Part shown: piece after piece, positions 1 to 64,000 of the stretch
Layout of the letters: the number at the start of each line of letters is the position of its first letter
Position numbering within the stretch: position 1 is the first letter of the stretch
Assembly (NCBI GenBank): GCA_046563655.1
Contig: CM102287.1
Location: 2,728,001 to 2,792,000, forward strand
Origin: Yuukianura sp. NJ FZ-2021
Taxonomy: Eukaryota
Direction of reading: 5' to 3'
Length of the DNA: 64,000 nt
Made by a program: the position numbers and the translations under genes
Notes under the pieces: generated by a model
Database searches by the model: none
Seen by the model: only the letters and a program-made list of their open reading frames with translations
Told to the model about the DNA's origin: nothing

Positions 1-76
1 TCCTAAGAATTACTAGGTTTCAAAGCATGCAGTGTACAAGATTATGCAAGAACCAAACGTTAGCCGTTGACATAAC

Positions 77-112
77 CTTCAATGATGACGGTGGAATGGT
101 AGTACTGGACAT
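77..112 (-). CDS. Probable first coding exon of an unidentified gene running off the left edge (MSSTTIPPSSLK...)
   Basis: ATG at 112 followed by a phase-0 donor (AAG|gttatg) at 76. Acceptor ttatccag near 186, an upstream 5'UTR donor cagag|gtgag near 270, and a next acceptor (cttag) at positions 3-4. Too short to identify. Confidence 0.4.
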
Positions 113-1269
113 CGTTAATTCAATATCTTTCTCCGCTTCTTCTCGTACGATTGGTGTCGTTTTGCCTTCGGGCTTCTGATCTTATCTGGATAAACACAAT
201 ATCAATGGTTATACTATTATCGATGTCAAAGTTCAGAAATCAAATCAGCTGACTCTGAGAGTCACTCACCTCTGTAAACTTGGAACTTCCAAGTTGAAAG
301 GAAGACAGCACCGTAAACAACTTGCAACAGAAAGTTGTGGAGTGGAGGTCACAGAAACAATGGAGCTGGACGGCTGGACGGGACAACAAGTGCGAAACCG
401 ATGAAAATGAAAAATGGCAAACCACTAAAATGTAATCAACGGAAAACGGAACATCAACAAATGACAAAGATTTAGCATTTTTGACATTTTGGCGGCAGTT
501 GAAATTCAAATTTGAAGTGTAGGATAAAATTGGTTGGTGGTGGCTGACTAACCCCAGATGTAGATCAATTGTAATCATTTTTTAAAACAATGACACAAGT
601 AGAAATTTAGTCAATTGATAATTAAATTTAGAGTCAATTGATAGTTAGCAATAGTGTTGAATATTTTATATTGTATGTTATTTATAAATAATACATTGTA
701 ATATATTTATAACATACTGTAATATAATTTTAATATGTTATAATATTATCTCGAAATTTTACTTTGGAAGGGAACCAAACCTTGCTAAAAGTCTCCCGAG
801 TATGAAAAATTTTACTATGAACGACGAACGAGACCTTGCTAAGTGCCCCTGACTATGGAAAAACAAGTCTTTATACTCTTTCTGTGTGGAAACATTGGTG
901 CCATATTGACCTTACCTTAACCGTTGAAAAAACGAAAATGATGTTGTTTTCACTTTCACCTCACCGTAATAACTAATAAGAAATCATTCGGAATTTGTGA
1001 AAAGTGGAGCAGATGACATTCAAAAACCGATCGAACTGTATGGTTGGTCATAAAAATTACTGATTGTAAGTGTTGATTAATCTTAGCTAGCACCTGGTGG
1101 CAGTAACGGAATTCTTGAGGTAGGTACCGTCTATCCTCCAACTTACTGAAGGTACGTCACACTTTTTAGCTTATAAATTTCCTGTCTTGTTGATTTATTA
1201 ACTGCTTGATGATTGATCAATAATTTTGTTATGTTATAGGTTATTGGGATAACTTTTCCAAGGAAAACA

Positions 1270-3141
1270 ATGGAGAGGAGGAAGGGATTTGGTAAAATGA
1301 TGACGGGGAAGAGAGTCCCACCACCTCCGGAAGGTGCCGATGGCCAACCTGCGTTGCTTACACCAGTAAAACCCGTTACTCCAAGACGACCTCCATCCGC
1401 CGCTGCATCTTCAGCCTTCCAGCCATCATCGGCGCAACAACCGCTGCCTCCGGGAGCTCAAGTTCAAGAATACAATGTCCGCGTTCCCAAAACTGCGACG
1501 AAACCACACAATTTGATGCGATTCAACGATGCCCTGAATGTAGACTTTTCGAAATGGGTCAACGTCAGAATGCAGCGAGAGGACAACTCTCATCTCTACA
1601 AACTCCCGGAATTTGCACAAGTAGAAATGCCAAAGTTTGGAGCCGGATCAGAGTTTGGCAGGGATCAACGTGAAGAGGCTCGTAAAAGAAAATATGGATT
1701 CCATAAGAAACGATACAAGAGAGAAAATCAGCCTTGGATCCTGAAAGCTGGAACTGGAGATACAACCAGAAAGTAAAAGTCGCGAGTATTTTCTCATTTA
1801 TGAAAAATACTGAAATTGTACTTTCTATAATTTCAGATTCAAAGGATTACGTGAAGGTGGTGTGAATGAAAATGCTTCGTACTTTATCTTCACTCAGAGT
1901 CAAGATGGTTGTTTCGAGGTGTTCCCAATCCAGGAGTGGTACAACTTCACTCCTGTCCAGCGTTACAAAGCCCTGTCAGCGGAAGAAGCCGAGGAACAGT
2001 TTAGTAAACGCAGTAAAATCCTCAACTTATTTTCTGTGATGGTCCAAAAACGAATTCGAGAAGACAAGGATGACGGAGAAGAGTCCGAGAAGGGAGAGAA
2101 GACGAGTAAAGGCAGAAAAGCTACTGACATGCAGTTGACAGACATGGACGACTGGGTCGTCGAGGAAATGGATGACGATGACGATTCAGAAGAAGGCGGA
2201 GAGGAAGATGGGGACAAACCAAAGAAAAACAAGAGTGAGTTCTGGATTTTTGTTAAAATTCATACTTGATTGATTTCACATCTTGAATTTTTTTATCTTT
2301 ACAGAAAAACCAGGCAAAGATAAGGAGAAGAAGAAAGATTCGGACGATGACTTGGACATGGAAGATTCCGACGACGGAGACGAAGAAGGGCGGGAACAGG
2401 ATTACATGTCCGACGTCTCTTCGTAAGTATTTCTTAGTTAGTTACCGAGCTTAAGTTAAAGTTAATTGGTTAAAAGTTAATTACTTAACTAATCTTAACA
2501 GAGAAAGTGAAGATGAAGAGGAGAAGAAGCCCGACTTGCCCGGAATCGACCAGGACGACAACCTACGAGCGTTGTTAGAATCCGAAAGTTCTTCCGAAGA
2601 AGAAAAAGAAGCGAAGAAAGAAGAAGGTGAAGAAGAAACAGAAGTTGCAGAGGGTGAAAAGAAAAAGAAATCCAAGAAAAAGAAGAAAGGAGACAAGAAG
2701 AGTTCAACGCTTCCAGACGCTCCAGCGCTCACTGACGAATCACCTCCAGAAGATCCTGTTGATGTCAAAAGTGAACCTGGAGTCGATGTCAAGCCGAAGA
2801 TCGAAACTTCACCAGCAGCCGAAGAAGGAGGAGCAACTAAACGCAAAGCTCCGTCTGACCTTGCTACTCCTCCAGCTCCGAAGAAGGTCAAAGTTGACTT
2901 GCCTCCTTCAATGCTTCAACTGGCTTCCTCCGAAGGAATCACGGAGGATGCTGTCAAGAAGTATCTTCTACGGAAGCCCATGACGATCGCTGAACTGCTC
3001 CAGAAGTTTAAGCCGAAGAAGTCCAAGATTTCCAGTAACGATATGGTCCCAATCATTGCACATATTTTGAAGAACTTGAATCCAGCGAAACGATCTGTGT
3101 CCAACAAAACCTACTTTTTCATCAACAACAAAACTTCATAA
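1270..3141 (+). CDS. GTF2F1: General transcription factor IIF subunit alpha (RAP74/TfIIFalpha)
   Basis: Exons 1270-1772, 1837-2234, 2305-2422 and 2502-3141 join in frame via GT-AG introns. Motifs EYNVRVPK, MPKFGAGSEFGRDQREEARKRKYG, QPWILK, KFKGLREGGV, WYNFTP..YKALSAEEAEEQF, an acidic middle region and a C-terminal winged helix (ITEDAVKKYLLRKPMT..LLQKFK). The start ATG could be 1270 or about 1297. Confidence 0.96.
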
Positions 3142-4727
3142 AACGTCAAAACTTCAACACCTAATTTCACACACCAATGAAAATCGTCAACACAGAACTC
3201 TTCAGAAGTGAAAATCATCAACTCTTCTGATTTTGAGTATGATTAATTTTGGATTCTTTATTTTATGTAATGTTGGGGAAATCTTTTGTATATAAAGAAA
3301 AGTTAAAGTTATCTAAATTTTTAAAAAATATTCGTTTCGCTTGATTATTAAAAGTTAGTTTAACTTTCAAATCAATATAACTTGAATGTAAATTTTTGAT
3401 TAATCGAAAACTTAGCTAGAAATTAAGCGATTTTCGGTCTGAAAGATGTTTACAGAAAAAAAAATCTTACAAAAAGCTCACAAAAATCTAACACATATAA
3501 AAACTAATAAAATAATATAAAACGCAAGTGAACAATATTTTTTGGAACCACTTACCTAGTTGAGACAATCTGAAATTTTGACAGTAGTCACTAGTGAATT
3601 GCCATTAAAAACTACGAGTGGCGTCAATGTTCAAATTTGTAAAAAATTATCCTGATTTCAGAGCTGAAATTGTTCTGCTCGTCTTCCTAATGGATTTTCA
3701 TTTTCATGTTAAAATATGAAGCGTTTCTCGTTCAACTTCTGCCAGAAGATTTTCAATCAATTGACGCGGTTTCGTATTCGGACAGAGCGACAGTGACGAC
3801 AGGAAACAGTCACGCGAATTCCGGAAATAACTAACGAGAAACACAAACAGAAATTGGCAACATCTTTTTTCAATTTTACAAATTTTTCAAAAATTTCATG
3901 AAATTTCATACTTGCAAACATCTTCTGAAGTTGTCAAGTTCTATTTATAGTCAGTCGCAGTATTAAAACAACCTAGGATCGGTTCTCTGTGTTCCAAAAC
4001 ACAGTTGATTCCACCGGATTCCAGGAACTCTAATAAACAAAACATCTCGAATTTGCAAAAATTTGAATTTGTACTACAAATGCATAGGTTTTTTGAAAGT
4101 TACGGATGATGCTTTGCCATCCTCCCGAGCACAATTATCGAGGATAAGGCGACGAGGTTTGAGACATCCCTTCCCAGGGATTGCGAAATTTTGCTACAAA
4201 TTGGTTCGATGTACTAAATGTGACGAAAAATTTCCAGTTGCGTTGGATTCTCGCGTTTTGTTGGATTAATGAGAACGTTGTTGTAGCTTGTTGGTTCCTG
4301 AGCTATGATAGTGCGCAGACATTCACTCCTTCAGTTCTTTTTCCTAAAAAGCGAAAAAATTAGTAATTTCAATACTTTTTAACATAAAAGTTTGCATAAA
4401 ACTTGCCAATTTTTGTCAAGCTCAACATGACGGAAAATGAGAAAAATATGAACTTTACCTGGGTTGGGAATTCACGTTGTTGCAAATATGTATGTAAACT
4501 GTTAGTACGAGTCTTTTATGCAAAACAATTTGCAAACTTTTGCAAAAGCTGATTGTTGTCTCAACGATTAGCGTTGGAACAGAGACTGCCTGTCGTCCTT
4601 TAATACATTCTTTGTCACACAGTTTGGAAATTTGGTATGATGAGTCGTAAACCATGTCCAAAGCAAAGGTAGATTTTCTTTAGAAACGGTAAAATTCTAA
4701 TTTTAGGCAAACAAAACCGTTGGACAT

Positions 4728-5363
4728 TTGTATTGTTCGGAAACAAAAATAGAAAAAGGGAGAAAAGATGCCTTACCCAAGGGTCCCTTCGAGTCCAACT
4801 TTGTGGACGTTTTGGTTTGGTGGAAAACAAGACAATTGTGTCTTGTACCACCCCCAACGCCGATCCGAGGCTATAAAAGCCTCTACGACCAGGTCAACAA
4901 GGTCATTCCTAACATAGCAAGTCAATTGAAGAACGAAGAAGAGGAAGGAATGGACTCGGACTCAAGCAACATTTTTTTCCTTTCCACGCACTATCCGCTG
5001 ATGGGTCTCTTGGCTGGCGCTGGGTTGGCCAGTGTTACATTTGGCTGCGCCATCTTGATCAGGAAGAGATGGGGGCCAAACAATCGCCATCTTGACGCCG
5101 AGGAGCAACGACCAAAACTTGACATTGCACAGGGACAGCAAGTCGAAGATGTCCGAAAAGATCTGCGACACATCGTTGAACTACAGGAACTACAAATCAC
5201 TATACTTCGAGACGTTGCTGACTCAGTGAGAGACGTTGCTGACTCAGTGAGAGATTTGACTAAGGAAATGAAAAGACAAAGAAACGTAAGTTTATGCATT
5301 TTTTATTTACTTATATATATTTTTTGTTCGCATATAATTTTTGTTGGCTTTGTTGAACAGTGA
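4728..5363 (+). CDS. Orphan ORF: single predicted TM helix plus short coiled coil; true 5' exon structure uncertain, may be decaying
   Basis: 211-codon open frame in AT-rich DNA with hydrophobic LMGLLAGAGLASVTFGCAILI followed by RKR, heptad-like VRKDLRHIVELQELQITILRDVADSVRD, and an in-frame 21-nt duplication. Acceptor ttttag at 4706 is in frame. A likely 75-nt phase-0 intron at 5286-5360 (gtaagt...aacag) gives the same TGA at 5361 whether spliced or not. Confidence 0.5.
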   Translation: MYCSETKIEKGRKDALPKGPFESNFVDVLVWWKTRQLCLVPPPTPIRGYKSLYDQVNKVIPNIASQLKNEEEEGMDSDSSNIFFLSTHYPLMGLLAGAGLASVTFGCAILIRKRWGPNNRHLDAEEQRPKLDIAQGQQVEDVRKDLRHIVELQELQITILRDVADSVRDVADSVRDLTKEMKRQRNVSLCIFYLLIYIFCSHIIFVGFVEQ

Positions 5364-5440
5364 CGCGAACTGATTCGATGACAAAGGCAATGGATTTGGA
5401 CTTGTAAATATATCTACCCTACTACTCCTTTTACATCTGA

Positions 5441-5480
5441 CAACAAGGCCCTTTTAAGGGCCACAAAATCATACAAAGAG
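5441..5480 (+). terminator. Replication-dependent histone mRNA 3'-end signal (16-nt stem-loop plus histone downstream element)
   Basis: CAACAA-GGCCCT-TTTA-AGGGCC-ACAAA: 6-bp stem at 5447-5452/5457-5462 with a 4-nt loop, and purine-rich AAAGAG at 5475-5480, starting 13 nt after the stem. This matches the SLBP/U7 cassette architecture. Confidence 0.75.
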
Positions 5481-6031
5481 CAAAAAGATCCCTCCAGTCA
5501 AGTCCATTCCGGGCAAATGCTTAGTCCAGATTATGTGGACTCCAGAAACATTAAATTATTATATTTTTTCAGATGTGGAGGCAGAATGCCTAAGGGGACG
5601 CCTCTGGATACCTGTCATTTTTAAGTGAGTGATCAAGTTAAGGTAACTCCGTTCGCTCCGTACAGTCTCCTATCTCAATTTCACCAAAACCACATCTACC
5701 TTTACGATTCCTATGATCCCGAATTCAAGACATTGCAACTTTTCGCCATTTCAAATAAGTTGTAAACAATCATTTCGCTTATTTTGCTGCAAAAATTTTT
5801 CCGAAAAATGAACCTGAAGAATTCCTCCAATTAAAAAACATCGCCTAAAGCATTATATAATTTGCAACTTTGAACCACCAATTCGAATTCCTAAACAAGA
5901 TATTAAAGAATCCAAATTCGCAATAGTTGTCAAAAACGTTTACAAAATTTTTTAACTCTCAATCCATTTTATTATTGCATTAATTAATTACTAGCAACCA
6001 TAAAATTCTCATGCAAGTAGATTATAATTTT

Positions 6032-9000
6032 TTACATAGCAAAAGTTATGAAACTCATGAGAAAGAGAAAAGTAGTGAAAGTAAAAAGGGCCCAATAGAT
6101 AAGGCAAGTACTTAAGGTCTCATTGCTATAATTCAAAATCGTTTCGAATTCCGTTTCGTTCATGGTCCGGTATCGATTGTCTTCGAACCGGTACAAATTT
6201 AGGCCCTGCGAAACTCGCGGAATGAAATCTCTCCATACAATTCTCGCCAATTTCGAACTACCGTTGACGGTAACTCCGGTTTCTAGGAACGGCCACTTTA
6301 GTTGCCAGTGGTTCCAGTATGTTTTCAGCAAGGTCAACCTTGACTTCCGGAAGCAGTTGAGTGACCTTTCGTCAAAGGTCACTTCCCTTGGAATTATTAC
6401 CAAGTTGACCTTGACTACTCTTCGGCTCTTGCGGTCCATAATTCGGAGCATTTCGGATTCAAAGTGACACAAAGGAAGAGGAGACTCGGCTATGGAGAAC
6501 ACGCGAACTTTCTTATCCAATTCCATTCTGAGCACGGTTTTTGGAAGGTCGTGGACATACTTCACAAACTGGAAGTCATTGTTGACCTCGTCCCGGTCAA
6601 GGTCAAGTTCTGGAACCAAATGCTTGGAAGTTAGGATAGTTTTCCAGGTTGAAGGGATGGATAAGACAAATATCGGAGGAATGGAAGTCATTTGGGCCAA
6701 GAGAATGTCGACGTGCGTGTCGTTGAACCTTTGCGGCAAGTATGCTGCGTTGAATTCCAGAAAACTGGACAAAAGTCCACTTTGGTTCAAGTAGCCCCAG
6801 AAACAAACTGCGACAAGGTTGAATCCAAACCATGACAGCCCAAGCTTCCAGCTGAATCTGTCCAAGCAAAAAAAAAGTAAAATTTAGAAAACGAGAGTTT
6901 GTTTCGGATTTTGGACATGACCGGACATTTTTAATGTTAAGATATTAAAAAACATTAAAAATGACTTCTTATTTTGGATGCTGCATATTCGAAATTTTAA
7001 TGCTGCTACAAAGGTTTTTTTTTTTTCAAAAATAAAACCGCTCTACTCCCTTCCAAGCCCAAAACGAGAGTGAACGAGAATAATTTGGTGAGCTTTCCTT
7101 TTATATGGAAAAGGAAGGAGTCACCACACGTAACTCCTCTTGTTGTTCTCCATTACGTCCGCACTCATTTGAACTCTTTTGAGGAGTAACTGGTAACTCC
7201 TTTGGAGTAACCTGTTACTCTTTTGCAGATTTCTGATTGGCCGGCAAAATTGCCATCGGCCAACTCACATGCATGTCAAAATCTTTGCACGTAATTTGGT
7301 GGAAAAATTTCCAAAGAACGTCATAACTTCTCATCAAATCAAAATTTTAAAAACTGACCTTGACACGATGGGTATTTTGTGTCCATGGAGTATCACTAGA
7401 GGGAAGATGAGCGGTGCGAGGTCAAAGGTCGACTTGTACTGAACCATGGCCATAAGTGGTATGAACCAGGAACAGTTGAGAAACGTCCACTGTGAACTTA
7501 AGCGCGGTTTGTACTTCCAATTTTGAAAGAGTAGTGCGTAAATTTCTCGCGAAATTGATAATATTCCCAACAATCCAAGGACGTTGAACATCGTCAAAAA
7601 GTTTACACTAATCCAGGGAATCGTTTCAAATTTTCTAATTGATGATGATTTAGTTACAAAGTAATTGACTGGAGTAATCACAAAGCTGGAACTGTTTAGG
7701 TTAAGGTCATTCAGATCTTGTAAAGATACGCGCCTGTGGTAAAAAGAGTCCCATAGTATAAATGGAATTGACATTCCACAGAAATATGCAATGAAAATGA
7801 ACAATCGCAAGTGAAACTGCGTCATTCCAATATGCGAATTGCTGATTCCGCGTTGGAGGTAGAAGAAAATCGGGACAGAACCGAACGATAAGAAAAAATC
7901 CGGGTCATTGAAAATTCCGAAGACGATTGTCAGTGCAATCCAGTGTAAATTATGGATTGGATTGTAGCGAAATGATTTTAGTTCTTTTAAAAGTTTCACT
8001 TTTTGTCGTATTTTTTCCATGTGATCTTCCGTTTTCTGGCGATCTTTTTCCAACGGATCGGTTTTTTCGTGTCCCGGTACCACGTGATCCTTATGGTCGC
8101 CATTTTCGTGTGACAACGAATCTTTCTCGCATGATTTCCTCTTTACTCCGGCTCCGTTTCTTGCTTTAGTCGAACTTACGGTTGGTTTCGGTTTGCTCTG
8201 CGGTACGGATTTCACTTTTGGCGTCGTTTCATTTTTCGTAGAACCTTTTTGTATGTTAATTGCGTGAAATTCGTTTAGAATTGGCAAGTACTCGTCCATG
8301 TAATGCATTGAATCGGACACCAAACACAACAAAATCCCGAAGAAAATTGTGTTTAGCAAAGCAGCGTGCGTTCTGGAGGTGAAGACAAGCACAATCTGAG
8401 AACTGGCCAACGTGACGAGTCTGGAATATTGTCCGTAGGTGTTGGGCTTAAGATCAGGCGTAGGATCAAGCTCAAGGTCATCTTCCAAAGGAACTTTTCT
8501 GCGGGGTTTTCGATCTTGTAGGGAAAAGAACTTGATGAGGATGAGATCCAGTGCAAATGACAGTAGGACATGGGCTAATCGTGGTACTAGAATCAGTGCT
8601 TCTGGATTTGGCACTGATTCTTCCTGGATTATCGGGTGAGAGTTGCTTAGAAACCGATGTGTCAAAATGTAGGGAATGTAGACAGTCAGATGCGGAAATA
8701 CAATTGACCTTGTTGGAAACGTCGAGTTGAACGCTGCTGATTTGTGAACTTGCAGATCAAAGTAATCTCCTAAAAAGAAAAAAACAAGTTAAGATTCAGA
8801 AAAGTTATTGAAATTACGAAATCTTAAATTGAATTACTTGTAATTGAATTCGTGTACTAATTGAATTACCTGTAATTATTTCCAGCGATTGAAACTCCTC
8901 CGAGTGTATCCAGCCCATTTGCAAGTTTAACGTTAGCAGAATCCTCAGAACTAGAAAAAGTTCGTAAACCTGTTTGAGCCGAACTCCCTGGACAGCGTTT

Positions 9001-9071
9001 CTCGGTTCGATTCGAACCAGTGCTGAATTATGCTGCTCACAAGCAATACGATGAACCACGTCCAGTTTCAT
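6032..9071 (-). CDS. PIGZ: Divergent GPI mannosyltransferase 4-like (PIG-Z/SMP3, GT22/Alg9 family) multi-TM protein
   Basis: Exons 9071-8870, 8769-7359 and 6857-6032 join in frame, merging three ORF-track ORFs. Colinear with recalled PIG-Z motifs: QMGWIHSEEFQSLEII (GYVHPDEFFQSPEV), RSIVFP, LILVPRLAHVLLSFALD (LLVGPRLLLTALSFALD), LASSQIVLVFTSRT, GIFNDPDF, ITPVNYF, FNLVAVCFWGYLNQSGL (FNALGALLFGCLHQGGL). Confidence 0.8.
7015..7280. mobile_element. Dispersed repeat copy 1 (non-autonomous element), in PIGZ-like intron 2
   Basis: Reverse-complement match to 51815-52172, e.g. cggcaaaattgccatcggcc, tgaacgagaa..gagctttccttttata and the gagtaac-n2-gttactc palindrome. Boundaries are approximate. Confidence 0.75.
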
Positions 9072-9470
9072 TTTTCTTAGGCTGGGTTTAATTCCTCTCA
9101 AATAACTTAAGCAATTAATCAATTAGGTTATAAATTAGGACACAAATAGTTAGTATAATTAATTGAGTTGTAGAGCAGCACAAATCCACAAAAAGTATTC
9201 AATTTACAAAGGTTTATCCAAAAAAGTGAATTGTAACAAATACAAGACGAAACATTCAAATGCAAGAGAAAAGTGAAAACTTTTGGATACAAATCGATAA
9301 CCTTTCTCTTTTACTCTAACAGAAAAACCGAGCTAACACTCGGATGAAATCGAGCAAGCTACCGAGTACAAGTTACTGGCTACGTTATGGTAATGATTAC
9401 GAAAATGTTATGCTAATGGTTACTCACTAAGAGTTATTTAGAAGATAAACTTACGGTTTTTCGCGGCATT

Positions 9471-10379
9471 TTAGTTTTGAAAAAGTCTACGGACTGGCGG
9501 ACGGGTGCCCGGTGGTGGAGGATTTTCTAGACGATGTCCGCCATTTTGTTCTTGATCTCCGCTGGCTATCTTGACAAATTGGTCCAAGTCCATCTGGATC
9601 TGCTTGATGTTGACTTCCATCTCGCGCCACTGTTTGTACAAATCGCTCTTGAATTGATGATTCCGTGCCTTCTCCAACTGCACATTCTGCTGATCGAGTT
9701 CCAACATCTCCAAATCTGTACAAAGTGCCTCCTGATTGGCGAAAACTTCTTCACGCCATGCTTCCACTTCTGCCTTCTCCGCTGCAAGCTGCGCCATCTC
9801 AATTCCGATCTGCTGTTTCTCCGCTTCCAACTGCGCCTTTTCAGTTGCCAGATTTGAGAAAGCTTCTTTCCGCATTGCTTCGACCTCTCCTTTCTCCAAT
9901 GCAAGCTGCGCCTTCTGAATTCCGATCTGCACTTTCTCAGCTTCCAAGTTCGCTTTTTCAGTTGCCTTCTCGTCTTCAAACGAGTCTTTCTCGATTGCGA
10001 AATGATCAACTTCCAGATCCAGCTTATCACTTGCCTCTTGCAACTTCAATTTCTGCTGTCGGATAGCCTCCTTCTGGACCTCCAGATCCTGTTGATCAAT
10101 TTTCAATTGGTCTATTTGACCTTGGATTCGCAAGGCTTCTTTCTTGAGGTCAGCTTCCAGTTCTTCCAAGGCAGCTCCTTTTTCGGCTAACTCTTTTCCG
10201 TGGCGTTCCACTTCCAGTTCCTTCTTGTCAGTGTCGTCCAGCGATCCTCGAGCACGTCGACGTTCACGATGAGCAGCCATACGGGCTTTCATAGCCTCAA
10301 TGGTTGAGTTCTTTCCAGTGTCTCCGCCTCCCCACCCGATAGTCGAGCCGCCATTTCCCAGATTCATCTCTGCAAACAT
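9471..10379 (-). CDS. Orphan E/K/Q-rich coiled-coil protein, 302 aa, single coding exon
   Basis: Long ORF with gene-like GC content, continuous heptad character, an internal 39-aa (117-nt) tandem duplication, a Gly-rich N-terminus and a Pro-rich C-terminus. Probable 5'UTR intron (donor gtaagt at 10447). Confidence 0.7.
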   Translation of the reverse strand: MFAEMNLGNGGSTIGWGGGDTGKNSTIEAMKARMAAHRERRRARGSLDDTDKKELEVERHGKELAEKGAALEELEADLKKEALRIQGQIDQLKIDQQDLEVQKEAIRQQKLKLQEASDKLDLEVDHFAIEKDSFEDEKATEKANLEAEKVQIGIQKAQLALEKGEVEAMRKEAFSNLATEKAQLEAEKQQIGIEMAQLAAEKAEVEAWREEVFANQEALCTDLEMLELDQQNVQLEKARNHQFKSDLYKQWREMEVNIKQIQMDLDQFVKIASGDQEQNGGHRLENPPPPGTRPPVRRLFQN

Positions 10380-11768
10380 TAGGAGATAGCAATTGGATAA
10401 GCTTTCATTAGTTCCTAAACTAACTAAGGTGTCAGTACTTAACTTACCAAGTCAGAAGAGGTCAGCGTTAGGATCAGACACTCCTGTCCTTCTTACAAAG
10501 AATCGCTATTCGCTAGTGCTGGTGGGACGGTGGGAGGTTTCTTCTTGTCTTTGATATTCCGATCTAACTTCCGGTTAAAGATGGCTTCGTAAGGATCAAG
10601 TTAATGCAAGTATCGACTATCGAGATTCTGATATCGAGATAACGAGCAAATATCCTGGATGGAGGAGCGAATGAAAAATGACACAAAAACGACGAAAACA
10701 AATTTCTCAGCCGGTGAACATGAACACGAACAGTTTAATAGGGAAGGGAAGTTCCGTTAATGGGATCACGTGGTACGTATGCAGATAAGCAAATAATTTT
10801 AAGCGGGAAGTCCAAATTCAAATACAGGGGTAACTAATCCTCGGATTTTTGAAACTTCTCACCTAGCGAATATGTCTGACGAAAAAGTTAAACCAGGCGA
10901 TTAAAGTATTTAATTAATTATGTATAATAAATCAAATCGCAAATGATTTGAGTTTAAAAGTTTGAAATTTATTTACGTGAATAAACACCTACCCCCCACT
11001 CCATTCATCTGCACCCGACACACAGACGCGTTCAAGAATTTTATATAAGAAACATTAATTCTTAATTATTGGGGAACATAAAAATAAAACAGGTAAAATT
11101 ATAAGATTATCATTGACATTTCGAAATGCAAAGCCAGTTTACATCTCTTTTGTGTTCTGAATCAGGAGAGCGATAAATAGTAATAGTTAATGCTAAACAC
11201 TAATAAAAGTTTCTAAAAACCAAAAAGGGAAACCAGTTTAAAAGTTTTTCTTGAACATTTTCTAAACCTATATACGTTTTGAATACCCTCATAAATTGTG
11301 AACTAAAATGTGTTTCATTTCAAGTTATGGCTTTAACTCAATTTTTATAATTAATAGTAACTAAATTTATGACACAATTTCATATCCATTCATACTTTTA
11401 GTCACTACTATTTGTGTGGATTTCTACTATGTTACAAGGGGGCAGTTTCTGAAGCTGTCTAAACCCATCATGAATTAGCAATTACTTGGTAATTAGTTTA
11501 ATTACAATACATTTTATAACTCTGTTTGAGCCAAACAGACTACAAAGTTAGCCTAACTGGTAAAATGTCTTGATTTGCTAACTTGAATTTGTGAATTAAA
11601 GCATAGGATTTGTATTTAAAACTACTTAATAAGGAACAGCAATACTTTTGCAAAAATCTACAGAGGCAGAGAAGCATTTCTCTCAAAATCTGAAACAGGA
11701 AACTACTTTTTTGAAACTTTCACTTTTTTTTTTCGAAATTTGAAAACAGATGGGTTGAAGTTGATGAC

Positions 11769-14700
11769 CTAAACATGATCTGATGGTGAAGATTTCCAAG
11801 GAGTAAGACCCAGAACTAAATTACGAGGAGAATGACCCATTCTTTGTGCACGAGCTGCAAAAACAAAACAAAAGTTCAAAAATTAGTACAATTTAAAAAG
11901 ACAATCCACTCAAATGTTCAAAAATTCTAAAATTTTCTGTTTCTCTGTTTGAAAATCTAAATATCTTCCCAAAACTAAAAATTCCAGCAAATAACAATCG
12001 CAACACTTTCGAATTCGACATCGAATGAAAACAAGCCAAAACGAAAATTTTGGGAAGAAAATGAAAAAGTCACACTTTTGTAAAGGAATCGGAGATGAAG
12101 ATTACCTGTCTGTCAATTTGCAATTATTCGAAACATTTTCATCAACTAAACTCGTCAGTCTTCTCAAAAAATCAACTTTTTCGTAATTTCACTTTTTGAA
12201 AATAAAACTTAAAATGTTCTCAAGTCCGCAACACTTAAATTAAACTAACCACGACACAATTAAGAGGGAATCGTCACATATTTTTAAAAAACGTTACTAA
12301 AACCTGAAACTGTGTAACTGTTGTGTAGAAGGTCAGAGGTTGTGACAAAACGTGTTTAAGCTTAAGCTAGCACAACAATAGACGAAGACACAAATGGAGA
12401 AGGTCACAAACAGAATTTCATTTGAAACAGCTTCAAGTAGAACAGAAGAAAGACGATGGTGACGACAGGGAGTTTAGGCGTTGCGCTTTTTGGATCTGCG
12501 TTCTGAAACGTTTTACAGAAATTTTTTAAAAAGCAATTTTTTTGAAAACTAAAAATTCAAACGCACCTTCACAAATACATGCCTTTCGTGAACTCAAAAA
12601 AACGACATTTACATGCTCAAAACTCAAAAATACAGACGACATTCTCTGAATTACCAAACTATTAGTTGAAAGTAATTGAATTAGCTAAGTAATTGAATTA
12701 GTTAAGTAATTACTTGTAATTACCTGGTAATTAGTAACTTCTGCTAACTTTTGGAATTGGTTTGAGGTTGCAGGTTACTGGTCACGCCCAATTCGCTTCA
12801 ACCGCCCTACGTTATGCACAAAACAACACAAAAATCACACACATGCACTTTTTAGTAAAAAGTTAAACTTTTTAAGAGAAAAGTGAAAACTAAGAGTTAA
12901 AAGTTAGGTGTAATTAAAGTTAAAAGTTAAGTTTAACTCAACAGGCAGAGTTAGTTTAACAAAAACACCAAATCATCGTTAAAGTTAATTGAGCCGTTAG
13001 TTAATTAGCTTACTTCTGTCCAAGTTTCGTTGTAAGTGAGTGGCTACGCGATTCCTGGCATCGTTGTATTCAAAATGAAGTCCTAGTCTCAGAATGACTG
13101 GATTTTGCTCTACTAAGGTCGTAATGTCAGTTTCAATTTTATTTCCCAGCGTCTGTTGTCTCTGGAATTTCAAAAATTTAGAACAAAACAAAGTCATTAG
13201 TAAGTTTTCAGCGTCTTTCCTTGGAGCAACATTGGTAGTTTCCATTTGGTGTAAAAATGAATAACTGCGCTTTGGACGACCTACTACTGTGAAATCCAAA
13301 ATCATATGGAAACTTTTCAATCGTCTCTACCAAGATTATCTTTCGCTGCATCGCTTGGAGCGATTCGCCTAAACTGGCAACTTGCCTTTTCTCTACCCGT
13401 TGGCAATGATTAATCTTTTTCCTTGAAGCGTGCAACATGAAAAGTATGACAATGATTTCTAAAAACAGTGACACAGCAAGCGTCATCAGCAGCAGTATTT
13501 CGCTTCAATGACTTTGGATTTTGAAAATTTTGAGCAACGCAAAAATCGCTTCCAGCGAAACTCACTTGGTTCGAAGCTCGGAATTCTTCAACGTACTTCT
13601 GACAGAGCAAGGATTTGACCAAAGCGACGAGCGTAGTTGGGCTCAAATTGTTCGACTCCACACTGAAAACAGAAAACAGAACTCAAAATTACGAAATTCA
13701 AAAATTAGCACATCGTAAACATGTCACATGTCATCTTTGTATCACTAAACTAAACATGAAATTTTCAAATTAAGGTCGCAGAGATTCATGGTGGCACCAA
13801 TAAGTGATACGTTTCAGTTTTTCAAATAACTGAAACGAATTACGCTTCTTTTTGGCCTTTGTTTTCTCTGAAGCTTGCCAAACCTCCTTGAAGACACGCA
13901 AATAAAAAATGCGAAATGTCTTAACAATATTTTGATTCAGCGATTCAGGAATCAGAGTATTCCTGAATCGCTGAATCTCAAGGTGAGAAGAACCTTTGCC
14001 AAAATATTTTGGGGACATTTAGCTCATTTTGGAATCTGATCTTTGTCTTAATTTAAAAAGAGAGTGATAAATATCTCACTTGATGGTACGTAGTGAGCTA
14101 TTCTTTTCAAGGGCATCAGCCAGTACGAGTCCAGGCTTGTCCCCGAGTCCTGTGTTGGACAGGCTCAAAGACTCCAAGTGGGTGTTCGACTTTAGAGCCT
14201 CGAAAAGGGAAATGAAGTGCTGATCTGAAATCTATTTCAACATAAAAAGTTCAATTAATGTCACTTTCAAGGTTTGTTTTAGTTGAAGAGTGGGAAGTTT
14301 TCATATCTTACTTGGATATTGTTCAAATTGAGTTTGGTCAGATTGTAGTCGTCGTCCCGTGTCTGTTTGATGGATTTCTCAATGTCAGTTAGATTCGGAG
14401 GTTCAAAGGGCAAAGCTTTGGGTTGGTAGGCTTTGGCTGTTCCGTTGAACCCAAGTCCAAGTTTCTGTCCTTTGTTGAGCAAGGAATTTTGGTACTGCTC
14501 TTGATTCATCATCGAATGGAATCCCAGAATTGCTAAAAAGGTCAAGGTGGGGTCAATTTTAACTGAAAACTTGAAGGTACTGATGTAGTTCTTAAAAAAC
14601 TTAGTTTTACCAGCCAAATCGACGAGTTCTTCTTCGGAAGCGTGTGTCAGAGCATTCTCGTACTCGTCACCCAAGTCAATGGCAATTTCCTCCTCCTGTT

Positions 14701-17700
14701 TACTTATTGGCTTCACTGGCGGAATCCACTTCTTTCCGCGAATCGTTCCGGCAATGTATGGTTTCAGTTCGGGTCGATCCGGCGTCTCCATTGCAATTTT
14801 ATTGATAAAGTCAATAAGTTGCTTTCGGTTGACCGGCCCAGTAGGGCCCTTGTCACAGGCGTAACTCGTCCTTTGATCCGGTGGTAACAGATTATCCTGA
14901 AACATAAAAAGTACTTTCAGTTTTAAATTCTATTGTAGTCAATTGATAGTTTCTTCAGTTTATTTACATCGGGGTCAACATCCTTGGAAAGCAAGTCAAG
15001 TTCTTCTGGTGTGAGATGAGTCAGAAGTTCATCTACGTCCATATGCTCGTATTCGGACAGATCCCTTCCGTAGAGCTTCCGCGTGGTCATCGTCTTGGTC
15101 ATGGTGGTCGTGGCCGTCGTGTTCTAAAACGAAAAAAGAACGACATGAAACATTGTTGGGATTCCCCAAAAAATCAATTCTCATCCATAACTTCTACTTT
15201 AATAACTACGTCTGTCCAGATCCAATCAGCTGTCACTGTCACTGTGACATGACCTCGTCCAGGCCCTTGATTGGCAATTAACACTTACAAACAATCAGAT
15301 TAGATTAAATTTAAAACGGAATACACAAGCCATAAGTAGTGGATGACCCCGCCCTAAATTCTGATCCAAAGTCCAAAGTGTTGTAAACAAATTCCTTACC
15401 AAGTGTGACGAGGCCATACTTCTTCTCTAAACTGAGTACTACTTAACACCTCCTTCTACTACTTTCCAGTAGACCACTTGAGTTAATTGACAATCAATTA
15501 ACTTAATCAATTACTCAACACCTCCCAGACTGCGAGACTCCCACAAAAAAAAAGTAAAAGTTGTCAACAAAGTCAAATTCAAAGTCCCCACGCTTTCTCC
15601 GAACAAAAAAAAACGTCTCACTTCGCCCCAATTTTTGTGGTCGCCTAATCCTCTGAATTTCGTTTTCACTCGAATCTCTCTAAATTTCGCACTTTGGTTA
15701 ACTTTAATTGTAATTAAAATTCAAAAGTAATTAAGATAGTTAATTGGTTCAGAACTGCGTCTCGAGGTACAATTAGCAGAGGCTTACGATGATTACTGAG
15801 AGACTGAAACTGTGGAGCTTTATGATAAAAGCGGAAACTACCAATTTGCAATTTGAATTGCCTATGTTTTGCCTAGATAATTTTTAAGTGGAGTTGAAGT
15901 TTGCGATTACGCATTCCTATTTTTAAAGTCTCTAATCTGTACAAGTCACGCACGTACAAATGCAAATGGTCAACAAAAAATACATTTTAGGGTGTGGACA
16001 AACTTTATAAACTTAAGAACGTTATGCAATTTTTGTCTTTTTGCTTACCATGATTAGTCAAATGTTAAATCGAGCCCAACCCCACACTTTTACGTAACAC
16101 ACTTTTTACACCAAAATTTCAAATTATTAAAAAACTAGACAATTGAACACCAAGGTGTTTGCAACATGTTGAAGATAGACTGTGTTCTATCTACTCTTTA
16201 GCACATCTTGTGCCAAACTAAAAGTATTTCATAAAAGCACTTTTTCATTTACTTTTGGAAAAGAGAAAACAGAAAAAGTGTAAATTAATATTTCATTTTC
16301 CAAATAAGAAAAACCGTGTCACAGAGTTCAAAAGACTGAAAACAAAAGAAAAACAAATGAAATCTTAGGAATAAGGAGGGAGTCAACTTAACCCCAAAAT
16401 TTCATATGCATCTTCACAATCTTTAACACGTTTTTCAAAATTTTCAAATCCCAAAAATTAGAATTTCATAACCAAAATTTGTGTCAACACAAATCATTTT
16501 CAATTCAGAATTGATGGAATCTTCATCCTCAAATAATTTACTATTAAAAAAGTGACAAATCGCACATCGTAAATCAAGCATTTGAGTTGCAAAAGGGAAA
16601 ATTTCGACAAAAAAGAAATACAGAATGGATTTCCGTGTTTAAAAGTGAGGAAGTGAGTTGTTTTGTTCGTTGCTGTTTTAAATTCTGAGATGGAAGATTG
16701 GAGAGTAAAAGAAGAAGTTAAAATTAGCTCTTTTGATTCTATTTGAACAAGACAGAGACCAAATTCTAAAAATAACATCCACACTTTCTTTGGTTTTAAA
16801 CAATTCAAACATCATCCTAAACATACTACAGTACCAACTGTGCGAATTCAAAAAAAAATACAAAGCGAAGACCATGAAAAAAGTTAGGTTTTAGTGGTTT
16901 TAGACAGTTTTTTTTAAAAAGAAAGCTTTTTGAAGCAGAATTGGGAATTTGCAAAACTTGTAGACAAAATTTCTAATCTTACATACGCAAAAGGTTTACA
17001 TACGAAACTGAAAAGTAGATTGTAAAATTCCTCGATTCTTTTCAGTTTTTTATTTAAATGGCGTTGTGCTTACTCATAAAAAAAATAATAGAAAATTTCA
17101 TTTTTTTAAGTTTAAAATTTTGAATCCAAAGTTCAGGAGAATCAATCAGTCATCATGGGAAAATATTTTACCTGTCCAACCTCCCTAAACTTTTCTAAAC
17201 TTTTGAAAACTTGTTCGTTTTTGAAAAAGTTTTTTTTTTCTAAAAAAAAATCGCTCCCTTAAAGTGAGAATGGAGACGAACCATTATTTCCGCTTGTTCA
17301 AATATAAGACGTAAATCTTCAACGGGAATTTTCAATTTTGTTTTTACGCTGTAAATCAAAAAGTAAACAAAATGATGAACTTAAGGTAAAATTTAGTGAG
17401 AAAGTTTTTTTCTAAAGTTTGAAGCCAATTTTTTCCTGTTTTTAGATCAAGGTAGCAGTCAATTATGTTGCAACTTTCACATAAAAATTCAGCGCATCGA
17501 AGCAACAAGAATTTAAAACGTGACTTTTTCTTCACTTTTTTTTTTGAAAAGATAAATAACGAAAGACACTTCAGTCCATTCTCAATAACTAACGTTATGA
17601 AAAGTTTAGAAAAACTGTTCGAGTTGGTTTGAAATTTCCTGGTTTTTAATGGGTTCATTCACACTGCAGTCCAAATCCAGACACAAACTGTGGGTTTAAC

Positions 17701-20700
17701 TCAAAATCTCTGTTAGAAACAAAAAAAAATGTTCATGCTTGTGTTCAAATATGTTTGAACAAAAATGTTGAAAAGTGAGACCGACGTTTTCTATGCAAGC
17801 TCTAATCTAAAAATTTCCTAAGTTCCACATCTGTTCCTTTCTGTTCGAGAAAGTTCCAAGTCTTGTTTTTTTTTTTAAAAAGTTTCCAAATGAAAAGAGC
17901 GTCTTTGTTGTGTTAATGAATTTGAAAAGAAATTGGCAATTTGGCATAAGACGAACCACACAAAAAAAAACGGAAGCGGTTTTAATTAAGCTGTTTATTT
18001 ATGGTCACTTGGATTTTAGTAAAAACCACTTTTACTTTTTCAAATTTATTACGAAGGATTAGCACTTTTTTTGAATTTTGAAAACAGAATTTCGTTGTTC
18101 TAAAAAAGTCATCTCTAATTTTCTAGAAATCTTTCATGAATCAACGGAATTATCAAAAGGTTGAATCTGCGGATAAAAAAAATTCAATGCCAAAAATTAT
18201 TTGTACAAAAGGACGGAAATTTTTGCCAAAAAAAACTTCTCTCTTTCAACGTAAAAACAAAATGTCAAAATTGGATGTCCAAGACGCAAAAAACGTTTCG
18301 CGACATGTGTAACCTTCAATTTTGCGAATTTTGCAACAATTTGCTACGATTTTCAAAAATATCTCGCGAAAAACACAATTCAACGTCACAACTTGAAAAA
18401 TTGTATTTTTCTAGCAAAAAGCACGTCATAATTTTTTCCGGCTTTCAACTTAAACATCCAAAATAAAAATTTTCGTCATTTTTGTTTTGAATTTTTTTTT
18501 GAAAAGGACTTCAAAGTGCTTTCTTTTCAAAATTTCCATTTTTAAGAGAAAGTTGTTACCGTGCGGTTGTCGAACACCGTGAACCCAAAGGACATCGCTT
18601 CCATCATTTGCGTCATTTTCAGTCTCAAATTTTCGTAAATTGGAAAGTTATGAAATTTTTCAGCTTTTCAGCTTTCAATTTTTTAAACTCAACTTGTAAC
18701 CACGAGTATACACATCTGATAAAAACTTCAGTTTACACGTTTTCCAGTTTTCAAAATTTGCAAACTTTTTCAAATTTGGAAAAACACAAATTTACACTCA
18801 AGGACAACACAAGGTTTGACCAGACGAGACAACACAAAGTGTTAACAGACAAAACAGAAACTTTTACAAAAATTACTTCCACATGAACACGAATTCAACA
18901 AGTTCAAAACCTTCTGTTTCGAATTCCAGTTTTTCAAAAAGTTTTTTCCAACTTTCTTCAAAATCTTTGACCTTCTTGGTAAGTGTCAAAGTGATTGATT
19001 GCTAATTGCTGTAAGATGTAACAATTTTTTTGAAATTCAGTTTCTCGACTACTCTGTTGGTTGAACTTGGGAAGTTTTAAAGTGGAATGCGAAAGGACTG
19101 AAGATGAAATAAGACGAAGGGAGAGATGCATATACTCAAATTGGGAAGTGGTGGAGGGAGGCGGGTATTTTCGGGTGCTTTTCTAGAAACTTGAAACTCC
19201 CAGAAATCATGTGAAAAAAATATGGAAGTTTACGAACACTGGATCTTAAAATGGAATCGCGTGCCAGAATTCAGTTTTGGAAGATCTTAACCAGAGAAAA
19301 AGTGAAATCCGGAGAGATGGTGGTTAGGCTTAAGTTTTTGTTAACGATGCGAAGTAGTATTTTTCGGGTTGCAAAGATCATGGATTTGGTAGGCTGAAGA
19401 CGCAAGGCAAAGGCAGACGACGTTTTCATACCAAAACACTTTCCAATTCACTAGAAAAATAGGTCTGGTGCCAACAAAACTAATAGGAAAGTCCCCATGC
19501 GACCAAACACCTAAAAAAACTAAAAACGAACAAAAATGTTGATTTCTGTTTTCGAAAATTGGTCAAAATTGCATCTACAATGCAATGATATAAACTAATC
19601 AACAGATTTTTTTTTTACTTTTTTTACTTTTTGTGCATGGGTACATTAGAGCAGTCGGCTTTACTTCAACCGAAACTTTTTAAATTCACATCTTCTGCCT
19701 TGATTAAAAAAAATGCTGAACGGCGCTTGTAAACATCAAAGTTTTTGTCAATTTTTGAGTTTTTATCAAATTAGACAAAGTTTTTAGTGAAAGTCAATGT
19801 TAAAATTTTAGCCTCCACTAAATTGGTAAAACTTTTTTGAAGGTGAAAGTCAAATTTTGAACCTTGGCCTTCACTTTTTAAAGGTTCCTTTGACTTTGGA
19901 TTTGCAATTTACAGAAAGAGAAGCGTGTCTTTGTTGAAATGTGTCTAAAAGCGTCCGGAAGACGCCGTGTTCTGACGTCTTCCGTCCAACTTGATCTTTG
20001 TTGTAAGTGCCAAATCCCCTCTCATCTCCATCTCCAACTACTTTTTTTAGTCTTTTAAATTTTTTAGTCTTTTAAGTTGAAGTCTGTCTGATGAAGTGGT
20101 TTGACCTTGCAACGTGACATCACTCAAAAACCTACGAAAATTGCTCACCAGCTTCCCTGCCCATCACCCCGTGACTGATCTCTGCCAATGAAAATCTGCA
20201 GATCTTCAAAAAATGATTTACAAATCTCCCAAATTCACAATTTTTTGTTAAAAATGTTGACCTTGCCAAAATTAGAAACGGGGCGGTCGGTATTTAAATC
20301 TGCTGCTCGTTAACATTATTCTGAATGTCACAATTAGAAAAACTTGAGTTTTTTGTTCAAAATTTTCAAGAACGCACACGAAAAAATTTCTTGTGTGAAA
20401 GAACTTCTTCACCGTTTAAATTTTAAAACATTTTATGCTACGTGTTAAAAATTTTTTTGATTGTCTAGGTGATTTTACACTTTAAAGTTAACCTTAGTTT
20501 AGATTTAAGTAATTTTTAATTAAAATTACTTATTAACTGCTGCTAATTTTTTTTTCGTTGTACAAACTCCTAGTTGATTCCTTCAATAACTTTTTAAAAC
20601 TTACCTCGTCAATTTTATACGTTGTTTTTTTAATAACTTTGCGACGAACTTCTCCATCATCGTTTTCATCCTCCTCATGCTGCTCCTCTTCATTCAAAAT

Positions 20701-20736
20701 TTCGTTTTCCTTTTCAGAATCACCCATGTCGCCCAT
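11769..20736 (-). CDS. tmod: Tropomodulin with alternative first and last exons
   Basis: Core exons 15123-14968, 14896-14611, 14532-14312, 14231-14080, 13662-13566 and 13161-13014 (KLYGRDLSEYEHMDVDELLTHLTPEEL, DNLLPPDQRT, TGPVNRKQL, EELVDLAAILGFHSMMNQEQY, LRR caps, LQRNLDR). Phase-0 first exons at 20736-20605, 18607-18560 and 15417-15400; phase-1 last exons at 12806-12775, 12502-12474 and 11854-11769. Confidence 0.95.
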
Positions 20737-21887
20737 TTTATTTCAAATTCTACGACAGTTTCAACTTTTTTCAAATTTTGGACTTTAAACTTTCACTCGT
20801 TTCAGTTTCAGCTTCCCAGTAGCACAATTGAGTCAAAGTAAAAGTTAACTTTCACTTTAGTTTTAGTTTTCTTCGAAAGTTTATCGTTTGAGATTTGAAT
20901 TCAAAATTCCGGATTCGTTCGTAGGCGTTTTTCAACTGATTTTCTGTGATTCCTTGCAGTTTTTGTTTTAGACAATTGAAATTAGGGAGTTATTGAAGTC
21001 GTGTTGATTGAATTTGAAGTTTTGGAATTCTAACAAAGATTTTTGGACTGTGAACCGAGGTTGAGTTGTTACGAAATCGTAATTCGGGTGGGAATGGCAC
21101 ATCGAGCAGAGTCATTTTCCGGATTCGGTTTTTCAGTTTGCTAGTACACGCAGATCACTTGTGCAAAAACTATTCTGGCCAACCTTCTCGGGGCTATGAC
21201 GTTTCGCAAAAACAACATCCATGGATCCCCACCATAGAAATCTCCGCCTCTCCAAGAAAAAATTTTAGTTTTGGCCAGTTGCCTACATTTCTCAAACTGT
21301 TTTCTTTCAATTTCTGTTCTTCTGCTGGTCTTGAACAAAAAGCTTCCAAAAAATTCTAATTTAAAAGCATACCCTCAGGCGGAAGCCAAAATCTAAGCTC
21401 AAATTTATGATTGACAGGAAAGGTGGGGATATGAAACGCAAAGTTAGTTTTAATTATTGCAACTTTTGAGTTAAATTATCAAGTAATTGACTGTTTTTAG
21501 TCAAAATGCAATTGAACTAGTTAATTAATTGTAGTTATATTAAAAGCAAATCGTAAAGGTCAGTACCAAAAGAAGCTAAACTTTCTCTCCACCTGTATCC
21601 ATCTGTGTGGCTGAGTTACGTGGCCACTCAAAAAAAAATTTCAAATCCACATCCTCACTTTTGAATTCCGCTTGGCAGGTTTACTTTCAGTCCGTTTTGG
21701 ATTAACATTTGTGGTGTGTTGACAAGGTCAGTTTGACCTTTGACCTTGACCTTTACCTAAAAGTCGACTTTTTGCATTGACATTGTTTTTAGCGTCACAG
21801 GTTAATCAATTAATTTGTTAGAAATTGGCGGTACATGGTCTGTCATCTTCGTTTTCCAGACGTTACGTTTCTAAAACCGGCAGTTCA

Positions 21888-23236
21888 ATGACCTCTGTAC
21901 GCTTATGCAGTTTAGGCCTAGTTTTAATTTTTGCAATTACTTCATGCGGTCTGGCTAAGAAACTGGAAACGATACCCGACAAGGAGTTGATGCAACTAAT
22001 CAAGACGGAAAAGTATGTAGTGGCCTTATTCAGTAAGTAATTGAACAATTGAAAATTGCAATAATGCTTAAATATGACAGCTGATTGATGATTAATCTGA
22101 GTTTTTGATTTTTAAAGGTAAAGATAACTGTGCGGAATGCCGGGAGTTGGAGCATGAACTGGCGATGACCCGGGAAGTGCTTGTGGATTCCCTTAATGCT
22201 TGGGTTGTTAAGTTAATCAACAGTCCACTAAGGAAAAACTACAGTCCAGATCCCGAACCAGCAGTTGTTTTCTTCAGAGACGGCCTTCCTTTACATTATC
22301 ATGGTACTGAAACATCAAAAGTTGGAGTTGACCTCATCTTGAGGTCAAACGTTTCGATGACGAAGTATTTGAGACCCTTATTTGGTTTTGCAGGGCCTCC
22401 GACTGAAGAAGATTTGCTCAGTAAGATCCAGAGAGCTCAAGAGACTGCTGTTAAGAATTTGGATGATTCCAATTTCGAACATTTGACTCAAGCCGGCACC
22501 GGAGCTACAACTGGCGACTGGCTAGTTATGTTGTAAGTTAGGAATTAACTAATTAACTTAGTTTGAAACTAATTAACTTACTAGTTAATGAACTTTTCAG
22601 CACGAGAGATACTTGCGAAGAGTGTAAACGTCTTGAAGCAACTTGGGAAGCCGTAGGACTGGAACTGAAAGACAGAATTAACGTAGCTCGGGTCAACAAG
22701 GGTGGTGATGGAGGTGTAACAGCTAGACGATTTGATGTGATCGATACTCCAGCATTCTTGTTGTAATGAAATCTAGAAAGTTAATTGATTAATCAATTAT
22801 TTTTGTTATAAGCTAAACTCTTCTGGATTTAGGTTTCGTCATGGGAAGATGTACCAGTATGAGCTGGATTCATACACGTTGCAGAACTTCGTAGATTTCG
22901 CTACAGATTTCTACAGAAATTCCAAAGCGATTCCAGTTCCAGCACCCAAGAGTCCATTGTAAGCTTTCAATAATTTTTCTAAACCCATTTTTCAAAATGT
23001 TGTCCAAAATTTTGAGTTTGTTAGTAAATGTAACTGTTCTGTTTTTCAGTGACGATCTTACTGAGATGATTGTGGAGAAGATGCGAGAGAATCCGCAGTT
23101 GGTAAAATTAGGCTCCATTGTGTTCACTGTCGTCTTCCTGCTGGGGATTCTTATCAAAGTGCGTGGAGGTGGCAAGAAACCAGTCAAGAAAGTGAAAACG
23201 ACCAAGAAGAAAGTGGCTGAGAAGAAAGCTGATTAA
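21888..23236 (+). CDS. ER membrane thioredoxin-fold protein (signal peptide, two CxxC Trx-like domains, C-terminal TM, KKxx)
   Basis: Exons 21888-22032, 22118-22303, 22394-22532, 22601-22762, 22833-22958 and 23050-23236. CAEC and CEEC motifs, NFEHLTQAGTGATTGDWLVMF, INVARVN, TM segment SIVFTVVFLLGILI, and a terminal KKAD ER-retrieval signal. Confidence 0.9.
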
Positions 23237-23574
23237 TAATTAATCAACTAATTATTAATTGGTTGCTACTGAATCATTAACTTACGAATTACGATGAGAA
23301 CAAGGTGGCTAAGGACGGAATCTCGATGAACGCACAAAAATCCAGCACTGAAAAACTAAATTCCAATCTGAACCAATTCTGAAGTGGCACACCAAGCACC
23401 TCAACTTGCATTTGAAACACTATCATCACATCACCCTAATCGATTACTTAATTTATTCAGAAAGTTAAGAAAATGTTATTTTGAGTAAACTTTAAAATAT
23501 TTAAACTCGTAGTGCTTAGATTAATTGAATTGGAAGGAAGCTGAACCTGGTAGTGGTAGGTAGGAAGTCCACTT

Positions 23575-24448
23575 TTAGTCCAATTCTTGTTCAGGTGGAG
23601 GCAAATCTGTCAGTTGCACGGCAGCCGCAAGGTCATCTTGGTTTTGCCTTAATCTTTCTAAAATTAGTTCAGCAATTGCCCGCTGCGTGCGACGTTCCAG
23701 CTTTTGCAATTTCGGAGCAACGTCACGCTTCAGGTCCCAGTCGGGTTTCCGGGGAGCCAAGTTCGTCAGTTCCTAAAACACATAAGATCACATTTTCAAG
23801 ACAGTGACAAATGACTCAAATGAGCATGAATCGATTATCAATTGAAGTTGAAGTTCTTACTACGTCGTCCAATAACGTTTTGACTTGACCCTGTTCTAAA
23901 GTATCTGCAATTTCCTCTTCAATGTTAACAGGAAGTGGCATCGGTCGTGCTGTTTCTTGCAATTGCTCGTCCTTCGGAATGTAACTTCTGAATGCCGGTC
24001 TACAAAAGTACAAAGTATGATTAGTTTCGGTTGGAGAGTAGATCCGCAGTCTGTTTTTCTTTTTAGTTCTTTTAAGTTAGGTTATGAAATCAGGACACAG
24101 TGCACGGCACACTCACCTTCAACACCGTGCACTGTGTCCTGATTTCATAACCTAACTCGCACTAAAAGAAAAACAGACTGCGGAATGCGGATCTACTCTC
24201 CAACCTTAGTTACTCCTTCCACTTTAAATTCAGTTTCAGTAAATTTGCGATGTACTCTAACCTGGTTAATTACTAAATTAATTAACTAATTACCTTGGTA
24301 AACCCTTATTACTGGAAGATCCGGCTTCCTCTTCTTCTTCGTCCGGTTTCCCTTGTAATTTTTGACGGAGAGCCTTGAGCCTTTCCTTTCTCTTCCTCGC
24401 CTCTTCTTCCAAATGTCCAACACTCACGTCTTCCTCGTTAGTTGTCAT
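23575..24448 (-). CDS. CCDC12: Coiled-coil domain-containing protein 12 (Cwf18 spliceosomal factor)
   Basis: Exons 24448-24294, 23999-23861 and 23772-23575. VGHLEEEARRRKERLKALR, PAFRSYIPKDEQL, LAPRKPDWDLKRDVAPKLQKLERRTQRAIAELI. Confidence 0.95.
24029..24205. mobile_element. Foldback/MITE-like palindromic element in CCDC12 intron 1
   Basis: Arms 24029-24107 and 24125-24205 are inverted repeats (inner 33 bp perfect, 17-nt loop). GG...CC termini, flanked by ttagtttc / ttagttac (7/8 match, candidate 8-bp TSD). Confidence 0.8.
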
Positions 24449-25938
24449 TGCCTTTGACCTTTTGACCTTACAAAAAACTTAATTAATTGACCTTAATTAA
24501 TTGAATTACTATGTTAAATTGTAATTCGTACTCAAATTCAACTGGTAACTTATTTTTAATTTTTATTTTCGTGCTTTTTTCCATTTCAAAATATGAATTT
24601 CGCGCTTCCGCCTTTTGTATGAAGACGACGAAGCCGGCCAGCAGAAATCTAAAAAGTTGGAACAATAATAAATAAGTAAAAGTAATGAATAATATGTATA
24701 ATTTAATAAATATTTAATAATTTAATAAGTCATTTTTAGTATTTAGTGAAATTAATGTTAAGAAGGAATAAGACATGGCAACGGGGGGTCTCGTTTCAGC
24801 TCAAATTAGTTAACTTCCAGGCCCTATAAGTCCTCACAGGAATGACGTAGAAATTTGTACAATACCTCTAAAAATTCGTTGATACATGAGGAAGAATTAT
24901 CAGGGGTCAGAATTTGATATTTTGCTGCTAAACGATGCTAAAAATTCGATACAAAGTCCAATTTTGTCTAAGTATTGTATGACACCAAAATTTGGGAAAT
25001 TGGTCCCTGATCATTGTCCGCCATGGTCTTCCGGATTTTTAGACACCTTAAACTTATTTTTAGCTCGTATAATAATCAACTTATAAGAAAAAGCAGATAA
25101 AATTCTGAAGATATTTATAATTCGCATGTGTCGGCATTTGCCCAGCTCCAAACCGATCGCCAAGCGTTTGGTAACCTTTTGCCAAACCTAATTTTCAAAA
25201 AGGCAAATTCACTCTTTGTCTCTCTATAATTAACAAAAGTTTGCGATCGAGTTAAGTAAATTACGTTTAGCTAAAGTCAACTTTGAATCATAGTACAGTT
25301 TTTAGCAAAACTTCTTGCCCCTGCTCCATCAAGGCAAATCAACAACGGTATCTTGTGCTCAAATTGCAATTCAAGAACAGTAAATTTCACCTCAAGCGAT
25401 GGTAAACTGAACAGCTTTTGTGAGTTTCATTTTTTAACCTGTAACTTTTATTTCAGTCAAGTACACAACAAATTTTTCGAATTGCTGGGTCAATTTATTT
25501 TTCTGTAGACTGAACATTAAAAGTAGCGCCGACGTGAGCGCGTTTCCGCCGCCATTTTGCTTCGTAACTAATGGAAACGATGTACCACACACAGTAAACA
25601 AAAGCTGCCTCTTACCCGTCCTTAATCAACTATAAAGTTCTTAATTACTTTATAGAACTTTTAATTAATTATAATTGACACAATGGAATTCCAAGCCAAC
25701 CTAACCAATTCCGTAAGTGTTTACAACTGGCATCACTCATATCGAAGCTAAAAAGCAAAAGATTATAAATATTTTCATGGCATCCGAACTAAACCTGGAG
25801 AAACAAATTCATTTTGTTGACAAAGTTTAAAACAATTTCCATGTTTTAGTCACTTTTTTGTTTTTGAATTTTAGAAAACGTTTTCAAATCAGGAAATTCG
25901 GTGCTGTTTTTTTAAAGATTCATTTGAATTGAGAAACG

Positions 25939-27360
25939 ATGCCACGCCGAGCTGGATTTAGCAGTCGTGGACCTGCACCTTCACGCAGCAGCCCCAGGTT
26001 AAATAACTTAACTTCAATTAATTACTAATTAACATTCAAAAGTTAAACATTTAAACTTAGTTTTACTAAAATTGTAATTTTCATTTTAATTATTGAAGTC
26101 CTGCACCTCCGCGTCGAGCAACACCACACCCCGTGAAGGACACAAAGCCAAAGCCTCCGAGCATGATGCGTCAAATGGCTGCTACTGCTGGAGGAGTTGC
26201 AGCAGTAACTTTTTTTAAAAAAAACTCTTTTTTAAAAATTTTGAAAAACTGTTTTTGAAAATTTAAAAAAGTGTGTGCATAGGGTACAGTGATTGGACAC
26301 GCGTTGATTGGAGCGATGTCCCCTCGTGAGCGTCGTGACTACTACGAATCCACTTACGCCAGAGCTTCACCCCGTCAACTCCAAGAGGTTCAACTTTTTT
26401 TTAAAAAAAAATCCTGTTCTAAAAATTTTTGTTCTAAAAATTCTGTTCTAAAAACGCTTTTTGAATTGTACGGGAATAGAAAGAATAGGGAAGAGGAGAA
26501 GTTTCCGCTTTTAACTTTTCTAAAAATCTCTTCCCAAACTCTATTTTGAAAAAGTGAAAAGCAGCCCAGAAAGAGCCAATTTTAACTTTTCTAAAAATCT
26601 ATTCTAAAAATTCTATTTTGAAAATAGTCCACAGTGCGGTCTATTATGAGAGTTTTGCTCTTTCTAGAAAAAGAAAGGTGCAGAAACATTATTTTTAGGA
26701 TTTTCAAATTTGTCTAATTTTAAGTTTTCTAAATTTGAATTTTCTAAATTTAAAGTTAGAGTTCTCAGTTTAGAAAAGTCAAAATAGAAGAACATCTTGA
26801 AATAGAATTTTCAAAATTAGAAAATGAGTTTCAAAATTAGACAAATTTTATTTGAGAACAACTCTCTCTCTCCCCTGTTCACTTTTTCTAAATTTAAAAA
26901 TTTGAAATAGAATTCTGTTCTTGTTCTGCTGATTTCCAATTTTAAACTTTTCTATTTTTTCCTTTCTCCCTAAAAATCTTTCTGTTCAAACAACTAAAAC
27001 TGACAAGTCTAAAAAAGACTTCTGGATCTGGCACCTTCCCTTTCGCTTCTTTGTTTATGTTTATTTTAAAAAAGTTTTTGTTTAGAAAAAGCTCGTTTTT
27101 TAGAAAAGTTTGTTTTTAGGATGCATGTGGAGATCTCCTTTCTCGGCTCGTGTCGTGTATGAAGATGGCACAAGACTCAAATTTAGACGTGGCCGACGTT
27201 TGTGCAAAAGCCGAAAAGTTGTACCTGGACTGCCGACAAACCAACGGTAAAAGTTTTTAAAAAAAAAACTTTTCCAAATTGTTCAATTTTAAAAAAAATT
27301 TATACTTCCGATTTTATACAAGTCTCGTTTTTTGGAATTTCAGGTGAACCAAATTACTAA
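25939..27360 (+). CDS. CHCHD2/CHCHD10-like mitochondrial twin-CX9C protein (divergent)
   Basis: Exons 25939-25997, 26099-26204, 26283-26387, 27120-27246 and 27344-27360. Begins MPRR with an Arg/Ser/Pro-rich leader, then PSMMRQMAATAGGVAAGTVIGHALIGA (the CHCHD2/10 hallmark helix), then C-x9-C...C-x9-C. Confidence 0.88.
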
Positions 27361-27697
27361 AAACTGACAACACTTATTCAAATTTTTGCAACCAATTTTT
27401 TTAAAACTGCGTAACGTCACCTAAAGAAATTCTGAAAAGATGTTTGAAAAATTTGTTAATACAATTACACCAGTTATTTCTGAACCTTTATTCTTTTGAT
27501 TTTAGACGAAAATATATCAGTTTTTGAAAAAAAAAATTTCATTTCAGAATTTTTCAATTTACTCTTTTATTTGATACAAAGACGTCAGACATGGAGTTAT
27601 GCAAAACTCTTGAGTAGAAACAGACTTTTCTTAAGGGTATTGTACTTTTTTGAAATTTTGAAATTGTTGATAAAAATGTGAAATTTTTGTATAAATT

Positions 27698-30600
27698 TTA
27701 CGAAAGAATACAATTGTTTTGACTTGGAGATTTCTTTGTAACGAGAGCGAGAGCGTCGTTTGGAATACAGTTGACCTTGAGGTTGGCATTCGTTCTGCTA
27801 AAAGTGTAGTTTAAGTAGTCGTCGTCATCTGACGAAGAAGAGGAAGATGAGGAACAAGTTGAACACGTTGGGCCATGCGCACGCGCAACTCCCGCGTCTG
27901 GTTCAAATCTAACGCGGTCACGGCTCTTTGACCTCGATGACCCTGCCGCCGCGGTGAGCCGTGATGAACTTTGACCTGTTCCTGAGGTGGACGGAAGAGA
28001 CAAAACTGCGCCGTCGGGCTGAGAATGAGGCTGGACCGACGCAGAAACTCGCGAATTTTGAGTTTGAGATTGCGTCGATGCAGAAATTCGCGAATTTTGA
28101 GTTTGCGATGCAGAAATTCTTGTAGACTGGGAACGAACTGTGACTTTTTTGGGTGGGGCGGTTGACTTCGGAGAGAGACTTGAAGAAGGGGGTGGGATTC
28201 GTGAGGTGGGTCTTCGGTGGGACGAAATGAGGGGGAGGGGACTTGGGGGTGGCGTATTTGGGGAGGGGGAAGAATCTCCCCTGGGGGGCAGGGGGCCATC
28301 GAGGGGAGAATTTTTAAGTTTAGATTCCAACAGGGGTAAAAGTTGGGGTTTTCTTGGAGGCCGAGATTTGGTGGGACTTTTGAGAATGCTGGTGATTTCG
28401 GAAGTTGAACACAGTGATAGTGGTGGTGGATTCTTGGATTTTTGGTGGGGCTCGGTGGGACTGGTGTTGGTGGGGCTGCAAAGATTGCTTTTACTGATTA
28501 ATTCACTTAACTGGCCAACACTGACACTTCCAATTCCTAGTCGGGTGACAACTTCCTTGAAATTCGTGAGGTCAACTAGAGCCGTGTCGTCTGTCACGTC
28601 AAGGTCATCCGTCTGGAGTCCAATTTCGGTTGAAGTTATTGACCTTTGACCTCCGTCAATTGAGGTCATTGACCTTTGAGCTCCATCGAAATTTGCAATT
28701 TGTTGTTCACTGGCACACTTTGCAGGAAATTGCTCACTTTCTGGAAGCTCATTTTTGGAAATGTTTGAATTTCCTGCGTTATGGAATCTTTTCATCTCCG
28801 GTTCTGCACTTTGACTGCTGGAAATGCTCTCAGGGGACTTTTGGGGTAAGGTGGCTGGTGGTGGGACTGGTGGGGACTGCTCCACCGTGATTTCAGCTTG
28901 GTGGGGCAGAAACGGACTCAGTTTGGGTGTTCTTGTTCTTTCTCCCACGGTGGCGTAGTCTGGTTCCGATCGGGGCGTTGGTGGCTCCATTTGAATTGCA
29001 GTGAATTCCTGACCTTGACTTTTAAACAATTCCTGACTTTTTAGGAATTCCCTTTTGCCAAATTCCGGACCTTGGAAAAATTCCTGATTTTTGGCGAATT
29101 CTTGATTCCTGACCGCAACTTCCTGATTTTTCGCTAATTCCTGATTCCTGACGAATTCCTGACTTTGGACGAATTCCTGATGTTTGACGAATTCCTGATC
29201 CTGACCTCTGACCTCTGTTGTTCTCCTGATTGGTTTTGCATTGGGTTTTGGTTTGGGTGAAGGCGAGGTCAAAGGCATTTTGACCCGAAAACTTTCGGTG
29301 GACGGAGAGGTCAAAGGCGTTTTGACTCGAAATTCTGCGGAAGGTGAAGATTGTTGCCTCACTTCGTTCAAAAAAGCATACAGTTTTTCTGGAGTTCCGC
29401 TGACACTGGGAGAGGGACTGTCAAGGTCACAGTGGTTGACATTTAAATACTGCTGGTCCCCCGGGGGGAGGTCAAACACGGGGGGTGGAGGGGGCGTCAA
29501 GGGGTTCGGAAGTAAGTATTCACTTGGTTTTTCATTGGATAGAAAGTCGCGTGCTTTCTTCTGTTGAAACTTTCTGTACTCTCTCACGTCTGGAAGCCCC
29601 ACCGGAGCACTTGAGGCGTCTTTTGTGGTGGGACTCAGTGCCCCACCGGCGCTATTTGCTGCCCCACCACTTTCACTTTGCTTGGAACAATCAATTGAAC
29701 AAAAGATTTTGCCCCGCCGTGGCAGAAATGGTCTCCCAAGAAGCGAACTTTTGCAGGCGCTGCATGAAAAACACTGTTCGGTGGCGTGCCAATGTTGACC
29801 ATCATGGGTCATCTGACCTGCAAGAACAAAAGTAAAATTTGTTGACCTTTTAAAATTTGACCTTTGACCTTTTAAAAGTTGAACTTTGATGCATACCTTG
29901 GTCAACTCCGATGCACTCTCCGCAACTGTCACAGTATTCGGCAAAAACCGAATCGAAACAGTTGAGACAGTACGGTTTTCCGGACTTCATGATGTACCGC
30001 ATACCGCCCAGTTCCGATCCACATTCGACGCAGGCGAAGTGGTGCATGTGCCATGCAGAATTCTCGGCTTCGGTACACTCATCGGAGAAAATTATCTAAA
30101 AAAATGAAAATTATGAAAAAATGGATTTTTTTGAAATTTTGAAACAGTTTGAGTAGGAAGTTGCGCGTGAGTTACTTCGTCACAAGCTGAGCATCTTGGC
30201 TTGAGGCTTTCTGCATGATGTCTTCCGCAGTAGAGCTTCCCCTCAGCCGTTCCGCAAAAGTAAATGAGATCCACCAGCAACTGCTTGCAAGTGGAACAAC
30301 TGAAACACTGCGGATGAAACACTTTGTTTCCAAGTCTGGAACCAACTACTCCAAGGTCGGCTGGATGCATGTACTCGGCACACTGAAAAATTCAAAGGCC
30401 AAACATCAAAAGTCAGCTTATCATCAAAAGTCAGCACCCAAAAGTCAGCCGATCGTTAGAAGGTCAGCAACCAAAAGTCAGCAGGAAAAAGTCAGGTGAT
30501 TATCAAGTGTCAGCTGGCTCTAGATGGTCAGCAATCAAAAGTCAGCAGTCAAAAAGTCAAAAGTCAGCTGATTGTAAAAAGTCAGCAAAAGTCAAAAGTC

Positions 30601-31907
30601 GCCAGTTAAAGTCAGCTGATTAGTGACAATCAGTGATAAATATAGCTGATTGCTGAAGGTCACCCGCAAAACGCAGCTGATTGGTGAAGGTCAGCAGTCA
30701 AAAGTCGCGTTAAAGTCAGCTGATTGGTTAAGGTCAGCAGTCAAAAGTCATCTGGTCAGCTGTGTTTTTTTAGGCGGGAACTTACCCCATGACATTTGAC
30801 CCTCCCCATGCTTGTTCCCACTTCCCGAACGGTTCCTCTGCCGAGACACTCACGCTTGCGTTGTTCGGAGAAAATTTCCAGCTCCACTTTTTCGTTTGCA
30901 TCAAGCGATTTGCAGTAACGGGCTTCATTGTCATGTGGTGGGAGCTGCGTCAAAAGCTGTTTCAGTCGATTCTTCTCTCCCACAGAATTGATGTAAGGAA
31001 TCGCTGATTCCGGAAGGTAACTGAAGTACAAGTGGACCTACAAAATATCAAAAAAGATTAAACCATTTTTCAAAAAATGATTAATTCACAAACTAGAATC
31101 TGATTTGAAATGAAAATTGACAAGGAAGCAAACACCAGTGAAAAGAAAATGAACTTCTCAATTTAAAAATGAGTTCGTCTTTTAGTTGTTTGATTACACT
31201 GTACACGGCGTAGTTGTTTTCGATTTGTTTGCAGAGATTTCAAGAGGCTTTCAAAATTTTGAAATTGAATTTCAATTTTTCAGAATTTTGGATCAACCCA
31301 GCTTTATTTTTACCGGTTTGTATTTTACCTGTTCCGGTTTGAGTCCAGGTGGAACCCAAGTGTATTCTTCCAGTGCACATCCGGAATCCGAATCGGAATG
31401 ACCGTTCCCATTGTTCCGTCCATGATCGTTGTGGAACGGCGGTGGTGGATTTAAGCGCGGCATTTCCAACGATTGTGTTTCCAAATTCTGAAAAGTCGTG
31501 CGAACCGATCGGTTTGGACGCTTGAACTCCGCTGCTCCTCCTGGATTGCTGATTTTGTCAGATTTTGACCTGTGAACCAACAAAATTTGTGCAAATTAGG
31601 AACAATTCAATGTAAAAATCAAAGTAAATAATTATTTTTTAACTAAAGTTAACACTTTTCAGATTTTCCCTCATCACATTTTTAAATTTGAATGCAATGA
31701 CCCTGACCTGAGCATCCTTTGTTTGGAATAGAGTGCTCGATAGTTCCTAGTTTGATCTCCATAGACCCAACACACTTTCCACCAATTCTTGGACAAAATG
31801 AGGCCATTGTTGTTGTAGCCACTATTGCTGTTGCTACTATTGCAACTGCCAATATTACCAACTTTAGGAGTTGGTGGAACACGATCTGTCGAAGATGTCG
31901 TGGACAT
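27698..31907 (-). CDS. pk: Prickle-family planar cell polarity protein (PET + 3 LIM + PKH + CaaX), Sple-like N-terminus
   Basis: Exons 31907-31708, 31569-31329, 31037-30786, 30382-30176, 30094-29897 and 29817-27698. [27 protein letters not shown] ([12 protein letters not shown]), three LIM domains, [16 protein letters not shown] and terminal CILS. Confidence 0.95.
30400..30760. repeat. Degenerate minisatellite (AAAAGTCAGC / CAGCTGATT units) filling a prickle intron
   Basis: More than 15 visible copies of (aa)aagtcagc/aaggtcagc, with a near-duplicated ~45-bp block at about 30673-30750. Confidence 0.85.
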
Positions 31908-31959
31908 TCCAAAACTCACTTCCTACTTAAACCTCTGACGCTACTCAAAGATATGGTCA

Positions 31960-32210
31960 ACTTTTCATGACTTTTCACCGACTTTTTAAAACTTTTTGCC
32001 CCTTTTCACCAAATTTACTTTTCACCAAATTTTCATCACTTGTCACCAACTTTTTATAACTTTTCATGACATTTTAAAACTTTTCGCCAACTTTTCATAA
32101 CTTTTCACGACTTTTAATAATTTTCACCAACTTTTTATGAGTTTTCTTGACTTTTAATAACTTTTCACCAACTTTTAATGGCTTTTCATAACTTTTCACC
32201 AACTTTCACC
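31960..32210. repeat. Degenerate 10-11 bp periodic repeat (ACTTTTCACCA / ACTTTTCATA)
   Basis: About 20 units visible by eye directly upstream of the prickle Sple-like exon. Confidence 0.8.
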
Positions 32211-33294
32211 GATGATGTAGCTTTTCTGATGTAAGTAAACTTTACAACTTCCAAAATCTAAACAAATGTCTTACAACTTTTTAAAAAGAAAATTGTGGCC
32301 AACTTTGCACCTTAGCTTTTCAACTTCCTATTTTTGTCACTCTTTTTACAAAACAGGTTTTGTCACAGTTTTTGACACTTCCTTTGTTGGTTAATTGCTA
32401 AATCCTAATTTTCCAGTTGATTAACTTTGACCTCTGTCTCTTAATGCTACTTTGAACTGCACAGAGTGATGTATGTTGTTCCGTGTGTTGTGAAATGACA
32501 ATGAATAAGATTTAAGTTGGGCTTAAAGGAAAGGAGAAGCCGACAGGGGGATGAAACTCAGATCACAAAGAAATCTCCTTTTGTTGTAAGTTATGAACAG
32601 TTCTGCACATAACACGCAATCACACGGGGGTTGATCAAGGGGTGAAAAATCCACCAACTTTTTATTACTTCAATTTTTATACTTTTTGTTTCCAACTTTT
32701 TATACTTTTCACTTTGTTATTTTTTGTACTTTCCACTTGAGAGAGCCTAATTTGGCTAATTTTTGAGGAAAAATGCAAGATTTAAGTGGGGAATGAAAAG
32801 TATTTTTACGTGAGGAATTACGAAGCACTTTCTGAGAAATGTTGTGAGAGATGGACGAAGGGCGTTGTGATGTTCAAGGGCTCTCTACTTTCTTAAAAAG
32901 TGAAGGGAGGGGAGCCCTTACCTAACGAACAACATAAAAAATGCAATTTGGAAGATAGAGCTCCAGGCGATTTCGAAAAAAAGTTTCAGAAATTGGGACG
33001 TTGCTGGGGAGAGCTCCAAAGGTGAAATTTCAAAAATTATGGGTAACAGGTCTATCATACACGGGAGTACCGTACCTCTGCTCTTCTTTGACAAAAATCT
33101 CGAAATTTTAATTCTGATCAAAATGTGTTTAAAAAGCAGAGTATTTTTCAGTTTGATAAAAATTGTTTTAATTTATGAAAAATCTAAATAAAACCAAAAA
33201 ATGCGGGTTTTAGGCTAAATGATGTTGACTAAAATGTCAAAAATCTTGAGTTATCTCCCTCTTTGCTTTTATTAGATCGGAGCTTGACTCGCTG

Positions 33295-33575
33295 TGAAAC
33301 TTTCCGGTTCAAAAGCATTGAAATTTAAAAATTTGTGTGTCGGTACGAACTTTCCCGGAACAAAGTAGCGACCGGAATATAATTTTGTTAAAATTTAAAT
33401 TGTTAGAACCGTAAGCATATTTTTCTAATAGATTGAAAATCGACTCGGTATGAAACTTTCCGATTCGAAAGTATTGAAAATTGGTCAGTACGAAACTTCC
33501 GCGTTGAAAAGCGTCCCGTATCGACATATAATTTTGTTAAAAGTGAAATTGTGGAGCCATAAGCCCATTTTTCTT
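33295..33575. repeat. Degenerate ~150-155 bp tandem dimer
   Basis: tgaaactttccg.ttc.aaag.attgaaa at 33295 and 33451; atataattttgttaaaa...taagc..atttttct at about 33377 and 33526. Confidence 0.7.
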
Positions 33576-36500
33576 TTATAACTTCCACTGTATATTCCAA
33601 GATGAATATAATTCTGTATTATTCTTGTATATTCAACAGGTGAGTGATTGTAAGAAATATGAAATTTCCACCCTCCTAAAGATCCTTTGTGCCTCCAAAC
33701 ACAATTCCAAACCACGTAACCAACCCCTTCTTATTTCTGTTTCATTTGGAAATGGACAAACAGGGGGTGGGTTTTATATGCTCCAAGAATTCAAGAATAT
33801 TTATGAGGACCACGGGGTACAAAAAATCATTTTAACAACTAATAATCACGAGTAGAAAACTTCCAACTCCTTCAACTCTTTACTACATTTCATGTTTAGA
33901 TGAAAGAAAAGTACACTTCTGTAGCACAAAAAGATGTCAAAATGTCCTCTCATTATTTAAACTCTCGCTAAAGAAATTCATTCAAAAGCATTTTAAAAAA
34001 AGTTGCCCTCTCTTTGTTAATTTTTACTCAAAAGAGCAACTTTTGAAGGAAGTTGTTTCCTGGATCCGGTTTTAACAATAGGATCATCAAACATCTTCGT
34101 TTTTTTAAGTTTTAAAAAGTTGAAATCAAGAAACATTTGATGATGGTGGGGAGAGACATAAATTTTTTTTTAATTTTGAAACAAGAAAACCACCATCACT
34201 TTGTATGTAAAACTCAACGGAAACAGTAGTTATAAAAATGTAAATTTCAACTTCCTCATTCATCAAAATTCAAAATTTTCCAAAATTTCATTTTTTTTTA
34301 AAACACCATCACACCTTCTAACTTTCTAACGTATTACTTTTTGAAAAAATTCTTACGATTAGTTTATGTTTTTTTTTTAGAATATGATGGGGGGAAATAA
34401 GTTGCAATGTGATTGTTGATGTTTTTTGTGTTGATCAAAAAGTGTTGAATTTTTGTAACCAATTTTGGTTTATCATGCCAAATTGGAATGTTTAGTTGAT
34501 AGCGGGTGAATTGAAAAGATTTGTAAAAGTAGTTTGAGATGATAGTTCCGGTTTAGATTTAAAAGTTGTTGAGGAACTGGGTTTGGGAGTGACAAAAGAA
34601 AAGAAACCACGACGAATTGAAAAAGAGACAATGGATTGAGATGTCTCTTCAAGTGCCATCGGATATTTGCATCAAAGATCAACTTCACAGATCACATCTT
34701 CTGCTCTTCATCTTCCTTAGATGGATGTGTCTCCTTGCTTTTTAGTCGTCCAACCAGTAGGACTCCTCTAATTTCCAACCATTACCAAACGCACCACTTT
34801 TTTCTAATTTTATGTTCATTTTCAAAGTAGTTGTGCAGGCAATTCTCAGTTTTTTCTTCTTCTCAAACTTGTAAGTGGGTGACCACCAAAGAAGCCTACT
34901 TTTTATGCCCTAAAAATTAAATTTCCAAAATCTCCATACCCGCATCTCTTAAAATTTCGAAAATTTTTAAATAATTTTGTTACCCGCATTTGTTAAAACT
35001 GAAAGAACGAATCCGCTAACTGGACAGGTTGAATGAAAATTCGTGTAGTAAAGGGAACAATTTTTTTCAAATGGATTTGGAATGATGCCAAATGTCAATC
35101 AAGGTTTTTCAAATTTCAAGAAAAGATAAGTTTTTTGACAATTTTTTTCTTTTTCGAAAATGAGAAATGAAGTTAGTCAAAATTCTGTTGTGTCAGTGAA
35201 CAGGAATTCCAAGCTGAAGGGAAGAGCAGCTTTTTAAAAAGTGTGAAATGTGACAGTTTGCTGGCTATGTGTACTTTTGTACACAACTAAGATTTTTGTA
35301 CACAAAGTTGTACAATTGTACAGAAATGTACATTTTAAAAGAAGGAGAGACAAAGGACATGTTTTCCCAGGCCGAACATGGAGGTGACTCGGATCAGTTG
35401 CAAATTAAAATTCAAATCCAATCCTCCCTGTAAGCCTTGTTCCATTCACTGTTCTCTGTTCTACACAGGATTTCCATTTTTCTATTCTCATGCAATTAGT
35501 GTAAGAACCTCCACTTGTTCCCACTCACTCTACTCAAGTCAATTGTTCAAAGTTAACGAAGTTGTTCCGAACATGTCCGACCGCAGGCGAACCAATCCCA
35601 AGTCTACTGTCACCTTGCCCGGGATGAGTAATTGGCAAGAACAAGAGCACGATCTCAATTTGTCTCTCTTTCTTCTCAACTCTCGAGATTTTAATTGATT
35701 AGTTTCTCAAACTTTAATTGATCAGTTTCTCAAATTTTAATTAATATTCAATGAATAATGTCTCAGATGAACAAAAAAGAGCTTCGAAAGTTTGAACTTG
35801 ACCGGTCAAACACATCGTCTCAAATTTCCTACCTCAATTTTGCAAATTTTCTAAATTTTAAAATGAAAAACCCAAATTTTGTAAAGAAATGAAAGTTTTC
35901 ACTGCGGGAAAACGAAATGTCAAGGTCGGTTTGCACTTTGCGAACTCCGGTCAGCACTTTTTTGGAAGTCAGCTGACCAGCGATCGCAAGCTGGTTTGAC
36001 AGTTGCCCTACCGTGAAGGCGCCAATTTCAAATTTTCGGACATTGCGTGTTGACCGCTGTTTTAAGCAAGTTGAAATGTGATCTGTCCCACCAGGAGCGA
36101 CAAGAATCATGGCTCTTGGCTGTAGGGTGGGAAGACCAATGTTAGACCGAAGCCAACAAGATTTATAGCCCAGGTTTTTCAGCATGACTTTTTTGGCGGG
36201 AGGATTTCCGTATTATTTTCAAATTATAGCACAAATGGAGGGGTTTATTATGATATTAAGTTTCGACATGAATAAAAATTGTAACGAGAGCAATTTCAAC
36301 AAACTAAAACGCTCTCGGGATGTCTTGGGAAGATCAAAAGAGCAAAACTCAGCTTTTCGTATTTTACGCATGTAGATACAAAACGGAGATTTTGGAGCAC
36401 AGAAAATCATGTGGTACAAAAAATTTGAAAAATGTGCTTTTGGCTTGTTCAGGCACATTAGACACTTTGGGTTTTGAGTCAAATTGGACATGACATTGGA

Positions 36501-38811
36501 CTAAAGCACGACACCACACAATTAGTAAACTTCACAAAGACAAACACTTACAACATACAAAAAACATAAAACAAAGTATGGCCGAGACCTCCACGAAATT
36601 TCAAAAATCGCATTACAAAAACAGAAAATTACACGAAAAAAAAAATAGAAAAACGGGGTGATTTTCTGAAAATTTTTTTGCACATGTTCAACGCCGGATA
36701 AAAATAAATAATTTTCTGCCCTAGCATTCCCATTATAAAACTAGATTTGCCATCAACTAATGCTTCAAAACAGAGCAAAAGTGAAAAGTGAAATTTTGAA
36801 AGAAAAAATTGGTTTTAAAAACATTAAAATTTTGAATTTCGTATTCTCAAAACACAACTTTTTGTGACAAGTTTTGATCAAATGTTAATGTTCCGTTGAA
36901 AAACTGATCACAGTTCCACAGTCAGAAGGAGTGGGAATGGGTTAATAATTATTTTGTGGATTGTGGAGTTATGGAATGGATTGTGGATTGTGAAATGGAT
37001 TGAGGAGTGGATTGTGGAAGGTGATCTGTGGATGAATCTGAGAAGTTGATGTTCTATCACTCTTTTTCTCATCTGCAGATCCAAAGATCTTAGGAAGTAA
37101 ATTAAGATTGATGACACGAGGGCCTTGTCTTCCTCTCTCTTGATCTCTTTAGCTCATGCTCTTTTCAAAAAATGAAAAACTGACAAAAGTAGATTGACCA
37201 GTTACCAAATTTCTTGAGAAAAGGCTCATCTTGCTCAAGAATTTGAGTGACTTGGGAGGAAGATGGAGTTCATCTTCTCTCTTTCCAAGATTCATCTCAC
37301 AGATTCTTATTGGAAATTAAGGAGTTGGGTTTTGGAAAAAAAAAGTAATGGAAAAGTTCACCTCCTGGGATTCGATCTGGGGAAGGTGGATTGTGCCCTC
37401 CTGAAGTGTTATGATACAAAAAAAGTAATTGAACATGAAGGTTTTGAGTGGAATTTGAGTAGAGATTTGCAAAAAGTTAATGAGTTTGCAATTTTCAAAG
37501 TCAAAATTCAAAAGATGGAGAGATTAACTTGTGGTTGACGCCAAAAGGCCAAACTTTTTTAAAGTTAGGTTTTCCTAGCCTATGCTAGGCGTTGACCAGT
37601 TAGTAATTGTGTACAACCCTTCAACTTTTAACACCCACTATACTAATTAAACTGTCAATTTTACAAATCCAAAGTTAAATTCAAAGTTTTCAAAAAATTT
37701 GGTACAAAACACCATTCAAAACTTCGAGAGATCAAAAGCCATATCAGAACTATTCGTCTCAAGTTTAATGAGGAAAATTTTGAGGTTATCGTTTTACTTT
37801 TCATTCGTTTCTTTTCAATCTCTTTTTTCAAAATTCTGAGGCAATTTTATTTTTTTATTACATTTTGACAAAAACGGATTTTGAGAGAGATGAAATGAGT
37901 CAGTAGCGGGGTGATTCATTTTTGCTGAATAATTTATCCATTTTGATTCTTTTGTGTCCCCCACATGGGGTGCTGATGGTATTTTTTGAAAGTGAGTGAA
38001 TTGATGTTTGTAATTGGTTGGATGATGATCTTGTCCATCTTTGGAATGAGATAAACTTAGAAAACAATGATCTTCCACCCCCGAAATTGCTCGTCTTCCG
38101 TTTTAATCTTAGTTAACCACTTCTACACAATACACTCACCATTTCAATTTTCGTCCCCCTCTTTCTCTCAAAATTTAGCACATTCCTCCCCCACTTTCAA
38201 AATTTACATTCCCTGATACTCTCACATTTCAAAATTCAGAACATTCCTTCTTCTCTCGCTTTCAAAATTTACTCTCCAATTTCAAAATATACAATCCCGA
38301 CCACACGCAAATTAATTAATTAATTAATTAAACTTCAGAATCCCATCCCTAAACGACGCAGAATCTGACGCAAGAAGTACCAATTGTTTGGAACTTTGGA
38401 ATTCAATTCTCCATTGAGTTTTGGAAACCTTTAGAGTTGTTAGTGGCATCATCGCATTTCAAAACCTTAACTTTTTTTTTCTCAAAAGAATGAAAAGTGA
38501 ACCCCCAAATTCGGAGATTCGGAGTCTGAAATTGGATCGGAAGGAAGATTAGGCTCTCGTGTCGCTTCCCCTCGAGAACTTAACTTGAACTTGAACATGA
38601 GCATGCGCATTCATGCGTTCCTTGGAGGGCTAAACCTCATAAAATTGCGGCGCGTGTCGAAGGAACGTATTTGAATGTAATTCATCTCTGCAAAGGGATG
38701 AAGGGACCTACGCAGAAGATTCATTCTCAAGCAGACCAGAGATCACAAACATTCCAGAAGGGGCAAGGGGATGAAATTGTTTTCTACCCGGGTAAATCCA
38801 GCGGATTCAAA

Positions 38812-38960
38812 AAAAAATCATCCCCCTCAAAACCATCCACCTCAAAAAATCATCCCCCTCCAAAATCATCTCCCTCAAAAAACTACCCCCTTCGGAAATC
38901 ATCCCCCTCTCAACTCAAGCTCACTTTTACAAGTTTACCAAAACTCACCCCCTCTCAATT
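38812..38960. repeat. ~15-17 bp minisatellite (AAAATCATCCCCCTC)
   Basis: About 7 degenerate copies; produces the spurious SPSK/NHPP ORFs at 38671 and 38771. Confidence 0.85.
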
Positions 38961-41443
38961 GGAAACGGAGATTTCCGAAAATGGGAGGAAAAAGCGGGAA
39001 GATTTGAAAACCTAAACAAGTTTTTTGGAAACTGCGATACTAATCTCGTTCTTTGCAGCATCCAGAGAGGATTTGGGTGGAATGGATCCCTTCCAGAAGA
39101 TAACTACGAGAGGGGAAGAATGTTGTTGTGAGTAAAAGTTCAAAGCTAGGCGGAACAGAAGGAGGATTTATGAGTTTCCCGGGAGTTCTGGAAGAGTTAA
39201 TGAGTCCAATGAGTCAGAGTGGCAGGGGGCTGCAGTCACCACTTTTGTTAACGCTAAAACTTAAGCGATTCCAGATTCACATGAACGAGCACGCAGCGAT
39301 TTTGAAATTTCAGAAATTTTCCACATTTTTCAATTTGGCAGAATTTTCGCGGTTTGGATTTTTGCCCGTCAACTTGCTTTACTCAGGAATTTTTGACAAC
39401 TTTAAAATTTTTCAATGTCTTAACTTCAGACCGAGGAAATTTTGTTGCAAGGAATTTTTTTGTAAGTTTTTTGCTGAAAATTTCCATTTTCTTTGTAAGT
39501 TTGTGTAAATTTTTATTGTGGGAACTTTTTTTTGAAGACAGGAGGGAGGACATGATGATCTTCCTCTTGCAAGTTCCCATCAGTTTCAATGAATCATGAA
39601 ATTTCCTTTAGTTGGTGGTGGCAGATGAGGTGATTCCAAATTACAAAAGCGTGGTGAGCCATTAAACTTCTTTTTCAAAATTTGATTTATTTTTGAAAAT
39701 TATTTTAGACAGAAACCTCAATTTCATAAATTGCCAAAACAAATGTTTGTGACTCGAGCAGGAGAGAAGTGTGGTGGAGGGAGTAACTATTTCAATTCCG
39801 CCTGGTGGAGGGAGTAACTATTTAAGTTCCAATTTAAAACAGATGTCTACCTCCTGCTTATTCAACTCAATTTCAAAATTGTCATTTACGTTGTTCCAAA
39901 GTTTCATTTTGAACTTGGTCGTGGGAAGATGGGAACATTTTGAAAATTGTTCCCATAATTAAGTTCATTTCCTTTTGTTATTCCGAGACAAGGGGAGGGT
40001 AAATAGTACAAAGGGAAACATCAAATACTTGAGCAGCATAAAAAATACTTGGGCAGCACATAAAAAATGCTGGGGCAGCACAGTAGTAATCTTGTGGTTG
40101 TACTAAACCGATTTCTTGGTTGAAGTAAGGCCCCACCTTGTCTCTTGTTCTCATGAAATCATCAAGGTTCCAAAACCACAACAAAGAACAAAAGTTGCGA
40201 CGTTTTTTGAGTCACCTTTTGATTTTTGCCGAAACATTAATTCTTGCGGTTGAAATTATTTAATTTGTTTAAAAATGAGAAAAAGTAGAAATACATAAAT
40301 AAATAATTTAAATAATAATTAATAATACATGTCACTTACCGTTGCTATTTAGGGAAATCCTGGGCGTTGCAAAAGTGCTTGACAATGCTTGTCAGGATCC
40401 AGCATCAGCATTCAGCATTCAGCATCAGTATTCAGCATTTTTTTGTTGACACAGGGACACAAAGTATCAATATTCAGAGACACTCCCTAAAAATTTTCAG
40501 TCGTGATCAAAATTGAATATGAAATGAAGCACTGTGCACAAAAACTTGAGTTTGAAAGATTTAGTATCCATGGATACCGCGATACCTCCGGAGTACCGCA
40601 CCTTAGGAAATACTGCAAGTTTTTTGAAAATTTTTGAAAAGAAGTGCCTTGGAGGTACGACGTTTGATGGAAGGTGCAAATTAGAGGGTTTGCGAAATAC
40701 CTGTTGAGTCTTATGTCAAACTTCATTCACAACAGCACGAGAAAGGCTTCAAGGGAAACTTAATTAGTCTTTAATTACACACACAGGAAGTGTAAGGAGC
40801 ACAAAAACTTCAACAACCACCACAAAAACGTTGAAATCCAGCACAAAAACTTCAACAACTTGCAGAAAAACGTCAAAAACGAGCACAAACGGTGAAAAGT
40901 TGCACAAAACTCCTAGAAAGTTGCAGAAAATGTCTAAAAAGTTTCACGAAACTTTTGTCACTCCTCGGAGCTGTCAAATTTTCAAATTTTCGACTCACAT
41001 CCCTAAAAATTCAAAATTGTTGTCAAACTGTCAAAAGTCCACAAGAGTCTGACTTAATTTGACAAAAATTTTGAAAAGTTGAACCAGTAAGCAACGGAAG
41101 AGTTGGATGAACTGAAAAGTCGTTTGAAACTGAAACCCAAAACCTTTTTGAAAAACTTGTCCATAGTTAAAATTCAATTTTGAAACTTTACACCTCCTGG
41201 GAAGAAGTGGTGAGGTGGTAAAATTATGGCAAAGTTTTGTGTTTGATTGTGGTGTGATTAGGTGACGGTAATGATTTGAAAAGTGGTCATAAACTAAAAA
41301 TCACCAGGAGGAGTCTAGAAACTTCTGGTTTTGTCGATCACAACAACAACTGGAATGACAACTTTTCAAATCCAAGGATATGCTCAGAAGCGGAAAATTT
41401 CAAATGCGTAGACTCCGAGGTTTAGTCAACCCCTTCCAAAAAA

Positions 41444-41660
41444 AAAGTTGCTCAAACGCTCTATAAAGTTGCTAAAGTTGCTCAAACTTCCGAAAAAGTG
41501 GCTTAAACGCCCGAAAAAGTTGCTTCAGCGTCCGAGAAAGTTGCAGAAACTTTCTCCAGCGTGCGAAAAAGTTGCTGAAGGTTGCTTTAGTCTCCGAGAA
41601 AGTTGTGGAAAGTTGGTCCAGCGTCGGAAAAAGTTGCGGCAACTTTAAAACTAGTTGCTC
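41444..41660. repeat. Degenerate ~20-21 bp periodic repeat with AAAGTTGC core
   Basis: aaagttgc/aaagtgg recurs about 12 times; produces spurious KL-rich ORFs. Confidence 0.75.
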
Positions 41661-44600
41661 GAAGGTGTTATTGTTGCGTCTAAGACGCCGGGAGGACTTG
41701 GAGGGAGTAACTACTCGTCGGAGGGGAGCGGATGTGGAAACTAAAACCAGAACAGAAGGGAATCGGCAGCTCGGAATCTTTCTCATGAACTTCAAAACGC
41801 ATGACGGAAAAGCTGAAAAAATCAACGGAACAAACTGGCTTTTCTCAAATCATCATCATGATCATCATCTCAGAATCAGAAGAGATAAAAACAGGATTTT
41901 TTCAAAATGAAAAAATGATTTAAGAAACTTTTCATAAAAAACCAGCCTCTCTTGAGAAATAATAATTTAATGAAGGAGATTTCTTACAAATTGGAAAAGT
42001 TTTGCGTTGCTTTGTCCAAGCCGCTACTCACTGGAAACCACTTTTTAAAAAAGATTGTAAAAGTTGCATACTTTTGGTTCCTTAGTGGAGTGAAAAGTTG
42101 CACAATTAAGGGTAATAAAATTTACTCACTTTCCGATTTAAAAAAAAATGTGGACTAATGATGAAAATGTTTTGAAAGAAGACGACGCTTCTGCGTGTTT
42201 GGCCATTTTGAAAATGAGGAGATCAAAAGTCTTAATCTGATGAACGAAGATTTTGAAGATTCTTTTTTCAGGACGTGAAGATTTGGACTTGGACTTGAAA
42301 AGTTTTTGAAATTTTTTGTTTCGTTTTTTCTTTGAAAAGAAAAGGAAATCCATTTTTGGATTCATTATTTTTCTTATTCTTCAAAATCAAAAAAAGTTGT
42401 CTGGTCATGATGAATCAATAGGGAAAAACCTTTTTAATGTTGGTGATCTTCCTTCAATTCATTTTCTGCAAATCTGCAGCATTTCTCTAGGTTTAAAGCT
42501 GATTTAACTCCGAAAAGGTCAACGACAAAACTGTCTACAACAAATGACTCTACAAAAATCAACAATGTCCAATGTATTTGAAAAAATAAAACAATATTTT
42601 ATATACAGGGTTATAAAAAAAACCTAACTTGAACGAAAATTATAGAATCGAAGTAACTAAAAAAAGGTAAATAACTCATCTTTCGTTGAGCAATGAAAAT
42701 TTTAACCGGCGTTTTACCGTACACGAGACGCAGACAAAAGAATGTAAAAGATCTGCAATTTGAAATTCAAATTACAAATTTGCAAAATTTTGGCATTGAA
42801 TTTCCAATGTTTACTAAAGAATTTCTTACTCATCTTATCAAAACGGAAGTCTGAAACAGTAACAGCGCTTATAAATATTAATGAAACAGACAAAAGTGTT
42901 GATCTTATTACATTTTGACAAGTTTCTGATGGTCAAAATGTCGTGTTTCGTTACAGTCGTTAATGAAAATGTTGGTAATGCTGTTAATTAGAGGTGGTGG
43001 GAAAACTAATGAGACAAAACAGTTGAGCAATTATGTGTAGACCTTATTGTTGTTGACAGAATTGACTGTGTGGCTGAATTGGACTGTTAAGTACTTGTTC
43101 ATGGATTTAATTCCTGTGGAAGGTGATGAAGAGCGAGGCTTGTGCTTGCAAAGTTTTCTTTTCCTTTGAAGCAACAAACACAGACGAAACATTCTTAATA
43201 TTTAGGTTCGAGCTGTGCCATTCATCAGATCAGTTTCAGTTCCTAAAAATAGATGTGAGGTAAACTTTTCAATGTGCTTTTGTTCAAAATCCTGTTAACT
43301 CCTTTTTCAAAAAAGCGACAACGTTTCAAAAAATTCTTGACTGCAGTAAGCCTCCCTGCAGAACATGAAGGAATGGGCTTAAAAGCTCATTTTTCTTCCC
43401 AAAAAGCTGTGTACATGATGAAACAATTTTAAAATTATGACAGATTTAAAGATCTTGTTCGACAGAACACGAGCAGCTGAAAATAAAAAACGGCAAGTTG
43501 GCAAAACATGTCAAAATTTTGAAACTTAAAATGGGAATCTGCACCCAATAACTTGTGCACTGACTATTTAGCGGAAGAAACGGAGGCAGAAAGATTTAAG
43601 ATGTTTGGGATTAGACTTGTCACGTCAACTGACGTGAAAACGTGTTTAGCAGAGGCAGGAAGTTAAACGCTCAAGCACGTTTAACGATTTAACTCCAAAT
43701 TACAAATGTTTATAAACAAAAATAAAATATATTAATAAATAATAATAATAATAATAAAATAGAATAAATCGGATGTTATTCGTACAAAACCACCGAAATC
43801 CCCAAAATTAAACTTCTATTGCAAATCCCAAATAACTACAAGTTCTTTCGCTTTTTTTAAACGGCGCGTCAATATGGCAAGAAGTTTGAAATATTTCTGT
43901 GCTGCAAAAAATTTTTTGCAATGTTGCAAATTTGCAATTTTATGCAGTATCAAGTGTCAAGCCTCATTTGGACCTGTCAATTTTGCTAAATTGAATTTAT
44001 TCCGAAAGTGCCTGTGGGTGTGTCCTGAGTAATTAGAAAAGAGATTGTGTTTAAGGAGATTTTTGACACGAAGCTCTTAGTTTGCTGATTCAATTGTTGT
44101 GCTGATTATTGACACTTTGAGTTGTGTGGTTTTGACACTTAAGGCACATCTCAACTTTACATTGTTTGAACATCGTTTCCAACTTAAACTGTCAGAGGGA
44201 AGTTCAAATTCAGAAGTTGGGGAGCCATTTGCATAGCATTAGCACGGAAACAAGCTTTTGCAGAAACTGTTGCTAAAAACCTGTCAAAAACTTCTGCTTG
44301 GCTTCTTAACACAAGGAAACCATTGTTTGCTAACAATTATGTTTGTGCGAAATAATAAGACTTGCAAACTAAAGCGGTTCTTACCTTTTACGAGCACTAG
44401 ACTTAGATTTAAGTTGTGTCGTTTAGTACACAAGAAAAACATCAACAACTTTTCCATCAACAGCATAATCTAACCAAACGTATGTTCTTTTCTCATGTTT
44501 CACATTTCGTAAATAAACAAAATTTTACTTTCATTTTTTTTTCAAAATTTCGAAAGACGAAGTTTCCAGAATTTTTTCTTTTTCAAATTCTGCATACACA

Positions 44601-45748
44601 TCACGGATCTGCAGGATCGTCTGTTTCTAAATAGCAAAAGTAGAAATATTTTGTTAAACGGAACCACAGTTACTAAAAAATCTTTCGTATTCGTTCCGAA
44701 TTTACAGTTGAGAAATTTTTTGTTTACCAAATTGTTGTTTAGGGACTTGTGTCAAGTGTTGTTCTCTCCCTGGTCCAATCATAATTATTTGAACCTTGTT
44801 GATTTCCATAGTCGTAGTAAATTCAGTTATATACTATACGTTGTTATGTTATGTTCGTGTTTTAAACTTATACTTTACTCAACACGAAGAATGAATTCTA
44901 TCATCATGACACGAAATAGTAATAAAATAATTTCGCAATTCAGAATTTACAATTACTATATTTTCAACCTTTCATTTTCAACTCGTCACAAGTCTCTCAA
45001 ATCTTAGCTTTTTTCATCCACATGAGTTCAGATTCGCATAAAAACAAAAGACAAACTACAAAAAACTTTATTATTATCACCATCTCTGCTTGTCATCTTA
45101 GGAGATTGTAAATGTTGTTTGACATGCCGGGTATGTTTTAGCACGGAGGTCATTGACCTCCAATCCAACTTCTGTTTAATGTCTCCCGTCCAGCAACAAT
45201 AAAACAGTTTAAAGTCTTGTTTTCCAAAGTGGAAATGACCAATGTCACATCTTCTCACAGCAGGCGGAACCCGGACTTGTCATTTTTTTTTGTAAAGATT
45301 TCCACTTTTTAGTTCCTTTTGTGTTTTTTGTTAAGTTGGAGAATGATTAACGTTGAAGTTTCCATTAAGCACCCAACCAAAGGTGCTTTATCGTTATTCT
45401 GCCCACCCTACACAATCGTCGGTGAGTTCGCTCAGGAATGTTGATGTTTTAACAAAAGAAATGCAATTTTTTAAGTGAAAAAGTAAATTTTTTAGTTCAA
45501 GTTTGGAATTTGCAATTTCGGTTTGGAGTTTCTTGTTTTTATAAACTTTGATTTTTGCTGATTTGAGGAATTCCAGGGAGTACAACGGCCGTTTATGTTT
45601 GAAATTCGTCAGTCTTCAATTAGGCGGAGTGTGTGAATCGTAGTTCGCGTGTAATTAAATGTAATTAATGAAGTAATTAAGTAATTAGTTATGCAATTTA
45701 ACTAAATTGAAGTTAAGGTAGCTTCATTGTTGTAACGGTTGAGAAGAA

Positions 45749-45762
45749 GCGCCATCTAGCGG
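45749..45762 (-). promoter_or_regulatory. CTCF-consensus-like site (CCGCTAGATGGCGC) at the TBC1D25 promoter / prickle domain edge
   Basis: Plus strand gcgccatctagcgg, just upstream of the first non-coding TBC1D25 exon (donor gtaagt at about 45929). Confidence 0.55.
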
Positions 45763-46808
45763 ATGTGAAAAATGTTTGAATTCCGTTTGATCTTTTCCGA
45801 CAAAACAAAAACAGATGACAGACAGACAGACAAAGTACAAAGGAGAGGTTCGCAAAAAAATTTGGTGATTCGCAATTCGCAAATTTAAAATTTGCAATAA
45901 AAAATTGCAACAAGTTTACTACTCTTGGGTAAGTTTCTCTTCAATAAAGTTTTGTGCTGTTCTGCATCGGATCTTTCATGTTGCCGAAATGAATTGATCT
46001 CTTCGACTTCGGGGGTTTTTGGGAGGTAACGAAAGTTTCTCTTTTTTTTTCTATTTTTGGTTACGATCTTGGATGTGATCTGTGTTTTTGTGATGTTGTG
46101 AAAGTTGATCTAATTTTTATCTTTTCGCAATTTCACAGAAGCGAAGAGAGAACAAGGCATTGACTAGCAGTAGCAGATGAAAAGGGAACGACGATCTGAA
46201 CCGTAATCGGACTCTTTAGATTCCTATTGATCTCACTTTCAATTCCATTCCAACACGAAACTTTCGTGACGAAAGCCAAAAGCAAAAATAGACCAGGTAA
46301 AACGCAGAACACTGATTGTATTTATTGAACATTAATGATTGATTTAATCATTTATCTACTTTAATCTGATTGATCACGGAACCAGAGATGCCCTTCAAGC
46401 TGAACCAGATCAACCTCTCCCGAAATTCCGCATGAGAAGGCTTGACACGACTGCAATTGCCGGGAGCACTAAAATTGGCCGCAAATTCTAACGGTGACAT
46501 TGACTTCGGAAGTTAATTGACATTATTCGTGCTTGTCAAAGCCGCTGCTACAAGAAACAAGAAGGAAGAATACTCACGATTCAAGTTCCTCATAATACCT
46601 AACCGCATAATTTATTACAGTGTGTGGTTACGGTTTCAGTTTCAGCTGTGGGACACGGACTTTGACTGCTACTGAATCAAGGATCCACAGCTTATACTTT
46701 ATCAGGAGCAGTTCATGTTAAAAAAAAACATAGACATCGCCTTGTTCATATCGAAACCAAGGAAAAGGATTTGGTTGCGGTGTGTCGTTCGAAATAAAGG
46801 AGACGACA

Positions 46809-49800
46809 ATGTCAAGAACATTGTCTTCGTCTGGGTACCCCTACCAGCAGGAGGCTATTCGTATCCAAGCCCAGGTTAGTCTATTATCAGACCCTTCCTT
46901 AATCGCAATTCTAAGAACTAACTATAACACTTTCTTTGGAACTTTTCCATTCGATTTTTCCAGATTCCTGCTGGAGATGGTTCTGGAACTTCGCTCTGCC
47001 GACGTTTTTCCGTCGATCCATCTCTAACCGATTTCTGTATTCTCAAGAATCTGATTGGAAGAGCTTTTGATCTCAAAGGGTGAGTAAAACTGTACTAATC
47101 CTCTACAATTACTATAGAACTAAACAGATTAATTGCGCAATTACTTTGTCCTTCCAAGCTTAGCCTGTTGTGTAGCACTTTTGTCAACACCTTCGTGTAA
47201 CAATGATCTCGAGTCCGGAGAGAAACAGATTACTCTGGTCATATCACCAGACACAAAGTAGTTTCTAAAATCTAAACACAAGACTCAAGACACAGACTGA
47301 TCCAGAGTCCACTGAGCAACTACTGCCAATGGACATCCCAGTTTCTGGAAGGTGTCACTCTTATTTCACACTTGGATGTGAACGTGACGACTTCTTAAGG
47401 TGTAACCAAGAATCGTCAAGTACACAAGCACTGAGAGACGATAAGGAACAAATAGCCAGGAGACTAAAGATTTCTATAGACTCAAGATTTCTTTAGTCCT
47501 TGTCCCCTATAAGTCTCTGACGTGAACAAGCTTATCGTTGGTTGCCGATGTTTCTTGGAACAGTGGAGGAGTGTTTTTAGGGTCACGTTAGTTGGACTCC
47601 TATTTTGTTTCTCAGACCAAAGATCTTTTGTTCCTAAGGACAAATTGACTTTGTCATAGTCCCCGTTGACTTTGTCATGCCCAAATCTTTGACTTTGTTC
47701 TTTTTGTTCTAATCGCAGGGACTTTGTCATTAACTATCGAGCCTTGGACGACTACGGAGGTGAAACATACTTGCCACTCGTTTCTGACTGGGATCTGGGA
47801 GCTGCCTTTCTGTCTGCCTCTGTACCCGGTACTTACACAAGCAAGTACTTCAAACTCAGCTGAAATCAATCATGAATGAATCAATTACTTTAGATTTACA
47901 ATTAATGATTGAACCACGGAGTGTTCCTCTGGATGGATCGGCGGAATATGAAGATGAGGCTCCGTCCTGGGAGTTTATCCAATCAGCTGAAGTGATTAAA
48001 CCCAGTCCTCTTCCTATTGCCAATCATCATCGCAGGACACAAGGAACGCCCACAAAGTCTGCAAATAATGGGGCAAATAACAACAAAATCTACACACAAT
48101 CTATCAACAACTTCAACTCAAAGATTAATACTGCCGGACTATTCAATACGGTAAGGAAATGTTGCCAATATATGGAATTTCGAACTCTTCTGTTTCGGGT
48201 GTTGATTCCTTCATTTTTTGATCTTAAATGTACATAGTTTTGTTTTTTGTTCTAAATTCTGAAAAATGTTTGTGGATTTCAGATGGAGCGATGGGTTCAG
48301 AAGGCCTTGACTTTTGTAGAGGACATTTCAGTGGTAACGTCAAGGCCACCCCTATCAGATGTAGAGTTCAGGAATTACTTGGATCCTGCAGGGATACTGC
48401 TGTATCCAAGGGAACTCCGATTTGCGTGTTTCCATGGAGGAGTGGAATCTTCATTGAGAAAAGTCGTCTGGAAGCATTTATTGAATGTGTATCCAGATGG
48501 ACTCACTGGAGCTGGACGAATAGAGTATGTCAGGAACAAGTCCAAAGACTACTATGAACTTAGAGACGCTTGGAAATCAGCGATTCAAAACGGAATTGTA
48601 AGTTTCTAATCATCTAATCATACTATTCCACAATTCCAAGTCAAACGAAAACTTGAACTGTGATCAACTTTGCATAGTTTTGGTTGTAAAATTTTTGTCT
48701 GGCGTTGATTTGTGACAGGCGAAACTAACTGACCTGTTTTTTTTTTTAGATTAACGAAGAAGTACTTTACGTTACGAACATGGTGAAGAAAGATGTGCTG
48801 AGAACGGATCGCCACCTCAAGTTTTTTGCGGGTCACGATGACAATCAGAATATTGGCCACTTATTCAACATTCTCACAACGTAAGTGTTGAAACTCAACG
48901 AAGCTTAAATTTTTAATTAGCCTAATTCACACCTTCCTCAAGACAAGTAACCAGCGGAATTTCAAAATTTCAATTAATATTTGATGGATTAATTTGAAAT
49001 TTGTGTAGATTTGCCCTCAACCATCCATCGGTGAGCTACTGCCAAGGAATGTCCGATTTGGCTTCACCGTTGCTTGTGACGATGGGAGACGAAGCTCAAG
49101 CCTACATCTGTTTCTGTGCTCTCATGCAACGACTCAGTCCCAATTTCAGTTCAGATGGACTTGCCATGTCACTGAAGGTAACTGATTCAGCATTTTGGCA
49201 ACAAACTGACATGATTTTTGAAAAATTTTCATTATTTTGGTTGTAATTTTGCAGTTTGCTCACTTATCTGAAGCTCTGGCGCACTGTGACAGTGAATTTT
49301 GGTCGTATTTGAAGAGTGTAGGTGGAGATGACTTGCTGTTTTGCTATCGATGGCTCCTTCTGGAGATGAAGAGAGAATTTGCATTTGAAGATGCCTTACG
49401 AATGATGGAAGTTCTCTGGTCTTCACTTCCGTATAAACCACAGGACGTTCAGCTCCACGAGGTATTATATAATCTCCAGAAAACTAAGATTTTTGAAAAT
49501 ATTTGACCTTTGACCTTTTATGCTTTCTAGGTCAAGTATACTGGATCCAGTACCCAATCGGTACCCATTTCAGTACCGTCGCTGACTTCATCTTACTCCA
49601 AAGTATGTGCAATTCGGCGTTCGAATACAGCAGTAAACGATTTACGAAATAGAAGATTCTCCAGGACGAAGCAGAAAACAAGTCCGCATCTCAGTTTAGA
49701 TGAAAATTCACTCACTTCTGTGTCATCTGCAGCTTCCAGTGGTATGGGCTCAGTGTCACGACGAAAACCTTTTTATAGGTAAGAATTCGGCGATTTTCAG

Positions 49801-50864
49801 ACGAGTTTTTAAGAAATTCATCTTCTCATAAAAATCTGTTTATTGTTTTCAGTCTGGATGGAACAATCGAAGTTCTGTCAAGCGGCGACTTCCCACCCAG
49901 CACTTCTCCATTTGAAATTCTAGATTTCTCGAATCTGGACAGTTTGAGTCTCAACTCTCCCAAACCAAAACTAATCAAAAACTTGAAAGAATTTTGGTTA
50001 ATTGGAAGGAGAGGTTCGTCGTCTTCAAAAAAATCATCAACTGATGCTGTTGTCAATGGTGACTCGGCTCCGAGTTCTGCCGAATCGACAGCATCCGAAC
50101 CCGAAGAAACTTCGGCACTCAGAAGCACCAAGAAAAGTGAAGCGAACAATTCAGTATTTGATGAAGACTCTAAAACTCATCTGACCAAGACTGAACCAAA
50201 CAAATTCCTTTTCCCGGAAGATAATCACCGATCGACGATGGCAAGATCTGAGTCAAGCGAAAATCAGCGTTCCAGTCCTGCTTCGTCTTCCAGGAACCAA
50301 TCAGCGTCTGCGTCTCCCTCGAAGCACAGTCGGGACAACTCGGAACATTCCAGAAACGGTATAGTGACTGACGAGCAACAATCGATAGGAAAGCAACAAC
50401 AACAACAAAATCATCAACAGCAACAACATCAACAAAGTCCAGATGGAGTTTTCTCTGATTCTGAAAATGATTCTGGACATTGTTGTGAATCCGTAGAACT
50501 GGAGAATTCACTGGAAGAACCTGGATTCAGAACGGTAGAGTCCGGGAATTCTTTGAAACTGCCTGGACCAGAAGAATTTGGCGGTGAGTTTCAAAATTTT
50601 GAATTTTTAAAAATTAAATTTTTGAAAATTGTGATTTTACTTTTCAATTTGGTTTTGTTAGGTGGAAATCCGTTTCTGATGTTCCTGTGTCTGACGATGC
50701 TGCTCCAGCATCGTGACCACATCATGCGAAACCAAATGGACTACAACGAAACGGCAATGTACTTTGATAAAATGGTGCGTAAACATAACGTAGTGCGTGT
50801 TTTAGCTCATGCGAGACAAATGTATGGAAACTACTTGAAACAAACCGTGATTCCAAAAGTTTAG
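46809..50864 (+). CDS. TBC1D25: TBC1 domain family member 25 (Rab GAP, OATL1)
   Basis: About 11 coding exons (46809-46874, 46964-47079, ~47719-47828, ~47894-48150, 48283-48597, ~48750-48880, ~49009-49177, ~49255-49461, ~49531-49778, ~49852-50583, ~50662-50864). RRFSVDP, LVSDWDLGAAF, RPPLSDVEFRNYLD, KKDVLRTDR (Arg finger), YCQGMSDLASPLL (Gln finger), LLFCYRWLLLEMKREF, GNPFLMFLCL...DYNETAMYFDKMVRKH. Confidence 0.95.
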
Positions 50865-51814
50865 TTATTTCCTCAACTTTTCCAGAAATTTAAGTTACCA
50901 ATTAAGTTAATTAGTTAAACCCAAGTCCATTATCGATTAACGTTGATCCTGATTAATTGATCAGTTAAGAGTTATTTTGTAAAACGATGGTTGTTTTTCC
51001 AAATACGGTTTGATAGATCTCGTCTTCAACCTCACTCTCGTGTGACTCAACTAATCACAATGTCAATTGAACCTGATCCACACTTAAGTCACTGATTAAT
51101 CAATTAATTGAAATTAATACTAAGATTAATCGTCCTCGTGATGTCCATACCTTTCGTAAACTATATTTATAAATAGCACTGGCTCCAGCACGTTGACGTT
51201 TAAGCAATAAAAGGTATACCCAGAATCTCCAAAGCAGTACAATGTGCTGCCAGTATTTTTTTTTGCAACGTTTTTGACAACTATTGCGAAATTCGTTTTT
51301 TTATAGATTTGTTCAACATCGTGCTTAGGAATTCGAACTGGTATTGGCGTTTTTGCAACTCTTTAGGTGGTGTTTTTTAGTTGTGAAATTCTGCAGGTTC
51401 ATTTTTCAGAAATTTTTTTGCAATATAGTAAGCGAGATGATGATGATTTGCAACTGGAAATGGGGGAAAGTTCCAATTTTTTAGAATTTTGTGATCCTAG
51501 GAATCGTAAAATTTTAGTGTGGTTTTGGTAGAATTGAGATAGGAGATTGTACGGAGCGAAGAGGTGGATAGGAGAACTGCCTCTGCCTTGCTTTTGTATG
51601 GGAAGTCCGCCAGCGGGAAAAAGTTGAAGAAGGCGAGGAGCCTTTCTGAACCGTACGATCTCCGCATAGATCCGGACACTTTCCAGCAGAACCTTTAACT
51701 TCACAATGGAAAATCTCTTCCAAAAGAAATTAAAAAATTCATAATCTTTAAAAATTCATTTCTTAGGAATGGAAATTCCTTTGAAAATTCTTGCATCAAT
51801 TTATATGAAATGAT

Positions 51815-52172
51815 GTTCTGACATGTGAGGCGGCCGATGGCAATTTTGCCGTCCAATTTGCAAAAGAGTAACACGTTACTCCAAAAGAGTTAAATGTTAC
51901 CGCTCAAAAGAGTTACCAGTAACTCCTTCCGTTTCTAGATAAAAAGGAAAAATTCGCATTTTTTGAAAAATGGACGGGGGTAGTTTCAGAGTGCGGACAT
52001 CCGGAGTGAGGTGTAGTTCAGGAGTGCGGACCTCCGGCGGAACAACAAAACGCGGAAAAGAGTTACCAGTTACTCCTTCCTTTTCAATATAAAAGGAAAA
52101 CTCACTAAATCATTCTCGTTCAGTCTTATCTTTCATCTCATCTTGGAAATAACCGAATTTTGATAAAAAAAG
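51815..52172. mobile_element. Dispersed repeat copy 2 (inverted relative to 7015-7280, with an internal duplication)
   Basis: ggccgatggcaattttgccg, gagtaacacgttactc, two copies of aaaagagttaccagt.actccttcc, and tataaaaggaaaactcactaaatcattctcgttca. Lies between the convergent 3' ends of TBC1D25 and ALIX. Confidence 0.75.
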
Positions 52173-52572
52173 CATGACCTAATTTATATCCCGTTAGTTT
52201 TCAATTTGTCTCAAGCTGCCAGTACTTTGATATTTACAGTACTGCCAGTACATTAGTTTACTTTCTAGAATCTACGATTGGTGCTAGAAAAATTTTGAAT
52301 ACGAGATAAATATACTTACGAATTTTTAGTTTTCTTGAGAAAAAGCAGTTGCTTTTCCAAAAAATCTAGAATTTGGATTTTACAAATCAAAAAGCGAAGC
52401 GCTCTAGAAATTAGTTAATTTTAGCCAGTTTTTGGGAAATAGGAGTTCTAGAATAACTTAAGGTTCAAGTTATGCACTTTTCGCCCTAGCAAATGCAAAG
52501 TTCAGAGTCAAAAGGTCACCGTCGAGGTCAAAGCTAGTGTAACAATGTTAGAAACTGGAGTTCGACCGGAGT

Positions 52573-55500
52573 TTACTGATGCGGCTGCTGTTGGTTGTAT
52601 GGCGGAGGGTATTGCTGCATCGTCGGCTGGACAGGATAAGGATAATCTGTAATTCAGAAAAAAGTTGCAAAATAAACTTTGAAAAAAAATTGAACAAATG
52701 AACTTTTCTTTTCAAAAATTTTGAAAAACCTACTCTGTGGCTGTCCTGGCTGTTGTTGTTGTGGAATTGGAGCATAAGCTCCATATGGATTGTATGCTCC
52801 TGGCATGGGAGTGAAGGGGTATGGAGTTGCTTGTTGTTGGAATGGCATGGGCATTCCTTGTGGTTGGTAATTCGGATATGGCGGGTAAGTTCCATACCAC
52901 TGTGGATTCGGTTGTTGTTGTGCTGCTGCAGCTAATGGTTGCGGAGCAACTGCTGGTTGCTGTGCTTGTGCTGGTGCATAAGGTAAGGGTTGTGCTGGAC
53001 CAGCATATGGTGTCGTGGGAATAATCGGTTGTGGAGGTCTTGGCGGCGGTTGAGTAGCATTACTGGCCGATGCTGTCCTGGTCACGTCTTTCAGCAGTTC
53101 TTCCTTCTCCGTTTTCCGAGCGAAACAGAAGTCAGTGACTTTGTTCTGGTAAGTCAGCAGCAGCTACAAAAAGAAATCAAAATCAGTAAGATTTCAAATA
53201 TTTTTCTTAAATTTTTCCAAATTCTGTTTCCTGAAAACTCTTACCTGGGTCAAATCATTGTAGAACTTCGTTCCCTCCTTGATGTTGCTCTGAAGTTCAC
53301 TGAAAGCATCAAATCCCTCTGCCAACTGCCGCATGACACTGTCTCTGCTGTTGGCATCCACTTGGTCAGTACTCTGCTGTCTCCCGAAGTACTCGTCACT
53401 GTTGGCTTGGATTTCTGCCAGCAGTTCCTGTTGCCTTCCAAGCTGTTCCTTCACGGCAGCATCGTAAGTTGCAAATCCATGACCAAGTAGCTCTAAACTC
53501 AATGCAGGTTCGTTGATCACCCCGTCTTGAGCCAAGGCCTGCAAAAATTGTGTCTTGAAGTCAAAAGTCACCGTCTTCAACTTGGATTCCAAATCTGCCC
53601 TCTCCGCTTTCATAGTTTCGACCTTTCAAAAAACACGAATTTTGAAATTTTCAGCTCAGCTTTTGAACAAATTGTTTGAAAACTCACTTCTCGCATCAAT
53701 CGCTTCAAGTTTTCCTTGGCATTGGCCGATCCCGTTCCTCCGGAACGAGCTGACGAGCTTTGTGGCAGTCGACTGGCCAAGGCACTTTCTCCAGCACTCA
53801 ACACTTCCATGGCATCATGATGAGCAGCAAGTTTTGATCTAAAATTGTTAGAAAGTTAACTTTTTTGCTTAACTTTTTCGAAAGATTTTCTCCAACTTAC
53901 TTCACAATTTGGTCAGCTGATAGAGCATTGTTGATAATCGTTCTGTACTTGCTCAAATTTTGTTTGAACGAGGCATTTAAACTTGCCGACGCTGTTCGAG
54001 TCCACTTTTCTTTCAACTGTGACCGCAACTGCTCGTCGGACTGTTCTTCCTCAGTCAGAAGCCGTTCAGTCTAAAATTTCAAAAAAGTAGGTCATTTCAA
54101 AAACAAAATTAATTAGATTCAAGACTACGGCCATACCTCATCCAAAATTTCTTTGTTTCTTTGAACCAGTTCAGGCAATTCGTTAATCGTCGCCTCCAGT
54201 TTCCGAACTCCTCCTTGTTCCTGTACTGCTCGAGACTTTTCAAGCAGCGATTGTGGCACTGAATTTGATGCTCCTTGGTCTTCAATCGCTGCTGGCAAAT
54301 TCAGCGATACAAGAATAGAATTCAGCAGTTGTGACCCCTCTCGCAGTTGACCTACTCGAGCATTGACAATTTCTGCTTTCCGCATGTCACAGGCTTGCAT
54401 GGCATGGTGGACTGGAACCGGCACCAAGTCTTCGAATCTAAAAATCAAAATCCAAGAAAAAGTTCACGATTTCGAAAAATTTCCAAAATTCGGGAGCAAA
54501 AATCTTACAAGTCTCTTCCAGTATGAAACTTTGTTGGAACTGGAGTTGGTTTTGCTAGGCGAGCAGTTCCTACTTTCTCAACTGGAGCCATCGATTCTGG
54601 AACTCTTTCGTGATAGATAAAATCGTTATCTTTCTTAGCTTCTGCAAGAGAACGCGTAGCTTTTCCAACATAATCCGCAAATAAATTGGGTATTCCTGAT
54701 CGTGTTTGAGCTTGTTTCAATTGTTCTAGACACAAATTCAATCGACCAATCTGCTCTCCAATTTGTTTCTTTGAAGCACAAACGTTACTCTGAAAGTAGT
54801 TGGCCAATCCAACAAAAGCAGCTTGCTTTCCAGCGATCTGAAAAAGAAAAAGAAAAACAAATCTGAAATAAATCTGGAAAAACTTTTTGAAATTGTAAAA
54901 TGCTTACGGTAGACAGCCATTCCTTGTCCCAGTAGACTCTGGTTTCTTTCTGCATGGTATGAAGTGTCTCAGCATACAAATCTTCTGCTTGCATTGCTAG
55001 TTTAGCAATAATTGCATCCTTCATCTTATCTTGAATTGCTTTGTAGACAAATACTTCCTGTGCTTGAGCCAGCATCAATACAGATAACACTGAAAGTGCT
55101 TGTGGACTTAAGTCAGCTGTTGGTTCATGGCCACCCATCACTCCAGCGGCATTTCGAAGTTGAGCGAATATCCCGGCAGCACTTTGGAACAACTTGGCAG
55201 CATTTTTCAGCTCTTCGTCAGTATCTGATACCCGTGAGGCAGAAGCCAACTGACTCTGCATCGCAGCGATGTTGAATAGAATGCAAACTTTTTCATATCC
55301 AAGTGAAGGTACAGCTAAAAAACAACAATGCTTTTCAAAAATTCAACTCCTAAATCAATTAGTAATTGACTACGGCTTACTCAAGCTAACTTTTCCACCG
55401 AACATTCCGCCCTTATCGAAAGCATCTCGCCACTTGAAGTTGACCTGGAGGTCTTGCGATGGAATCTTGAGTTCAATGGATGCAATCTGATCGTGGTACC

Positions 55501-55791
55501 TAAAAAATAGGAAAAGTTTTTAGTCAGCTGACGTTTGTCAATTGATAATTGAATAACTAATTAGCCAGTGTTTGTAACTTACTTGTAAAGTGCTTCTAGT
55601 ACAGACTGCGACCTTTCGTTCTGTTTAGCGACAGCATAACTTCTGAGCTTATTAAATTCCGTAATGGAGTTGAGAAATTCTGCTTGACGTTCGGGTGACG
55701 AATACAAACCGGCAATGATCGTTTTCAGTGGCTTCACAAGATCCAGCCCCTCCGATGCCCTTTTCAAAGGTACGCTCAGTAGTCCTTCCAT
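52573..55791 (-). CDS. PDCD6IP: Programmed cell death 6-interacting protein ALIX (Bro1 + V domain + proline-rich tail)
   Basis: About 10 exons from [105 protein letters not shown]. The last exon 52646-52573 ends ...YNQQQPHQ*. Confidence 0.96.
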
Positions 55792-56901
55792 TCTTTACGT
55801 GATTTCTTCTTCCAATTTAGTAAGATTGAGACTTCCAAACTGCAAATCGTAAAAAAATCGTTAAACTCGTCTTTTGCACTGATTTAGATTTTGTGTATTG
55901 CGGAATTTCCAAGCCTGAGTCAGGATTTGCGACTGACTCAGTTAACTTTAATAGATTACTGACCTGTTGGAGTCCGTTGATAACTTAACAATAACTTGTT
56001 TTTGGATGATGATTGATGATAACTAATTTACCGTTGGTAAGACAAGTGTCAATGAGTCATTGTCAAATTCCTCTTGGTGTCCATCGTCATCTGTGCTAGT
56101 AACAGTTCAACGCCACTCAAAACAAAGGGAAAATGGGTGGGGTGTGGGAGGGAGAAATGATCTTTGAATTTTGCCAAATTCAAATTTTTCAGTTTCCCGC
56201 CAAAACGAAATTGGCAAAAGATAGCGTCTTTCCTTATGAACATGAAACCAAATTTTTCTAATTTCTTCAGAATTTAATAAAAATTCTTGAATTTTTGAAG
56301 GCTTAACGTTGAACAAATCTGGAAAAAGTACATTTTTAATGACATTTTGGAAATCACTTTAAGATTTTGACATTCTATGGTAAAATATGAGAATTGAAGT
56401 GCATTTTGTGCCATAAAAGTTTGTGGGCGGAGATGGAATTGAGTGAATTGAGGTTAAGATGTTAAGGGGCTTTGGATTGAAAGGGAAACCAGTGTTATGA
56501 GATGCTACAGGTGATATTTTGTTATTGTAATTGTAGTAATAGGACATGGGGGGATACTTGGGCAGTATTTGCCAGTACATGGGTCACTGTGTCTTCCAAC
56601 ATGTCGAGACTCCTGTCATTGCTCAGTCGTCCAACGCACTTGTCACTGGGGACATCCCCTTACAAACACTAAACAATAAGTACATCACTAACCTAGTACT
56701 GTTACATAATTTTTGAAAAACAGAATCACAACAATTTTTTCGAAACATTTTGTCCTAAACATGGTGCTCATCATCACAACTACTGTCATCATCCGTTAAA
56801 AGTGACAGCAAAACTTATTTAATTTAGTTCAAATTCTGTCAATTTTCAGTTTAAATCTTCAAGTTTATAGCAAAACCGATTTCTTGTTCTGAAGAAGAAA
56901 A

Positions 56902-59900
56902 ATGGCGAAAAATTTTCAGCAACTGTTACTGGTAAGTTAAAATTTCGAAGTTTCTGGTAGTACCTTGTACTAGTAGTTTACATTGGATTGGACACATTTC
57001 ATTGTAAACTACAATTGTCCACTTTTTAGCAAGTTTTTTTTTGGCACGTCGAATTGATGATTACATAAACAGCTTAAGAACAACAATCTGAAGTACAAAA
57101 ATAACAAAAATCTCTGCCTGCTGATACATCAATGTCAACAAAATTTGAAATCGCAAAAGTTAATGGAAGAAGCTTATAAAAATATCAAAGAAAAAAGTTT
57201 ATGAAATTGTATTGTTGACAATCTAACGATGCGTAATACGCAATAAATTGATGAGTGAGTGATGTTGAGGTTTACGTTTTCGCAAACCATGATTCTGACA
57301 CGTAACGGCAAGGATTTGGAGTTCTCAAGATGAATTTTGGAAATCATTAATGGTTAATCGGATTTGTGATTAAGAGGCTCTTACCTTTGTGCGAATCTTT
57401 TTGCAAATTCCTTGACATGAATACGCCAATTCCCGAACCTTGCCAAGAAAATTGAATTTCAAAATTTCAATTTTGATTTTACATAACTCTTTGCATTTTG
57501 AAAGTTACACAAGAATTCAAAAAACGCAGTAACACGCAACAAAGTTTAAACACTATGAGAATTTTTTGAGGAAGAAAGATGACTGAACTGAAGGTAACAA
57601 AAAAATTTGCAAAAAATTTCCCATAAAGTCAAAAAATTGCTATTTTGTCTTCCAAAAATCTTCGTTTCCTGTGAGAAAGTCCTACGAAGAAGGTGAAGTT
57701 TCAAAGTTTCACAATTTTTGTGCACAAAAGGACAAAAAAAAAGCACATTTTTCATTTTTTTTCCTACAAGAGCATCTTCACTTCCGGAAAGAAGTTATAC
57801 TCAATTTCAAAATTGCGAAATTGCCCTTTGACCTCATCTTCATTTTTTTGCAAACTTTGTAAAGACTGTGCAAAATTATGTCACCGATGATTATGAGTTG
57901 TGAGATGGAGGGGGAGGGGCACTTAAGTGCCTGATCTCCTCAACGTGTGAATTTTGTATCACTTTCGTTTTGCTTTTAATGGAAACGAAATTGATTGTCG
58001 TGTTTCAATTGTAACGTTTAACTTTTTTACAATAGAAAAACGTGTGTGCATGAGCGGAAGTCACCGTCATATGTCATCTTTTTTGTCAATTTACAATTTG
58101 AAATTCTCAAATACAAATTTGAGGGTTCAATGCCATTTCTCCGAATGAATTACAACGAAGCGAATTTCTCCAAATGAATTTCCGCGAAGCCAATTAAAAA
58201 AAAGTTGAATTACAACGAAAGTTGAATTACAACGAAAGTTGAAGTTACAACGAAAGTCCAATTACAACGAAAGTTGAATTACATTTAACAACGAAACGAG
58301 ATACGTTGACTTTGTGCATGTGCATTCGTCTTCCGCTGTAATTCAACTTTCGTTGTAAATTAGTTTCGGGGAAATTCATTCGGGGAAATTCGCTTCGTTG
58401 CAATTCATTCGATGAAATGGCGTTCTCCCACTTTATTTTGAAGAAAAAACGAGCCCTTAAAGCCCCTACGTTGTTCACTCTTGTGTAAATTGAACAATTG
58501 AAAATGAGTTTATAAAAATTATGTTGAAAGAGTAACAATGCGTGGGTGGGGCCGGAAGGGGTGTCACATGATGGATGAAGTGTCGTCAAGTGTCAAAAGT
58601 CAAATGTCAAAAAATTCAAATTCTCGCGCCAGAAGGCTCAATTGTGGACTTAATTGCCCAAACTTCCTTGAATTGTCTAAAAATTTGAAAGCAGTTTTGA
58701 AATGCTTCGATTTGTAATTCTAAATTTCACCTCCTTCGCTGTAGTTTTCAAACCTTAACCTTTGACCCCACCAATCCCAGCTTCATTGTTTTGCAATTTC
58801 GTGCCCAACTAGCACAAGAGTGAACTAATTGTGCACGAAACAAGCGGGGGTTAGATTGCATAATGGTCAATTACAGATGACAACGAGATAATTTCCGTTA
58901 ATTCTTTCTGCATCTATTGTGGTTGTGCACAAGTCTAAAGTGCTCTGTAGACTCGTGCACACCTTTTGAACCGAACTTAATTTCTAAATCGAGAGCACTT
59001 TCTCTCTCATTAGCTACTTTCACTCATTGTTATCTTTGAAACTCCACTTCCATTTACAGTTAATGTGACTAATGTTTAATATGAATGTTAAACACAGTTT
59101 AAAACTTAAGTGCAGTCCGTTTTTTATAATCACAACAATTTGTCTATTATGTTCATCACGCCTCCATTTTCTTAAACTTTTCAATTCTTTTTGTGAACAA
59201 GCCAAGCAATAATGTTGTGCACTTAAAATGAAAGTATGAAAAATATTTTGTTAAATTCTTTTTTGTTATGTTATTATAATATTTAGTACTTTTGTTTGAA
59301 ACACAATGTTGCGTCATAATTCGACGAAAAGTTCCTTATGCTAATCAAGATGCTGACACTCCAATTAAATGTGGTTTTGCATCCATAAGAGCAAGTTGCA
59401 TCACAGGGCACTTAAAATACCAAAAAATAAGGATTTCCTCCATACATCAACTTCAAACACGCACATGAGACAGTGTGTTAAGTGGAATTTTTTACAATTG
59501 CGGAACTCAAATGAGAAAATACATGCCCATAGGCTCCAAACCAACTAGATATACACAAAAAGATCTACACAAAATCACCTATACACAAAAACTATCAAGA
59601 AAAATCATAAATTCTGATCAATATATAATGATAATGATATTGATAATGAATTTATTGCTCGAGGTAATAGGATACGATACTAACGTAAGTTTTATGCATA
59701 AGTTATATTGTTTGGTAGTTTTTATGTTTAGGCGATTTTGTGTAGATGTTGCGATTATTTCATACCTGTGACGTTCTGTGTGTATTGGGTTATAACGACC
59801 AACATTTTTTTTTGTTTTTGGCGTTTAGATTGGAGATTTTAGTGTTGGGGATATTATTGTTGAACTTTTTGTGTGAGAGGCATTGATTTTAAGCTAAGTT

Positions 59901-62900
59901 TGCGTTGAATGGCGTTAAATCTTTAGTGTTATGCGAAATAGGAAGAAGAAAAGACTGGATTTAGGAGGGCGTGCCACCAACGTAGTGTTTTAACAAATTC
60001 CAATGTCATGTTCTAATACTGTCGGCTATTCGTACAAGTTTAACCTGTGAATGATGCAATTGGCGACAACTTTAAAGTTTTAGACTCCTGATGTCATCTT
60101 TGAAACTTCAGTCTTCCTATTGTTCTTGTTCCTCCAAGTACCCAAATAAGGAGCCCTTAATAAGGGCTCTCAAGGACACACTCCACTCTAAACAATAGAC
60201 CTTAAACCTAAACCCAGGAATGGGAAGACCATGATATCACAACATCCCAATCTTGAGGCGTGGGATTTTAGTCGTAACCTTAAAACTCTGAAACTAAATC
60301 AAAATTTCAGGTAAAGTCAAAATTTTATGTCAGAATGAGCAATTTTTGCCAATTTTGTGATAAAGATGTTAATTTCTAATTTTCGCAATTTTTGTACACT
60401 GTCCATTAGATTGGCTATTGAGGAAGTTCGGAAAAGTTGCAAACTTTAAAGTAATATTGCAATTTTTTTTTGCAAATGAATTTATGAAGGCTAAAACTGT
60501 GAAGATCCTTAACAGTTTTAAATTGGACTTTAATTGCACACGCAAAAATTTGTAATAGAGGTGATAGAGAATAGGGAGTTTGGAAATTGCAATTCGCAAA
60601 GAACTGTGACTTGCAAATTTTTGCAAAAAAAAAAAAAAATCCGTTATTAATAGTTATAACACTGACATGAAAATTTGAAGTTAAGCGTTTTTTGATTAAT
60701 GGCTATTCAATTTCAAAAGTTGCAAAAAAATTGTTCAAAATCAATAAAACGCATCTCCGCCACGCCTTGCACGGCCCATCCTGGAATCTAATTATGCTAA
60801 TTCTGGAATTCGGTGCCATATTTGGCACAAGTCAGTTTTCGCCAATTTACAAATTTAGAACAAAAAATTTGCAACTTTTGCTTTCTGTGCAGAATCAAAA
60901 ACCTAAAACATAGTCCCTGTTTTTGTCCTTTCTTAATTTGGTCAACATTTTGGTATGTGATCAAAATCTGCTAAAATTGGGAGTTCGCGAATTTACGAAT
61001 TTAAAATTCGAAATTTTTTGCAAAGAGGTTCATTAGGAGATCTTTGTGTTGATGATGAAGATGAGCCATCGCATCATCATCGTTTCCTTGATCAGTGATC
61101 ACTCAGGGTTTTAGGGTGTACCATCTCCACATTAGGAAATACACTCCAATTGTTATGCTAATGATTCACTATTTATTATATTATACTAATATATTATTCT
61201 TATTACACAATTTAAATAACAAAAGAGACATTATATTATTCACAAGACGGATGATGATGAAAATTGAGTTTTTTGAAATTGGAGATGAGTCTTGTTTAGA
61301 ATTTGTTTTGAAAGAACTAAATCCCCATTGTGCGTATCAGTCGATTAGTGGCTTCCGGTCATATTTTGCAATTTGAAGAAATTTGCAAATTTCCATTTGC
61401 ACAGCAGATGCTCTGCGGACACAAAAATTGACAAAAGAGAATTGGAAAGTTGCAAAAACTGAAATCGGATGATCTGAACATGGGAGTTGAATGGAATGAA
61501 TGTGTGAGCTTAGTAATTAATTAATTAGCTCCGGAGGACTCGCAATTTGTCACTTTCAACTAAGAAAAAGAAACAAGATTGATCTGATTTCCTGCTGTGC
61601 GGTGGAGATTAATAAAATTTCTACACACCTCGAATCAGTTTTTCAATTTCGCCACTTTTACTTTGTTAATAACTCGTTTTTCGACTTGGTATGAACCATA
61701 ATTTTCAAAATTCAAACAACTAACACGAACTTTGGAAGTTCAAAATTTTGAAATCTTGAACTTTCAAAATTTTGCAGAAAAAAGATTTGTCAAGACAGGG
61801 GTTCCAGGTCATAAGCGCCTAACCAAAAAGCGCCTCTCCAATAAGCGCCCCTCAATATGAGCCTAAAAAATAAGCGCCTCCATACAAAAAGCGCCTCCAC
61901 CCAAAAACAGCCTCCATCCAAAAGCGCCTAACCAAAAAGCGCCTCTAGGCAAACAGCGCCTCCAACCAAAATGCGCCTCCAGTTCCAATTAAAAACCCGG
62001 TTTATTTTATTCAAAATAACGGAGAGATAAATAACCTAACTAACCTAGAAGTGACAAAATCCTATCCAGACACGAGGAGAAACCCGTGAAACGTAATTAG
62101 CGTTGCGAACTTTCACAAACCTAAGCTAACATCACCGAAATCCTCGAGACGTAATCCGTATTGCCAACTTTAACCAAACCTAACACCGCGCCTTCGGCGC
62201 GGAAAACTATAGCCACATTATTAAATGAAACTAAATAAAGCAAGTTTTAATTGGAACTAGAGGCGCTTTTTGATTGGAGGCGCTTTTTGCATGGAGGCGC
62301 TTTTTGGTTAGGCTCTTTTGGATGGAGGCGCTTTTTGGATGGAGGCGCTTATTTTTTAGGCTCTTATTGAGAGGCGCTTATTGGAGAGGCGCTTTTTGGT
62401 TAGGCGCTTATGGGTTGCTACGAAGACAGGAACTGGTAAACATCAATAACTGAATTTTAAATTTCCGGTTTTGGGATTCAGTGAAAAGTTTTTGTCTTAA
62501 GTGGCGTCGAAGTTGAAGAAAATTCGACACTTTTTGGAATTGGCGTCGAACTTAGAGAAAATTCGACATTTTTGTTGTTAAATTTTGAATTTCCGGCAGG
62601 TCAGAGGTCAAATTCAAACGATTCTTTTGTGAATGAACCTCAAGGTCGACTCAAATTCCTTTCACTTTCATCTCACGCATGTCCATAAATCATGCAGAGG
62701 ATGATGAACTTTTGTCGAGTTTCAAATTCCTTTTATTGTCTTTTCGTGCTCTACGAACATCTTTAAACTTTCAAACTTAAACCGCCCTCGCTCACATTTA
62801 GTGCTAAATACTCTCTGTCCAAAAAATGAGCTATTCAACTCACGTTCGTCTCTTGACCTTTGACCGCCCCTTGCATCATAAGCACCAAATTAATAAATTT

Positions 62901-63940
62901 TTCGCAACAATAACTAAATCACGTAACAATTTAAACTTTCAATTGCACTTTTAGCCTCTAAGCAAATGTGGAACAATAAGAATAACATTTTTCAACTCAA
63001 CCAAGGTCAAACTTCACCAACTTTGCAACATTTTGAAGTTTTCTGCCGTTTGAACATTAAAAATTTGCTTTTAAATAAAAACTTTACTATATTTATACTA
63101 GATTGTACAGAAGCAAGATGAGTACCGTTGAATTAGATTTGAAGCAAAGTTGCAAAATTTGAATTTGCAAATTTTTAATTTTTCAATTCTTGTACTGAAA
63201 AGAATTAGCGCTAGATTAATTTGCATTTAATTTTAATTGGAAATTGAATAGAGGGACTTCCTGGATCTTCTGATTGTTTGTTTTGTTGAACTTGATGTGT
63301 GATTGACAGATTAAAATGAAAAGGAGCGTTCGAGTGGTTGTAGATTTTTAGAGACTATAAAATGAGAAAGTATTGCAAAAAATTGCACACCGCAACTTGC
63401 AAATTGACCCTGACTCGCCAATTTTGATTAATTTAAGTCAATAGATTCTGGTCAACCATACAGGAAGTTTCATTTTTACTTTTAGAAACTGTAAACGGCT
63501 GAGGTGACCTTTGACCTGACCTTGAATCCTTTCTAAAACAATTTTCACAAGAGTTTTTCCAATTTCTTTTTCAGGTTGTTCTGACTTGCTTCCTTACAAA
63601 ATCTTATGCAGCCCTGTCCGGATTCAGCAGTTCTCCCACCCAGTATCATGTGCAGAATGACGAAGGTAGCAAAAATGTTGCAAAATATTGGCAAAATGTG
63701 CAAAAAAAAAAATCGCAAATGCGCTAAAAATTCGCGAATTTGCTAACAACAATGTTATGTTTTATGGACAGGTCCAGAGAGATTCTTCCGGTACCAGACG
63801 TTCAATGGACAGTTCAGGAAGGAGAGAAGGATGGACGACGGGACAGTGGTGGGTTCGTATGGCTGGGTGGATCCGGCGGGGTATTTGAGAATGACAGACT
63901 ACATTGCTGATGAGAAGGGATATCGTGTTGTGAAGTCCAG
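56902..63940 (+). CDS. Cuticle protein with Rebers-Riddiford chitin-binding domain (3' end beyond window)
   Basis: Exon 56902-56931 (MAKNFQQLLL|gtaagt) splices in phase 0 to 63575-63665 (VVLTCFLTKSYA, completing a signal peptide), then 63772-63940 GTVVGSYGWVDPAGYLRMTDYIADEKGYR, which fits the R&R consensus. The first-exon assignment is inferred. Confidence 0.88.
58123..58429. mobile_element. Foldback element with internal 17-bp tandem repeats (GAATTACAACGAAAGTT)
   Basis: Left aatgccatttctccgaatgaattacaacgaagcgaatttc... is the inverted complement of right ...gaaattcgcttcgttgcaattcattcgatgaaatggcgtt. GGG...CCC ends; no clear TSD. Confidence 0.8.
59563..59747. repeat. 36-bp imperfect inverted repeat (relic MITE) in the cuticle gene intron
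   Basis: atctacacaaaatcacctatacacaaaaactatcaa (59563-59598) versus 59712-59747: 32/36 complementary, with an AT-rich spacer. Confidence 0.7.
61800..62422. mobile_element. Non-autonomous Mutator/foldback-like DNA element with ~200-bp repetitive TIRs and 8-bp TSD
   Basis: Perfect direct repeat AAGACAGG at 61792-61799 and 62423-62430. Arms are built from about 10 AAGCGCCT(CC) units and their complements. Internal AACCTAAC tracts and a ccgcgccttcggcgcgg hairpin at about 62186-62202. No transposase ORF. Confidence 0.88.
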
Positions 63941-64000
63941 GTACTAATTGCAATTACTAATTACACGTAATTAAGTAATTACGGATTTTTTGTGTAATTA

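Follow-up and report, generated by a model that had tools for sequence, protein, structure and literature searches.

The 3′ ends of metazoan replication-dependent histone mRNAs (Rfam family RF00032) are formed with SLBP, the U7 snRNP and CPSF73. A 6-bp stem with a G-C pair at its second position and a loop with U at positions 1 and 3 are diagnostic of the stem-loop, which in histone mRNAs follows the stop codon at a distance of 25-60 nt (bioRxiv 10.64898/2026.10.14.759114). The histone downstream element (HDE) is defined as a purine-rich sequence about 15 nt past the cleavage site (PMC5435866). Both SLBP and U7 are known in arthropods, as described for Drosophila (PMC5435866, PMC5054213). Among histone genes, H2A.X combines the stem-loop end with downstream poly(A) sites, and HIST1H2BD and HIST1H2AC have spliced, polyadenylated forms (PMC4604434, PMC3661734, PMC5100578).

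Brooks et al. counted 13 human histone pseudogenes and also found stem-loop matches elsewhere in the genome, away from histone genes, that show no expression (PMC4604434). According to the same paper, SLBP in human cells binds nothing besides histone mRNAs (PMC4604434). In the literature found by searches on the subject, as far as its accessible text goes, no non-histone mRNA with a histone stem-loop is reported. To our knowledge, there is no earlier case of a non-histone gene using a histone-type mRNA end. Histone 3′ elements are found away from functional clusters in histone pseudogenes and in solitary "orphon" copies.

The locus described here lies in a 64-kb stretch of DNA, the whole of which was analyzed and is called the window below. 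The host looks arthropod-like, and the locus sits among the conserved single-copy genes for TFIIF-alpha, tropomodulin, a LIM/PET protein and ALIX. With the metazoan histone 3′ end it shares the stem, with G-C pairs at its base, the U-rich loop, the flanks and the spacing of the HDE, and its score falls within the range of elements that stand behind histone genes (see below). Unlike in replication-dependent histone genes, however, the open reading frame (ORF) in front is non-histone, probably contains an intron and ends 78-83 nt before the element rather than 25-60 nt, and the locus lies outside any histone cluster, without a histone ORF in the 64 kb. As in H2A.X, HIST1H2BD and HIST1H2AC, a potential poly(A) signal lies downstream of the stem-loop cassette, and splicing, polyadenylation and stem-loop processing may compete; yet these three are all histone genes, whereas the coding sequence at the locus is unrelated to histones. 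Like the histone orphons, the locus has a histone 3′ element away from functional clusters but, unlike histone pseudogenes and orphons, it shows no histone coding similarity in any frame, and its element occupies the 3′ UTR position of a coding-like ORF.

The stem-loop and the purine element behind it

Direct reading of the plus strand gives, in this order, CAACAA (5441-5446), the stem arm GGCCCT (5447-5452), the loop TTTA (5453-5456), the second stem arm AGGGCC (5457-5462) and ACAAA (5463-5467). The 6-bp stem (5447-5462) has a G-C pair at its second position, the 4-nt loop has U at positions 1 and 3, and the flanks are A/C-rich, with AACAA on the 5′ side and ACAAA on the 3′ side. When the window was compared with 4227 Rfam families, RF00032 (Histone3) matched positions 5442-5487 of the plus strand over the entire model (1-46 of 46) with 34.0 bits (E 4.6e-6), a borderline score that is exactly equal to the gathering score of 34. 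This was the sole Rfam match at gathering score in the 64 kb, and a laxer scan of the window (E up to 1) yielded no second Histone3 match. The stem-loop element (5442..5467, plus strand) is, consistently, present as a single copy in the window. The hairpin is its predicted fold, with equally good folding in 2 of 200 shuffled sequences. A degenerate 16-mer core found one match in the window against 0.03 expected, and it also found matches in 3 of 100 shuffles; a 20-mer that includes the flanks matched once in the window, even when three mismatches were allowed, and in none of 100 shuffles. Base -3 of the stem-loop is C, a base shared with the H3 gene of environmental locus L006, while A is found in 10 of the 11 comparison sequences in the alignment.

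Downstream of the stem-loop, AAAGAG begins at 5476, 13 nt past the stem, exactly where the initial annotation had placed it. It forms the start of an HDE-like purine run, AAAGAGCAAAAAG (5476..5488, plus strand), which spans 9-21 nt after the predicted cut and is the presumed pairing site of U7 snRNA. In an alignment with histone 3′ ends, AAAGAGCAAAAAG shares columns with CAAAGAGCAAAAGC behind the H3 ORF of L006 and with CAAAGAGCAAATTC and CGAAGAGCAAAAAA behind the H1 ORFs of the environmental loci L008 and L015, respectively; all three, which belong to histone genes of environmental contigs, are near-identical to AAAGAGCAAAAAG. Positions 5444-5485 of the window are 92.9% identical over 42 nt to the 3′ end of the L006 H3 gene. 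The heptamer AAAGAGC occurs only 11 times in the 128 kb that make up both strands of the window. For U7 snRNA, there was no Rfam match within the 64-kb window, also in the laxer scan (E up to 1). The predicted cleavage site lies at about 5466-5467. Judged from its sequence, this is a genuine 3′ cassette of the histone type, with a stem-loop and an HDE that are both canonical. An SLBP/U7-type histone 3′ signal had been recognized here before, with RF00032 as the family to score it against; the match at the gathering score and the alignment of the purine run with the HDEs of histone genes bear this out.

Related copies and the search for histone coding sequence

A metagenome scan with the 20-mer retrieved 16 environmental loci, whereas a 28-mer including both flanks had no match in the same type of scan. 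In 10 of these 16 loci, the 20-mer stands behind a histone ORF, and the RF00032 scores of these elements range from 31.6 to 41.2 bits, a range that includes the 34.0 bits of the element in the window. The six other copies have no histone ORF in front, and one of them, L012, adjoins a transposase-type HTH ORF; thus, stray or mobilized copies exist. At another locus, L010, an intronless ORF for a C2H2-like zinc-finger protein, with Pfam matches below the curated cut-offs, is followed by an identical 20-mer 70 nt past the stop codon (RF00032, 37.1 bits) and by an AAGAGC element (TAAGAGC) 10 nt after the 20-mer. The 3′ fragment of L012 is paralogous to that of L010 (87.6% over 347 nt). Like the locus in the window, L010 has a non-histone ORF with the same stem-loop and an HDE-like element behind it, but the protein is unrelated and the intron is absent. 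L010 hints that, in little-studied invertebrates, non-histone genes have acquired histone 3′ cassettes more than once.

None of the 81 stop-to-stop ORFs of at least 95 aa in the window matched a histone family in Pfam, and tblastn searches with environmental H1, H2A, H2B, H3 and H4 queries gave no match below E 0.35 in the entire window, in agreement with the earlier statement that no histone ORF is present in the 64 kb. In the region 4300-5700, no histone remnant was detected with queries for the same five classes, and the frames are devoid of Pfam histone matches. As the ORF in front of the element also lacks a Pfam family, its description as non-histone stands. A histone pseudogene that decayed in place was considered and rejected, since no histone coding trace is present upstream in 4300-5700 and decay thorough enough to erase about 400 nt of coding sequence would have damaged the 45 nt of signal too. 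The initial annotation had also favored an H4 origin on account of a weak resemblance to the C terminus of H4. This proposal had to be abandoned: the resemblance comprises three residues (G-F-G) that are out of frame with the TAA, and two H4 queries found no match in 4300-5700. The 3′ UTR does hold GGATTTGGA at 5392-5400 and a TAA at 5405-5407, out of frame with GGATTTGGA.

Pfam detected no transposase or other mobile-element domain in 4300-5700. Terminal repeats beyond chance, insertion boundaries or a target-site duplication were not seen, and the repeats that are present are short and at chance level. A candidate pair of terminal inverted repeats, I1 (4665-4681 and 5687-5703), was discarded; its perfect core of 10 nt is by estimate at about the chance level in 3.8 kb.

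The reading frame in front of the element

The ORF that precedes the element in the same sense is open from stop to stop over 218 codons (4707-5363, plus strand), the eighth longest in the window, and ends with the TGA at 5361..5363. Its main part is the candidate coding exon P0001 (4950..5285, 112 codons), with a GC content of 0.482 and a codon score of 0.181 in frame vs. -0.297 and -0.367 off frame; 18 of the 287 ORFs of at least 60 aa in the window outscore it in this respect. The long open frame, the codon bias in one frame only and the exon-like GC content make the ORF look coding. The putative product starts with a short N-terminus, followed by a hydrophobic helix at residues 17-38, where hydropathy peaks, by RKRW and by a long charged helix. 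AlphaFold2, run on the single sequence, predicts helices at residues 6-41 and 61-111 with a mean pLDDT of 72 and values of 82-94 over residues 71-112. A perfect in-frame tandem duplication of 21 nt (5209..5250; TRF period 21, 2.2 copies, 100% matches), also found in a separate repeat search, doubles the sequence RDVADSV.

Homologues of the product were not found in a word-index search of 5.8 billion clustered proteins with either 112 or 193 aa, and P0001 has no Pfam family. The one HMMER match among 1.84 billion representatives consists of 11 short stretches in a protein of 4741 aa and was judged repetitive and spurious. In the ESM Atlas, the nearest clusters, unnamed bacterial and viral ones at 0.89-0.91, were disregarded, recognition being below the reliability mark. 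The best reading would be a small, lineage-restricted, protein-coding gene, the product of which crosses the membrane with one helix and extends a long helix into the cytoplasm.

Upstream of P0001, the frame stays open for 81 codons without an ATG (4707..4949), directly after an acceptor-like TTTTAG at 4701-4706. The GC content of this extension is 0.44, vs. 0.34-0.36 in the flanking non-coding DNA, and its codon score is 0.106 in frame vs. -0.135 and -0.143 off frame. It may continue the coding exon, in which case another exon would have to lie upstream, or it may comprise the promoter and 5′ UTR. A possible upstream exon from an ATG at 4427 to a GTATGT donor at 4490, in frame with 4707, was found by pure pattern-matching and was not adopted. 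A candidate TATA box, TATAAAA (4872..4878), which also reads as codons of the open frame, is weak as promoter evidence, with 27 occurrences on both strands of the window. TCATTC at 4903-4908, which we take to be initiator-like, would give an ATG-free leader of 45 nt before the putative start codon at 4950.

Between P0001 and the TGA, the sequence GTAAGT ... AACAG delimits a putative intron of 75 nt (5286..5360). It is in frame and stop-free; spliced or not, the frame closes with the same TGA, which follows the putative acceptor immediately. If retained, it would add a hydrophobic tail of 25 residues with a hydropathy above 2. Its GC content is 0.227 vs. 0.482 in the exon, its codon score is -0.596, and its size fits that of the introns in the neighboring TFIIF-alpha gene (64, 70 and 79 nt). 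The stretch 5286..5360 looks like an intron and, if real, would lie 86 nt before the stem.

From the TGA, it is 78 nt to the 26-nt element and 83 nt to the stem, close to the roughly 85 nt given initially; the 78 nt fall outside the histone range of 25-60 nt. These 78 nt of 3′ UTR (5364..5441) resemble neither histone proteins nor any of the 16 environmental loci, and the frames across them have no Pfam match. A location 25-100 nt beyond the stop codon of such a coding-like ORF applies to only 1.2-2.2% of the strand positions in the window. A possible poly(A) signal first appears downstream of the stop codon as ATTAAA at 5550..5555, 88 nt past the stem; T-rich sequence and then GT-rich sequence come after it. 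On the plus strand of 5361-6100, ATTAAA is also found at 5830 and 5902, and AATAAA is absent. A convergent neighbor on the minus strand, with its stop codon at 6032-6034, has AATAAA at 5973; hence, the plus-strand gene must end before about 5950, which leaves less than 600 nt for its termination.

Origin and possible use of the cassette

The cassette most probably came from the 3′ end of a histone gene. The explanation considered best, although its probability is put at somewhat less than an even chance, is that a non-histone gene captured this end and makes an mRNA that terminates in the stem-loop. The fuller version, in which an arthropod-like, probably spliced, non-histone mRNA for a small membrane/coiled-coil protein is matured by SLBP and the U7 snRNP, is put forward a little more tentatively still. 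SLBP would bind the stem-loop at 5447-5462, the U7 snRNP would pair with AAAGAGCAAAAAG at 5476-5488, and the histone cleavage complex would cut at about 5466-5467. Such cleavage would give at least one mRNA isoform that stops at the stem-loop, is not polyadenylated and falls under SLBP-dependent control, i.e., in S phase or in the germline and early embryo. We infer the transcription of the ORF, the splice, the capture event and the use of the cassette from the DNA sequence.

Counted in favor of capture and use were the intact modules, a signal not due to chance, the lack of any trace of histone decay, the placement at the 3′ end of a coding-like ORF, the absence of AATAAA on the plus strand, the short distance (<600 nt) to the convergent neighbor, and the parallel of L010. 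Histone 3′ ends also function behind other reading frames in reporter genes, which was counted on the same side. On the other side stand the orphan ORF, the possible intron 86 nt before the stem, the 78-nt spacing, the score at threshold and the C at -3, as well as the stray environmental copies and the ATTAAA at 5550, which could give an ordinary polyadenylated end.

The latter points lead to the chief rival account, considered less likely, in which a histone 3′ fragment (roughly 5440-5490, perhaps more) was recently copied in and hitch-hikes unused. The mRNA would be spliced and polyadenylated after the ATTAAA at 5550, with its T-rich and GT-rich surroundings downstream, and the stem-loop would be an internal, neutral or mildly regulatory sequence of the 3′ UTR. 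The probable intron would disfavor stem-loop processing (PMC3661734), the stop lies 78 nt away, farther than in histone mRNAs (bioRxiv 10.64898/2026.10.14.759114), a histone ORF is missing in front of 6 of the 16 environmental copies, with L012 beside the transposase-type ORF, and no non-histone client of SLBP is known from the available text of the relevant papers (PMC4604434, PMC5054213). However, placement in sense within 100 nt of a stop would be a 1-2% event for a random insertion, AATAAA is missing from the plus strand in 5361-6100, and neither insertion boundaries nor a target-site duplication were seen. Moreover, reporter work suggests that, wherever SLBP and U7 are present, the machinery should recognize any transcribed pre-mRNA that carries an intact stem-loop with an HDE. 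Co-option and a captured fragment are not exclusive, as the gene may now be using the very fragment that it captured.

It is improbable that there is no working gene at all, i.e., that the frame is dying or was never expressed, or is cargo of an unrecognized mobile element, and that the cassette is a stray relic behind which nothing is processed. The ORF is an orphan in both large protein collections, the perfect 21-nt duplication points to recent mutational turnover, and start and promoter are uncertain, with the frame open for 81 codons above the first ATG and TATAAAA common in the window. Against this stand the 218 open codons, exon-like codon usage in one frame only, a GC content of 0.44-0.48 vs. 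0.34-0.36 around, the conserved single-copy neighbors, the absence of mobile-element domains from 4300-5700, and the lack of terminal repeats beyond chance. The probability is much lower again that the stem-loop ends another transcript and is unrelated to the mRNA end of the ORF; this transcript would be either a short unannotated RNA starting within 5364-5440 or that of a longer gene, with 5286-5573 spliced out as one intron. A strong acceptor-like TATATTTTTTCAG ending at 5573 and a donor-like GTGAGT at 5625 do flank a possible mini-exon of 51 nt, but joining 5285 to 5574 leads to a stop after six codons, the end of the convergent neighbor at about 5950 leaves no room for more plus-strand exons, and 5364-5440 contains neither an ORF nor a promoter signal for a separate unit. 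Finally, a chance look-alike of the histone stem-loop could be argued from the Rfam score at threshold and the matches of the degenerate 16-mer in shuffles, but is close to refuted by the absence of the 20-mer from all shuffles, even with up to three mismatches, by the independent HDE match at the right spacing and by the 42 nt that are 92.9% identical to the 3′ end of an actual H3 gene.

Even with an unused cassette, the locus would illustrate cleanly how a piece of a histone 3′ end can be dispersed without its coding sequence. If, however, capture and use prove true, the gene would be the first cellular non-histone client of the SLBP/U7 pathway, and the histone exclusivity of the stem-loop route would be broken. 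It would have gained control of the S-phase or maternal-mRNA type by capturing about 50 nt, and nature would thereby have provided a test case for the compatibility of splicing with stem-loop processing.

The processing signal and its environmental copies

Read directly on the forward strand, the cassette consists of a 5' flank CAACAA (5441-5446), a stem with arms GGCCCT (5447-5452) and AGGGCC (5457-5462) around the loop TTTA (5453-5456), and a 3' flank ACAAA (5463-5467), followed by AAAGAG from position 5476, 13 nt past the stem. The stem lies 83 nt further on than the TGA (5361-5363) of the upstream ORF. When the 64-kb window was scored against all 4227 Rfam families, Histone3 (RF00032) was the sole match at gathering; it spans the full model length at 5442-5487 (+), with an E-value of 4.6e-6 and 34.0 bits, i.e., exactly the gathering score. 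No second Histone3 match appeared in the window when the threshold was relaxed to E ≤1. Folding of the region predicts the hairpin, and 2 of 200 shuffles gave an equally good fold. The degenerate 16-mer core occurs once in the window, against 0.03 expected (match in 3 of 100 shuffles), and the 20-mer with flanks occurs once even at three mismatches (match in 0 of 100).

An excerpt of one study describes the histone downstream element (HDE) as a purine-rich sequence located ~15 nt past the site of cleavage (PMC5435866), and an excerpt of another places cleavage of histone pre-mRNA five nucleotides past the stem-loop (bioRxiv 10.64898/2026.10.14.759114). The predicted cut in the window is at ~5466-5467, with the purine run 9-21 nt past it. 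Since AAAGAGC occurs only 11 times in 128 kb (the window, both strands), its presence at the right spacing is an independent signal, of ~1e-3 by our own arithmetic.

Public metagenome contigs were scanned by exact match with the 20-mer, which yielded 16 loci (L001-L016); a 28-mer with both full flanks had no match in these contigs. At 10 of the 16 loci, a histone ORF lies directly upstream and in sense. H2A (L001, L014), H3 (L002, L007), and H4 (L003, L009) were recognized by reading the translation, another H3 (L006) by the Pfam family Histone, H1 (L008, L015) by Linker_histone, and H2B (L011) by Histone plus translation. The stem-loops of these ten loci score 31.6-41.2 bits with RF00032, and the 34.0 bits of the window thus fall inside the range of genuine histone ends. 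In an alignment, the downstream CAAAGAGCAAAAAG of the window shares its columns with the elements CAAAGAGCAAAAGC of L006, CAAAGAGCAAATTC of L008, and CGAAGAGCAAAAAA of L015. In blastn, 42 nt of the window (5444-5485) are 92.9% identical to the 3' end of the L006 H3 gene, and no other similarity to the environmental loci was found in 4700-5700. Both modules of the histone 3' processing signal are present and undamaged in the window, as the initial annotation had proposed, and the HDE, being of the bona fide type, strengthens the observation.

Some environmental contigs carry further features. 5S rRNA genes on L014 (670-788, -; 114 bits) and L001 (1-100, +; 81 bits) are separated from H2A by a few hundred bases at most, indicating histone-5S linkage there. 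L004 contains a stem-loop of 38.6 bits with a purine-rich downstream run (44-88, -), and no histone ORF is recognisable within its 785 nt. L016 carries several stem-loop-like copies in tandem (96-164).

The orphan ORF preceding the cassette

The frame open from 4707 to 5363 (218 codons) is the eighth longest in the window. From its first ATG at 4950 up to 5285, it encodes 112 residues (P0001), with a hydrophobic segment (residues 17-38), then RKRW and a long charged helix. AlphaFold2, run on the single sequence, predicted helices at 6-41 and 61-111 (mean pLDDT 72; 82-94 for residues 71-112). A codon-usage score trained on 2039 codons from Pfam-supported exons of the window was 0.181 in frame vs. 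-0.297 and -0.367 off frame. The range for known exons is 0.10-0.39, and 18 of 287 ORFs of ≥60 aa exceed the score of this one. GC content is 0.48 in 4950-5285 and 0.44 in 4707-4949 vs. 0.34-0.36 in flanking non-coding DNA. Repeat searches detected a perfect 21-nt in-frame tandem duplication (5209-5250, +). Word-index and HMMER searches of protein databases found no homologue of P0001, the ORF has no Pfam family, and ESM Atlas neighbours were uninformative. By these sequence measures, the ORF is a coding-like orphan.

The 81 open codons 5' of the ATG directly follow TTTTAG and may be coding, in which case an upstream exon is required. Alternatively, TATAAAA (4872-4878) and an initiator-like TCATTC (4903-4908) may form a promoter with a 45-nt leader; TATAAAA is common in the window, with 27 copies on both strands. 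At the other end, 5286-5360 looks like an intron, running from GTAAGT to AACAG over 75 nt with a GC content of 0.227 and a codon score of -0.596. As this segment keeps the frame and contains no stop, unspliced RNA would add 25 hydrophobic residues before the identical TGA, and the description of the ORF as intron-bearing is therefore only probable.

Genomic surroundings and origin of the cassette

The window is ordinary gene-dense animal DNA, with Pfam matches to TFIIF-alpha (1240-3141, +; introns of 64, 70, and 79 nt), tropomodulin, a LIM/PET gene, and ALIX. With one exon of TFIIF-alpha as query, 70 proteins reached an E-value of 1e-10 or better; identity is 45-68% for the best of them, and Hemiptera, horseshoe crab, Collembola, spiders, and barnacles occupy the top ranks. 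The host thus looks arthropod-like, without a close relative in the database searched. Near the tropomodulin exon, a near-palindromic hairpin (13918-13993) shows weak similarity to mir-3524 on both strands (E 0.06-0.1, with 28 bits vs. a gathering score of 99) and is probably just a hairpin. A single 762-codon ORF (27698-29986, -) with a LIM domain lies in a GC-rich island (0.48 vs. ~0.37 elsewhere), and nearby exons match LIM and PET; this is a prickle- or testin-like gene in which one exon is exceptionally long. None of three long minus-strand ORFs (6032-10451; 283, 484, and 326 codons) matches a Pfam family; the first, convergent with the cassette gene, encodes a hydrophobic C-terminal segment and has AATAAA at 5973.

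The initial annotation saw no histone ORF in the 64 kb, and this holds: none of 81 stop-to-stop ORFs of ≥95 aa matched a histone family in Pfam, and in tblastn with environmental H1, H2A, H2B, H3, and H4 ORFs no query did better than E 0.35 anywhere in the window or had coding similarity in 4300-5700. Short frames between stop and stem gave no Pfam match. Its suggested H4 origin was not borne out, H4 queries being without match in 4300-5700: the hint is a G-F-G triplet (5392-5400), which is out of frame with the TAA (5405-5407) and is preceded by residues unlike the H4 tails of L003 and L009. The non-histone context stands, whilst the H4 ancestry lacks support. On these grounds, decay of a histone gene in place is rejected; neutral decay that erased ~400 nt of coding similarity would not have spared a signal of 45 nt. 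This leaves two readings of the cassette, as a short 3' piece that was captured and as a functional element that is maintained; one and the same piece can be both. A repeat search around the locus revealed neither borders of an insertion nor a target-site duplication, and no terminal repeats that were convincing.

Proposed use of the cassette and comparison with known systems

From the stop up to 6100, the plus strand lacks AATAAA and has ATTAAA at 5550, 5830, and 5902. The convergent gene (stop 6032-6034, AATAAA 5973) ends near 5950, so the plus-strand gene must terminate within ~590 nt, and of the 3' signals that can be recognised along its path, the histone cassette comes first. Our best reading of the sequence, held tentatively, is that the gene would be transcribed through the cassette, that SLBP and U7 snRNP would direct cleavage at ~5466-5467, and that at least one isoform would be a non-polyadenylated mRNA ending in the stem-loop. 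Several points speak against such use. The stop is 78 nt away from the 26-nt element vs. the 25-60 nt quoted for histone mRNAs (bioRxiv 10.64898/2026.10.14.759114), the Rfam score is on the threshold, and the ATTAAA at 5550 is usable. Possible, but less probable, is that the cassette is an unused hitch-hiking fragment, with polyadenylation downstream. Only 1.2-2.2% of window strand positions, however, lie 25-100 nt beyond a stop that closes a coding-like ORF, which makes sense placement behind a stop unlikely for a random stray. It also counts against SLBP/U7 use that six of the 16 environmental 20-mers have no histone ORF in front, including that of L012, beside a transposase-type HTH ORF. 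That the locus is not a working gene, or is mobile cargo, appears improbable. We consider it very improbable that the cassette ends some other transcript, and a chance look-alike, given the shuffles and the HDE, is practically negligible.

Structurally, the window element belongs to RF00032 and to the signal class that combines stem-loop and HDE. The locus context differs from a replication-dependent histone gene in having no histone ORF and from a histone pseudogene in having no coding remnant. According to an excerpt of a HeLa study (PMC4604434), SLBP CLIP and RIP yielded no genuine non-histone targets, and those genomic stem-loop matches that lie outside histone genes showed no expression. 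A non-histone mRNA with a histone stem-loop is not reported in the literature searched, and older work may mention one. The window is paralleled by L010 (118-745), where another non-histone ORF precedes a histone-type 3' cassette. This ORF is intronless, encodes a C2H2-like zinc-finger protein of 170 aa (Pfam matches below curated cut-offs), and is followed, 70 nt past its stop, by an identical stem-loop (37.1 bits with RF00032) and by the element TAAGAGC. L012 (83-716) carries a piece of an L010 paralogue, comprising the last ~26 codons, 3' UTR, stem-loop, and downstream flank (87.6% over 347 nt), directly 3' of an ORF that encodes a DDE-transposase HTH domain (PF13613), an arrangement which suggests that transposons can move or disrupt such cassettes.
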